A stretch of DNA of 64,000 bases from Rebecca billardiae RCC1528 (GCA_965240325.2 OZ251251.1:372001-436000); one strand, 5' to 3'; counted from the first letter of the stretch, positions 1 to 64,000 are shown. The notes: generated by a model not told the origin, from the letters alone. A program made the numbers and translations.

Positions 1-48
1 GTAGAAAGCGTCGTCGTCAGCAACGCGTGTCACCGGCTCAGGCGCGCT

Positions 49-360
49 CGCATCCGCCAACACCGCCCGCCCGAGCGACGAGATGAGCAAGAGTTTGTGT
101 GAGAGTGCCAGCATCTCGCCGTCCCTGCAGGAGGGGAAGGCGCACGCGAGCCCGCGCGGGCGCGCATGCACGTCGTCGTCGTCGTAGTGATCGTCGCCAT
201 CGTCAGCACCGCGCGTCTGCCGCGTGCCCGCATCCGCCAACACCGCCTGCACGAGCGACGAGATGAGCAAGAGTTTGTGTGAGAGTGCCAGCATCTCGCC
301 GTCCTTGCAGGAGGGGAAGGCGCACTCGAGCCCGCGCGGGCGCGCATGCGCGTCGTCATC
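49..360. repeat. Direct duplication of about 130 bp with exact 180-bp spacing
   Basis: CGCATCCGCCAACACCGCC...GAGATGAGCAAGAGTTTGTGTGAGAGTGCCAGCATCTCGCC...GGGCGCGCATGC occurs at ~49-180 and ~229-360 with few mismatches. Confidence 0.9.
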
Positions 361-701
361 CTTGTCGGTATCACATAATATTCTGATCGATCAGCTGATG
401 CTGATGATCGACATGCAGCATATGATGCGCGCTTGTGAAGCCGCTACGACGAAGTCGTCAGCACCGTGTCCGTGTCCGTCACATCGTCGTCGATGACGCG
501 TGGGGTCGCGAGCGCTGTGCCAAGGGCGGTGCTGTGCGCACTTGCAGCTGCGCCTGCATGACGAGGATATGCGCTGCTGCTGATGACGCACCGGCAAGAC
601 GACTCCTCGCCCGCCGCGGCCATACTGACGTGCCAACACCGCCCGCTCGGCGGCCGCGTGATGCGTGCGGCGTGCTGACGCCGCGGCAAGCGCGGTCGGC
701 G

Positions 702-1784
702 TCAGTGCGTGCACACCTTGGGCGCCGCTCGGCTCGGCAGCGGCAGCCACACGCTGGTGGTGCGCCGGTACTCCTCGTACGCGGCACGCCGGTGCGGCGC
801 CTCGAGCATGCGCGCCTCGACCATGGCGGTCACGCTGGCGAGGACCGCCGTGTTGAACGCCGCGCCCGCCACGGCCCACAGCGCGTCGGCGCGCGTACAG
901 CACGTCGGCAGCGCGAGTAGCGCGAGGCCGCACCAGAAGGCCGCCTCGCCGCAGTGGTTGGGGTGGCGCGAGTGCCGCCACACGCCCGTCTGCAGCAGAC
1001 CCACGCGCGGCTGGCCGCGCGCCGCGCGGTGCTCGTTCGCCGCCATGAAGGCGGCGAGCTGGTCGTCCGCGGCGCGGGCGAGCAGCAGCCCCGCCGCGCA
1101 CACGAGCACGCCGAGCGTCTCCAGCGCGCCCCACGCCGCGCGCGGCGCGCACCCCTCCGCCGGGCGCGCTGCGACGTAGTGCAGCGGCAGCGAGATGCCC
1201 AGCAGCATCGGCTGCTGCGCGAGCCCAACGGCGAAGAAGGCGAGGAGCGGCCAGAGGCGGGGCGTGCGCTGCTGCATGCGCGTGTACCGCCAGTCCTCGC
1301 GCTGCCCGAACTTCCACTCCTCGCGCCGGAAGTAGGAGTGCGTCAGCCGCACCGCCCAGACCGCCACGAGCGCGTTGGCGGCGAGCGCGCGCGCGCCGAG
1401 CGGCCGCGCGGCCGCCGGGTGCGTCGCGTAGAACAGGCCGATGAGCGGCGGGAGCAGCGTCCAGTACGGGTCGATGAGCCAGAACGAGCGCTGCAGCAGG
1501 CCAACGAGCCAGAAGCCCACCGTCACGTTCGCGAAGAAGAGCGCGTTCACCGCGCGCGCCGGGTGGAGCCGCGCGAGCTCGCACCACGCGCCGAGCAGCG
1601 CGCCGCCGCCGCCGCCGCCCGCCGGCTCGGCGGCGGGCTCGCAGCGCGTGTGCAGCAGGGAGGCGGCCCATAAGGAGGGCACGAGCGCAAGCACCATGAG
1701 GAGCGCATTCCCAACGTTGCGCGCGCTCAGGTGCGCGTGCGGCCGGTAGTCGCCGTGCCACTCGAGCCCGCGCGCCGTCGCCAT
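702..1784 (-). CDS. DUF1295 / steroid 5-alpha-reductase-like membrane protein
   Basis: 360-aa ORF with several TM segments; motifs WLIDPYW, REDWRY, ADDQL and GVWRHSRHPNHCGEAAFW typical of DUF1295. Confidence 0.88.
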   Translation of the reverse strand: MATARGLEWHGDYRPHAHLSARNVGNALLMVLALVPSLWAASLLHTRCEPAAEPAGGGGGGALLGAWCELARLHPARAVNALFFANVTVGFWLVGLLQRSFWLIDPYWTLLPPLIGLFYATHPAAARPLGARALAANALVAVWAVRLTHSYFRREEWKFGQREDWRYTRMQQRTPRLWPLLAFFAVGLAQQPMLLGISLPLHYVAARPAEGCAPRAAWGALETLGVLVCAAGLLLARAADDQLAAFMAANEHRAARGQPRVGLLQTGVWRHSRHPNHCGEAAFWCGLALLALPTCCTRADALWAVAGAAFNTAVLASVTAMVEARMLEAPHRRAAYEEYRRTTSVWLPLPSRAAPKVCTH

Positions 1785-1874
1785 CGTCGCGATTCCTTAT
1801 TGGGCAGAATCCGGTCTCCGGACGCCATTGTCAGCGGCGGAGACGCGCGCGCGGGTGGACTCCGTTGACACAGT

Positions 1875-3004
1875 CAAGGGCGGTAAGGGCTGTCAACTCC
1901 CAGTGGCGCCGAGTGGCGGAGGTTGGTTGCCCCTCAACTCGTGCGGCCTCGCGGCGCAGCGGCTAAGTCTCCTGGGGCGCCGCCCAGGAGGGCGCGTGGG
2001 GTGCGCACGCCGCGGGCTCCTGCGGCCGCGGCAGCGGCCGCGGACACGGCGCGCGTGGTTGGTCGCATGCTAGACAGTATGTAGTACCCTCCCACGCCGC
2101 GCGCCGTGCTCGCCGGTGCCCTCGCCGTGCCTCAGGCCAGCCGCGCACGCGCGCCGCACCAATGGCCAGCCGTGGCCACGCGCCAGCCGCCGGCGCGCGC
2201 GCGGTGCGCGGTGCGGTCGGCGCGGGTCGGGCGCGCGCCCGGGGCGAGGCTTGTGTATGTTGGGCGCGCGTCATGCCGCCTCGCGCCGCCGCACACGAGC
2301 TTGATCACGTTCCACGCGGCTGCTGAAGGGTGCTCGTCGAGCATTCCTCGGCCATCAGAAATGAGCTTGGACAAGCGGCTGTGAGCGCACTGAGTGCGAG
2401 GAACGCGAGCACTTGGGGGCTCGCGTGCCATAGTATGATGCTAGTCGTGCTCATATCAGTGGTCTGCGCTTGTCTATCACGCGTCGCTGCCTTCCCATGA
2501 TCGTCTCAACATGAGCATTTTCAAACATGGCAATGCACACTCGACAGCATGAGAACGCGTGCGCGCCGACCCATGCGGGCTCCAGCGCGGCGGCGCGAGG
2601 CGGCATGACGCGCGCCCAACATACACAAGCCTCGCCCCGGGCGCGCGCCCGACCCGCGCCGACCGCACCGCGCACCGCGCGCGCGCCGGCGGCTGGCGCG
2701 TGGCCACGGCTGGCCATTGGTGCGGCGCGCGTGCGCGGCTGGCCTGAGGCACGGCGAGGGCACCGGCGAGCACGGCGCGCGGCGTGGGAGGGTACTACAT
2801 ACTGTCTAGCATGCGACCAACCACGCGCGCCGTGTCCGCGGCCGCTGCCGCGGCCGCAGGAGCCCGCGGCGTGCGCACCCCACGCGCCCTCCTGGGCGGC
2901 GCCCCAGGAGACTTAGCCGCTGCGCCGCGAGGCCGCACGAGTTGAGGGGCAACCAACCTCCGCCACTCGGCGCCACTGGGAGTTGACAGCCCTTACCGCC
3001 CTTG
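1875..3004. mobile_element. Non-autonomous fold-back DNA transposon (P-element-like), 1,130 bp
   Basis: 418-bp inverted arms at 1875-2292 and 2587-3004; termini CAAGGG...CCCTTG; 7-bp direct repeat ACACAGT at 1868-1874 and 3005-3011. Confidence 0.9.
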
Positions 3005-3215
3005 ACACAGTAGTACAGAACGACGACCGTTGTTCGATCCGTCCGCGCCCGGTCCTAGTTCGTGCCTATCATAGTGCGCAGGTGTGTATCATTGCACGGC
3101 TGCGCGCTGACCGGGATGTCTGACGACTACGATATGACATTCGCGCGTAGTATCGTGATGTCCGTATAGCTGCTATATACATAGTCGTCGTGCATATAGT
3201 CGATTCGATCATCGG

Positions 3216-4655
3216 TCAGTGCAGCTGCGTGGCGACGTTGGCGGTGGCCGCCGGCGCTGGTGCGATTGGCACACGCGCCGTGCTGTGGCCGCCGTGATCT
3301 CTCTGCGCCTGCGCACGGAGGCCGACTTCCAACCCGCCGCACGAGAGCGTGAAGAGCACGAGCATCGTGCCTGCGAACGGCCCCGGCGCGCCGACGGGCC
3401 ACGTGCCGCAGTCGTATAGCGCGCCGATCGCGTAGACGGCGGACGCGCCCGCGAGCGCGCGCGTCATCTGCATCGTCGAGTTGGCGCTGCTCGGCTCGCG
3501 CGGGAAGTGCTCGACGCCGAAGGACTGCACAACGTGCGTGCCCATGCCGCGGCCGAGCTGCGTGAGCAGGTTGAGCGCGACGAACGGCAGCCACGGCGGC
3601 GCGCCTGGCACGCTGGCCGGCCAGATCGCGAGCGCGAGCGCGAGCGCCTGCGCCACCCAGCCGGTGCCCAGCGCCAGCCGCAGCACGCTCAGCTCGCCGC
3701 CCGGCGCGCGCCGCGCGACCAGGGCCGACAGCCGCGCGCCCGTGATGGTGGTGAGCGAGATCGACGCCATGATGCCCACGTACATGCGCACGGGTACCGA
3801 GTAGTGCGTCTGCAGCACGTGGCTCGCGCCCGTGACGAGCACGGGCAGCGAGGCGAACGCGGGCGCCTCCGCCGCCATGTACGTGAGGAAGGAAGGCGCG
3901 CCCAGCACACGGCACAGCGCACCAGCCGCGCGCGCGCACGCGCTGCGCGCGGTCTCGGGGGCTTTGGCGTGGGGCTCGGGCGCGTCGGCGCGCGCCGCCG
4001 CCGCGCGCGCCGCCGCGGCTGCGCGCAGGCCGGGGGCCAAGCGCCACGCCGCCACCACGGCGATCGCGCCCACGAGCGGCAGGATCGCCAGCGCCCACCG
4101 CCAGCCCAGCGCGGACAGCACGAGCCCACCCGCGGCGGGCGAGACGAGGTGGGCGGACTGCCGCACGGCGATGAGCGAGCCGACGGCGCGCCTACGCGCG
4201 GCTGGGGTGGGCAGGAGGTCGCGCACCGCCGCAGCCGCTGTCCCCATCGTCGCCGCGTTGCACACGCCCATCGCGACGCGGAGCGCGAGCAGCTGCGAGG
4301 CGGACGTCACGAGCGGGCACCACACGGCGACGAGCAGGAAGCCCGCGGAGCCGGCGGTGAGCACGCGCGCGCGGCCGTACAGGTCCGCGTACACGCCGAA
4401 CGGCACCGTCATCGCGGCCGCCGTCGCCATCTGCACGCTGATCGTGGCCTGCATCAGCGCGGCGGAGCCACCGCCGATCGCGCGCGTCATGACGGGCAGG
4501 CACGGCGCGTAGCAGTCCATGGAGACCGGGTACATCGCGGCGAGCGTGAGGATCGGAGCCACCACGGTCCAGTCGGGCGGCTGCTCTCCATGCGCGCGCG
4601 CCTCGCCGTCCGACGACGTTTGCGTCAGGGAGGCCGGCGTTCCCTCGGCAGCCAT
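3216..4655 (-). CDS. MFS transporter (Bcr/CflA, DHA1-like drug:H+ antiporter)
   Basis: Multi-TM ORF from MAAEG (ATG 4655); SMDCYAPCLP (motif D2-like) and GVYADLYGRARVL (MFS motif A). Confidence 0.85.
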   Translation of the reverse strand: MAAEGTPASLTQTSSDGEARAHGEQPPDWTVVAPILTLAAMYPVSMDCYAPCLPVMTRAIGGGSAALMQATISVQMATAAAMTVPFGVYADLYGRARVLTAGSAGFLLVAVWCPLVTSASQLLALRVAMGVCNAATMGTAAAAVRDLLPTPAARRRAVGSLIAVRQSAHLVSPAAGGLVLSALGWRWALAILPLVGAIAVVAAWRLAPGLRAAAAARAAAARADAPEPHAKAPETARSACARAAGALCRVLGAPSFLTYMAAEAPAFASLPVLVTGASHVLQTHYSVPVRMYVGIMASISLTTITGARLSALVARRAPGGELSVLRLALGTGWVAQALALALAIWPASVPGAPPWLPFVALNLLTQLGRGMGTHVVQSFGVEHFPREPSSANSTMQMTRALAGASAVYAIGALYDCGTWPVGAPGPFAGTMLVLFTLSCGGLEVGLRAQAQRDHGGHSTARVPIAPAPAATANVATQLH

Positions 4656-4735
4656 GGTCGCGCTGATCTCTCGGCGCTCGCCACCACATGCCTGCCGGAG
4701 TCGCCCCGATGCCGGGCAGGACACGCGCGCTGGCA

Positions 4736-5740
4736 ATGGGGCACGACACCCGCGGGTTGGCGGTGGCCGGCGTGGCCATCCTGGCTGCCGCTTGCCTGCG
4801 CCTGTGCCTCCGCCGCCTCCGCCGCGCGCCGCACGGGGCCATCGATCGAATCCTCGGTCCGCGCAGGCCGATGGTCTGCCACCCGCTGCACGCAAGAGTC
4901 CCCGTCGCCGCGATGGAGTGGCGGCCTCGGCCGAGCGACGTGATCGTGCTCACCTTTCCCAAGTCGGGCACGACGCTGGTGCAGCAGATATGCGAGCAGC
5001 TGCGCTCCGGCGGCTCCATGGAATTCGAGGAGATCACGCAGGTGCAGCCGTGGGTGGAGATCGCCCCCGATGCCGGGCAGGACCTGTGCGCGGACCATGC
5101 GCACGAGCCGCGCATCTTCAAGTCCCACCAGCGGCTCGCCGCGGCCCCACGCGGCTGCAAGATGGTCATCGTCGTGCGCGACCCGGCCGCCGTGCTGGAG
5201 TCGTACTGGGCCTTTGACCTCGCCCACGGCAAGCGCCAGTTCGCGGGATGGGACAGCCCGAGCGCGCTGGCACTGGCGCGCGACTCGCCGTGGTACCGGC
5301 TCGGACTGTGGGGCAACGACCCGTGGGACTTTGTCGCCGACGCATGGGCCGTCCGGCAGCTGCCCGAGGTGCTCCTCCTCAGCTACGAGCTGATATGCGA
5401 GGACCTGCCCGCGCACGTGGCCACGATCTGCGCCTTCCTCGGCCTCGAGCCCTCCGCGCAGCGGCTCGAGCTCGCGTGCGCGCACTCATCGCGCGCCTTC
5501 ATGGCGGAGCACGTCGGGCGCTTCGACGATAGCTGGCTGTTCGAGCAGCTGGCGGCGCGCGGCGGGCGGGTCCCGCCGCCAGCCGCAAAGGTCCACGCTG
5601 CGCCTCGCACGTCGAAGCTGAGTGCGGAGGCGCGGGCAGCGCTCGAGCGCGAGTGGAGCGAGCGCGTCAGCCCTCGCACCGGCCTTGGCAGCTACGGAGC
5701 GCTGGTGGAGGCGTTGCGCGCGCAGCGTCGGCAGGCCTGA
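4736..5740 (+). CDS. PAPS-dependent sulfotransferase (Sulfotransfer_1 family)
   Basis: 5'-PSB loop TFPKSGTT, RIFKSH, 3'-PB motif VRDPAAVLESYW and SYELI; hydrophobic N-terminus; alternative ATG at 4688. Confidence 0.9.
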   Translation: MGHDTRGLAVAGVAILAAACLRLCLRRLRRAPHGAIDRILGPRRPMVCHPLHARVPVAAMEWRPRPSDVIVLTFPKSGTTLVQQICEQLRSGGSMEFEEITQVQPWVEIAPDAGQDLCADHAHEPRIFKSHQRLAAAPRGCKMVIVVRDPAAVLESYWAFDLAHGKRQFAGWDSPSALALARDSPWYRLGLWGNDPWDFVADAWAVRQLPEVLLLSYELICEDLPAHVATICAFLGLEPSAQRLELACAHSSRAFMAEHVGRFDDSWLFEQLAARGGRVPPPAAKVHAAPRTSKLSAEARAALEREWSERVSPRTGLGSYGALVEALRAQRRQA

Positions 5741-5792
5741 TGCCAGGCCAGATCGTTATATAATATATATATATGGCTCCGGCTTCGGTCCA

Positions 5793-5815
5793 CCCCCCCC
5801 CCCCCCCCCCCCCCC
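5793..5815. repeat. Poly-C tract (C23)
   Basis: Homopolymer directly visible about 50 bp after the sulfotransferase stop. Confidence 0.9.
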
Positions 5816-6139
5816 AGTCCGGTCAGTGGAGCGTTACATCTTGACACTGCAATCGGCGGGATCGCCGCCTCTGATGATCTGCTACTACAATCATCGCTCC
5901 TAGCCCACTGCCCAGGCTAGGGGGGCCAAACCGCCCATTTTAAAAAGAAAATCAAAGTCGCGGCGCATTTTCGCTCCACCCTCGGCCTTTTAGGGTGGCG
6001 CGGAGCCTTTTTCTCGGACCCCGCTCGAAAATCGAGCTCCGACGCGTTCGGGCGCTCATCGATGTGAACTCGGGCTGCCTTTCTCATCAGGCTCGGCAAG
6101 GGGTCAGCGCACCTTGGCCTGTCGCGGCACGTGCCCATC

Positions 6140-9100
6140 ATGGCGCCGAATGCGTTGATGGGCTGCCGGCTTTTGGCACAGACAGCCGCCCTCTTGCTGG
6201 GCGCTCTTCTGTGCGGGGCCGTACTCTCCCACTACGCTGGCCTGTCAGCTCCCGCCGCTGAGCGCCAAAGCGGCGCCGTCGACGCGAGGGCACGAGGCGA
6301 GGGCTTCCTGCTCGCTCGCCAGGGCGTTGCGTGCGCAGACGCGTGCGCAGCCATCGACCTGCGGTGTGACTCTCGTCAATACGCAAACCTCGCATCGACG
6401 GCCGCTTTCGGCACCGCCCTGCACCACAGCGGGTCGAGCTGGACGTGCGACGCGGGATTCATCGCCACGAGCGAGGACGACCCGTCCTGGAAGTCGATGC
6501 CGATCGTGTGCACCGATGCCTTCTGCGGCGGTTGGCGTGGCAAGTGCTTGAAGCTTGCCGTGCCCCCCGACGAGGCGCCATTGGGGTGGTGCCGTGCGCA
6601 GCCACAGGCGCACGCGAGCCGGCTGTGCTTTTGTACCGCCGACTCCAGCGCAACCGACTCTCCGTTCTTCGCCCCCCCACCGCCGCTATCGCCACCGCCA
6701 TCCTCACCGCCGCTGCCACCGCTGCCTCCTCCGGGCAGCGGCCGAGGCGAAGGCTTTAAGCTTGCTCGCCAGGGCGTTGCGTGCGCAGACGCGTGCACAG
6801 CCATCGGCCTGCGGTGTGACCCTCGTCAATATGCGAACCTCGCATCAGGAAGTGCCGTCGGCGCTGCTTTGCACCACAGTGGTTCCAACTGGACGTGCGC
6901 CGCAGGGACTAGGCTGAGCTATGCATATGAGCCGTTCTGGACGTCCATGCCGATCGTGTGCACCGATGCCGTCTGCGGCGGTTGGCGTGGCAAGTGCTTG
7001 ACGCTCGCCGTGCCCCCCGACGAGGCGCCACTACGGTGGTGCCGCGCGAAGCCACAGACGCAGGCGAGCCGGCTGTGCTTTTGTACCGCCGACTCGAGCG
7101 TGACCGACGCTCCGTACGCCCCCCCACCGCCGCCATCGCCACCGCCATCCTCACCGCCGCTGCCACCGCTGCCTCCTCCGGGCAGCGGCCGAGGCGAAGG
7201 CTTCCTGCTCGCTCGCCAGGGCGTTGCGTGCGCAGACGCGTGCACAGCCATCGGCCTGCGGTGTGACCCTCGTCAATATGCGAACCTCGCATCGACGGCC
7301 GCTTTCGGCGCCGCCCTGCACCACAGCGGGTCGAGCTGGACGTGCGACGCGGGATTCATCGCCACGAGCGAGGACGACCCGTCCATGCCGATCGTGTGCA
7401 CCGATGCCTTCTGCGGCGGTTGGCGTGGCAAGTGCTTGACGCTTGCCGTGCCCCCCGAGGAGGCGCCGTTGGGGTGGTGCCGTGCGCAGCCGCAGGTGCA
7501 CGTGAGCCGGCTGTGCTTTTGTACCGCCGACGACTTCCCGTACGCACCCCCGCCACCATCGCCTCCGCCATTGCCGCCCCCACTTCCCCCGCTGCCCCCA
7601 CTTCCCCCGCTGAGCCCACTGGGCGATGAGCGATGGCTCCTGGGGGGCGAAGGGGAGGCGTGTGACCTGACGTGTGAGGCGCGTGGCCTCGTCTGCGATC
7701 TCGTGGCCATCCGTCGGGGTGCATCGCCCGAGGATGCATCGCACGTGCGCAGGGCCTCGCTTGCAGCACGGCACTCAGTGTGCACACGCGTGATGCGCAC
7801 TCTTCTGGGCTCCGGTGACACAGCGCTGCCGCGTGCGTGGGCGCACGGGCCTAGTGTAGGTGGGGAGAGCGGCGCATGCGTGGTTGCTGCCACGCACGCG
7901 CATGCTGCGACCGTTACGTGCGTCGCCAGCCCGCCTTCAGGCCAAAGCCGGATGTGCGCGTGCGCCCCCGCCGGCCCGGGGCACGTCTTCACGGGGGCCG
8001 TTCGGCCGGTGAGGGATGCCCCAACCTTCTACTGGAAGGCAGAGGCGCCCTCGCCGGTGGCAGACGCAGGCGCCAGTTGGTACATGCGTGTGCTCGACCT
8101 CTACCCTGAAAACACTGGGAGGTGGAATGCCATTGGCGGGTCCTGGCTGCGCCCCCTCCGAGTCCCATGGGAGACCACGGACGTGTGCGGTTGCGGGCCT
8201 GGAGGACCGCAACCCCGACCTTGGGCGTGCAAATACTGCCAAGGGCTGTGGCAGGTAATGGAGGGTGGCGTGGGCTACGGGCCGAAGGACACGCGCCGCC
8301 CGTGGTGGATTCCGTCAGGCGCGAGCGCCGCGGGCTACTGGGGCGCCAACGGGCACATGTTTGAGCTCGCCTCCAGCGAGAGGGGCATCCCCATCTTCCA
8401 AGGCGCGTGCAGCCTGCAGAAGAATCGCGACGTCTTTGTGGCCAACCAGCTCGTGCTGCCGCCCGGGGCTGGCTTCAGCGCCTTTGGTGGGCCAGGGCTG
8501 CTTGGAAATGCCATCGTGCTCACTCCCTTGTGCGAGACCAGCCCATCAGACACGCGCAACTGCTGGACATACGTCCTCGACGCCGCCAACTGGAGGGGGC
8601 CGGTGTCCTTCGTGCGGCCAGACCTGTGGCAGTGGCGGGTGGATGGGTGGGAGGCGGAGACGGAGCATGTCCCCGACTTCTCGACGCATGGCGTGGGCTT
8701 CGAAGCGGACAGCGGCATCGGCGCGGCGGAGTTCTGGCCACAGGCCGCGATGCACTCCGCCCGGACGGGCGGGTACCGCATCCCCAAGATGCGGTTCGAA
8801 CAGCACTCTGGCCGCTCGGTACTCTCAATGGGATTCAGGGCGTACGCTCCAAGTGACGTATACGAGCCTCTTGCCGACGCACTGGCAGCGGCCACGCGAC
8901 CCGGCGGTTCTGGCGAGCTGCTTCTCGATCCGGCACGCATCATGGCTGGTGGACGCCCCGCTCCGTGCCCTCGCCACAGCGAGGCGCCTGCGTTGTTCAC
9001 GGTGGCCCCAGACGTTAGACTGCGGGTAGGGACTCTCATCACAGCGCAAGATGGACCCGAGGGCGAGTGCGTATGGGCACTACGCACAGAGCGCGCCGAC

Positions 9101-9636
9101 GGGTACGCGCCCGAGTATTTCGATGCAGACCTCCAGCCCCTCGCGGAGACGGCCGCGCCTGCCGAGCTCCGGGCGTCCCCCATCAGCTCTGTCGACCAGG
9201 ACTGGTCGACTGAGCTAGTGGACACTCGCGCGGGGCCGATCGACGAGAGGTCGGAGGGCCCCACGCGCTGCTACTCTGAGCCGGGGCCAGCGGACCCGCG
9301 ACTTTCTGCGTGCAAAACGCCTGGCCGGCATGGCTGGCGTTCCGCTGGTACCGCTTTGCTGACCAGCCCGCGCTGCAGTCAGCCAGGCTCAGCGCCGGCG
9401 AAAAGGCGCACATGCAGGCGCGCGTCGAAGCACTGCACCGTTACTTGGCGGCCTCGCCTGCGAACAGCGCATGGATGAAGCCCCGCGGGGCTGCTGCGGC
9501 ACGCGAGGGCGGGCTCGCGCAGCTGGACCCGGCGACCATCGTGAAGCCTCCCGCAGGACTTGAGGTGGGCTACGTGCCCATCGGGGTTTACCACGGCGTG
9601 GCCAAGCCAGCTGGTTGTGATGTTCACCTTTCATGA
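6140..9636 (+). CDS. Secreted/membrane-anchored protein with Cys-rich repeats, Pro-rich linkers and an uncharacterised C-terminal domain; apparent 1-nt frameshift near 9303
   Basis: N-terminal hydrophobic segment; three ~149-aa Cys-rich repeats plus one diverged copy; adding one T to the TTT at 9303-9305 joins ORF 6131..9478 to ORF 9310..9636 as DPRLFCVQNAWPAWLAFRWYRFADQP. Confidence 0.7.
6293..7560 (+). repeat. Three tandem intragenic repeats of about 447-450 bp
   Basis: CGAGGCGA(G/A)GGCTT...CTCGCCAGGGCGTTGCGTGCGCAGACGCGTGC recurs at ~6293, ~6743 and ~7190. Confidence 0.92.
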
Positions 9637-10746
9637 AGGCGCCATACCACGAGCTTTTGCGATGAGATGGCTGGGAGCGATGAGCTCAACTCCGCTGCCC
9701 GCACCACCCTGTTCTACCCTCGACGCGATCAAGTCCTACTCGTCCAGCCTGACGGTGCATCGCACCTAACGGCATGCTTCATCTGACGGTGCTCCGACGC
9801 ACCTGACGACTTGCTTTGCCCTCGACGGCAGTCATGCCCAGCGGCATGTGCCCGCCCAGTGGCTCTCAGGCCCCGAGTGGCACTCGCGCCCTACTGTGCA
9901 CCCATTGCACCTGCTCACGGCACTCTTCTTGCTCTCGTCACCAGCGCTGAGCGGCACTCCCTTACACCCGCGGTCACGGACCGCCAGACAGCAGCACCAC
10001 CTGTGCACTGCTGAGCGCCGCCGCCAGCGGCGGGACGCCCGACGTGACAGCGGGCTGTGTTCCCAGCAGCGACGATTATTATTATATAGGCAAATAAAAG
10101 CGCCGCGCTCCGTCCTCCAACGAAGACCGCCACGCGGAATAACGCGGCTTAGTGATAGAAAGCAGGCGGGTTCACGTACTCCCGAAATCCCTTATTTGCT
10201 GGACGAGCTGGCGCGGCGCGGATCTGCGGCCTGCTCGCGGCGCCTAATCGTCCGCGACGATAGGCTTATGATTGGCGGCGTCGACGTACGCTTGGCCCAG
10301 CTGATTCAATATTGCCGCAGGCGGCGCAAGTGCACCTTAGGCGCGATCAAAAAATGATCGAGCCCTATGCATTTCACGCGTGAGGTTCTTTTTGCGTCGA
10401 TATATATATATATTATTAATTAATATATATATATATTAATATATATATATACACACGCGACGTCCGGATATCATCGTCATAATGATGCGCTAGCTGCGCA
10501 TCATCATCCCGGCCCACCAACAACAGACTACGATATCGCGCGCTCGGCGCCAGTGCTATAGTCATCACAGTCAACTGTGGTTGCCGCGGTGCGGGAGCGG
10601 CGGGGAGCGCGTCTCGTCATCGCGGTTGCCAAGTCGTGTAGCAATTGAGAGTAGTCACCAGCGTCAGCCGTTGACGTGGTGCGCGCGCAGCCCGCCGCAC
10701 GCGCCACACGGCGCGTGCGCGTCTCGCGGCTGCGCGTGGCGTGCGA

Positions 10747-13168
10747 TCATCGCCGCCCGTAGCGGCCACCACCATCCTCCTCCTCGTCGTCCTCCTCCTC
10801 CTCGCCCGCCGGCGGCGCTGGGTGCGCGTAGCGGCGCTCGCGCTCGGTCTCGCGCTGCTCCTCGTCAGCGTCGCGCCGCTCGCGCCGCTGCTGCGCGCGC
10901 TGCGTCGAGAGCAGCACGGTGCGCTCGACCGAGCGCGCGATGCGCTCCCTGGCGCGCGCGAGCTCGGCGTCGACAAGGCCGCTGCCCGACGCCGCGCCGG
11001 GCACGGCGACGGTCGTGTCCGCGCCGCGCGCGCCCGCGCCGTCCGCGGGCAGCGCGCTGCCGTCCTGCTCTGCGCCCACGCGCAGGAAGGTGGCGCCCAG
11101 CCGGAGCAGCGCGGCCGCGCGCGCGTCGCGCGTGTGCGGCGGGACGTCGCCGTCGCGGAGCACGCGCGCGCACGCGCCGAGCGCGGTCTGGCGCACGTCG
11201 AGCGCGGTGATGGCCCAGCCCGCGCGCAGGAGCGCGGGCAGCGCGCAGCGCACCGCCTCGACCGGCGCGGAGGAGGGCTCCGCGGAGCCGCCGCCGCCGT
11301 CGAGCGCAAACGCCTCCGCCCACACCTGCGCGAGCGCGGCGGGCGCGGCGCCGGTCTCGTCCGCGGTGGCGGCGTGCTGCGCGGTGGTGAGCGCGACGCG
11401 CGCGGCGGCGGTCGTGGCGCCGAGCGCGGCGGACAGCACGTCCGAGCGCTGCTGCGCGGCCGTGCGCGCGCCCTCGTAGCTCACGCTCAGCACCTCGGCG
11501 ATCGCGTCGCCCGAGCGCGCGGGCGCGCGCACGAGCGCGCTGGTGGCGAGGTGGCGGCTGGCCGCGTGCACGTACGCGGCGCCGAGCGTGCCGAGGAGCG
11601 GCCGGCCGAAGGCGACCTTGGCGAGCCGCCGCGCCTCGCGCTCCCAGAACGGCTCGAACCCCGCCGCCGCCAGCTCCGCCGCCTCGTCCGCCTCGCGCGC
11701 CGCCGCGTGCGCCGCGGCGGGCGCGGGCGCGGCGGCGGGCTCGGCGGGTGCGGCGGGCGGCGGGCGCGCGGCGGGCGCGAGCAGCTGCGCGAGCATGAGC
11801 GCCACCTCGGCCTCGCGGCAGCGCTGCACGAGGCCGAGCGCGCGCGACACCGCCTGCGAGCGTCCGTACGCGTGCGCGGCCACGTGAGTGCCCGAGCGGC
11901 GCTGCGCGGCCGCCGCGGCCGCGTCCGCCGCCGTGTGCTCGGCCGCGGCCGTGCGCGCGGCGAGCGCGTCCGGGTGCGCGACGGCGTCGACGCCGAGCTG
12001 CGCGGCCGCGGCGAGGGAGAGCTCGCCCGTGAGGTACTCGAACTGCTCGTCCCCGAACAGGCAGTTGAAGAACAGGTGCGCGTCCACCGGCGGCTCGGCG
12101 TCGGCGTCGGCGCCGTGGCCGTGCGCGCCGCCCGCCTCGCCCAGCTCGTCGTACAGCGCGCGGCCGTGCGCGGACGAGAGCGTGGTGTACGCGCCGTGCA
12201 CGCGCGAGAAGCGCTCGGCGGCGGCGGCGTCGCCCGGGTTCTTGTCGGGGTGCGCGCGCCGCGCGGCCAGGTAGTACGCGCGGCGGATCTCGGCGGTGGA
12301 CGCGTCGGGCGACACGCCGAGCTCGTCGTACAGCGCCGTGCTCGCGACGCGCCGCCCGCCGAGCCCGCGCTGCGAGCGCGCGCCCGCCGAGCGCGCGGCG
12401 GCGGCGCCCGCGGCGGCGCCCGCGGCGGCGGCGGCGGCGGCGTCGGGCGCGGCGCGCGCGCCGCCGCCGCCGCCGAGCCCGCCCGCCGTCGCCGCCGCGT
12501 CCACGCTGTCCGCCGTCGCGAGCTGCGCCGCGAGCCGCGCGAGCAGCTCGCGCCGCTCGCCGAGCGCGCGCGTGTCCGCCGCCTCCTGCCGCAGCGAGTA
12601 GCGCGCCTCCCACGCGCCGCGCGCGGCGTCCCACTCGCCGCCGCCGACGGTGAGGCGGTACAGCGCCTCGGGCGTCGCCGCCACGCCGCGCGCGAGCTGG
12701 TACCCGCCCACCGCCAGCCCGGCGGCGGGCAGCGCCAGCGCGCCCAGCAGCCCGCGCCCCAGGCCCTCGGCCGCGCCAACCCAGCCGCCGTCGCGCGCGC
12801 CGCGCACGGGCGCGGAGAGCAGCGCGGCGGCGCCCGCCACGACGCCCTTGCCCACCTGCGCCGCGCCGCTCGTCGCGCCCGCGAGCGCGTCGCGCGGCGC
12901 GTCCGCGCCGCCCGCGCCGCCGAACAGCGCGCCCGTCGCCGACGCGACGTCCGCGGCGAGCGCGCCGACCGAGAGCTCGCCCAGCACGCCCATGCGCGCG
13001 CACGCACGCGCGCCCACGCCCGGCGCGCCGTCCGAGCCGCCGTCGGCGCCCGCCGGCGCGCCCGCGGCGGGGTCGGCGCCCTCGCCCTCGGCCGCCGCCG
13101 CCGCGCGCGCGCGCTCCTCCGCGCGCAGCCGCCGCACCGACATCGGCGGCGGCGCTCGCACGATGAGC

Positions 13169-13214
<46 letters not shown>

Positions 13215-13734
13215 TCGCAAAGCCGAGCGCGCCCAGCCCGCCCGCGCCGCTGAGGCCGGTGCACAGCGTCGCGAAGGACGGCATCGCGGGCATCGGCGGC
13301 AGCGGCGGCAGCGAGAGCGTCGACGTGCACCGCGCGAGCGACGAGAGCATCGCCGCTGTGACGCCGTCGCCGCCGGGCGGCGCCGCGGCGGGCGCGCCGC
13401 TGCCGTCGAGCGGCGCGGGCGCGCCCGGGATCGCGCGCGCGGGTGGGAGCCACTGAGTGCCCTCATGGTGCCGGAAGATCGCCTTCAGCTCGCGGCCGTA
13501 CGCGCGGCGCGCGCGCCCGAGCGCGTCCGCGCGCGCTGCCGCCTCAGCAGCGGCCGCGGCCGCCGCCTCCGCCGCCGCCTTGGCCGCGCGCTCCTCGGCG
13601 TCGATCGCGTCGATCTCGGAGCGGGGCACGCCCGAGTCGACGAGCGCGTCGATCATCTCGCCCTTCTCCGCATACCCGCGCGTCGGCAGCCCGCGCGCCT
13701 CCAGCAGCGCGCGCAGTGTCGCGACGGAGGGCAT
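10747..13734 (-). CDS. DnaJ (J-domain + DnaJ-X) protein with N-terminal SAP-like motif
   Basis: LYDELGVSPDASTAEIRRAYYLAARRAHPDKNPGD (HPD motif); FFNCLFGDEQFEYLTGEL and DVRQTALGACARVLRD of DnaJ-X type; likely start MPSVATLR at 13734. Confidence 0.85.
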
Positions 13735-13980
13735 CGGCCTGCGCGCGCGGCGGCAGCCTCCTCCACTCCACGGCCCGCTGAGATTCGCGAGGCTGATGCT
13801 TTCGGATGCTTTCGGCTTGCTGTTGCGCAAGCTTGCTTGTACAATGCTGTACTCTCCGCGGGTACTGTCTCGTCTTGATCGTCATCCAGCAGCTCCTTTG
13901 AATCAAGGAAGTCCTGGCGCCGCGCACGCCGCACGCTGGCGCGTGCGCGTCAGGCCACGGCCACGAAGACGGCCTGGACC

Positions 13981-14670
13981 ATGACGACCGAAGGGCACGG
14001 CCACGGGCCGGGCACGGCCGTCGCCGAGGCGGCGGCGGCGAAGAGCGAGGCGGAGGCGCTGCGCGCGGCCGAGCGCCACTATCAGATCCTCGAGAAGCGC
14101 TCGTCGCAGGAGGCGATCCGGCGAGAGGGCGGCAGTGCGCATCTGAACGGCGCCGCCCACGCGCCGCCCACGCTCGCGCCGCCGCCGTCTGCGCCGGGAG
14201 CTGGCGCGGCCGCCGCGCAGCCGGGGGATGGGCGGCGCGTGGGCGAGCCACTCGACTCGGCCGGGCCCGCACCGCCACTCGCCCCCGTCGTCGAGCTGCC
14301 AAACGGCGGCGAGCGCGCGGCCGCGGAGGACGAAGACAGCGATGGCGGCGCGGACGGCGCGGACGAGGGCGAGGAGGAGGAGGACGAGGACGCTGACGAC
14401 GACGAGCGCGAGGAGGACATCGAGTTCCTGCGCCAGCTCGCTGTGCTCGAGGAGGGAGAGGGCGAGGACGGCGAGAAGGCGTGGTGCGCGCGCCGCGCCG
14501 CGCACCCGGCAGCGCCGCGCCTCCCTCCCTCGCGAGCCCCCGCCTGTCACGCCCTCCGCCCCGCCCATGCCCCACACCGCGCACAGGTGGAACGAGGACG
14601 AGGACGACGATGAAGGGGACGACGACTACGACGATGACGACGACGACGACGACGATGACGACGACGATGA

Positions 14671-14713
<43 letters not shown>

Positions 14714-14890
14714 ACCGGCGCGGAGGCGGCGGTGGCGGGCGGGAGCAACGCCGAGAACGGCGCTGCCGCCGTTGCCGGCGCCGAGCGTGCTCACGGCGAG
14801 CGCGCGGCGAGCGAGCGCTTGGCCAGGCGCCGCGCAGCGCAGAACAGTGGGAATGCCAACCTCGCCGAGACCGATGGCGAGGACGACGGA

Positions 14891-14979
<89 letters not shown>

Positions 14980-17036
14980 TGACTACCAGGAGGGCGCCGA
15001 AGGCGGTGACGGCGAGGACGACGACGCACTGGCCGCTTTCTACAACGCCGAGTACGACGAGGAGGGTGGGGACGACGATGACCAGGACGACGGCGAGTGG
15101 GCTCCCGCGCAGCAGCGCGCCGGCGCGAACGCGCCGATGGACGACGGCTCATTCGACGAGGCGCTGCACTTCGACGTGGACAAGGAGGTGACGATCCACA
15201 CGGGCGATCGGTCCTCGACGACGGGGATGCTGGTCAACATCGAGCAGATGACCAAGCATCGCACGGGCTCGCCGCACCCGGAGCGGCCCCAGCGCCTCAT
15301 CGCCACGTACAAGCGGCTGCACGCCGCCGGCATCCTCAAGCAGTGCCAGCTCATCCCGACGCGGCCTGCGTCACGCTCGGACCTGTGCAGCCTTCACGAT
15401 GAGCGACACGTCGACCTGATCTTGCACAAGATCGACGCCATGCACCGCGCCACGGTCGCGGCGCAGCAGCAGCAGCCCGCATCCGACGCCGACGCCGAGG
15501 AGGCGGAGTTCAAGCGGCGCTTGCGCGCCCGCCGGGGCCTGCCCGCCGACTTTGAAGAGGTGCGGCTGGACACGGACACGTTCTTCACCATCAACGAGAG
15601 CGCGCTCGCGTCATCGTTGGCTGCGGGCTCGGTGATCGAGCTCACCAGCCGGGTCGTCTGCGGCGAGCTCAAAAACGCCTTCGCGATCACGCGCCCCCCG
15701 GGCCACCACTGCGAGGAGGCGAACGCGAACGGCTTCTGCCTGCTGAACAACGTCGCACTCGCCGCGCGCGTGGCGCAGATGCGCCACGGCGTTCAGCGCG
15801 TGCTCATCGTGGATTGGGACATCCACCACGGCAACGGCATCGAACACCTGTTCGAGGCGGACCCGAGCGTGCTCTACGTCTCGCTGCATCGGTACGGCGG
15901 TGGCTTCTTCCCCGGCACAGGCGCGGTGCGGGATGCGGGCAAGGGCCCCGGCGCTGGCTACACGCTGAACGTACCCTGGCTCGAGGGAGGTGCGCGCTCC
16001 GAGCGCCCACCCGCGACCGCGTATGCCGCCCACGTGCGTGGTCTGCGCACGTGCGCACACGCCTCTGACGGACGCGCCTGACCCGCGATCCACCAGGCAT
16101 CGGCGACGCCGACTACCTCGCCGCGTTCCAGCGGCTGATCATGCCCGTCGCGCACGAGTTCGCGCCAGAACTCGTAATCATCGCCGCCGGCTTCGACTCA
16201 GGCGCGGGTGACCCGCTAGGAGGCTGCGATGTGACGCCGCGGGGCTTCGCGCACATGACAGCCCTGCTCGCCACGCTTGCTGGCGGGCGGCTCGTCGCCT
16301 GCCTCGAGGGTGGCTACAACCTGGACACCGTCGCCTCCTCTGCTGAGGCGGTCGCACGCGTGCTCTTGGGTGCCGCGCCCGAGGCTGCGCCGCCGCTAGT
16401 CGCACAGCCGGTCGCAGAAGCGGCGATTGCCGCAGCGTCGTCGGTGCATGCTCGGTGTGTGAACGCCGTGCGCACCCACCACCCGTGCGTGTCCATCACA
16501 CGCGTACAACTTCGCGCTCGCATGTTGCGCGCTCATCAAACGGTCCCGGCCCGGCCCGCCCGCCCCTGTTGCATCTGCGTGCCGAACGCGCGCGCAGCTT
16601 CTGGCGGTCGCTTGGCTATCTGCGCGGGATGGCCGACGACGCCGGGGGGGACGGCGACGATGACGACGACGGCGCCATGCCCATCGACGCCGACATGCAT
16701 GTGCCGAACGAACCCGGGGCACGCGACGAGGACGTGCTAGGTGACGACGAGCCCGTCGCTGCCGGTGCAGGCGAGGCCGTGCCGGCTACCGATGCGGACG
16801 CGGACTTCGATCACTACGTCCGGTCTAGCGATCGCCAGCGCCTTGCACGCCGTGCCAGCCGTGGAGCGCGCCTGTCATGGCGCATCGGATCGTTGGAGGG
16901 CCGCCGCGGCTTCAGTAAGCAGCGTACTCTGCAGCTTGAAGCGCGGCGGCTGCGCAAGCTGCGCAGGCGCATGTCCGAGCTGATCATGCGCACGTGCACG
17001 CACCGTGACTGGCGATCGGGTGCGTTTGGGGTTTAA
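13981..17036 (+). CDS. Class II histone deacetylase with poly-Asp N-terminal region (4 exons)
   Basis: HPERP, RPPGHH, NGFC, DWDIHHGNG, SLHRY, GFDSGAGDPLG and LEGGY motifs; frame-consistent GT-AG introns at 14484-14586, 15990-16096 and 16455-16597. Confidence 0.92.
14605..14985 (+). repeat. (GAC/GAT)n trinucleotide tracts encoding poly-Asp
   Basis: Two long GACGACGAT runs at ~14615-14707 and ~14880-14983 inside the HDAC exon. Confidence 0.9.
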
Positions 17037-18929
17037 AGACAATGCATGCTGCTTTTTGCTCCTGGCCGACGCCTGTGTTCAGCGCATGCCCGGGCGGTGA
17101 TTTCTACTACTGCACGGCTGTCGATGATGCATCTGTCTTGCTCGATGCGACGTGTCTTGGTCAGAGGGTGCATGTGCAACCTTCTGCCGTTCCAATTCAA
17201 CATTCTGAACATGTAGGTGGATCGCGCTACGACCACTTGACCAAACTTCAAACGCCAGGCCTAACCAGGTCGGCTCTAGGCCAGCGGCGCGCACTTCGCA
17301 ACTGGCCGGTCGTCTGCAAGCGGCGCCATCAACCATGTCGGCGCACTTGCACAGACCGCCGGGGATGCCGCGCGTTTTGCTACAGAACGGGGCGTGTGGG
17401 GAGCGTGCAGCTAAGCGAGAACGCCACCGCAGCCGGCTCGTCGCGCTCGAGAGTCCAGCATCGCCGCTGAGCGCAGGACGACCAGAGTGTCTCTGGCGCC
17501 GTATTGGCCTTTAAGCATGTGTTTGAGAGCGCAGCGCACGCCATGCAGATAGACCATTCGTCAAAGCATACCGCCCATTCCATGAGTATCCAACCGGGCC
17601 AGACCCCCATATTAGCCAGCCCAGATCCGAAAGGACGCTGAGCGTCCGTCTTTTCCGGTTGGCGCACGTTGGGAAGGGGCTCCCCGGACTCAGATAAACG
17701 CCGCCGCCGACGCCGCCTCGCTCGCGCCTACCGCCGCAAGCGCGAGGCCGCGCGATGTGCCGATGTCCAGTAGGGCTTCCGATGGGACGCAGCGGGGCGG
17801 TAGCAGCGGGGCGGTAGCGAGGCGGTGAACTACTGTAGCTTACCCCCGCACCTCGAAGGTCGGCTTGAGGCCCGCGTGAGCCCGAGTTTGCGCCGCCGCC
17901 ACATTCAGCCAGAGACATGCGCGCCTTGCTGCCGAGGCAGCAGAGAGGCAAGCACGCGCGGGAAGCCGCTGGGCACCATTGCGCGCGTCTGCGACCGTAT
18001 TGTAACATTGAGCCTGTGCGTGAGCGCGTCCAGAGCGATTGTGCCCCGCGATGCCGGCCCATGCCTGCCGTACGTGCCCCGCATGCGTCGAGCGCATACA
18101 TGCACGCGACGGGTGTCCTGGCAGCGAGGGCGGGGTGGCGTAGATGGTCTCGTTGGAGATGCGTCGGTGTGCCGAAGACGTCCCGACACCTTGGTGGCAT
18201 GCCCACCCACGCCTCTCCTTGTCGCCGCTTGCGTGCTGCGTGCTCGGCGAGCCGTTTGGAGTGCACGCCTGCACGTGCACAGCCAGTGTCGGGCGGATCG
18301 AGCCGCAGTGAGTGTTCGCGCGCGAACTCCCTCTCGGTGCGCCTCTCTCTACCACTGCTGCAAGCCCTCGTGCGTGTCGTGGAACCTGTCGAATCCAGTC
18401 AGACGCGTGCCAAACTTCCTCGCGAACAATGCGAGGACTGGCCGTATTGAGATCGAGCAGCTGGTTTTGAATTTTTTACGGCTGTCCCAGATCCCCGCGC
18501 CGGGCGCCGTGACGCCGGTAGCCTCGGTATTCCTTGCGCAATTTTTAAGTCGCGGGCCGCCCGGCCGCCGCGGGTTCGACGACGCCATTCGTCATCGGCA
18601 TCAGAGCCGCACGCCATATTGCCGGAGCCAGCATTATTCGTGCAGGCTGGGCTTGCCAAGTGAGTGTCGTCAGAATACGTGCCTGCTACAGACGGCAGTT
18701 TGTTTGCATGTACACATGCGTATGAAATTGGTCAAACGACAGGCGCTGCTCAGATGACTGCCGGCGGTCGCGAGATGGTAGAAGGGCACATTAGCGATTA
18801 ATGCTTACACTGGCATGGCAGCGTGGCAGGCGGGCAAAGATGTGTGTGCATGGACGGCAAGCGGCCCAGCCGCGCCTGGCTGGGGGCGGGGCGGAGCTGA
18901 GCGCGAGCAGTCCGCTAGCCCCCTCGAAC

Positions 18930-21320
18930 CTACTGGTGGACAGGGGCTGCGAGCGGCTCGCCTGGCGGCAGCGTCGGCCGGTCGCGGTCCACCGTGTGGT
19001 CAAGGGTGGTCCCGCCGATGGACGAGAGCCCGGCGGCATCGTGCGCGGTGTGAGAGGCGATCATGTACGCCGCAGTCTCCTCGACGTTGTTGACCTGCAG
19101 CTGCGGCTGCGCAGGCTCGTGCGCCGCAGGCGCGGCGGCGAGCTCGCCTTCGCTGGGCGCCTCACTCGGCCCGGCCAGCGCCATGCCCGAGTCGTCCTCG
19201 TCACCCGAGTCATTGCCCAGCTCGTCCGCGCCGTCCGCGCCGCCGTCGACGCCGCCCGCGTCGCCGTCACCCGGACGTGGCAGTGCGGCCATGGCCGCGA
19301 GGTCGTTGCTCGAGCCGGCGGCGGCGCCGCCGAGCGGGGTGAGTGTGCGCGGAGCGAGCGGCGGGCGCTTTGCCGCGGCCGCCTGCGAGCCATCGGCGCC
19401 GTTGAGCGCGGGCGCCGCGCCGGGCGGCGGCGGCGGGAGCTGCTCACGTAGCGGCGCGAGCTTCTGCGCGAGCCCGCGCTGCGTGCACAGCTGCGCCTCG
19501 AGGTTGGCGACGAGCTGCGACTTCATCGTCTCGAGCTCGGCGATCGCCGCGTGCGCCAGCCGCGCGTGCGCCTCCGCCGTCGAGCCGCTGTCGCCGCCAT
19601 CGCGTGGCGCGTTGAGGACGGCGTCGACGGCGGACTCGAGCGCGGTCTGCAGCTGCTTCTGGAAGTCGAGCTGCCGCCAGAGCTGCTCCTGCACGCCCGC
19701 CTGCACGCGCAGCGCCTCGGCGTGCACCTCGAGCGTGCGCGCGAGCGTGAGCTCACCGCTGCCGTCACCGGGCTGCCCGGCGCCGTCGGCGAGGCCGGGG
19801 ACTTTGGGGGCCAGCTGGGGGCTGCCGCCCGCGCGCTGCGCGGTCAGCGAGGCCGCGTCGCCGCCGTCGCCGTCGGTGGCGGGCGCGCCCACCGCACGCA
19901 TCGCCGCGATCGCGCTCGTGAAGGCGGCGCCGGCCGGCGCGCCGAGCGAGGCGAGGTCGGGGGCCGAGCCGCGCGCGGGGAGGCCGTGCGCGCCCGGCAT
20001 GGCGGAGAGCGCGCGGAGGCTCCTGCGGCCCTCGCTCAGCTCGCCGAGCCCCGCGCCGGCCGCGTCCACGCCCGGCGGCGTCATGCCGTCGTCCGCACCG
20101 TCCATCGCGGCAGACTCCGGGTCGACGCCGGAGGTGGAGGGCCAGCCGGTGCGGTCGGAGCGCGCGCCCGCGCCGAGCTGCTCGCTGCCGGCAAAGCTGC
20201 CCTCGACGGGCGCGGCGCTCGAGTCAGCGCCGCGGTGCGAGGTGGACTGGTCCTGCAGCACCGTGCGCGCCCAGTTGGACTTGGAGCCGCGCATGCGCCG
20301 CGCCCAGTCCGAGCCCTTCTTCAGCATGCGGTACTTCTGCAGGTGGGACTTGACGTGCGCCTTGGTCATCTGCGGCTGGTTCATCAGCCGCAAGATGGCG
20401 GACGGATGCGCCTCTGCGCGGCGGCGGCGGCGGCGGCGGCGGCGGCAGGGGCGGGCGGGCGCGCGCGCGCGCGCGCGGTGAGCGCGTGGCCAGAGGGCGG
20501 GATGGCGGCGCGCGCGCGAGCAGACGGCGTGTCGGAGTCACGCGCGGCCGCGGGGCGCGTCGCGCGCACTCTCGTGCCCGCCGAGCGCGTTGACGGCGGA
20601 GAGGAAGAGCGCGTGCAGCTCCTGCGTCCACACCAGACGGGAGCCCTGCTGCTTGCTCGGCTTGCTGCCCATGCCGCCCAGCGCACCCATCGGCAGCGCA
20701 CCGTGCGCAGCCTGGCCGACGGCGCCCGGGGGCATGTGCAGCTGGGCGTGCATGCCAAAGCCCGGCGCCATCGCGCCGTGCACGAGCGGCGGCAGCCCGT
20801 GCGGCATGCCGTGAAGCGACGGCAGCGCCGCATGCGCGCCGCCGTGCGCGCCGTCAAAGCCGTGCGGCAGCAGCCCGCTCGGACCGTTCGCGCCCGACAC
20901 GGAGAGGAGCGGCGGGAAGTCGGGCGCGGAGGGCGGGATCGACCCGTTCGCGATGCCCGCGGCGCCACTCACCGCGCCGATCACGGAGAGATCGAACGGC
21001 ATGGCCGCGCTGTCGGCCGGCAGGCCGCCCGACTGCATGCCGCCGACCGCGCCGCCGGCGCCGCTCGTCGCGACGGCGTTGCCGCCCGGGGACGGAGCGT
21101 TAGTGGCCGCAACGGCAGCGGCGGCGGCAGCAGCCGCAGCCGCGGCCGCGAACGAGCGGTAGTCAGCCGGCAGCCCCGCGGTGAACGACGGCAGGCCAGC
21201 GGATCCCTTGGGCTGCGCAAAGCCAAACAGCGCGGCGTCCGCGCTGCCCGCGTGCGGCAGCGAGGGCAGCGACGCGGCGTTGAGGGACGGGGGCTGCTGG
21301 GGTGGCCACGCAGCACTCAT
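18930..21320 (-). CDS. GARP/G2-like MYB-CC transcription factor (PHR1/PSR1-like)
   Basis: Spliced (intron 20414-20569) RLVWTQELHALFLSAVNALGGHEKAHPSAILRLM...HVKSHLQKYR, plus coiled coil EALRVQAGVQEQLWRQLDFQKQLQ. Confidence 0.88.
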
Positions 21321-22808
21321 TCGGCACGTCGAGAGATTGCGCTCGGTCCGTTGCTCGTCGGCGTACGCAGTCGCGCCAGCAAGCCGGTCGTTCGTGCCGG
21401 GCGCGCGTCCTTCCAGCAGCACGGCAGGTTTGCGCCTCAGAAGGTTGAGGTGCCGGAGAATCTTGGCCGATGCGCACCTCTGTGTTCGAGGGTGTTCGCC
21501 TTTCGCCGCCTTCTCCTATTCGAGCCCGAAGCTTGCGACGCTTGGTTGGCCCCTTCGGGCGCACCTCATTGGCCCGCTGGCTGCGCACGCCGATTTCGTC
21601 GCTGTGTGGCAACCAAACTTGGCCTGATGAGACAGTACGTAAGAAGCAAAAGGTGCCGCGAATCTTTGTCCTTTGATTGGCCATCGGCCTCCGCGGTGGC
21701 CCCGCACTGGGGCTCCGAAGCATCTTCGGTGGATCCCCTGTGCAGCACAACCTAGGTTTGACTTCACTGCCGTTCTCATGACGAAACGCGAGTGGCTCAG
21801 AATTCGGCCGATGATGGCCTGATGCGCGCGCTCCCCTTGTTGCGCAGCAGGCCGCGTCCAGCGTGGCGAATACGGGTCGTGGTGGCTGGCTGCACGCCGC
21901 GTGACCTCTCGCCGTCTGGCCGGCCCCGGGCCCAGGCCCGGCGGCCCGCCAAGCTACGGGCGCCGCGTCCACTAAAAGTCGGGCAGAGCCTCGGCCAGAC
22001 TAACGCGGACCCGGGACTGCCTGTCCCGGTGCGCAGGCAGCGGTGTCGGTGCAGCCCCCGAGGGGGCGCTCTGCGGCCCGGCCTGTCGTCCTGCTACTCC
22101 GATTCCGGTGGACTAACCGGACTCTCCGGCGTTATTTCTCAGTAGTACTTTGTTGCCGACTCGATCCCGCGCGAAACCGGCGATGCGGCCCGTGCGCCAC
22201 TCTGACTCGCCCCACTCGGCGGACTCGGCCGGATAGTTCCGGAAAATTTAAGGCTGCTCGTTCTACCGCCCTCAGCTCAGCTCGGACTTACTCGGACCCG
22301 CCGGGCGCCGGGCGCTCGGACTAGAGGCGCGTCACCGGCCGGGCTACCGCCACGCTGCGCCGCGCGCCGGACCGACGAGCTGAGTCCGATACGGTCCGAA
22401 CCGCGAACGTGGCGGCAATATATATAGTATATACGGTAAGGCGCGTCGTGCGGCCTACTGGACCGGGACCCGCGCCGGTCACGGTGGCGCGGTACCGGGT
22501 GCCCCGGCCCCGGGGCAGCGCTGGTGCCGCATGGCTGCTGCATGCGCCTGCGGCGGCGGCCTGGCCCTGCCGCCAGTGCCGGTGCGGGTGCCGCCACTGC
22601 CGGCAGCCCCGGGCTGCCGGCGGCGCGCGCGGCCCGGTGACCAGTGACCGCCTGATCCGCCTGACGATGTCACTTGTCAGCATCACTCCGGCTACTCGTC
22701 TGCGGACGACCTGGCTGGCTAACGGTAGCCAGGCGGTACGCCACAACGCGGTAATACGACTCGTACACGCAGCTAGAATAGCGCGCCGGCACTAGACTAT
22801 AGCAGCAG

Positions 22809-23933
22809 TTAGCGCCACCGCGTGAGGTGGCGCTCGCGCACGCCCCCGACGGGGGGGCGCGCACGCGCGGTGAGCACGTCGGGTGCGCGCTGCTCCAAGA
22901 AGGCTTCGCGCGTCTCGCCCCCGCCGCCCAGGCGGGCCACCCCGCCGGGCGCCCCGCGCGCCGCCGTTGGCAGGTGCGTGAGCGGCGTGGGCGCGTTGGC
23001 CAGCTCGTCCTCCGCCGCGGCGCGCGCGCGCAGCTCGGCCGCCATCGCCACCTCGGCCGCGCGCGCGTGCAGCAGCGAGCCACGCCATGCGGGCGGCTGT
23101 GGCCGAGCGGCGTGGGGCCCGCCCGGCGCGGGCTCAAGGAGCTCGCCGCTCTCGGAGGGCGGCAGCCCGCTTGCCGACCCGCCGGGCGCTCTTTTGGCGC
23201 CCCAGCTCGGCAGCGCATTCGGGTTGAGCAAGTCCACACGCCGCGGCGCGCGCGTGGGCACGCCGGCCGCGCCCCGCTCGGCGCGCTGCGCAGCCGCCGC
23301 CACCGCCTCCTCGTCCGCTGCCGCCGGCCGTGCGGCGGCTGTCGGGCCGAGCGCCGCGCCGGCCGTGGCGCCGCGCGGTTCGAGCCGCACGTCAGCGCCG
23401 GCGCGCACGCGCGGCGCGCCGCGCGGCGGCGCGGGCGCGGCCGTGGCCGGCGGCGGCGGCTCAGAGCCTGGCCTGCGCCCCGAGGGCAGCCGCATGCTCA
23501 GCCGTAGGAGCTCGGCGACCTCGACGTGTCCGCGGCGCAGCGCGAGCTCGAGCGCCGTGTCCGCGTGCTGCACATCCCAGCGCGGGCCGGGCACCGGAGG
23601 CGGCACGAGGCTGGCGCGCATGGCGGGCGCCTTGAGCCAGGGATCTGCGCGCATCTGCAGCAGGGAGGCGACCAGCTGTGCGTGCCCGTGTATGGCCGCC
23701 GTGTGCAGCGCGGGGCGGTCGCCGTCCGAGCGCAGCTCGAAGCCGTTCGGGTCGGCGCCGCGCTCGCGCACGCTGCGCTCGACGCCGAGCACGTCGCCGC
23801 TCTTGACCGCCGCCCAGTCCATCCCGCCCAGCGCGGGCGGGTGAGCGATCGGCGCACCCCAGTCGGGCGCGCCCTGCGGCCGCAGGCGCTCGCCAAGAGT
23901 AGATGGCGGCCGCACGCCAGCCCCCTTGGCCAT
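22809..23933 (-). CDS. Ankyrin-repeat protein
   Basis: RPALHTAAIHGHAQLVASLLQMRADP and DTALELALRRGHVEVAELL ankyrin motifs; start uncertain. Confidence 0.75.
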   Translation of the reverse strand: MAKGAGVRPPSTLGERLRPQGAPDWGAPIAHPPALGGMDWAAVKSGDVLGVERSVRERGADPNGFELRSDGDRPALHTAAIHGHAQLVASLLQMRADPWLKAPAMRASLVPPPVPGPRWDVQHADTALELALRRGHVEVAELLRLSMRLPSGRRPGSEPPPPATAAPAPPRGAPRVRAGADVRLEPRGATAGAALGPTAAARPAAADEEAVAAAAQRAERGAAGVPTRAPRRVDLLNPNALPSWGAKRAPGGSASGLPPSESGELLEPAPGGPHAARPQPPAWRGSLLHARAAEVAMAAELRARAAAEDELANAPTPLTHLPTAARGAPGGVARLGGGGETREAFLEQRAPDVLTARARPPVGGVRERHLTRWR

Positions 23934-24161
23934 GGGCGCCCGCCGCACCCCCGCGAGAGGGCTTTGCTGTGAGCGTTCGAACGGCCTCAAACCGCCATCG
24001 TGGAAAATCCGCCGACTTTTTCGTGATGCCTTCCTGCTAAAGTTTTCACTTTCTTCATCGCCGCCGTCGTCATCTCTGCTCACTACTCAACACTCGGCCA
24101 CTCGGGTCGTCCTCGGCTGCTCTCGGCTGCTCTCGGCGGGTGGTAGCGCAGCCGACGTGCG

Positions 24162-24621
24162 ATGTCGAACCAGCTCATCATCTTCCCGGTGACCTGCGTC
24201 TTCTTCTTCCTCGAGGCACTCGTGCACTACCACATCGGCAAGACGGTACGCGCGCTCCCACGGCTCCCAGCACGGCGGCGCGACGCGCGCGCGCACGGGC
24301 TCACGCCGCTGCCTGCTCTCGGCGCGTGTGCGCGCCGCACAGGGCTCGGCCTTTGGATTGTCTTGGCCCCCGCCCGACGAGGTGCGCAGCGCATGATGCG
24401 ATCCGTGTCGCGCGTTCGCGCGGGCCCCGCGCCCCCGCACGCGCCTTCGCCCCGCGCTGACACCTTTGCGCGTGCGTGCGCACGCCCGGGGCGGGCAGCT
24501 CGCTAAGATTGTCGTCTCTATCGTCATCTGCTCCGCGCTCTCGTCGAGCGCGACGGCGATGATCGAGGGGTTCTTGGAGAGGAGATCGGCTGGCTCGAAG
24601 AAGAAGAAGAAGAGCTCGTAA
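24162..24621 (+). CDS. Small 81-aa two-TM membrane protein with C-terminal KKxx (3 exons)
   Basis: Exons 24162-24245, 24343-24381 and 24499-24621 with GT-AG introns give MSNQLIIFPVTCVFFFLEALVHYHIGKT-GSAFGLSWPPPDE-LAKIVVSIVICSALSSSATAMIEGFLERRSAGSKKKKKSS*. Confidence 0.75.
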
Positions 24622-25535
24622 GACCTCGCGCCAGGACGGACGCCCCGCGGGAGCAGCCTTCCGCACTGCGCATGAGCGCGCGGAGTCCCACGCCGCGCGC
24701 TGCTCCGTGCTTGCCTCCGAGGCCTCGGCCGCCGCCGTCCGGTTGAGGGCTGACGGTGCGCCGGCCGACCGCGCAGACCGCGCGGCCACTCGCCAGGGTG
24801 CGGCCGGTGATGGTCATCTGATGGCGCCGGCGCGCAGATGATGCCGTGCCTGACGTCCGAGTGAGTATGTCTCCCGGCCTCTCCGTCCGAGGACGAGCCG
24901 TCGAGCGGGCCGGCGCGCCTATCGTTCGGGCAGCCGCGTGATGACAGCCGCCGAGCCCGAGGCCGAGGCCGCGACGAGGCTATCGAGTCTATCGACGCGG
25001 CTGGGTCGGCAGTGCCGCGCCTGCTAGCTGCTGCTGCTGGCAGATGACGATCATCAGAATATCCGCCGCCGATATCACGTACAGTGCGGTCGAGTTCGTC
25101 AGTCAGACGTGACAGCGGCGTACTATTAGTATAATTATTACTAATAACTGTTAATTATAATCAAATCAGATTTATTATATTATTATATTATTATAAATAA
25201 TATATCGATCAATAATTAATAATGACTCATGTAGTATACGACTACGTCGTAGTAGTCAAGTCATCACGCTACGACCGTCGACGTTCAGGACGTGGGACGA
25301 CCCGTCGTCTGAAGCCGAGTGCCGGGAGTGGCGAGTCCGCAGGGCGGCAGGCCCCGCGGCCGCCGGGCCGGCGGCGGCGGCCGCACCCGCCGGCCGCCGC
25401 CGTCGTGCCCGTCCGCCGCTGAGCCCGCTGACGGTTGCGGCTCCGCGTCTCAGACATCAGCAGCCGCTCGTCTCGGCCGCACGCAAGGCGCGGCGCCACG
25501 CCCACGCCCGCCGCCCGATGGCGGCTGCGCGCCGC

Positions 25536-26597
25536 TCACTTGATGTACTTGTTGAGGAACCTCTTGTGGAAGTCCGTGCGCAGCGTGTCGTTGATGAAGG
25601 AGGGCTCCGCCTTGGTGGGCGCGCGCGCCTGGTTTCGGAACACGACGTCGTCGTCCCAACGGCGCTTCACGTTGAAGGAGGACGCGGCGGCGGCGGCGGC
25701 GCCCGCGCCCGCGCCCGCAGCGGGCTGCACGAGCGGGTTCGAGTGCAGGATCGACTCCTCCGTCTCGGCGGCCGCCTGCTCCTCCGCCTCCGCCGCTCGG
25801 CGCGCCGCCTCGTCCGCGCGCTCCTTCTTGATGCGCTCGAGCTCTCGCATCAGCTCCTCCTCCTCGTCCTCCTCGTCCTCCTCCTCCGAGGAGGAGGCGT
25901 CGGACTCGGAGGCGGCGCGCGCGTCCGCGGCGTCACCCTCCACGCGCCCCGCACCCGCGGCGTGCGCCGCCGACGACGCGGGCGCGCGCGCCGAGCGCAC
26001 CGCGGCTGCGGCCGGCTCGTGCGTGGGCGCGTGGTCCGCGTCTGCGGGGTCGAGTAACGCGCCCCAAGCGCCGCCGCCCTGGGGCGCGGCCTCGGCTGCG
26101 GCGGCGAGGTGTCCGCGCGCGGAAGGCGGGGCGGGTACGTGAGACGGACGCAGTGCCCGGCGCGGCGGCCGCGCGCGCGCGCCGTGCGCACGCACCGTCG
26201 AGCACGCTGAAGTCGAGCATGCCTTGCTCGGAGGCGGCGGCAGCATGGCCGCCGCGCCGCCGCTTGCGCGTGTGCTCGCCCTCGCGCGCCTCGAGCTCGC
26301 GGCGCAGGTCGCGCCGGGCGACGTCGTCGGCCGACCCCTGCCCCTGCTGCCGGTGCTTCACCGTGAGGTGCGCGGGCAGCTCCTTGGCCGAGAAGGCCGT
26401 GCGCGGCGCCACCCAGCGATTGCCTGACTGCGAGTCGCCGCCGCGCGCCGGGTTCCAGGTGGCTGTGGGCGCGGGGCGAGGGTGGGGCACGCGCGCGGCC
26501 GGTCGGGTGCCGCGTCGGGTGGCGCGCGCAGCACGCGCGCGACGCGCCGCGTGTGGGCGCGCGAGGATGAGCGCGCACGTCGGTGGGCGGTCGTCAT
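25536..26597 (-). CDS. CWC15: Spliceosome-associated protein CWC15
   Basis: Spliced N-terminus MTTAHRPTWNPARGG (intron 26463-26578), AKELPAHLTVKHRQ, and C-terminal FNVKRRWDDDVVFRNQAR...FINDTLRTDFHKRFLNKYIK. Confidence 0.95.
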
Positions 26598-26652
26598 GCT
26601 GGCTGGCTGAGCAGGAGGGCGCGAGGCGGGTGCCCTTGCAAGGCGGTCCGGG

Positions 26653-28845
26653 CAAGGGAGTCAAGGGTGCCCGCGCCCCAGTGGCGCGCTCGGCGGATGT
26701 TGGGATACACCTTTTTGCCCGCGGCCCTGCGGCGGCGGCGGCGATGGCGTGCTCCGCTGGCGGGGCGAGCGCACGGGGCACGGCGCTGCGGGCGCGGATG
26801 TGCCCGCGAAGCCGGCGCGTGCGGACGGGCTGTTGCGGGAGAGCATCTGGCGCCCTCCTGCGCCGCGCGACTTGCGCCACGCCTCTTTCGCCTCGGCTCA
26901 GAGCAGCGCGCACGCACGCGCCGCCTCAAGGCCAGCCTTGCCGCGCCGCAGCCGACCGCGCGCGCGCCGTGCGCGGCGTGGTCGGGAAGGAACGGGCGCT
27001 GCTGCCGGGCGAGATGGCGACGTCATAGGCGCACGCCATGCCGCCCCGCCACGCCTTGACGAGAGTGTCGTCGGTCCGTTTGCACGCCTTTTCGACTTGT
27101 CACAAATGGTGTGCACTGCCTCGCGGTCGTGACCGTTGTCGGGACGATCATTGAGACACAGAACAGTGCCAGACGGGCACGCGGGCTACTCTTACATGAA
27201 TGTTCATCACCGCGTGGTCATGTAGAAGTGCTGGGTGCGACGCTTTCCTCGCGCTGATGCTCTTTCATCATCTTCTTCGAGCTCAGGTCTGGCTTCAGGC
27301 ACGGCAAGAAATCAGCACTCGTCAACAGCTGTGCGGATCCGTTCTCGTGCTCTTTTGCGGCGCCGCGGGGCGGCATGGCGTGCGCCCATGACGTCGCCAT
27401 CTCGCCCGGCAGCAGCGCCCGTTCCTTCCCGACCACGCCGCGCACGGCGCGCGCGCGGTCGGCTGCGGCGCGGCAAGGCTGGCCTTGAGGCGGCGCGTGC
27501 GTGCGCGCTGCTCTGAGCCGAGGCGAAAGAGGCGTGGCGCAAGTCGCGCGTCGCAGGAGGGCGCCCGATACTCTCCCGCAACAGCCCGTCCGCACGCGCC
27601 GGCTTCGCGGGCACATCCGCGCCCGCAGCGCCGTGCCCCGTGCGCTCGCCCCGCCAGCGGAGCACGCCATCGCCGCCGCCGCCGCAGGGCGCCGGGCAAA
27701 AATCTGTATCCCAACATCCGCCGAGCGCGCCACTGGCAAGGGAGTCAAGGGTGCCCGCGCCCCAGTGGCGCGCTCGGCGGATGTTGGGATACAGATTTTT
27801 GCCCGGCGCCCTGCGGCGGCGGCGGCGATGGCGTGCTCCGCTGGCGGGGCGAGCGCACGGGGCACGGCGCTGCGGGCGCGGATGTGCCCGCGAAGCCGGC
27901 GCGTGCGGACGGGCTGTTGCGGGAGAGTATCGGGCGCCCTCCTGCGACGCGCGACTTGCGCCACGCCTCTTTCGCCTCGGCTCAGAGCAGCGCGCACGCA
28001 CGCGCCGCCTCAAGGCCAGCCTTGCCGCGCCGCAGCCGACCGCGCGCGCGCCGTGCGCGGCGTGGTCGGGAAGGAACGGGCGCTGCTGCCGGGCGAGATG
28101 GCGACGTCATGGGCGCACGCCATGCCGCCCCGCGGCGCCGCAAAAGAGCACGAGAACGGATCCGCACAGCTGTTGACGAGTGCTGATTTCTTGCCGTGCC
28201 TGAAGCCAGACCTGAGCTCGAAGAAGATGATGAAAGAGCATCAGCGCGAGGAAAGCGTCGCACCCAGCACTTCTACATGACCACGCGGTGATGAACATTC
28301 ATGTAAGAGTAGCCCGCGTGCCCGTCTGGCACTGTTCTGTGTCTCAATGATCGTCCCGACAACGGTCACGACCGCGAGGCAGTGCACACCATTTGTGACA
28401 AGTCGAAAAGGCGTGCAAACGGACCGACGACACTCTCGTCAAGGCGTGGCGGGGCGGCATGGCGTGCGCCTATGACGTCGCCATCTCGCCCGGCAGCAGC
28501 GCCCGTTCCTTCCCGACCACGCCGCGCACGGCGCGCGCGCGGTCGGCTGCGGCGCGGCAAGGCTGGCCTTGAGGCGGCGCGTGCGTGCGCGCTGCTCTGA
28601 GCCGAGGCGAAAGAGGCGTGGCGCAAGTCGCGCGGCGCAGGAGGGCGCCAGATGCTCTCCCGCAACAGCCCGTCCGCACGCGCCGGCTTCGCGGGCACAT
28701 CCGCGCCCGCAGCGCCGTGCCCCGTGCGCTCGCCCCGCCAGCGGAGCACGCCATCGCCGCCGCCGCCGCAGGGCCGCGGGCAAAAAGGTGTATCCCAACA
28801 TCCGCCGAGCGCGCCACTGGGGCGCGGGCACCCTTGACTCCCTTG
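26653..28845. mobile_element. Inverted dimer of a ~1.1-kb fold-back transposon (P-element-like), forming a 2.19-kb palindrome
   Basis: Copy 1 at 26653-27736 lacks the last 25 bp; copy 2 at 27737-28845 is inverted; termini CAAGGG...CCCTTG; 7-bp TSD GTCCGGG at 26646-26652 and 28846-28852. Confidence 0.9.
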
Positions 28846-28956
28846 GTCCGGGTGACTTCACCGCACACTGTTCAACTTGGTCCGGCCCTAACCTCGAGCA
28901 AGTCAAAACCGCCACGCACGGACCCGCGGTTTCGCTTCATTCATTCGTCGCGAAAG

Positions 28957-31900
28957 ATGGCGTCGCGCGGCGTTGTGCGCGGCGCGCGCGGGGAGGCGGC
29001 GGCGCGGGCGGAGGACGAGGACGAGGAGGAGCTGGACGAGGAGGACGCGGAGGCGGACCCGAGCCTCGCGGCCTCCGACGACTCTGAGGGCAGCGACGGC
29101 GAAGAGACCAGCTCGTCCGCGCCGACCGAGCCGCGCGCGGCCGACAGCGCGCCGCGGCCGGTGCCGCGCGTGATGCGCTCGCTCTTCAAGGGGCGGCCGG
29201 CGACGGTGTGGTTCGACTACGCGCCGTTCCTCGACATGGAGCGGACGGAGGGCGCGGGTGCGCGCCGCCGCCATCGCGCGGCCCATCTGCCGGCCGCGGC
29301 GCGCGCGCGCGCGCACGCGCCGCGCTCACCGCCGCCACCTCTCCGCGCGCACGCGGCGCGCGCAGAGCGCGTGCACGAGCTGTCCGACCCGAGCGTGCTC
29401 CCGCTGTACTTCAAGGCGGAGAAGCACATCAACTGCATCGCGCAGTCGCTGAAGCGCAACGGCTTCCGCCGGCTGCTCAAGGGCGCGTCGTACAACGTGT
29501 TCTGGGGCGCGCACCTCTCGGAGAAGGGGCTGCGCCGCTCGGTGCCGCACCAGTACGTCAACCACTTCCCGGGCTCGTACGGGATCGGGCGGAAGGACTA
29601 CCTGTGGAAGAACATCTCGCGCATGCAGCGCGACCACCCGGCCGAGGTGCGCGCGCGCCGCCGCCCGCCTCGCGCGCCCGCCGCCGGCCGCGCCGCTCAG
29701 CCGCCGGCCGCGCGCCGCGCTCCGCCGTGCCGCGCAGTACGACTTCGTGGTGCGCAGCTACCTGCTCCCGCCCGACCGCGAGCTGCTCGAGCGCGACTTT
29801 GTGGAGGGCGAGCTGTACATTGCGAAGCCGCCCGCGAGCGCGGAGGGGCGCGGCATCCGTCTGCTCTCGCGCGCGGAGCAGCTGCCCGCGCGCGAGCGTG
29901 CGGCGGTCGTGCAGCGGTACATCCACAACCCGTACCTGATCGGGGGGAAGAAGTTCGACCTGCGCGTGTACGTGTGCGTCACCTCGTTCGACCCGCTGCG
30001 CGTGTACGTGTACGACGAGGGCCTCGGCCGCTTCGCCACGCACGCGTACTCGGGCTCGTCCTCGCGCGCCAACCTGAAGGACAAGCTCGCGCACCTGACC
30101 AACTACGCGCTCAACAAGCGCTCGGACGAGTTCGTGCGCAACACGGACGCGGAGCGCGACGCGGAGGGCTCCAAGTGGTCGCTCTCCGCCGTGTGGCGCC
30201 ACCTCGCCGCGGAGGGCCACGACGTGCCCGCGCTGCGCGCGCGCATCCGCGACATCGCGGTGAAGACGATGATCGCGGTCGAGCCGTCCGTCGTCTCCAA
30301 GCTCAACCAGTGGTGCTACAACCGCGCCTCGCCCTTCGAGCTGTTCGGCCTCGACATCCTGCTGGACGCACAGCTCAAGCCGTGGCTGATCGAGGTGAAC
30401 GTGGCGTGCTCGCTCTCCTCCTCCTCGCCGCTCGACCGCCGCGTGAAGCACGCGCTGCTGACGGACACGTTCCACCTGCTGGGCGTCGTCCCGTTTGAGC
30501 GCAGGCCGCAGCACGGCGCGCAGCAGCAGCACCCAGGGGGCGCGGACGAGGAGGGCGGCGGCGGCGGCGGCGGCGGCGGGGGCGGGGGCGGGGGCGGGGG
30601 CGGGGCGAGGCGGCACGCGGGCGGGCGCGTGGCGCTGAGCGCGCGCCCGCCGCCCGAGCGCCGCGCCAAGGGTCGCAACGTCTTTGAGCTGCGCGCCACG
30701 CCGCTGTGCGCGCTCGGGCCGGACGAGTGGGAGCTGGTGATGGCGGCCGAGGACGAGCTCGGGCGGCGCGGCCACTGGGCGCGCGCCTACCCCGTGTACG
30801 GCGAGGCGGAGGTGGCGCGCTACATGCGCCTCTTCTCGTGCGCGCGCTACCGCAACACGGTGCTCGCCAAGTGGTGCGCGCAGCCCGACTGGCGGCTGCT
30901 CGCGCCCTTCCTCGCCGGCCCGCCGCCGCCACACGCCGCGCTCGTGCCGAGCGTGCCCGCGCCGCTCGGCGCGCCGCCGCACGCGGGCGCGGCCGGCCGG
31001 CGCGCGTCCGCGGGCGGTGGCGCGGCGTGCTGCTCGCGGCCCTCGACCAGCAGCAGCTCGGCCGCCACGCCGCGCGGGCGCGGCGCGGGCGCGTGCACGG
31101 GCGCGGGCGTGTGCACGGCGCGGCGCGCGAGCACGCCCGCGCGCACGGCAGGCGCGGGCGCCAAGGCGGCGCCGGCGCCGGCGGCTCGAACGACGCCCGC
31201 GCCCGCCGCCGTCGCCGCCGCTGCCGCCGGCACGCCGCCGCCGCAGCCGCGCGCGCCTGCCGCCGGCACGAGCGGCCCGCACTCCGCCGATGCGGCGGCC
31301 GAGCGCAGCCCGCCGCGCACGCTGCTCGACTTGTCGCCGCACGCGCCGCCCCCTGCGCTGCTCCGGCGCGCACCCTCCGAGGGCGGCAGCGCCGACGCCA
31401 TGCTCGCGGCGGCCGCGCGCTCCGCGCTGCGCGCCGCGCAGTCCGTGCCCCCGAGCGGCGCGCTGCGCTGGCACAGCCACACAGCGCCGCCGGGGCACAT
31501 GCACGCGGCCATGTCCGGTGTGCCGGGCGCGGGCGCCGCCCCGCACACGCGGCTCGTGCGGCCGCTCGAGCTGCGCGCGCGCGGAGGCGCGCGCGCGCCC
31601 GCGCCGGGCGGCGGCGGTGCGGCGGCGGTGGGCGACGTCGACCGGCTGCTGCGCAGGGCGACGGTGGGCGGCGGCGGCGGCGGCAAGGTGGGCGCGGCGG
31701 TGGCGACCGCTGCCGCGCCGCTCGGCGGCGTGCGCTGCGCGAGTGGCGCGGCGCCCTCGGCCGCGCACGCCCTCGGCGGCCGCGCGGGCGCGGTGCGCAC
31801 GCCGGCCGCCGCCGGCCGCGCGCTGCCGGCTGGCGCGTGGCCGCTGCACGACGGTGCAGGCGGGGCGGGCTCGCCGCGTATGCCAACCTCGCTGCACCCG

Positions 31901-32011
31901 TCGGCGGCGAGCGTGCCGTCGCCGCCCGCGCGCGTCGCGGCGGCAGGGGCCGGCCCGGCGGTCGTCGGCAGCGGCGCTACCAGCGCGGGATGGCGGGTTG
32001 GCTACTACTGA
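28957..32011 (+). CDS. Tubulin-tyrosine-ligase-like polyglutamylase (TTLL4/5-like)
   Basis: VNHFPGSYGIGRKDYL, YIAKPPASAEGRGI, VQRYIHNPYLIGGKKFDLRVYV, HLTNY and FELFGLDILLD...WLIEVN; intron 29647-29737 and a probable in-frame intron near 29258-29365. Confidence 0.93.
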
Positions 32012-32888
32012 GCGTGCCGATCCGGCCGAGCCGACTTCGCACTCACAGTCACTACTCGGTGCGCCTGCGGTCGCGGCCGCACGCTAAATGACGCTGCTAA
32101 AAGCAACTGGCAAAGCCGCGCTCCGCACGCCGAGCACGCGCACCCACGGGAGTCAGGCACCGGCTGTCTGGCACGGCCGGCGCGGCACATAGTCAAGTGA
32201 CCGCCGGACCGCAGTGTGCTGTGCCTGTGTGGATAGGGCTCGCAGTTCACCGGCCTGGCCCTGGGCAGCGGGAGTCCGGGACGGCCAGTGACTCAGAGTG
32301 AGGGCAGGGGTGCCCAGAGCTAGGAGATGGGTAGCGCGCCCGCCTTGTTTTCCGCATAATTATACCCAAGTGGACCATGGACCCGCCGACCGGTGTGGAC
32401 CCTTCATTATAGTCTAATTCGGGGTCCGATCGGCGTTGCGGTATAGTCATCGACGTACAAGTATGCGACTCATCATCACGATGATAATGGCGTAACGACG
32501 TCGTCGCTACAGATGGAAAGCTCGAGGTGCTACCGCCTACCACTGGTGACTGGTCCGGTCGAATCATCAACGGGTCTTCATCAAATGAGTTGTTCATGAT
32601 GTATTGGCGAACGCGGGCTCATCCATTGTAGATACAAATAATGCTGTGCCGCTTCGGAGCTTCGGAACGCGGGAAGCCCGGGAACGGAAACTGGCTTTTG
32701 GTTGTTCAGTTTACTAAGAATAAGAGAGTAGTATTCATGAGTAACACATGATTACGGCCGGTTCGTCCTCCGGGTTTAACCACTGCGGCCCGCTTCGGCG
32801 CGAGTTCATCATCCCTCGTGCCGCGAGGCTTCCTCGCTCTGCTCGCCTCGCCTCTCCTCCGCCTCGCAAAGCGTCGGGCTCCGCGCGC

Positions 32889-35800
32889 ATGCTCCGCGGG
32901 ATCAGCCTCTCGAGCCCGCCGGCGTCAGCCACCAGCCGCATCGCTTCGAGCCGACCAGCCCGCACGTCCTCCCGCGAGCAGGCAGCCGCCGCACGCGGCC
33001 ACGCCTCGCCCGCCTCGGCGCCGGCGGCCGATCCGACTGCGCCGCTCGCGCCGCCCGTGCCCGCGTCGGCATCGACGGTTGGCCCGCGCCCGCGTTTGCT
33101 GACGCCGATGGACCGAAGCGTCTCAGGCAGCAGGCCCGCCCTCTCGCCGCTCGACTCGCCCCTCGTATCGGCGGCCAGCACGCTCGCGAGCGCCGCCGCC
33201 GCGCTCGTGCAGGACGAGGAGATGTACTTCCCCAGCCTCGACACGCCCAGAGAGACCGACGTGCAGCCGGCAGATCTGCAAGGAGACGCCTCGCCTCAGC
33301 GGGGCGAGGCGCTGTGCGCGCCGCAGACGCATGGCGGCACGTCGCCCAAGCAGGCTTTGCGCGCGGCGAGCAGCCGGCCGGTCGTCACCGGCGCCGCCGA
33401 TCACTCTGCTCCCGCACCGCCGATCACGGGCCGCGCCGCCCACGCGCCGCCGCCCCCTGCGTGGCTTCCGAGCTCGATTTTGGTGGAGTTGCCACCCGCG
33501 GATGCGATGCCGCCGAAGAGCCCGTCGTCCAGCCCGCCGGCACCGCTCGGCGCGGCTCGCTCCCCCGGTCTCATCCCGCCATCGGTCGACCAAACGCCGC
33601 TCACCAGCTTGCGGCGTCGCGCGTGCTCGCAGGTCAGCAAAAGCACCTCCTCACTCACGAGCGACGCGCCCGAGCTGCTCGAGCTCAAGCCGTCGCCGCG
33701 CGCACGCCACTCGATGCGCGCGTCGGTCGAGGGCGCCAACGCCGCGGGTAGCGGCGGCGCTCGCGGTGGGGCGGGCCTTGGCGTGAAGCCACTCGTGGCG
33801 CCCCGCTCGCCCTCGTCCTCGGCCCGCATGGCGGCGCCGGTGCGTGGCGCGATCGGCGAGGCGCCCCTCACGCCTCGACCGTGCCCGCCGCCGATCGACC
33901 TCTCCAGCGACGGCGGTGCCGAGCACGCGCACACGCTCGAGCTCATGGACCTGCTGGGCGCCATCGGCGAGGCGCGCTCCAACGCGGAGCTGCACGGCGC
34001 GCTGTGCGCGCACGCGCGCGGCGCGCTCGGCTGCGATGGCGTGCGGCTGCTGCTGCCCGCAGGCAGCGGCTGGCGCGTGGCGGCGCTGCCGAGCGGCATG
34101 TCGCGCGCCGAGTTTGCCGCGGCCGCGGGCCCGCTGATGCAAGCGCAGCCCACCGCCAGCGGCGCGGCGATGGCGCACGGCGACGTGCTCTTCGCGCCGA
34201 GCTGGCGGGGCGACGGCCCCAGCCGCGCGCGCGGCGCCGCGCGCGCGCGCGGCGGGCCGCCCGAGCACGCGGCGTACGCGGCGTGCCCGCTGCGCCCCGC
34301 GCCGCTCGAGGGCGCGGCCGCCGCCGTGCGCGCGCTGCTCGAGCTCTCGTGGCCGGCGCTGCCGCCGGAGGAGGAGCACGCGGCGGACGGCGGCGCGCCC
34401 GCGGCCGGCCGCTCGCCCGCGGAGGCGGGCGCAATACCCGCCGCCGCCGCGGGCGCGACAGCGGCTCGGCGCGTGGACGAGACCCTGCGCGTGGCGCGCG
34501 CGGTGCGCGGCCGGCTTGAAGGCATCGCGCTCGAGGCGGTGGCGGCCGCCTCGCGCAGCTCGCGCCGAGCGGTGGCGGACGAGCTGGACTGGAGCGACGC
34601 GCTGCCCGAGCTGGCGTACAACGCGGCCAGTGCGGTGAGCGCCGGGCTGGGCGGCTCCGGCGAGGCTTCCAGGGACGGCGCCCTCGCCGCGCTCGCGCAG
34701 GCGGCCGCCTGCCTCCCCGGCTGCACGCGCTGCGAGCTCGGGGAGATGACGCCCGCACACGCGCACGCGCGCGCGAGCACCGTCGACGCCGTGGCGCGTG
34801 CGGCGGCGCACGGCGCGACCGTCTGCGTGGTGGGGAGCTGGGCGCTGGGCTCGGAGGCGCGTCGCGTGCAAACGTCGGCCGAGGCCGGCCGCCCGGTCCA
34901 TGCGCCCGCCGTGCTGCCGCTGAGCTCGCTGCCCGGCCCGACTGTCCGCGCGATCGGCCAGGCGGTGCGCGTCGCCTCGCGCGCGCACGCGGAGGGCGGC
35001 GCGGCCGCGCGGCCGGCGGGCGGCGCACCGGGCGGCAGCGCGTCGAGCACGGCGCCGCCGGACTCCGGAATCGTGGTGAGCGCCGTCCTGCTCAGCCGCA
35101 CGGCCCGCAGCCCCCTCGCCCTCGCGCAGCTGCACTTTGACGTCTCGTCCGTCTCGGCGGCGCCGCCGCAGCGCGCGGCCGCGGGTGCGCGCAAAGCGCG
35201 AGCGCGCGCGCGCCGCCGGCGTGTGTGCGCGCGCGCGCGGCCGGAGTGGCTGACGGCACGCGCTGCTGCTCCGCCCGGCCCCGCCGGGCTGCCCCGTTTG
35301 CGTGCGCGCGAATGCCGGCGCCGCGCAGAGATCCTCGCCTCCAGCGCCGCCACGCTCATGCGCGCGCGCGCGCACGCGCGCTCGGCCGTGCGCGCGCGCA
35401 TGCGCTGGCTGCGCGCGTTCGATGTCGTGCGCACGCGCACCGAGACCGCCAGGTGCGCTCGCGCGCGGCGCGTGCGCGGCTCTGCCCCGCGCGCGGTGCG
35501 GGCGCTCACCTCGCGCCGCCGGGGCGGTGCCCGTCGGCCCGCGCGTGCGCGCGCAGGGTGGCGGCGCGGCTCAAGCAGGCGACGGCGACGTCGCGCGCGA
35601 TCGAGGCGACGCACCGGCGCTCGCGGCTGCTGCTGGAGAGCAGCGCCGCACTGGCCGAGACGACGCGCGAGCTCACAAAGCCGGCGCGCGCGGACGAGAC
35701 CCCCGTCCGCCGCGCCGCCGGCGTGATGCGCGCCTACTGCGAGCGGCTGAGCTGCCTGCTCGAGCAGAGCGTCGCGGTGGGCGCGTGCTCCGTGCTGCTG

Positions 35801-36442
35801 CTCGAGCCCGCGCGCGTGCAGCTGTTCGCGGTGCACACCGCGATGCGCGGGCGCGTGGGCGACGCGAGCGCGAACCGGATGGTGCGCGCCGCCGGCTCGC
35901 TGATCGCCGCCGCCGTCGTCGGGCAGGCGAGCGAGGTCGTCGTCGCGCCCGGCCGCTGGCAGCGCGCGGAGGGCGGCGTCGCCGCCGCGCGCTCCGTCAC
36001 GCTGAACGGCCACTCGGCGCTGGCTGTGCCGCTCGAGTGCGGCGGCCAGGTGGTGGGCGTGCTGCAGCTGCTCGGGCGGGTGGACAGCTACGACCTCGGC
36101 GCGGGCGTGTGCACGGGCAAGCCGCTGCCCTTCGACGCGGAGGAGGTGGCCGCGGTGCGCGCGGTCGCGGCGCACGCGGCGTGCCTGCTCGAGGTGGCGT
36201 GCGCGCGCGCTGGCATCGAGCACCCCGGCGAGCTGATGCTGCGCGCAAGCGGCAGGGCGGCGATCGCGCAGGAGCCGATCCTGCCGTGGGAGCTGGTGGC
36301 GCAGCAGGACGACGGCGGTGGCATCAACGGCGACGATGCCAGCCGCAGCTCGCGGGACATTTTGACAGAGGCCGCCTGGCAGGCCTTGGACTCATCGCTC
36401 GCGCCGCCCCGCGCACCTCCGCCGTCGCGGACTGACTGCTGA
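32889..36442 (+). CDS. GAF-domain protein with low-complexity N-terminus (multi-exon)
   Basis: C-terminal ALAVPLECGGQVVGVLQLLGR...PFDAEEVA GAF signature; GC-rich introns near 35185-35330 and 35453-35556; start uncertain. Confidence 0.6.
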
Positions 36443-36975
36443 TCATGATGACTGAACTCGCCTGATGGTCTTATGACGACTTGGTCAGGCTGCTATGGCA
36501 CTATATATATATATATAGCGCGCTAGGTCGACAGCGAGTAGCGCGGCAGACGCAGTGCGCCGGCCACCCGCGCAGCGCCCTGCCCCCCCGTGAATCCTGA
36601 GGGAGCCAGGGCCGGGACTGGAGCACTCAGCAGCACTGCCTCGGCCCGCCTGCAGGGACGACAAACTAGCGGCTCGGCCCGGGCATTAACGCCGGGCGTC
36701 GGCGCCCTGCCCGGCAGATGCCGCCGCGGCCGAGCGCCTGAATTCCGGAGCACTTGGATGACGCGAGTCATCATCATCAGCATTGCTGATGATGACATCA
36801 TTAGCAGCAGCTGATATTATAGCAGCACGCGCAGTAGCGCCGCCGATGACCGCGTGGCGCCCGTCGTCCGAGTACTAGTATAAGTATTGTAGTAACCCGG
36901 ACCGTACGTACGACTACCGAACGCAACCCGGACGACGACTCGTCGCGACGACGACTTCGTCGTATCGTCACGTCG

Positions 36976-37303
36976 TCACAGCGAGACGGCAGCGGCCTGC
37001 ATCGCGGCTGCGGCCGCGGCCGTCGCCATGGCCACCGCCGCCCACGCTGCCCGCGGCGAGGACTGATCGCCGGCTGCGCCGCTCGGAGCGCCGCGCTGGT
37101 GCTGCGTGCCGCCTCGACCGCAGCCGCCGCGCGCCGCATCAGGCCCGGTCGCTGCGGCGTCGAGGGCCGCAGCGGTGACGGCGTCGAGCGGCGGAGGCGG
37201 GTACGCCGCCGCCGCGCCGGCGCCCGCTCCGCCCGCGAGCGCGGCGTCGTGCGCGCTGCGCACGCGCCGCGCCCACCGCAGCACGTCGCGCGCGGCAGCA
37301 GCC

Positions 37304-37341
<38 letters not shown>

Positions 37342-40300
37342 CCTCTGAGCCGCGCGGCGCGGCGCGCCGCCGGCGCCGGCCGCCGCGCCCCTCCGCGCGC
37401 GCGCCGCGCCGCTCGGCGCGCCACCGCGCCGCGCCGCCACCGCGTGCGCCGCCGCGCCGCCCGCCGCGCCGCCCGCCGCCGCGCGCGCCTGCTCGTGCGC
37501 GCGCGCCTCGTGCGCGCCGCGCTCGGCCTCCCAGGCGCGCGCCTCGTGCGGGCCGCGCTCGGCCGCGCCGCCGCCCGGCTCGGCCTCCCAGCCCGCCGCG
37601 GCCGCGCGCTCGTCGCGCCGCTTGCCCGCCTCGGCCGCGATGCGCGCGGCGTACGCCGGCGGCACGGGCGGCTCGCCCGCCGCTTTGGCCCGCTCGGCGC
37701 GCACGCCCGTGTCCGAGAGCGGGCCGAGCCGACCGCGCGCGCGCGCGCACCACACGCGCGCCGCGCCGCCAAACGGCGCGGCCGGGCCGCGCGCTCGCCT
37801 GTCCGCCGCCGCCGCCGCCGCGGTCGCGCGCACGTGCACGGCGCGCAGCCGGTCGGTGCGCGTGCGCCGGTGTCGGAGCGGGCTCACGCTGCGCGAGCGC
37901 GGCCACGACTCCGGCGAGCTGGCCCCGTCGCGCGAGGCGGGCGAGAGGGCGCGGCCGTACTCGCGCGCGGCACGCTCCAGCCACGCACCGCCGTAGCCGC
38001 CTCCGCCGCCGCCGCCGCCGCCGTGGGCGCTGTCGGCGTCGGCTGCGCCCGCGGGCGAGGCCGAGCGCGCGCGCCGGGCGGCCGACGCCTCCAGCGAGCC
38101 CGCATACGCACCCTGCGCATACGCACCCTGCGCATACGCACCCTGCGCCGAGTCTGTCCAGTAGCGCGCGCCGTGCGCGCCCCAGGCAGCCGGCGCGCCG
38201 TGTGCCTCCCACGCCGCACCCCGCCCACCGTCGGCGCCGGCGGGCGGCGCGCGCTGCGCGTCGGCTGCGTCGCCGTGTGCGCGCCCGCCGCCGTGCGCGC
38301 TCGGCGGGCGCGGCGCAGCGGCCGTGCCCGCGGCCGCGGCGGTGTGCGCGGGCACTGGGTACGGCTGCGGCGCGCGGTGCCACCGCGGCGGCGAGCCGGC
38401 GGCGGCCTGCGGGGCCGACCACGCCGGCGCGCCCACGGCCGCGCCCGCCGAGCTGTCGGGTGGCCAACGGGCCTCGTCCGCTGCCGCGCCGGGCGCGTGC
38501 CGTGCGGCCGCGCCGCGCGGCGATCGGCTGCGCTCCTCGTCCTCGTCCTCGTCCTCGTGCCGGGCGAGAGCGCGCGGCCTGCTGCGCGCGACGTCGGCGC
38601 GGGCGCCATCGGCGTGGGCCCCGCCACCGCCGCGGCTGCCGTGCCGCCAGCCCGCCCCGTCTGCGCCGCCGCCGCGAGGCGGCGAGGCGGCGGCGGCGGC
38701 GGCGGCTGCGCTCGCGTCCGCGGCCGCACTCGCCGCCGCCTCCTCCGCCGCCCACGCCTCCGCCTCCGCCGCCGCCGCCGCCTGCTCCGCGGCCAACCAC
38801 GCGCGCAGCTCGACGCGCTCGGCGGCGGAGGAGCCGCCAGCGTCGCTCCCGGCCTCGTCCTCCTCGTCCGGCGCACGGCGGCGCGCGGCGGAGGCGCGGC
38901 CGCGCGAGGCCGCGCGGCGCGCGGCCGGCTCGGCGCGCGGCCGGCGCGCGGGCGATCTCGAGCGCGATCTCGAGCGCGCGGCGCGCCGCACGCGCGGCCC
39001 CGCCGACGCCGCCCGCTCCGGGGGCGGATCTGCAGATCGCGACCTGCGCGTGGGAGAGCGCGATCTCCAGCCGCTCGTGGACTCCTCCGCCTCCGAAGAG
39101 CTGCGCCGCCGCCCACGCTCACCGCCATGCTCGCGACTGCTGCCGCTCTCGTCGGCGCGCGACTCCGCGCGCGCGCGGCCGCGGCCGCGCGCGGAGTCGC
39201 GCGTCGCGCGTCGCGGAGAGCGTGATGTCCGCTCGGAAGCGGATGTCCGCTCGGAAGCGGCGTGGCGCGCGCCGCCGCTCTCACGGCGGCTCCGACCGCC
39301 CTCCGCCGCGCGCTGCGCGCTCGCCCCGGCCCCCGCCGGCGGCGGCTGCGCCGCGTACGCCGCGGCCGAGGCGTGCGTGTGGTGCGTGTGCTGGTGCGGG
39401 TGGTGCGTGAGCTGCAGCACCGCGCCGCCCAGCGCGGCGTGCAGCGTCGTGAGGCCCGCGGGCTGCTCGGCAGACAGGGCAGCCATGGCGCCGGGCGGCG
39501 GCGGCGCGGCGGGTGCGTACGGCGGTGAGATTGCCACCTGGTGCGCGGCCGCGCCGGAGCCGGCCACAGTACCGCCAGCCGCGCCGTCGCGCCCGGGCGG
39601 CGGCGGCGGCGGCGGCGGCGGCGGATGAGGCGGATGCGGTGCAGGCACGAGCGAGCGCGGCGGCGCGCCGGCCGGCGTGGGCGGCCGCGGCGCGTGCGCG
39701 CCCGCCGCGGGGCTCGGCGCGGGCGACGCGGCGCGGCGCTCGCGCAGCGGCGACGGCGAGACGGGCGGGCCGTGTGTCTCGGCGCCCGCCTCGCCGTGCG
39801 CCATGCCCGTCGCCGCCCCGCGCCGCGGCGGCGACGGACTCAGCGCGATCGCAGCAAGCCGCGCGCGCGCGCGCTGCGCCTCCGCCTCCGCGCCCAGCGC
39901 GTGCACGCGCGCCTCCAGGGCGCCGAGCCGCGCGGCCGCCGCGCGCTCCGCGCTGCCGGGCGGCGCGGCCGTCGGACCGTGCGCTGCGAGTGCCGCGAGG
40001 CTCGGTGTGCCGTCGCGCGCGCCACCCCCGCCGCCACTGTCCACGCCGCCGCCTCCGCCGCCGCCCGCGCCCGCGCCGTCGCCGCCGCCGCCGACCGAGC
40101 GCTCGAGCGCACGCACGCGCTCGGCGAGGGTCAGGAGCGAGGCGTGCTGCGGCGGCGCGGCGTCGCTCAAGAACGTAGCGCCAGGGCCCGCCGCCTCGGG
40201 CCGCGCCGCGTCGCGCGCGCCGCCGCGATCCGCCGAGCGCGCGCGCGGCAGCGCTGCCGCAGCCGTCGGAGCAGCAGTCGTGTGCACGGCCGCGGCGGTG

Positions 40301-40740
40301 CGCCGCGCGGCGGCGCCGCGCGTGGGCGTGGCGAGCGCACGGGCGCCTTCGGCGCGAGCCATAGCGTCGCGCACGAGCGCGCGCATCGCGTCGACGGCCT
40401 CGACCACCGTCGCCGGTGGCGCGTGCGCCCGCGCGCGGCGGCTCTTGGTGACGGGTGAGCGCGCGCGCCGGACGCCGCCGGGCGACGCGGCGGCACGGCG
40501 GCGGACCGAGGTCGGGAGCCCGTGCGCCTGGCTAATGGCGGGTGGAGATGGCCGTGTCAGGTCTGCCGCGGCACCGCGCCGTGTGCGAGGAGGAGCACCC
40601 GCGTGCGCGCGCGCGCGCGGCGGCGCGAGCGGCGCTGCGCGTGGCGCCGCCCCCGAGCCGGCGGCGCGCCGGCGTGGCGGCAATGCGGGCCGGCTCGTCG
40701 TGGGCGGGTCATCCGCGGGGATCCATGTGCGCGGCCGCAT
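36976..40740 (-). CDS. Uncharacterised low-complexity/coiled-coil protein
   Basis: Long ORF with protein-like composition (LAERVRALE, LGALEARVHAL, RS-rich segment, AYAQG x3); no recognisable domain. Confidence 0.5.
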
Positions 40741-41100
40741 GGCAGCCGAGCCTGCGAGCACGCGCCAATGCGCCCTGGCGCCGGGCGAGGAGCTGTGCTG
40801 TCGCGAGGCGCGTGCGCCGAGCGATCGAACGCCCCGACGCGCAGGGCAGCGCTTTGAGCTTGAGCTTTCGGTTTTAGAGAAGGCGGCTCAAGGCAGGACG
40901 GGAGCGGCGGAGCGCTGAGGTTCCTCGCAGCGCCGCCGCTGTGAAAGCCGTTTTGAAAACGGCGCGAGTGTGCATTGGGCATCCATGCAAAAGAAAGGCG
41001 GCCATCATCAAAAGACTGGCTACCAGCGCTCGCTCGCGCGCAGGCACCCTGCAGTCCGCCAGTCCCTGCTCCAGCCCGGTGTTGTACTTGCACAATAGAC

Positions 41101-44100
41101 ATGGCGCCGTCTGCAGGCGCCTCCCGCGCGCTCCGCCTGGCGCCAGCTGCGCCTCCCCGCCGCGGCGGCCGCGTGTCGGCTCGCGGCGCTTCGCTGCTCG
41201 TCGCTCTATGCGCGAGCCTCGTCTCGGCCCGCACGCCCTCCGTGGAGCACGACGCGGCACGCCTGCGCTCCGAGCAGTGCCTCCGCGAGACGGCGGCGGC
41301 GCCTTGCGGCTCCTGCTTCGACGGCAACTCGTGCGGCTGGTCACACGTGTGGTGCGAGCAGGAGCTGTGCGCCGCGCACGCGGGATGCACGGCGCTCGGT
41401 GCGGCGCAGGTGCCCGCCGCGGCCGCTCGGATCGGTGGGCTCGACGTGCCCGACACCCAGGACCTGATCGCCGAGCCGCCGGCGCGGCCGCGCGCGCGCT
41501 CGGAGGCGTCGGCCGCGCAGACGCCGGCGCGCGAGGTGGTGCTCATCGCGGGCGCGGCGCGCGACGGCTTCTGGGCGATGGTACTCTCGGTGCTCAACGC
41601 CGCGCTCTTTGCGCGGCAGACCGGGCGCGACTTCCTCGTCTGGCGCAACGACACGCGTGACCCCTTCTGCGGCCGCTCCGTCGCGCGCACGCCCGGCGAG
41701 AGCTGTTGGGAGCAGCTCTTCGAGCCGATCGGCGTGCGCGCGGCGGCGCCCGCGCCTAGCGTCGTGGCGCCCCGCCTGCTCGCGCCCGCGACGGGTGGCC
41801 GGCTCGTTGGCCTGAGCTGCGAGGCGCGCCACGCGCTCTGGACCAACCTGACGCGCATCTACCCGAGCAGCCCAGCCATTGCAGCCGCCGAGCGCGCGCG
41901 GCGCGGCGCTGTCGTCGAGCGCTGGGCACGGCCCACGGGTCGCATCCGCGCCGCCGTCCGTGCATGGTGGGTGACACACGTGCAGCCCCTCACCGACGCG
42001 GGGCGCCCGATCCGCGTGCTCGGCGTGCACGTGCGCGGCACGGACAAGTGGATCCAAGGCGTAGTGGACGTGCACTGCTACTACCCGCTGATCGACGCGT
42101 ATCTGGCCGCGTTTGGCCTCAACACGGACGTGCGCATTCTGGTCGCGACAGACGATGCGCGCTTCGACGCGGCGATCGTGGCACGGTACGGGCGCACGCG
42201 CGTGCTGCGCCAGGGCGACGGTGTGCTGCGTGGCGACGCGGGCACGCCCGTGTGGCAGCAGCGCTACGCAGTTGGCGAGGCGGACGCCCGAAGCACGCAG
42301 CGCGCAGAGCAGGTGCTGCTCGACACGCTGCTGCTCGCCAACTGCCACTTCCTGCTCAAGTCGGCGTCGGCTGTGCCCGAGTTTGCTCTCTACTACAACC
42401 CGCAGCTGCCGTCATTCGACCTGCAGATCCCTGGCGAGCGCCTGCCTGCTTGGGCGGAGGCCGCCGCGAGAGCGGGCAGAGCGGAGGGGCAGCAAGCGCG
42501 CAGCTCTGGCCTGGCGCGCGCCTCCGCAGTCACACGCGGCGCGGGCATCCGGAGCGGCAACAGGCGCGCGCGCAGCTACAAGTGCCCCGCGTCCGCACCC
42601 AAGCCGCAGCGCGCATCTCGGCTGAGCACGCTCAACACGTGGATGCCGCCGACGTGCCCGGGCGGCGCGCGGGGCGAGGACAGCCTGAACGAGACACGGG
42701 CCATCTTCCTGACGGGCAGGCAGGTGCGCGCGCGGAACGTGCGGTCATTGGTGCGGTGCTTTGATGGCTGGCCGCCGCAGGCACGGCGGAGTCTTTCCCC
42801 TTCCTGTGATTGCGAGCGGGCGTGGCAGGCTGTCCCGCGCGGCAGCATCGTCTCACGCGCCGGGCAGGCACGCGCTCACCAGGCCTGGCTTGCATGACCC
42901 ACGCGCGCGGCGCGCCCCGGCCTGCCGCGGCGGGTGGTGCGCGCAGTTTGGGCTCTTCGCTAATCACCTGCGCTCGATCACCAACGCGTTGAGCTACGCG
43001 TACGCTCTCAACTCGACGCTGCACCTCGACCGCCCGCTGTCGCTCTTCATCGTCTCCTACTTTGACATGGCGTGGCTGCGCCGCTTTGTGAGCCAGCGAC
43101 GGCTGGTGCTTGACCCTGGCGTAACGAAACCACTCGAGCAGCGGAGCGCCCGTGCGCGCGCGTCACGTACACCCGCGCCCGCGTGGAGGAACAGCAACGC
43201 CACTGGCGGCGCGTTCATCCGACTCGAGCAGGGCGACTCATTCTGGTGCGGTGGGCCGTGCACGCGAGCGCACCCGCACTCGCAGTTTGGGCTCAGCCGC
43301 GAGATGATGTTTGGGCTACGGCGCGGTGGGCAGTCGGGCAACGAGACAGGAGGGGACGACGGCTACCCTAGCCGTGAGACGTGCGCGTACTGGCCTTTCA
43401 GGCCCCACATGGTCTTCTTCGACGCGGTGAAGCCTGTCATCGCAGCGGAGCCGAGGTGGACCTCAAGAGTCATCGGCTACCACCAGCGCTCGCAGACAGT
43501 GGTGCCCCATGAGGCGGTTGGCGTCAATTGCAGGGCGTCGGCGCAGCGCATCGTCGACGTGCTCATCGACGGGCGGAACCCGGGCAGCTCTGGGGAGGCC
43601 GATTACCAGTCGCACGCCGCGCTTGAGGCCAATGCGCGCCTGTTCTACCTGACTGTGTGCGCAGCGGCAGCGCGTCCAGAGATGCTGCTCAACGTCCGCA
43701 GCGACACCGAGCGCGACGAGGCCTTCCTCTTCCTCGCCTCGGACAAGTATGCCCGGAGCGCGCGCAGGGGCTGGATCGAACACATGCGTGTCTTCGAGGG
43801 TGCAGTGACAATGGCTAAGCTGCCTAAGAATGCTGGTACGTGAGCGCGTGCGCAGGCGCCCGCTCCCTGAGCCCGCGCGTGAATGCCAGTGTGCATCACC
43901 AATCAGCTGCCCGTGTGCCCGCTGCCCCACCGCCACATGCAGACCCGTACAACGCCAACTTGGGCAAGTGGCTTAGCTACGTGTACACCCACTTCCGGCA
44001 GCGGCGCTACCTCATCTTGCAGCCGAACAAGCAGCAGACGTCGCTGGCACCACACACTGCCAGGATGGGCGACGACGGCGGTGATGAAGAAGACATCTTG

Positions 44101-44415
44101 GACGAGCCGGCCCCGGATGTGCAGGTGGCTTACACCAACGTCGATGTGATGAAACTGGATGTGCTGCAGAACCTCCGGATTGCAGGCGCAAACGCTGGCA
44201 GGGCGGAGCTGTCCGACATGCTGCAGCTTGTGGCTGCTGACGAGTTCTGGCCGACACCAGGCTCGACGTTCTCAGAGGCTGTGTGCTACTGGCAAGTCAC
44301 CTGGGGAGGCAAGCAGCTGCCACCGTTCCTGCGCAGCTGTCGGGACATCACCAGCGGCTGGGGCCCTGCATGCGAGACGCCAGCGGACATTGGCCTGCGC
44401 AAGCTGAAGTGCTGA
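41101..44415 (+). CDS. Secretory glycosyltransferase with two tandem fucosyltransferase-like (GT-B) domains
   Basis: Domain 1 has VLGVHVRGTDK, ILVATDD and LLDTLLLANCHFLLKSASAV (NodZ/GT23-like). Domain 2 has GLFANHLRSITNALSYAYALNSTLHL, IGYHQR, FLFLASD and DMLQLVAADEFWPTPGSTFS. Frame-consistent introns 42822-42882 and 43836-43942; possible in-frame intron 42724-42780. Confidence 0.72.
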
Positions 44416-44421
44416 CGCGTA

Positions 44422-46112
44422 GCTGACAGGTTGCACGGGAAACTGACCTTGGTGTTACATTTCGGCCCTTTGGAGCATGGCTGCCCGCCCACGGGCCCTC
44501 GCGGGTGCGGCCGTTGCTGCCGCGCCATGTACGACTCAATGAGTCTTGCGCACGGTTTAGGCCGTGCCTACTGACGCACATGTAGCAGACCGAGCCCTCC
44601 TCCCAAGCTCGCCAAGGGCCCAACCGCGTCATTTGAAGAGCAGCCGCCACGAGCGTCATCCACTCGACTCGCGGTCGGCACGATACGTGCGAGAAGTTGC
44701 GACGGCGCGCAACTCCTCGTCATCGTCAGGAGTCAGCCAGCGAGCACCCTGCGGCCGCACCTCGGCGACCCAGCACACGCAAGGCAGATTCGACCTTGGG
44801 CGAGCCCTGGCGACCTCCGCCTCGAGCTGGATGCCACGCGTAGCAGCCCGAGTCGACGTCGTGGAAAGGCACGCGCACGCATAGAGCATCAGACAGTGCG
44901 CCGCATCTGCCTGCCGGAGTGTACCATCACCGCGCCCGCGCGACCGGGTTGAAGAAGAAGTCGTCAACGACGAGCGAGCCGGCGTCCAGCGGAACGGGCG
45001 GTGCAGCCGGCGCCGCGCTGTGCGAACAGGGTGGAAGCCGACCGCTGCCGCGCGCGACGTGAGCGAGCTGGCGGGTGCACGCCAGTCAGCTGCGGATGAT
45101 GCGGCGAAGAGGCGCGCTACCACCTACTCCACCTCGCGCGACTTAGTCTTGCTGACGTGATCACACACGCGCGCGATCAATGAGATACTCAACGTCGAGC
45201 GCCTGAGTGCTGTCTCGAAAGGTGCCTTCCCCCTCACTCAGGGCGTGCCTGTCAGCGTGGTCGAGCGCCGCGCTTGTTGCCTCGGCCTGCTGAGCGTCAG
45301 CGAGGCGCTTGTCAAGGATCGCCTGCTTGCTGCGTCACGGCGCGCGAGCGAGCCACGCGCTCGACCAAATGCGTGCGCTTCCGATACTTCTTGCCGGCGG
45401 CAAAGGCAGACTGCCCAGAGTTCGCCTGCTTGTCCGAGGACCCCGCGCCAGACGCCTGCACGGCCGGAGCAGCGGCCCGAGCTGCAACAGCAGAGGCCGC
45501 GCGCGCCGTAGCAAGCTTCGCCCTCGTGCGCTGGACGCGTTTGGCGAGCATCGTCTTCTGTTTCCTTAGCGCGCTCCGGTTGCCCGCCTTCTTCTACGAA
45601 GGCCTCGTGAGGCGAGCTTCACAAGCACTCGCGTGTGTGGTCCGAGCCACCTGAGCGCGTGCGCACGGTTGCGTGCTCGTGCGTACGGTATGAGCAGTGC
45701 AGCAGGAGACCAGCACACGTTCGTGCAAGGGTGCACGCGCATACTACAACCGGCGCATCCTGCTCGTTCGCGACGGCAGCCTCCTTGAAGGCTCTATCTA
45801 CCACCTGTATCCAGGTCCCAGTTGTGCTTCTTCCCGATGCGCTTCGGCTTCGCGCCACTGCCGACGCGGGAGTGAGAGGAACTGGGCACCAGACTGCGGT
45901 ACCGATTGCGGGCGAACGGGGAGGCGGGCCGTGGCGGCGAAGGTCGGAAACCACCGGCATTCGTGTGCTCCGTGGTTTCCAAGCACTCGCGCCACGCGCC
46001 GGCCGCCATGGGACGGGCGCGATGTACCGAAAGACGGGTGGACAGGTCACGTCCACTGTGAATGTAACATCTGTCAGTCGCGGGCGGTCATTTTTCCGTG
46101 CAACCTGTCAGC
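44422..46112. mobile_element. Non-autonomous TIR DNA transposon flanked by TA (Tc1/mariner-like)
   Basis: GCTGACAGGTTGCACGGGAAACTGACC (44422-44448) is inverted at 46086-46112 with 2 mismatches; TA at 44420-44421 and 46113-46114; extra subterminal TGTTACATT/AATGTAACA; broken ORF fragments inside. Confidence 0.75.
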
Positions 46113-46230
46113 TACATTCAGTGACGATGATATCGGCGGCTGACGACGATATTAGCGCGAGTACTATACGACATATGATGAGCGTTATCGTCGGACCGTA
46201 AGCTACGCTACAGTTTACTGCGCTGCTAAG

Positions 46231-47623
46231 AATAATGACCGCGTTCCGCGGTCCTTTTCTGCCGATAGAATCCGAACGCAGTTCAAGTTGGGGGCCCGCG
46301 GTGGCCGAGTGCAATCGCGCTCTCCGCCGTAGTCGGGCAGTTCGCCAGTTGAAGTAGTCGGTTCTGAGATGACTGAAGCTATTAGTCCGACCGTCGCCCT
46401 GCCTGCGCGACCGCGAGACTCATTCACACTTCACACAATCACAGCAGCGGACCTGAGTCCTGAGACCGCACCCGCCCCCTGCACCGGTCGTCAAATCGGA
46501 CGTCCGTCTGACAACTCGCTGCCAAATGTCCAACTGGCTGATCAGCTCGGATCCGACCCGTCCGCGATCGTGCCATCGGCATCGGACGTCCGTCTGACAA
46601 CTATTACTACTAGTAGCTGCCAAAGTGCCAAACTGTCCAACTCTGGCTGATCAGCTCGGATCCGACCCGTCCGCGATCGTGCCGAGACTGAGTCGTGCCG
46701 CGGAGCTCGGAGTACTGAAGGAGTCGGGTGTGACAGCAGTAGGGTGCTTTAGCGCTGCGGCCCGTGCCAGCCAACGACCAGACGTACTCTGGCCACTTGA
46801 CCCGTTGCAGGCTGGCGGCGGTTGCAGGCGGGTGAGTCGGACCGTACGCCCTGCCTAGGCGCGCGCGCCGCGCGACTCGGGACCGTGATGGAGAGCGGAT
46901 GGCGACAGCAGTGTCAGCAGTCCTCATGAAGACGATGAAACTGGCGGCACGGGTGCACGAGGTGGCAGGCGAAAGCGCGCCGACGCGAGACCGCATTTGA
47001 CACACCTGAGCCGCACGCGCGTCGGGCCTGTCGCCGAGCGGCGAGCGCAGGCGCTGCAAACGCGCAACTTATACCGCGCGCGCGCCACGACGGCGCGGCA
47101 CTAGCTGATGCAGGCCGTACTGCCGGCACTGCTTCTGCGATCATGCGCCACGGTCGCAGCTGACTGCGTGAGCAGCAAGCGGGAGGCGGGTCCGGATGCA
47201 CGTGCAGGCGCGCTCGCAGGCCAGGGGCGTTGGTCCCGCATCCGCCATCGTGCCGGGGCACGACCACGTCACCTCCCGCTCCGTCTCCGACGATCCGGAT
47301 GTGGCCCAGTCCGGACGTCACGCAATCCGCCGGGACGACGAATACGATTCGCTCGTAACGAACCGTTACGCTAAAGTCACGTCCGGCTCACGTCCAGATC
47401 GCACTTTACTTAGGGAATATCGTGGGCGCGCTCTTTTTCGGCCGAATAGACCTCTCTATGCGATCTCAAAACTACTCGATACTCGGTCTCCGTCAGCCCT
47501 AAAAGTAAAAATCGCCCCCGTCCCTTTTTCCCCTTTTTTCTTGATCAAAGATCTTTTTGAAACGTGGTTCGGGCCCGCAGTGCGGGCTCCACGCTGCGCG
47601 CTCCGCCCTGCACCGCGGGCCAT
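46231..47623 (-). mobile_element. Helitron2/Helentron-like non-autonomous element H1
   Basis: Terminal hairpin GACCGCG-TTC-CGCGGTC (46237-46253); asymmetric IR GGCCCGCGGTG (46293-46303) / CACCGCGGGCC (47611-47621); both ends shared with H2; internal tandem repeat at 46496-46684. Confidence 0.65.
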
Positions 47624-47659
47624 AAGACTTATACTATAAGAGACGCACACAGCTCAGGC

Positions 47660-48720
47660 AGGCGCAAGATTGTCTGAACTTGAGGTGTGCGGTTCAGGCG
47701 ACGAACATATATCAAGGCGGCCCGCGCACATCAGTTATTCAGTACAGACGAGACTGGCTAGTGGCGTCGTACGGCCCCAGCGCGACCTACTACTGAGTGC
47801 GCGCGCTTGAGCCGACACCTTGCGCCCAGTAATTCAGTTGAGGCCGTACGTTCGTGCGGGCTCGTCGGCACGGCCATTGCCGGTGTTAGTTCAATTAAAC
47901 GTTAACGTTCGCGGGCACTGCGCGATGTCTGAGCACACTGGCATCAAGGAGTGAGGGGGGCTGTGGCCGGGGGATGTGTTGGTGTGGTACTGGTGCGCAC
48001 TCTCCTAGCTCGGACTTGTCGTACGACCCATCGGTCTGGAGATTCACGCAGCAAGTAAGGCTTCGCTAACGGTTATATCACCACACAGACCATTTTTGGC
48101 CGCCATTTCGTTATTTATTTATATGGCTGTGAATGCTGCCTTGCATGCTGCGTCACAGTGAGCCTGTGTGCCGCGTGCAGCGCGTGCCATTGCTGCTGAC
48201 AAGTCGCAGAGCTACCGAGGAGCATGTCACAGCACTATGATAGTCTAAGTCCCGGTGGTCGAGCACGCTCACACCTTGTCCGCAAAAGATCGAGCACGCG
48301 CCCATTATGCCTAGATGCAGTCGCACACGTGAAGACGGGTGACAGTTGGTGAGCCCTCATCTCAATCCGCGCGTACGACTCATACTTGCTCGGAGGCTTT
48401 GGCGGGGAAGGGACGCTAGGAGAGTGCGTGCCAGTACCGCACCAACACGTCCCCCACCACAGTCCCCCTCCCCTTGGTGTGCTACATCGCGCCGCGCCCG
48501 CACGTTTGAACCAACACCTGCAATGGCCGTGCCGACGAGCCCGCACGAACGTACGGCCTCAACTGGGCGCAAGATGTCGGCTCAAAGCGCATCTGTAGGG
48601 CGCACGGGGGCCGTACGACGCCACTAGCCCGTCTCTACTGATGATGTGCGCGGGCCGTCTTGGCGCCGTGCTCGGCATATGTTCGTCGCCAACCGCGCAC
48701 CACAAGGGCAGCCATGCGCC
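47660..48720. mobile_element. Degenerate fold-back (long inverted repeat) element
   Basis: Arms ~47660-48010 and ~48414-48720 are reverse complements with indels, e.g. CTAGTGGCGTCGTACGGCCCC / GGGGCCGTACGACGCCACTAG and TTGAGGCCGTACGTTCGTGCGGGCTCGTCGGCACGGCCATTGC. Confidence 0.8.
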
Positions 48721-48832
48721 CAGTGAACCAACACCGACCGGTGTTGGTGCGTTTCACGAGCAGTCCGGGTCAGGGTGAATCCCAGCTCTCGTCACTCTGC
48801 AGGCGGAACGTATTTCTGGCGGCGCCCGCAAT

Positions 48833-50756
48833 ATGATGGCGGCGGCGGCGACGGTCGCACACCGCGCATTGGCCAGCGGAACGCTGCTCCTGCTGCTCGC
48901 CCCGCTGGCGGGCGGGCGCTCACCAGGGCCTGCCGTCAGTGGGCACGTCGGCAACCAGCTGTACCTGTACTCAGACGCGTGCATCTACCCGCACGAGCAC
49001 GTGGGCATGCCATACCTCGAGAACACGTCGCCGGCACTGCATGTGCACGTCTTTGACGACGTCGCGCGAGCGCGGGCGGCCGCGGCTATGGGCCGCCAGC
49101 GCGCGCCAGATGGGGAGGCGATCGTATCGACGGTGCGCAACAAATGGCCGCGCTGGAACGGCACGCGTTGGGGCCAGCAGCTGGAGATCCACCACCACGC
49201 CGCCCAGCAGCTCCAGGGCAGGGCGCACGTGTGGTCGAGGGCGCCCGCGCTCGTGCTCATCAGCGGCACGCTCGAGGACAACCTCTACCACGTCCTCTGG
49301 GACGGCTTCCTGCACGCGGCTGCGCACGTCGCCTTCTTGCGCAACTACACGGCCGACAGCTACGTGCGGAGCGCTGTCGCCAACAGCACGCGCGGAAAGG
49401 CAAAGCAACGACGGCTGCTCCCGGCACTCAACCTGAACAGGCGCACACGCGCAGAGCGGCGAGGGCGCCAGCAGTTCGGGCGGTACGACGTGCTGCTGCA
49501 AGGCATTGGGCTGAAGCCGCCGCTCAGCCACAGGGAGATGCTCACCCCGCACGCAGCCGAGCAGCTCGAGATGATGATCAGCTCTGCGAGCACACTTGCG
49601 ACCCCGCTGAGCACACTGTGGTGCTTCCGCCGCATTATCGCCGCCCTCGCGGCCCCTACAATGAGCCAGCCCTCGGTCGCAGTACACTGGCCGCCGTCTC
49701 GCTTTCTCATGCACGGCGCCATGCGTGCGTGGGGCCTGCGCTGCCCCGGCCATCGCCCGCACGGGGGCATGTACACGCCGAGGCAGGTGGCCAACATCAG
49801 CCTCCTCGACCGCACGCACGGCCGCACGCTGCAGAACCTGGACACCATCGTCGGCGCCATCAGCAAGGAGGTGGGCTCCATGGCGATGATAAACGTCGTG
49901 CTGCCCGAGCGGCTCACCCTCCGCCAGCAGCTCGTCCTCTTCTACTGCCACACCGACATCCTCGTCGGGCGACATGGTGCTGGGCTTGGGTGGGCGCATG
50001 CCATGGCACGCACTCGTGCAGGGCTGGAAGTCGAGCTGCGCAGCCGGCCGGTACTCAACACCTCGTGGATGGCGGGACGGCCATTCACGCCGGGGCTACT
50101 CGAGCTGCGCGGTCACTGGGTGACACACCGTTCTCTGTGCGTGCACCCACCCAGCGCCAGTGATGACTATCATCACAGCCGCAGCCGCAGCCGCCACGCG
50201 CGGTACATGACGCGGCGTCATGAACAACACGCGCCTGATCGAGTGATCAGCTGGCTCACTCGCTCCGATGCACCCCCTCTGGCCGCCCGGCCGTGCGTCC
50301 GCTTGGTGCATGCGCAGGTACAACGAGATTGAAGGCGTGCGCCACACGTCAGTGCGGCAGTGGCGCTTGCAGGCTGCTCGAGGCGTGCAGGCCGACGCAC
50401 TGGCAGCGCACCTGGCAGTGGTACGTGCCAACGGCCTGCCATTGCCGAGCGACAATGTCGTCGCTCACGAATTCCTCTCCCGGACGCTCGGTCTCGACGT
50501 TGACAGGGCCACTGCCACGGAGCAGCAGTGCCGCCAGGTGCGCAGCATGGTGCTGAAGGACCTCCCCAAAGGCGATAGCCTGACACCTGAGCAAGAGGCT
50601 GAGCTCGATATCAACACGAAGCTGCGCCACTGGCTGCTCAAGTTCATGCCGGGCACATTCTCTGCTGAGCGCACTGCCTCACGCGTGCACGCGCTCCTAC
50701 GTGGCGGCGGCAATTCGACCGCGTCAGCGTACCACGGCACGACGACGAGCAGATGA
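48833..50756 (+). CDS. GT61 (DUF563)-like glycosyltransferase, 2 exons
   Basis: Signal peptide; NLYHVLWD, LLDRTHGRTLQNLD and LTLRQQLVLFYCHTDILVGRHGAGL motifs; intron 50203-50317 restores the frame. Confidence 0.78.
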
Positions 50757-51888
50757 TGATGACGACGACGATATTTTGACGCGTCAGAGCCAGTGAACAC
50801 CCGCCACGTTCTTATATATTGGGCTCGTTGGACGTTATTCCGGGCCTTGGGGCTTGGGCTCGTTGGACGCGCCCGGCTTGCTAAGGTGCACACCGGTCAG
50901 CTGGTCAGCAGCCGCCGATGTCATCGTCGGCCGCTGTCCGCGACACACTCAACTCAGCTACGTACCGGGCAAGCCGAATGAATAATGACCGCGTTCCGCG
51001 GTCCTTTCGTAGAACCAACGTAGTTAGGGGCCCGCGGTGCCGACTCTCTAGTCTCTGTCGGCTGCTACTACTAAGAGCCATATATATATATATATATATA
51101 TGTATTTATTGTATCGTCATACGACGCTGTCTGTCATATAATATATTATTATAGTCTGACCGTCGGTGCCACAGCCAACCAACAGTTCGCCTGTGAGCAG
51201 TGCCACTACTCACTCAGTTGCCTGCCCACTCCGGGCCCGGGCTGCGGCCCGGGGGCTGAGCGAGGACTCTGGATCGCCGATGGCGATACCGGGCCAGTCC
51301 GGCGATTTAACTACTGCCGCATGGGCCATGCCACGTCAAGCCTCAAGAGTCAAGGCTCCGGCTCGCAGCGGCACGTCGGCTTGCCTCGGCAACTCGGCCG
51401 GGGCCGATGGCGATGCCCGATGCCGATGGCGATGCCGATGGCAGCCCGGGGCCGCCACGCCCCGGACCGGAATGGCTGCGCGGCTAGTCCGCCGCGACCC
51501 CGGGGGCCGCCCGGCGCCACGGCGGGGTGACGGCCAGCCCCGGAGGCGGTTGCGACCAGTCCCTCGAGTAAGTAACACTAATACCAGGCTCGGCTGACAC
51601 CCGGCTGATCGTTGTGAGTCGTCTGCGCCCGTTGCTAAGCTAGTGATTCGGATTGACCGCGTCGTAGAACTTTCACAGCTGCCCGTGCCGTTTCCGTTTA
51701 TGCCCGGAGGCCGCCAACTAGCTAGCCGCTGAATTTCAGCCAATCGAGGCGCTGCGGCGGCGCGGCCTAGAACCGAGCTAGTTAGAGTATGATTGACCGA
51801 TCCGGACAGCGGGCACTGAGAGCGGGCGCCAGTCAACGTCGGAGAAATCAATAAAACGGAGCCACCGCACACCAAGACATCTGACATG

Positions 51889-52152
51889 CACGTCGAGGTC
51901 GCCCGATCGCGCTCGGCTCCGCGGCGAGCCCCCGGCCCGGGCACTCGGCGTCGGACTGGAGCGGGCCTGCGCGCCGCGGCAGCGCGCGGCGCGCGGCGCG
52001 CAGCGCGCGGCGGGGACTGTCACTTGTCAGTCGTCTCAGACTCTGACCACTGACACGTCGAGGTCGTCATCGCGCTCGGCTCCGCGGCGAGCCCGCCGGG
52101 CACTGACTGGAGCGGGCCTGCGCGCCGCGGCAGCGAGCGGCGCGCAGCGCGG
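51889..52152. repeat. Tandem duplication, ~165-bp period, inside H2
   Basis: CACGTCGAGGTCG...ATCGCGCTCGGCTCCGCGGCGAGCCC...GACTGGAGCGGGCCTGCGCGCCGCGGCAGCG at 51889 and 52054. Confidence 0.85.
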
Positions 52153-52752
52153 TGGCGGCGGCGCGGAGTCTCGGGGCAGCGCACGCGCAGGGTGCGTGAA
52201 TGAATCTTGCAGCAGCTGCAGGTTGTGCGGCTCCGTCGAGCCCATCGTCGCGACGCGAAGGACAGTAGACGAAGACCAGCTTGAGTGAGCACGGCCTGCG
52301 AAGTGCGAGCGAGTCGACCGGGAACAGTCACGGGTCGCGAGTGCCACTCGCCCAGAAGCGACGTCTGCGTGGGGTGCGCGTCGGGCAGGCCCAAGAAGAT
52401 GCGCAGCATCATGTTCAGGCCCACTAGGCCCAGCGCCTCGATCACCACCTGCTTCTTCGCTGTGTTGATCATCTTCACTGCCGCGGTTCGCGCCGAGTTT
52501 GACTGGCGGCCGCACGCCCCGGCGGCGGGCGCGGCCCGTGCGCTCGCCGTCCTGACGCGGCGGCGGTCCTGGATGCACTGCGGCACCTGGCCTGAACCCG
52601 CGTGCCACGCCACGCGCCGCCGCCGGGCGAGGCGTCGGCGGCGGCCGCCTCCGCCGCCCACGCGGCACGTCGCGCCATCTATCTGGTGCGAGCACCACGG
52701 TCCTGAGCAACCGCTTCAAAATCAAATAGCCTGATCGAGTACCCCCATAAAT

Positions 52753-53053
52753 TAAGATCGAATGGAGCAGATAGATAGCGATTACGGTTATCTTTGTTTT
52801 GGCAATAATCAGAACTACACGACGAGATAATAGCGCGCGTTTACGGCGATCTCCATTAGCGGTCGTAGCTCCCGTAGCTCCAATTAACGGTTTTGCTGGG
52901 ATCCTTCGCGTAAGATCGAATGGAGATAGATAGTGATCACGGTTATCTCTGCTTCGGCAAGAATCGAAACCAAACGAGATAATAGCGTTTACGGCGATCT
53001 CCATTAGGTCGTAGCTCCCGTAGCTCCAATTAAACGGTTTTGCTGGGATCCTT
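52753..53053. repeat. Tandem duplication, 158-bp period, AT-richer, inside H2
   Basis: TAAGATCGAATGGAG...GTTTACGGCGATCTCCATTAG...CGGTTTTGCTGGGATCCTT at 52753-52906 and 52911-53053. Confidence 0.9.
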
Positions 53054-53793
53054 ATTATAACAAGTTTTTGACTCGAAACAATCAAACGTCACTCGGCAAA
53101 CTCGTACTCCAGCATACACGAAAGACAGGAATACTCACTTGTTTCACCCCCGGGTATCTGATCCCACGTCCGTCCATCGACATACGGCGAATTGGCGGGC
53201 GCGCTTATTTCGTCAATGCGTCTTGCTAATGCAGAGCAATGGGCCAATGTACCCCTCGAAAAAGCGAAAACTCACCCTCCAACAGCCCTTAAAATCGTCC
53301 ACCGTCCCCCTTTCTTTGATCAAAAGATCTTTTTGACAACGTAGTGAGGGCCCTCGGCGAGGGCTGCACGCTACGCGCTCCGCCCTGCACCGCGGGCCAT
53401 GATGCATGAGAATAATATATATATATATACATATATATATATAAATAAACTGTGCCCTGGCGGGGCGGGGGTGTCCCGGGCAGGCCGTGCCAGTGCTGTC
53501 GCAATGTTTCCTCTGCGGGTTTGCGTCTTTATTTCACATGCGCTCGTGGCCGTGGGTGACGGACAGTCGGACCAGTGGCAGTGACACCTGAAGTTCTCCC
53601 ACTGCGGGCACTGGCGTGTAGCTACCGGTAGAGTTGAGTGTCAGCAAGCCTGTGATCCGGGCGCCGCCGCGCGTTCAAGTTGCCGCCGCGGCGCGGCCGG
53701 CTCTTGCGCCGCCGCAGCAGCGCGTCGTCCGCAGACCTGTGTCGTGACCGTCGAACGAGCGGATCCGCCGATGCCTCCGAGACGCGCCGATGC

Positions 53794-53836
<43 letters not shown>

Positions 53837-54343
53837 TTGGCCGGCGGCAGGCCGTCCGGCCTGACCGACGCGCGGGCAGTTCCGAATCCGGCTAGTGCGG
53901 CCTGAACCGGAGAATAACTGGCTACGGCTGGAGCCAACACGCGGTATAGTGCGCATGCAGTCTCATCAGCAGCGGCCGCTGCTGATGATGCTACATTGCC
54001 AGCCCAAGCTAGCTAGGCAGAGCTCTCCTCGTCCGCGACTGCGAGGCTGCGGTGACGGGTGATGATGATCGGCTGTGACTGAGACCGCGTCGGACGCGGA
54101 GTGAACCGCACGGTACTGGCAGTGCCTCGGGCAGGCTTGGCACGAGTGCCTGGCACCGCAGTGCGGGGCCGCACGGAGTGCGGGGTCCGCGCGCCCTGCG
54201 CCGATCAGCCGCGGTCGTCGGCGGCAGACGTGGCACTGGGCCTGGCGCAGAGCCTCCTTCGCCCTGCGTAGCCTGCCTGCCGCCTGAGCACTCTGTTGCA
54301 GACGGTCGAGAGGAGCGACGGTTGGTGCGGGTGCGGCGTGGGC

Positions 54344-54970
54344 TCAGGACGCGGCTCTGACCTCGGCGTTCTTTCCGGGGACCGTCGCCAGCTGCTTCCT
54401 GCCCTTCACCTTGAGGAACACCTCGTACGCCTCGCGCGAGCCGTGCTCCTTGAGCCGCTTGGCGCGGAACTTTTCGTCCGTGTCAAACGACGCGAGCTTG
54501 GAGTCGACCCACTTGTTGACCTCCTGCTCGTACCGCGCCATCGACTCGCGCGTGCGCCCCTCGATCTCCAGCAGCTCCACGTCGAAGACGAGATCTGCGT
54601 TGGGCGGCACGATCCCCCCGCCGCCGCCCGCCTCGCCGTACGCGAGCTGCGCCGGGATCGTGAGCAGCGCGCGCTCGCCGAGCGTCATCTTGAGGACGCC
54701 CATCTCGCAGCCCTTGATGACCTGGTCCTCGCCGATGCGGAAGCGAATGGGCTTCTTCCCAGACGTGCGCGAGCTGTCGAACGTCTTCCCCGAGCTCTTC
54801 AGCGTGCCGATGTAGTGCGCGGTCACGAGTGAGCCCGCGACCGGGCGCGTGATGCCGTTACCCGGCTTGAGCACCTCGTGCGAAATGTTGGCGGGCTTCT
54901 CGGCCGCTGGGGCGGCTGCTGCCACTGCGGGCGCGCCCTCGGTGTCCCCCTTCGCTTCCTCTGCCGGCAT
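54344..54970 (-). CDS. FKBP-type peptidyl-prolyl isomerase with C-terminal extension
   Basis: VTAHYIGTL, FDSSR, VIKGCEMGV and AYGEAG...IVPPNADLVFDVELL. Confidence 0.95.
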   Translation of the reverse strand: MPAEEAKGDTEGAPAVAAAAPAAEKPANISHEVLKPGNGITRPVAGSLVTAHYIGTLKSSGKTFDSSRTSGKKPIRFRIGEDQVIKGCEMGVLKMTLGERALLTIPAQLAYGEAGGGGGIVPPNADLVFDVELLEIEGRTRESMARYEQEVNKWVDSKLASFDTDEKFRAKRLKEHGSREAYEVFLKVKGRKQLATVPGKNAEVRAAS

Positions 54971-55466
54971 CGCTGTGGTGCGCGCGCGCCGCCGGTCGCC
55001 TGTGGCAGGAGGTGGCACGCCACCCTCTGGCTGGGCTGTCTGGCTAATGACCGCGCGGTCGTAACTCGTAGCCGGACGGCAATAAATGACGAGCCGGCCG
55101 CGGTGTCCGGTGCTGCGCGCGCGCATAGGTCTCAAATCCTTCGCGTGGTTGGAATCCTGGCGGTATCTCTACCTCCCGGACTCTCCTTGGTCACCGGCTG
55201 CTGCTGTTTCGGCCGAGCGGCCACAAAAAAACGAACACACTTCTCGCGGGCGGGAAAAGGAAAACAGCGCGGAAGATCAAACGCCAAACGCTCGGCTTTC
55301 CGCCGCCGCGCGGCGCCCTCGCGAGCGGAGTCGCGGCACGTTCAAGCGCGCCGCCCACACTGGCCGCCGCTGCGCGCAACAGCAGTGTGGCTGCCTGCTC
55401 GGCTGGGCCGAGCGACCGGGCGGCGCTCTCGCGCGACCGACAGCCGCGCGGTCGAGCTAGCTACAC

Positions 55467-58400
55467 ATGGACGGCGGCTTCCGCCGACGGAGCCTGGGGC
55501 CGCCGCGGGAGTGGCCGCCGCCGGGCTCCACTCTGCCCGCGCCGCACCAGCCCACGCCCGCCGCGGCCGCGCGCTCCGAGCGTGCGCCGCAGCAGCAGGC
55601 CTCCCCTCTCTGCGCGGCCGCGGCGGCCGCGGCGGCCGAGCTGGAGGGCCCAGCGGAGGTGCCGGCTCGGCGCGCGGCAGTTCGATCGTTTAGCCTCTCC
55701 GCCGTCGACGCGCGCGCGCACGACCTCCAGCGCCGCGCCGCGAGCGAGGACGACGCGGCGGCCGCGCACGCGGCCGCGCTCTCAGGCCAAGCGCTGGCCG
55801 GTCCGGCCACGCTCGCGTCGCCTCGGCCGGCGGCGGCGGGCGATGCGCGCGGCGTGCCGGCGCCCATGCCCGTGCCGGCTGCACGCGCGCCGCCGCCGCC
55901 GCCGCTGCGCCTGGCCGCCACCGGCGTCGCGGGCCGCGGCGGCGCGCGCGGCGCGCCTCCGCGCGGCCAGACGCCTGAGGCGGCGGCGGAGGAGGAGGCG
56001 GAGGCGGCGGCGGAGGAGGAGGCGGAGGACCACGCGGCGGTGGCGAAGGCGAGCGCGGCGCTCGTCGCGGCGGCGATGGGCGCGCGCCTCTCCCCCGACG
56101 CCTCCGCCGCCCGCCGCCCCATGATCTCCGCCGCGCTCGTCGACGCGGCCGCGCGGCGCGCGGAGCACGTCGAGCTGTCGCACCGGCTGTGGCTGTGGGC
56201 GCGCGCGGCGCGCGAGGCGCGGCTGGGCGCGCGGCTGGGCGCGGGCGTGCGCGCGCGCGCGCGCGCGCTGCTGGCGTGGCGCGCGCTGCGCGCGTGGGCC
56301 GACGGCGCGGCGCACGCCTCCGCGCTCGCCGCGCGCGCCTCCGCGCTGCCGGCGCTGCTGCAGCCGCTGCGCCGTCTGCTGCGCTGGTGGGTGCGCGCGC
56401 GCGCCGCGGCCGCGCTCGCGCGCGGCGCGCGGCTGCACGCGAGCGCGCGCGCGCTCGCGCGGTGGCGCGTGGGGCTGCGCGAGCGCGCGCGGCGCTCGGC
56501 GCTCGAGCACGCCGGCGCGGCGCGCGCGCACGACGCGCGCGACGCGGCGGCCGTGCGCGCCTTCGAGGCGTGGGCGCGCGCGGCCGCGGCGGGCGCGCAC
56601 GCGCGCAACACGACGCGAGCGTGGCTCGGCGTGCGCGCCGGCCGCGCGCTGCGCCGGTGGTGGGCGCGCGCGACGACGCGGCGGCGCGACCGGCGCGCGC
56701 TCGCCGAGCTCTCGACGCACGCCACGCGCCGCGGCCTCGGCGCCCACGCCGAGGCGTGGCGCGCCCGCGCCGCCGCGCGCGCGCGCGCGCGCCGCGTCGG
56801 CCGGCGTGCTGCGCGCGCGATCGCGCATCGGCGCTCGCGCGGCGCGCTCGCGCAGTGGGTGGGCGCGTACGGCGCGGCGGCGCGGAGCGCGGAGGTGCAC
56901 GAGCTCACGCGGCTGCGCGCAGAGGTGGTCGGCGTCGCGCGCGCGCTCGCCGAGTGGCACGCCGCCGCCGCCGAGCTCCTCCACCTCCGGCGCGGCGTGG
57001 GCGCGCTCGGCGCGCCTCCACTCGGCCGCGCGTGGCGCGCGTGGGCGCGCGCGGTCGGCGCGCGCGCGCTCTCGCGCGGCGCGGTGGAGGCGGCGGCGGG
57101 GTACGAGCGGTGGCGGCTGCTCGCGCGCGCGTTCGGCGGGTGGGCCGACATCGGGTACGACCCGGTCGACTCGCCCTCCAAGCTCGCCACCCTCGGCCGC
57201 GGCGCCTCCGCGCACGGCGCCCTCCGGCTCTCGTGGGCCGGCTGGCGCGGCCGCGCTCTCGGCTGGGGCATCGCCGCGCAGTCGCGCCGGCAGCTGCTCG
57301 GCGCGGCGCTGCTCACGTGGCGGCTGGGGCTCGGCGCGGGCGCGGAGGCGGCGGCGGCGATGGCGACGATGGCCGAGTACGGCGCGCACACCGACTGCGC
57401 CCGCGCGTGGCGCGCGTGGCGCGCGTGGCGCGCCGCGCGCGCGCTCGCGCGCCGCGCGGCCGACGGCGCAGACGCGGCCGCGGCGCGCGACGCGCTCGGC
57501 GCGTGGCGGCGCGCGCGCGGCGCCGCGCGCACGGCGCACACGCGGCTCGAGCGCGCGGGGCGCACGTGGGCGGGCGGCGCGCTGGGCGGCTCGTGGCGCG
57601 ACTGGCGCGCCTCCACCCACGCCGCGCACCACGCCCTCCTCGCCGCCTACCGCTTCATGCACGCGGGCGCGGGCCGCGCGCTCGGCGCGTGGGCGGCGCG
57701 CGCGGCCGAGGATGCGCGCGCGCGCGCCGCGCTGCGCGCCGGGCTGCTCGGCCGGCTCGAGGGCGCGTTCGGCGCGTGGCGCGAGGGTGCGGCGTCGGCG
57801 CACGGCGAGCGCGGCGGGCTGCGCGCCGCCGCGCTCGCGTGGGCCGGCGGCGCGCTCGGCGCCTCGTGGGCCGAGTGGACGGCGGAGGGGCGGCGGCGCG
57901 GCGCAGCGCGGCGCGCGGCGGCGCGCGCGCTCGCGCTCGGCGCGGCGCGCGCGCTCGGCGCGTGGCGCGAGCGGCTGGCGGAGGAGCGGCGGTTCCTCGA
58001 GGCGAGCGTGCGGCTGTTCCTCGCGGAGCAGCGCGTCGCGTTCCGCGCGTGGCGCCGCTCCGCGCTGCCCGACGCGCTGCTCCTCCGCCGCGGCGCGGCG
58101 GGCTTTGTCTTTGGCGCGGTGCTCGGCTCGTGGCGCTGGTGGGCGCGCGCGCGCGCGATCGCGCGCGCCGCGCGCCGGCTCGCGCCGCGGATGGCGACGC
58201 GCGCGCAGCGCGGCGCGTTCGACGCGTGGGCGCCGCACGCGCACACGAACCTGCTGCTCCGCCGCGGCGGCGCGGGCTTCGCCCACGCCGCGCTCGGCCG
58301 CGCGCAGCGCACGTGGGCGGCCGAGGCGGCCCTCTTTCGCGCCGCGCGCGCCGCCGCGCCGCGGCTGGTGCACGGCAGCGCGGCGCGCGCGCTCGGCGCG

Positions 58401-61400
58401 TGGCGCGGCGGCGTGGAGGCGGAGCGGCGGTTCCTCGAGGCGAGCGTGCGGCTGTTCCTCGCGGAGCAGCGCGTGGCGTTCCGCGCGTGGCGCCGCTCCG
58501 CGCTGCCCGACGCGCTGCTGCTCCGCCGCGGCGCGGCGGGCTTTGTCTTTGGCGCGGTGCTCGGCTCGTGGCGCTGGTGGGCGCGCGCGCGCGCGATCGC
58601 GCGCGCCGCGCGCCGGCTCGCGCCGCGCATGGCGACGCGCGCGCAGCGCGGCGCGTTCGACGCGTGGGCGCCGCACGCGCACACGGGCCTGCTGCTCCGC
58701 CGCGGCGGCGCGGGCTTCGCCCACGCCGCGCTCGGCCGCGCGCAGCGCACGTGGGCCGCCGACGCCGCGCTGTGGCGCGGGCTGCGCCGCGCCGCGCCTC
58801 GCTTTGCGTACGGCGCCGCGGCGCGCGCGTACGCCGGGTGGGCGGACGCGGCGGCGCTGGGGCGCGCGGCGAGCCGGCTGCGCCCGCTCGTGGCGACGCG
58901 CGCGCTGCGCGGCGCGTTCGGCGCGTGGGCGCCCCACGCGCACACCGGCCTGCTCCTCCGCCGCGGCGGCGCGGGCTTTTCGCACGGCGCGCTCGGCCGC
59001 GCGCAGCGCGCGTGGCGCGCCGAGGCGGCGCGCGCGGCGGCGCTGCGGCGCGCGCTCCCGCGCTTCCTGCACGGCGGCGTGGCGCGCGCGTACGCCGGGT
59101 GGGCGGACGCGGCGCGCGCGGTGCGGCTGATGCGCGCGGCGCGCGCCGGCTTCGCGCACGCCGCCGAGGCGCGCGCGTGGCGCGCGTGGCGCGCCGCGCG
59201 CGACGGCGCGCGCGCGGCCGAGCGCGCGGCCGCGGCCGTGCGCGCGCGCGCGCTCGGCCGCCCGCTCGCCACGTGGCGCGGCGCGGCGGCGGCGGCGCGG
59301 CGGCTGCGGCGCGGCGCGCACGGCTGGCTCGGCCGCGCGCTCGGCCCGTCCTGGCGCGCCTGGCGCGACGAGGAGGCCTTCGCCCGCGCGCGCCTCCTCA
59401 CCGCGCTGACCGTCTACAGCGCGGCCGCGGCGCGCGCGTTTAGGCGTTGGGCGGCGGGCGCGGGCGCGGGCGCGCGCGCGGCGCGCGCCGCGGCGCGGCG
59501 CTGGGCGGCGGGCTCGCTCGGCGCGAGCTGGGCGGCGTGGGTGGCGGAGGAGGCGCGGCTGCGGCTGCTGCTCCGCGCCGTCGGCCGCGCGCGCCACCGC
59601 GAGTCCGCGCGCGCCTTCGAGCGCTGGGCGCCGCTCGCGCCGCAGCGCGCGCGGCTGCGGCGCGCGCGCCTCGCGGGCGCGCGCTCGGCCGCGCGCGCCG
59701 CGCTCGCGCGCTGGCGCGGCGCGAGCGGCGCGAAGCGCGGCGCGGTGGGCGCGAGCCGCGCGGCGGCGCTCGCGTGGGCGGGCGGCGCGCTCGGCGCCTC
59801 GTGGGCCGAGTGGACCGCCGCCTCCGCGCGCCGCGCCTCCGCGCGCACCGTCGCGGCGCGCGCGCTCGCGCGCGCCGCCACGGCCGCGCTCGGCGCGTGG
59901 CGCGGCGGCGTGGAGGCGGAGCGGCGGTTCCTCGAGGCGAGCGTGCGGCTGTTCCGCGCGGAGCAGCGCGTGGCGTTCCGCGCGTGGCGCCGCTCCGCGC
60001 TGCCCGACGCGCTGCTGCTCCGCCGCGGCGCGGCGGGCTTTGTCTTTGGCGCGGTGCTCGGCTCGTGGCGCTGGTGGGCGCGCGCGCGCGGCTACGCGCG
60101 CGCCGCGCGCCGGCTCGCGCCGCGCATGGCGACGCGCGCGCAGCGCGGCGCGTTCGACGCGTGGGCGCCGCACGCGCACACGGGCCTGCTGCTCCGCCGC
60201 GGCGGCGCGGGCTTCGCGCACGCCGCGCTCGGCCGCGCGCAGCGCACGTGGGCGGCCGAGGCGGCCCTCTTCCGCGCCGCGCGCGCCGCCGCGCCGCGGC
60301 TGGTGCACGGCAGCGCGGCGCGCGCGCTCGGCGCGTGGCGCGGCGCCGCCGACGCGTCGCGCGCGCGCGCGCGGCTGCTGCGCGCGGGGCACGCGGCGTT
60401 CTCGCGCGGCGGCGAGGCGCGCGCGCTGCGCGCGTGGCGCGGCGCGCTGCTCGACCGCGTGCGGCTGCGCCGCCGCGCCGCCGCCGGCTTCGCGCGCGCC
60501 CACCTCCTCGGCTCGTGGGCGCACTGGCTGCGCAGCCGCGCGCTGCACCGCGCGCGCAGCCGCGTGTGGGCGCGCGTGGGCGCGCGCGCGCGCCAGCTCG
60601 CGTTCGGCGAGTGGCGCGCGCAGCGCGAGCTGGGCGTGCTGCTGCGCCGCGGCGCGTCGCGCTTCGCGCAGCGCGCGCTCGCCGCCTCGTGGGCCTCGTG
60701 GGACGAGGCCGCGCTGCTGCACCACGCGACGGCCCTCGCCGCGACCGCCTTCCTGCGGCCGGCGAGCGCGCGCGCGCTGCGCCGCTGGGCGGCGGCGGCG
60801 GCGGCGCGGCCGGCGCTGCGCGTGGCGACGCTGCGCTGGGCGCGCGGCGCGCTGGGAACGTCGTGGTCGGCGTGGTGCGCGACGGCGTACCTGCACTCCG
60901 CGGCGCGCGGCGCGGCCGCCGTGCTCGCGCGCCCGCGCTCCGCCGCCGCGCTGCGCGCGTGGCGCGGCGCGGCGGCCGACGCGGCCGCGCGCCGCCGCGC
61001 CGCGGCCGGCTGGCGGCACGGCGCGGCGGCGCGCGCGTGGCGCGCGCTCGCCGGCGCGACGGAGGGCGAGCGCGTGGCGCTCGGCGCGATCCTCGCGTGG
61101 GCGCAGCGCGCGCGGCGCGCCGCGCTGCGCGCGTGGGCCGCGCGCGCGCTCCCCGCCGCCGCCGCCCTCCGCCTCGGCGCGGCGGGGTTTGCGCGCGGCG
61201 GCGCGCGCGCCGCCTGGGCGCACTGGGCGGCCGAGCGGCGGCGCGCGCGCGCGCTGCGGCGCGCGCTGCCGCGGCTGTGGGCGCGCGAGCTGGGCGCGGC
61301 GTGGGCGGCGTGGGCGCCGGCGGTGGGCGTGGCCGCGCGCGTGCGCCGCGGCCTGCGCGGCGCCGCGCGCTCCTCGCTCGCGCGCGCGCACGCCACGTGG

Positions 61401-64000
61401 CGCGAGGCGGGCGCGCGCTGGCCGCTCGCGCGCCGCGCCGCGGCCGCGCTGCGCGGCCGCGCGCTCGGCGGCGCGTGGCGCGCGTGGGCGGCGCGCGCGG
61501 CGGTCGACGCGCTCGCGAGCGGCGCGGCGCGGCGGCTGCGGCGCGCGGGCGTGTGGCGCGCGTGGCTCGCGCTCGCCGAGCACGCCGCGCACGCCGCCGA
61601 CGCGCACGCCGCCCTCCGCGCCTCGGCGGTGGCGTGGGCGGGCGGCGCGCTCGGCGTCAGCTGGGCGCACTGGCGCGGCCGCGCGGCGCGGCGCGCGACG
61701 GCGCGCGCGGTCGGCGCGCGCGGGCTGGCGCGCGGCGCGGCGCGCGCGCTGCGCGCGTGGGAGGCGCGCGTGGCGGACGCGGCGCTCGAGGCCGCCGCGC
61801 TGCACGCGCTCGCGCGCGCGCCCGAGCGCCGCGCGCTCGGCGCGTGGCGCGCGGCGCTCGCCGCGGCCGCGCGCGCGCGCCGCGGCCGCGCGCGCGCCGC
61901 CGCGCGCTGGGCGGTCGGCACGCTGGCGGGCTCGTGGGGACTGTGGCTCGAGGTGGCGAGCACGCTGCGCGGCGTGCTGCTCGGCGTGGTCGCGCTGCGC
62001 GCGCGCGGCGTGCGCGCCGCGCTCAACACCTGGCGCGACGCCGCGCCCGCCGCGGCCGCGGCGCGCGCGCTCGGCGGCCGCGCGGCGGCGGCGTGGGCGG
62101 CGGGCGGCGCGGGCCGCGCGCTGCGCGCGTGGGCGGCCGCGGCGCGCGACGGCGCGGCGCTGGCGCGCGTGGCGCGCGCGTGGCGCGCGGCCGACGGCGC
62201 GCGCGCGTGGCGCGCGCTCGACGCCGCCACCGCCGCGGGCCGCGCGCGCGCGCGCGCCGGCCGCCTGCTCGCGCGGCGGCGCGCGCGCGCGGCGGCGCGC
62301 GCCGCGTGGGCGGCGTGGGCTGCGGACGCGGGCGGCGCGGCCGCGGCGGAGCGCGGCCGGCGGCGCGCGGCGGCGCGCTGGACGTCGGGCGCGCTGGGGC
62401 AGTCGTGGGGGCACTGGGCGGCGTCGACGCGCGCGTACGGCGCGGGGCTCCTCGCCATCCTGCGCTGGACCAACGCGCGCCTCGCCGCCGCCCTCACCGC
62501 GTGGGCCGACGGCGCGGCCGACGCGGCCGCGCGCCGCCGCGCCGCGGATGCGTGGGCGGCCGCGGACGCGCGCGCGCGCGCGCTGCGCGCGTGGCGCGTG
62601 CACGCGGCGTGGGCGGCGGCGGCGCGCGGCGTGGCGCGCGCGGCGGTGCGCCGCTGGGCCGCCGTCTCCGTCCTGCGCGCCACGCGCGCCTGGGCCGCCA
62701 ACGCGCGCGCGCGCCGGCTCGGCGGGCGCGCGGTGCGCGCGGCCGCGCGGCTGGCCGAGGCCTCGGCGCTGCGGACGTGGCAGGGCGCGGCGCGCGCGGC
62801 CGCGCTGCGCGCGTGGTCGGCGCGCGCGTGGGCGTCGGCGGCGGCGGCGCGCGCGCTGCGCGGCTGGGCGCCCGCCGCCGCGCAGCGCGCCCGCCAGCGC
62901 CGCGTCGCCGCCGCGTGGGCGCGCGCCGCCGAGGCGCGCGCGCTGCGCGCGCTCGCGGCGCGCGCCGCGGCCGCGGCCGCGGCGCGGCGCGGCGCGCGCG
63001 CGGCCGCGCTGCGCTGGGCGGGCGGCGCGCTGGGAGGCTCGTGGGCGGCGTGGGGCGAGGAGGTGGCGGCGCACGCGCGGATGCGCCGCGCGCTCGCCGC
63101 CGCGCGCGCCGACGGCGCCGCCGCCGCGCTGCGCGCGTGGGCCGCCGCGGCGCGCGCGGCGGCTCTCGGCGCGCGCGCGGGCCGCGCGCTCGCCGCCGGC
63201 GCGGCCGCGCGCGCGTGGCGCGCGTGGGCGGCCGCGGCCGCCGACGGGCGGCGCGGCGCGCACCGGCTGCGCGCGGGCACGCTGCGCTGGGCGGCGGGCG
63301 CGCTCGCGCGCTCGTGGGCCGAGTGGGCCGACGAGGCCGCCACCGTCGCCACCCTCCTCACCGCTGTCGTGCTCGCGCGCAACTATGGCGCGGGCCGCGC
63401 GCTGCGCGCGTGGGCGGCGGGCGCGCGCGGCCGCGCGCTGCGCGCGCGCGCCGCCGCGGTGCTCGCGGCGGACGGCGCGGGCGCGGCGGCGCTGCGCGCG
63501 CTGAACAGCTGGCGGGCGAACGCGCGCGAGCGCGCGCTCGCCGCCGCCGCCGCGCGCGCCGCGCGCGCGCCGCTCGCCGCGCCGCTCGCGGCGTGGGCGG
63601 CCGCGACCGCGGCGCGGCGCGCGCGCCGCGCGCGGCTGCTGCGCGCGGCCGCGCGCCTCGCCGCCGGCGGCACCGCGGCGGCGTTCGACGCGTGGGCGGC
63701 GGAGGCGCGCGGGCGCGCGCTGCTGCGCGCGGGCGCGCTCGTGCTCGCGGGCGCCAAGGTCGCCGCCGCCTTCCGCGCGTGGGCCGGCGCCACGCCGGCG
63801 CGCGGCGCGCTGCGCGCGCGCGCGCGCGCCGCGGCCGCGGCTGCGACGATCGGCGCCGGCCGCGGCGGCGCGGCGCGCGCGCTGCGCGCGTGGCGGCAGC
63901 ACGGCGCGCTGCGCGCGTACGCGGCGCTCGCGCTCGGCCGCGGCGCGCGCGCGTCGGCCGCGGCGCGCGCGCGCGACGCGCTGCGCGCCTGGCGCACCGC
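55467..64000 (+). CDS. Giant Ala/Arg/Trp-rich repeat protein, Sfi1-like (putative centrin-binding); 3'-partial
   Basis: ATG at 55467 (MDGGFRRRSLGPPREW...). The same frame reads sensibly at 56163 and at the window end (ARARDALRAWRT). It is the one + frame absent from the ORF track here, as expected if it has no stop. Recurrent A/L-x3-A/F-x2-W motifs. Confidence 0.72.
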   Translation, partial: MDGGFRRRSLGPPREWPPPGSTLPAPHQPTPAAAARSERAPQQQASPLCAAAAAAAAELEGPAEVPARRAAVRSFSLSAVDARAHDLQRRAASEDDAAAAHAAALSGQALAGPATLASPRPAAAGDARGVPAPMPVPAARAPPPPPLRLAATGVAGRGGARGAPPRGQTPEAAAEEEAEAAAEEEAEDHAAVAKASAALVAAAMGARLSPDASAARRPMISAALVDAAARRAEHVELSHRLWLWARAAREARLGARLGAGVRARARALLAWRALRAWADGAAHASALAARASALPALLQPLRRLLRWWVRARAAAALARGARLHASARALARWRVGLRERARRSALEHAGAARAHDARDAAAVRAFEAWARAAAAGAHARNTTRAWLGVRAGRALRRWWARATTRRRDRRALAELSTHATRRGLGAHAEAWRARAAARARARRVGRRAARAIAHRRSRGALAQWVGAYGAAARSAEVHELTRLRAEVVGVARALAEWHAAAAELLHLRRGVGALGAPPLGRAWRAWARAVGARALSRGAVEAAAGYERWRLLARAFGGWADIGYDPVDSPSKLATLGRGASAHGALRLSWAGWRGRALGWGIAAQSRRQLLGAALLTWRLGLGAGAEAAAAMATMAEYGAHTDCARAWRAWRAWRAARALARRAADGADAAAARDALGAWRRARGAARTAHTRLERAGRTWAGGALGGSWRDWRASTHAAHHALLAAYRFMHAGAGRALGAWAARAAEDARARAALRAGLLGRLEGAFGAWREGAASAHGERGGLRAAALAWAGGALGASWAEWTAEGRRRGAARRAAARALALGAARALGAWRERLAEERRFLEASVRLFLAEQRVAFRAWRRSALPDALLLRRGAAGFVFGAVLGSWRWWARARAIARAARRLAPRMATRAQRGAFDAWAPHAHTNLLLRRGGAGFAHAALGRAQRTWAAEAALFRAARAAAPRLVHGSAARALGAWRGGVEAERRFLEASVRLFLAEQRVAFRAWRRSALPDALLLRRGAAGFVFGAVLGSWRWWARARAIARAARRLAPRMATRAQRGAFDAWAPHAHTGLLLRRGGAGFAHAALGRAQRTWAADAALWRGLRRAAPRFAYGAAARAYAGWADAAALGRAASRLRPLVATRALRGAFGAWAPHAHTGLLLRRGGAGFSHGALGRAQRAWRAEAARAAALRRALPRFLHGGVARAYAGWADAARAVRLMRAARAGFAHAAEARAWRAWRAARDGARAAERAAAAVRARALGRPLATWRGAAAAARRLRRGAHGWLGRALGPSWRAWRDEEAFARARLLTALTVYSAAAARAFRRWAAGAGAGARAARAAARRWAAGSLGASWAAWVAEEARLRLLLRAVGRARHRESARAFERWAPLAPQRARLRRARLAGARSAARAALARWRGASGAKRGAVGASRAAALAWAGGALGASWAEWTAASARRASARTVAARALARAATAALGAWRGGVEAERRFLEASVRLFRAEQRVAFRAWRRSALPDALLLRRGAAGFVFGAVLGSWRWWARARGYARAARRLAPRMATRAQRGAFDAWAPHAHTGLLLRRGGAGFAHAALGRAQRTWAAEAALFRAARAAAPRLVHGSAARALGAWRGAADASRARARLLRAGHAAFSRGGEARALRAWRGALLDRVRLRRRAAAGFARAHLLGSWAHWLRSRALHRARSRVWARVGARARQLAFGEWRAQRELGVLLRRGASRFAQRALAASWASWDEAALLHHATALAATAFLRPASARALRRWAAAAAARPALRVATLRWARGALGTSWSAWCATAYLHSAARGAAAVLARPRSAAALRAWRGAAADAAARRRAAAGWRHGAAARAWRALAGATEGERVALGAILAWAQRARRAALRAWAARALPAAAALRLGAAGFARGGARAAWAHWAAERRRARALRRALPRLWARELGAAWAAWAPAVGVAARVRRGLRGAARSSLARAHATWREAGARWPLARRAAAALRGRALGGAWRAWAARAAVDALASGAARRLRRAGVWRAWLALAEHAAHAADAHAALRASAVAWAGGALGVSWAHWRGRAARRATARAVGARGLARGAARALRAWEARVADAALEAAALHALARAPERRALGAWRAALAAAARARRGRARAAARWAVGTLAGSWGLWLEVASTLRGVLLGVVALRARGVRAALNTWRDAAPAAAAARALGGRAAAAWAAGGAGRALRAWAAAARDGAALARVARAWRAADGARAWRALDAATAAGRARARAGRLLARRRARAAARAAWAAWAADAGGAAAAERGRRRAAARWTSGALGQSWGHWAASTRAYGAGLLAILRWTNARLAAALTAWADGAADAAARRRAADAWAAADARARALRAWRVHAAWAAAARGVARAAVRRWAAVSVLRATRAWAANARARRLGGRAVRAAARLAEASALRTWQGAARAAALRAWSARAWASAAAARALRGWAPAAAQRARQRRVAAAWARAAEARALRALAARAAAAAAARRGARAAALRWAGGALGGSWAAWGEEVAAHARMRRALAAARADGAAAALRAWAAAARAAALGARAGRALAAGAAARAWRAWAAAAADGRRGAHRLRAGTLRWAAGALARSWAEWADEAATVATLLTAVVLARNYGAGRALRAWAAGARGRALRARAAAVLAADGAGAAALRALNSWRANARERALAAAAARAARAPLAAPLAAWAAATAARRARRARLLRAAARLAAGGTAAAFDAWAAEARGRALLRAGALVLAGAKVAAAFRAWAGATPARGALRARARAAAAAATIGAGRGGAARALRAWRQHGALRAYAALALGRGARASAAARARDALRAWRT
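57975..60345 (+). repeat. Recent intragenic duplications (438-nt / 146-aa unit) within the giant ORF
   Basis: GGTTCCTCGAGGCGAGCGTGCGGCTGTTCC at 57991, 58429 and 59926, with near-identical downstream sequence. Confidence 0.9.

What the first reader, a model, noticed from the sequence alone, without database searches (positions are those of the whole stretch)
26646..28852. 2.2-kb palindromic inverted transposon dimer, bounded by a single TSD, inside the CWC15/TTLL bidirectional promoter
Seen: the structure is L-spacer-R'(minus 25 bp) | R-spacer'-L'. Arm polymorphisms show the two outer arms are the same end (GATACACCTTTTTGCCCGCGG) and the two inner arms are the other end (GATACAGATTTTTGCCCGGCG). 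One exact 7-bp TSD (GTCCGGG) flanks the whole dimer, and there is no TSD at the inner junction (27736/27737), so this is not a simple nested insertion. Removing it leaves only about 160 bp between the CWC15 and TTLL ATGs. Inference: it arose by hybrid-end/sister-chromatid transposition or by fold-back-driven strand switching. It could form nested hairpins or dsRNA between two conserved genes.
Basis: partly seen in the sequence, partly recalled or inferred. Interest (0 to 1): 0.8.

Follow-up and report, generated by a model that had tools for sequence, protein, structure and literature searches.

The report
Head-to-head double foldback transposon in promoter
Two identical copies of a 1.1-kb protein-less jumping element sit head-to-head as a perfect 2.2-kb palindrome between the start codons of a splicing gene and a tubulin-modifying gene. 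This family's ordinary habit of inserting into the tips of its own relatives explains the structure, so it is a curious but not a new kind of rearrangement.

Summary
Window 26653-27736 is the exact reverse complement of 27762-28845 (1084 nt, 100%). The 25-nt centre is the tip of the complete right copy, and one GTCCGGG duplication flanks the pair. The unit is a 1109-bp non-coding element with 403-bp terminal inverted repeats (TIRs). It has about 60 monomer copies in this 72-Mb genome, and 23 of 27 examined carry 7-bp target-site duplications (TSDs). The scan had already met this family on other DNA (s1-332103, s1-358077). The inner junction is unique in the genome. Both arms share a private base that 22 other young copies lack, so they descend from one copy.

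The hybrid-end route predicts a 32-bp tip stub that is absent. New family facts suggest ordinary routes:
- Relatives insert repeatedly into TIR positions 18-29.
- The 7 nt before the junction (positions 26-32) score in the top 3% as a family target.
- At least 8 element pairs abut through a shared TSD.
- Excision leaves P-element-like footprints.

Best reading (about 0.4): one copy nested into the tip of its twin, and the pair then moved using the two outer tips. Main rival (0.25): insertion into the shared TSD followed by a 32-bp deletion. An assembly artefact is unlikely but cannot be tested here. Interest is modest.

The parts
26646..26652 (.). Left copy of the 7-bp target-site duplication GTCCGGG
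   Evidence: The same 7-mer is the TSD of two other independent insertions of the family (L010, L023).
26653..27736 (-). Left copy: 1084 bp, inverted relative to the right copy, lacking the 25-nt tip of its inner TIR
   Evidence: repeat I1, 100% complementary to 27762-28845.
26653..27055 (+). Outer TIR of the left copy (403 bp, intact tip CAAGGG...)
27056..27358 (-). Spacer of the left copy (303 bp, lower G+C). It carries the private variant at 27356 (T on the plus strand, unit position 406).
27359..27736 (-). Inner TIR of the left copy, truncated to 378 bp (positions 403..26)
   Evidence: repeat I3.
27730..27736 (.). CCACTGG, TIR positions 32..26: the proposed 7-bp target of the nested insertion, with one copy retained
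   Evidence: Scores 3.02 bits in the family target matrix. That is the top 3.2% of window 7-mers and rank 35 of 1103 in the unit.
27737..28845 (+). Right copy: complete 1109-bp unit with both tips intact
27737..27761 (+). The 25-nt asymmetric centre of the palindrome, which is the tip of the right copy's inner TIR
   Evidence: It forms the loop of the predicted hairpin.
28140..28442 (+). Spacer of the right copy, with private A at 28142 (unit position 406; G in all 22 other young copies)
28443..28845 (-). Outer TIR of the right copy (403 bp)
   Evidence: repeat I2.
28846..28852 (.). Right copy of the TSD GTCCGGG
25539..26597 (-). CWC15 gene 5' part: ATG at 26597-26595, a very short first exon, and further exons at 25936-26430 and 25539-26246
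   Evidence: PF04889, E 1e-12 and 2.9e-45. The MTTAHR start is read. The splice sites are inferred.
28957..30700 (+). TTL-family gene 5' part, ATG at 28957
   Evidence: PF03133, E 2.9e-5 and 2.2e-67.

Best explanation
This is a composite of two sister copies of a non-autonomous, P/Galileo-like foldback element, built by two ordinary transposase reactions.

Step 1 (inferred). At an earlier site, one copy, most likely excised from the sister chromatid, integrated in inverted orientation into the TIR tip of an identical copy, at the 7-bp target CCACTGG (TIR positions 26-32). That produced: host(1-1084), guest(1-1109), then a 32-bp host stub.

Step 2 (inferred). The transposase then paired the host's outer tip with the guest's outer tip instead of the host's own tip 32 bp further out. 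The 2193-bp pair moved as one unit into the preferred target GTCCGGG, 55 bp upstream of the CWC15 ATG and 104 bp upstream of the TTL-gene ATG. This made the single 7-bp duplication.

The stub and the second copy of the inner target stayed behind. That explains why the inner junction shows an intact tip, no duplication, and a partner that is 25 nt short.

What is shown: the anatomy, the family's 7-bp TSDs, the tip hot zone, the target-like 7-mer, and the common descent of the arms. What is inferred: the order of events and the donor site.
For: - Exact palindrome and single TSD.
- About 60 monomer copies (126 tips); 7-bp TSDs in 23 of 27 copies examined.
- The inner junction is unique in the genome.
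- Both arms share the private base at unit position 406.
- The right side of the junction is an intact transposon tip, as expected of a strand-transfer joint.
- The 7 nt on the other side score in the top 3.2% of 7-mers as a family target. About 10 of 23 true targets score that high.
- Three independent ordinary nested insertions lie in the same 15-nt zone of this TIR: L005 and L037 at positions 18-24, and L036 at positions 23-29, each with a stub and, where readable, a 7-bp duplication.
- The outer target GTCCGGG is used by two other insertions.
- Maize macrotransposons show that elements can move on alternative end pairs (PMC3260210).
Against: - No donor trace was found: no second copy of the inner junction, no 32-nt tip stub preceded by non-family sequence, and no stub next to a tip footprint. 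These were exact-match searches, and 26 tip matches on the last contigs could not be listed.
- No other element in this genome was shown to have moved on a guest's tip.
- The target-score argument rests on a matrix built from only 23 sites.
- A 2-nt overlap (GG) between the junction and the end of the TSD fits an end-joining origin equally well.
- The transposase is unidentified.
Confidence: 0.4

Rival explanations
1. In-situ double insertion followed by a small deletion. A monomer was already at this site. Its sister copy hopped, inverted, into the 7-bp TSD next to it, giving a perfect palindrome with a 7-nt centre. A 32-bp deletion (25 nt of one tip plus the shared TSD copy) then followed. 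The deletion arose either by repair after transposase cleavage at the inner tip, or by the centre-break type of palindrome stabilisation.
For: Pairs arranged tip, 7 nt, tip (two elements sharing one TSD copy) occur at 8 or more sites, against 1 control match for the whole pattern. Two involve this family: L023, whose shared TSD is the same 7-mer GTCCGGG, and L024. The deletion junction has a 2-nt microhomology, GG. No donor site is needed, which fits. Stabilising central deletions of long palindromes are established (Cunningham et al. 2003, listed in the references of PMC3315005).
Against: On this route the deletion end point inside the TIR is arbitrary, so its landing on a top-3% target 7-mer inside the nested-insertion hot zone would be coincidence. 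One deletion boundary must fall within 0-2 nt of the other copy's tip. None of the 8 abutting pairs shows such a deletion.
Confidence: 0.25
2. Joined cleaved ends. The transposase cut the inner tips of two sister copies, or of one copy whose end then folded back. One end kept its full tip, and the other was trimmed to position 26. The ends were ligated, or hairpin-capped and copied, and the dimer was integrated by its two outer tips. In one variant, the 25-nt offset is the length of a P-like staggered cut.
For: Excision in this element group is P-like. There are 55 short residues with 7 to about 20 nt of each tip (2 controls), none longer than 45 nt, and only one hit at 65-95 nt. The 15-bp residues are flanked by perfect 7-bp repeats in 5 of 10 cases, plus L003 after removal of a later insert. 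So the cut on the non-transferred strand lies inside the element. On one strand, the junction joins tip position 1 to position 26 of the complementary strand, which is the geometry of a staggered end closed on itself.
Against: The stagger length is not measured, and the longest retained tip is about 20 nt, not 25. Ends held in a transposase complex are poor end-joining substrates. The target-like 7-mer would be coincidence. No second example exists.
Confidence: 0.12
3. Replication or repair strand switching in situ. A nascent strand entering a resident monomer switched to the other TIR, copied the unit backwards to position 26, and then jumped back to the start of the element.
For: The TIRs of this family do exchange. 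In three direct segmental duplicates on contig 10, the flanks and TIRs are collinear but the 303-bp spacer is inverted (L007 versus L012 and L013). The arms are identical. A 2-nt microhomology lies at the return jump.
Against: The first switch must occur within the 57 tip-proximal bases where the two TIRs are identical. The return must land exactly on the first base of the element, which has odds of about 1 in 1000. The known TIR exchange inverts the spacer and does not duplicate it.
Confidence: 0.05
4. Hybrid-end or sister-chromatid transposition: one end from each sister chromatid, inserted into the element's own TIR.
For: It would explain the sister identity of the arms and the use of a target-like 7-mer.
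Against: Worked through on the sequence, this route leaves the host's last 32 bp (target copy plus 25-nt tip) between the outer tip and the flanking TSD. In the window the outer tip abuts GTCCGGG directly.
Confidence: 0.03
5. Assembly or read artefact: the true locus holds one monomer.
For: 100% arm identity is what an artefact would give. There is no second haplotype contig and no external sequence to compare with. Reads are not available here.
Against: Fold-back chimeric reads join a fragment to its own complement. They would return to the left flank, not continue into the correct right flank with the matching TSD, and they would not leave a 25-nt asymmetric centre that starts exactly at a transposon tip. 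The locus lies inside a contig of a 41-contig assembly. Mixed flip isomers give no assembly path from one TIR directly into another tip.
Confidence: 0.08

Closest known systems
Galileo and other foldback-like members of the P superfamily (Drosophila)
   Same: Long TIRs of hundreds of bp, 7-bp TSDs, many protein-less two-TIR copies, and TIRs that recombine and generate structural variants (PMC3573991). Here: 403-bp TIRs, 7-bp TSDs in 23 of 27 copies, a weakly palindromic target, spacer flips, and footprints that keep both TSD copies plus tip nucleotides.
   Different: No autonomous copy with these tips was found. The only P-type hit in the genome is one ORF with a weak PF21787 match and no TIRs or TSD. 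The host is a very GC-rich alga, not an insect.
Double Ds and Ac/Ds macrotransposons of maize
   Same: One copy sits inside or next to an identical copy in inverted orientation, and transposition can use alternative pairs of ends (PMC3260210).
   Different: Double Ds keeps both host ends and both copies of the inner 8-bp duplication. Here the host's inner tip and one target copy are gone, and the guest's tip serves as the outer end. The superfamily also differs (hAT versus P-like).
P-element double insertions, flanking deletions and hybrid element insertion
   Same: Local hops into or next to a resident copy, and deletions that start exactly at an intact element end.
   Different: The predicted hybrid-end product carries a 32-bp stub that is absent here.
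Centre-break stabilisation of long palindromes (Cunningham et al. 2003, cited in PMC3315005)
   Same: A perfect long palindrome acquires a small asymmetric central deletion. Here the centre is 25 nt and asymmetric.
   Different: It applies only if the undeleted pair once existed at this site, which is not shown.
Inverted-repeat transposon loci that act as silencers (maize Ack1; abstract of PMC13635294, seen)
   Same: An inverted duplication of a transposon that could give hairpin RNA against its own family.
   Different: No transcript or small-RNA data exist here, and each monomer already has 403-bp inverted arms.

Membership tests
P superfamily / Galileo-like foldback elements | 7-8-bp target-site duplication | tested here: met
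   Identical 7-bp repeats flank 23 of 27 copies. The dimer is flanked by GTCCGGG.
P superfamily / Galileo-like foldback elements | Long terminal inverted repeats with CA...TG tips | tested here: met
   403-bp TIRs at 97-98% identity, tips CAAGGG...CCCTTG.
P superfamily / Galileo-like foldback elements | Staggered excision that leaves both TSD copies plus terminal nucleotides of both TIRs | tested here: met
   55 tip-to-tip residues of 45 nt or less, against 2 controls. Only one at 65-95 nt. The 15-bp residues are flanked by perfect 7-bp repeats in 5 of 10 cases, plus L003.
P superfamily / Galileo-like foldback elements | Autonomous partner with the same tips encoding a THAP/P-type transposase | tested here: inconclusive
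   All tip pairs listed are about 1.1 kb apart. One ORF has PF21787 at 31.9 bits, with no TIR, no TSD and no PDB match. PF21789 found nothing.
Non-autonomous (MITE-like) DNA transposon | No coding capacity, many near-identical copies, TIRs and TSD | tested here: met
   Six ORFs of the unit have no Pfam match. There are about 60 copies, the young ones 99-99.8% identical.
Simple nested insertion (double-Ds type) | The guest is flanked on both sides by host sequence and by a duplicated target | tested here: not met
   Left of the guest is CCACTGG, and right of it is the outer TSD GTCCGGG. No host stub is present. Contrast L005 and L036, which show both.
Hybrid-end / sister-chromatid transposition product | The product retains the host's terminal fragment and a target duplication next to the inverted copy | tested here: not met
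   The 32-bp stub is absent. The derivation is in the full report.
Composite moved on alternative ends (macrotransposon type) | A single TSD of the family's length around the whole composite, and intact outer tips | tested here: met
   7-bp GTCCGGG on both sides. Both outer tips are intact, and there are three tips in all in the window.
Composite moved on alternative ends (macrotransposon type) | A donor site with the part left behind | tested here: not met
   No stub was found by exact-pattern searches.
Fold-back inverted duplication by replication template switching | Junctions at arbitrary positions with microhomology, and no dependence on transposon tips | tested here: inconclusive
   A 2-nt microhomology is present, but one side of the junction is exactly a transposon tip.

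The most novel reading that the evidence does not exclude
The 25-nt offset is not accidental. It marks where this family's transposase cuts the second strand: a P-like stagger, but of about 25 nt instead of 17. On this reading the dimer is a fossil of a cleaved end that closed on itself or on its sister and was then integrated.
Probability: 0.08. Interest if true: 0.6.

Novelty: new member of a known kind. Interest (0 to 1): 0.3.

Why it matters
In itself this is a structural variant of an active non-autonomous transposon family, of a kind known from double Ds, macrotransposons and P-element double insertions. Two things make it worth a note. First, it is a perfect 1.08-kb-arm palindrome lying within 55 bp and 104 bp of the ATGs of two conserved genes. 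It therefore offers a natural test of how this alga tolerates long palindromes and promoter disruption. Second, following it up showed that this element group behaves like P elements: 7-bp duplications, tip-retaining footprints, and homing to the tips and TSDs of resident copies. It does so in a very GC-rich alga where no matching transposase has yet been tied to it.

Tried and rejected
- Autonomous partner. All tip pairs listed are about 1.1 kb apart. Fourteen unpaired tips were fetched and turned out to be old or truncated monomers.
- P-type transposase. There is one weak PF21787 ORF without TIRs or a TSD, nothing for PF21789, and no PDB relative.
- A second tip family (GATAGCCGT) was located, but its loci could not be fetched.
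- Allelic contig for this locus: none.
- Metagenome scans with the left flank and with the tip: nothing.
- Donor stub searches: nothing. The single hit (C12:13724) is a normal copy with a CpG-to-CpA change.
- Other insertions at TIR positions 26-32: none. Two near-matches are old degenerate copies.
It was redone from the locus files.
- Rejected as explanations: a simple nested insertion, hybrid-end insertion, an assembly path through flip isomers, and two independent insertions from different source copies (ruled out by the shared private base).

Full report
**1. Observation**

The repeat finder reports arms 26653-27736 and 27762-28845: 1084 nt, 100% complementary, 25 nt apart.

- The right half, 27737-28845, is a complete 1109-bp unit: a 403-bp TIR, a 303-bp spacer of lower G+C, and a 403-bp TIR.
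- The left half is the exact reverse complement of that unit without its first 25 nt.
- GTCCGGG lies at 26646-26652 and at 28846-28852.
- The 7 nt left of the inner junction are CCACTGG, so no duplication brackets the right copy alone.
- The window holds exactly three tips: two pointing right (26653, 27737) and one pointing left (ending at 28845).
- The two TIRs of a unit differ at 10 positions, the first at position 58 from the tip.
- The neighbours are a Cwf15/Cwc15 gene on the minus strand and a TTL-family gene on the plus strand. Their ATGs are at 26597 and 28957. Without the insert and one TSD copy, 159 bp would separate them.

**2. The family**

The window is contig 35 (372001-436000) of a 72-Mb, 41-contig, very GC-rich eukaryotic assembly. 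Earlier notes of this scan call the organism a haptophyte-type alga. They had already described this 1.1-kb foldback family on other windows (s1-332103, s1-358077).

- The 32-nt tip occurs 126 times (67 forward, 59 reverse; none in the control), nearly always as pairs 1109 bp apart. That makes about 60 copies.
- Young copies are 99.0-99.8% identical to the query.
- Of 27 copies examined, 23 have identical 7-bp flanking repeats.
- The symmetrised target is weakly palindromic, roughly S-C-Y-S-R-G-S.
- GTCCGGG is also the TSD of two other insertions (L010, L023).
- Six ORFs of the unit have no Pfam match, so the element is non-autonomous.
- No longer element with these tips was found. Fourteen unpaired tips were all old or truncated monomers.

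**3. The dimer within the family**

The inner junction is unique in the genome (with a shorter pattern).

Both arms carry A at unit position 406 (window 28142, and its complement at 27356). All 22 other young copies compared have G there. The arms therefore descend from one copy, or were homogenised after they joined. They are not two independent arrivals from different sources.

**4. How this element group behaves**

(a) Excision footprints.
- The pattern of a tip 7-mer, up to 50 nt, then the complementary tip 7-mer occurs at 55 sites, against 2 for the control.
- Lengths peak at 15-20 nt and stop at 45 nt. The next length class, 65-95 nt, has one hit, a tandem repeat.
- Ten 15-bp residues were shown with their flanks. 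Five have perfect 7-bp direct repeats on both sides. A sixth (L003) does too, once a later insertion is removed.
- Excision therefore leaves both TSD copies plus 7 to about 20 nt of each tip. This is the signature of a P-element-like staggered cut. It is not the signature of enzymes that hairpin the flanks.

(b) Homing to resident copies.
- Two tips separated by exactly 7 nt, meaning two elements sharing one TSD copy, occur at 8 or more sites. The pattern as a whole had 39 matches against 1 for the control.
- L023 and L024 are such pairs that involve this family.

(c) A hot zone in the TIR tip. There are three ordinary nested insertions:
- L005: a family copy at TIR positions 18-24, with the duplicated target and a stub.
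- L037: a sister family at the same target.
- L036: a third family at positions 23-29, with a 7-bp duplication.

(d) TIR exchange. Three direct segmental duplicates on contig 10 have collinear flanks and TIRs, but the spacer is inverted in one of them.

**5. Routes to the dimer**

Any route must explain five things: an intact tip at the inner junction, a partner 25 nt short, no inner duplication, one outer TSD, and identical arms.

Route C: nesting, then movement on the outer tips.
- If a copy integrates inverted at positions 26-32 of the host's TIR, the result is host(1-1084), guest, then a 32-bp stub (a target copy plus the 25-nt tip).
- Four tip pairs are then usable. The pair made of the host's outer tip and the guest's outer tip delimits exactly the 2193 bp seen here. 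Its insertion elsewhere gives one new 7-bp TSD.
- Every junction is then a normal strand-transfer joint.
- Support comes from the target score. The 7-mer at positions 26-32 scores 3.02 bits in a matrix built from 23 family TSDs. That is the top 3.2% of all window 7-mers and rank 35 of 1103 in the unit, while about 10 of 23 real targets score that high.
- It also lies next to the three nested insertions of point 4c.
- Against it: no donor stub and no second copy of the junction were found. Those searches were by exact match, and 26 tips on the last contigs were never listed.

Route B: insertion into the shared TSD, then a 32-bp deletion.
- The first step has 8 or more precedents, one of them at the very same 7-mer.
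- The product would be a perfect palindrome with a 7-nt centre. Such structures are known to be stabilised by small central deletions (Cunningham et al. 2003, as cited in PMC3315005).
- The junction has a 2-nt microhomology, and no donor is needed.
- On this route, however, the target-like 7-mer and its position in the hot zone are coincidences. One deletion boundary must also sit within 2 nt of the other copy's tip.

Route A: cleaved ends joined or hairpin-capped.
- On one strand the junction links tip position 1 to position 26 of the complementary strand. This is what a 25-nt staggered end closed on itself would give, and point 4a shows that the cut is staggered.
- The stagger length is unknown, and the longest retained tip is about 20 nt.

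- I worked through this route: one end from each sister chromatid, with the target in the element's own TIR.
- It gives full copy, inverted truncated copy, a 32-bp stub, and then the flank.
- The stub is absent, so this route fails as stated.

The fold-back strand-switch route.
- It needs a first switch inside the 57 tip-proximal bases that the two TIRs share.
- It also needs a return landing exactly on base 1 of the element.

Artefact.
- Fold-back chimeric reads return to the same flank and have a symmetric centre. Here the correct right flank and a matching TSD follow, and the asymmetric centre begins at a tip.
- I could not inspect reads, and there is no allelic contig and no metagenome match.

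**6. Weighing**

- Route C gains about 13-fold from the target score and gets tip exactness for free. It loses perhaps 2-3-fold for the missing donor.
- Route B starts from a somewhat higher prior, because abutting pairs are commoner than tip-zone nestings.
- My estimates are: C 0.40, B 0.25, joined cleaved ends 0.12, artefact 0.08, in-situ strand switching 0.05, hybrid-end 0.03, and the rest unassigned.
- One point is secure regardless of route. This is a real-looking double copy derived from one progenitor, and the family's own insertion habits suffice to explain it.

**7. Comparison with known systems**

- By anatomy and behaviour the family works like Galileo-type members of the P superfamily: 7-bp TSDs, long TIRs and dynamic TIRs (PMC3573991).
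- Membership is not established, because no P-type transposase shares its tips. The only hit is a 1317-residue ORF with PF21787 at 31.9 bits, with no TIRs and no TSD.
I could not locate or test it.
- The dimer resembles double Ds and macrotransposons (PMC3260210), with the difference that a guest tip has replaced a host tip.

**8. Consequences (inferred, not tested)**

- The right copy can still excise alone. The left copy lacks one tip and cannot.
- A single strand across the centre folds into an uninterrupted hairpin with the 25-nt centre in the loop region (-213.8 kcal/mol, z = -33).
- Read-through transcripts would be double-stranded over 1084 nt. Every monomer already offers 403-bp arms, however.
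- Only 48-55 bp (CWC15 side) and 104-111 bp (TTL side) of native upstream sequence remain next to each gene.

**9. Verdict**

The finding is a new member of a known kind of composite transposon, and its interest is modest.

Noticed in passing
L007 (C10:821394-822502) versus L012 (C10:846662-847770) and L013 (C10:802207-803315): These are three direct segmental duplicates carrying the same insertion (same TSD and flanks). Flanks and TIRs are collinear, but the 303-bp spacer is inverted in L007. This is a flip by exchange between the 403-bp TIRs.
   Followed up: partly
Genome-wide; nearest case C35:365274-365302, 6.7 kb before the window start: About 55 short residues carry 7-20 nt of each CAAGGG-type tip. 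Many are flanked by perfect 7-bp direct repeats. They are excision footprints of P-element type, and none is longer than 45 nt.
   Followed up: partly
C7:3930113, C8:3313795, C8:3358118, C16:726494, C19:1635304, C25:796296, C30:459381, C34:577660: These are pairs of CAAGGG-tip elements that abut through exactly 7 nt. New insertions re-use the TSD of a resident element.
   Followed up: partly
L005 (C12:1763967-1766167), L036 (C17:953173 onward), L037 (C19:1635317-1636499): Nested insertions of this and two sister families lie at TIR positions 18-29. L037 is a 1183-bp composite (about 50 nt of a host tip, a complete sister-family element, then 24 nt of host tip) flanked by one TSD.
   Followed up: partly
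L034 (C14:300847-301931): An older copy ends 24 nt short of its tip, almost the same point as the dimer's left copy. It runs into an AT-richer sequence with TTCGCCGAA repeats, and no tip follows within 8.5 kb. Probably a large foreign transposon, unexplained.
   Followed up: no
L027 (C11:142628), L028 (C30:857151), L018 (C3:4524366): These copies lack their last 5 nt and join the same foreign sequence (ATTCTATGATTTAACGACAC...). About 250 bp of it is shared between two loci with different left flanks, and no TSD lies at the far boundary.
   Followed up: partly
L046 3843-7796, minus strand (C21:1532842-1536795): A single 1317-residue open frame has a TNP-like RNase H N-terminal domain (PF21787, 31.9 bits). 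It has no TIRs and no TSD. It may be a stationary or domesticated P-like transposase.
   Followed up: partly
L044 (C5:3756702-3758092): A 1391-bp variant of the unit has a 294-bp internal direct duplication (unit 1-947 followed by 654-1109). It is inserted into the tip CAAGGGT of another element.
   Followed up: no
window 30900-31950: A stretch of 84-87% G+C lies inside the open frame that continues the TTL-family gene. It is translated as Ala/Arg/Gly/Pro-rich low-complexity sequence.
   Followed up: no
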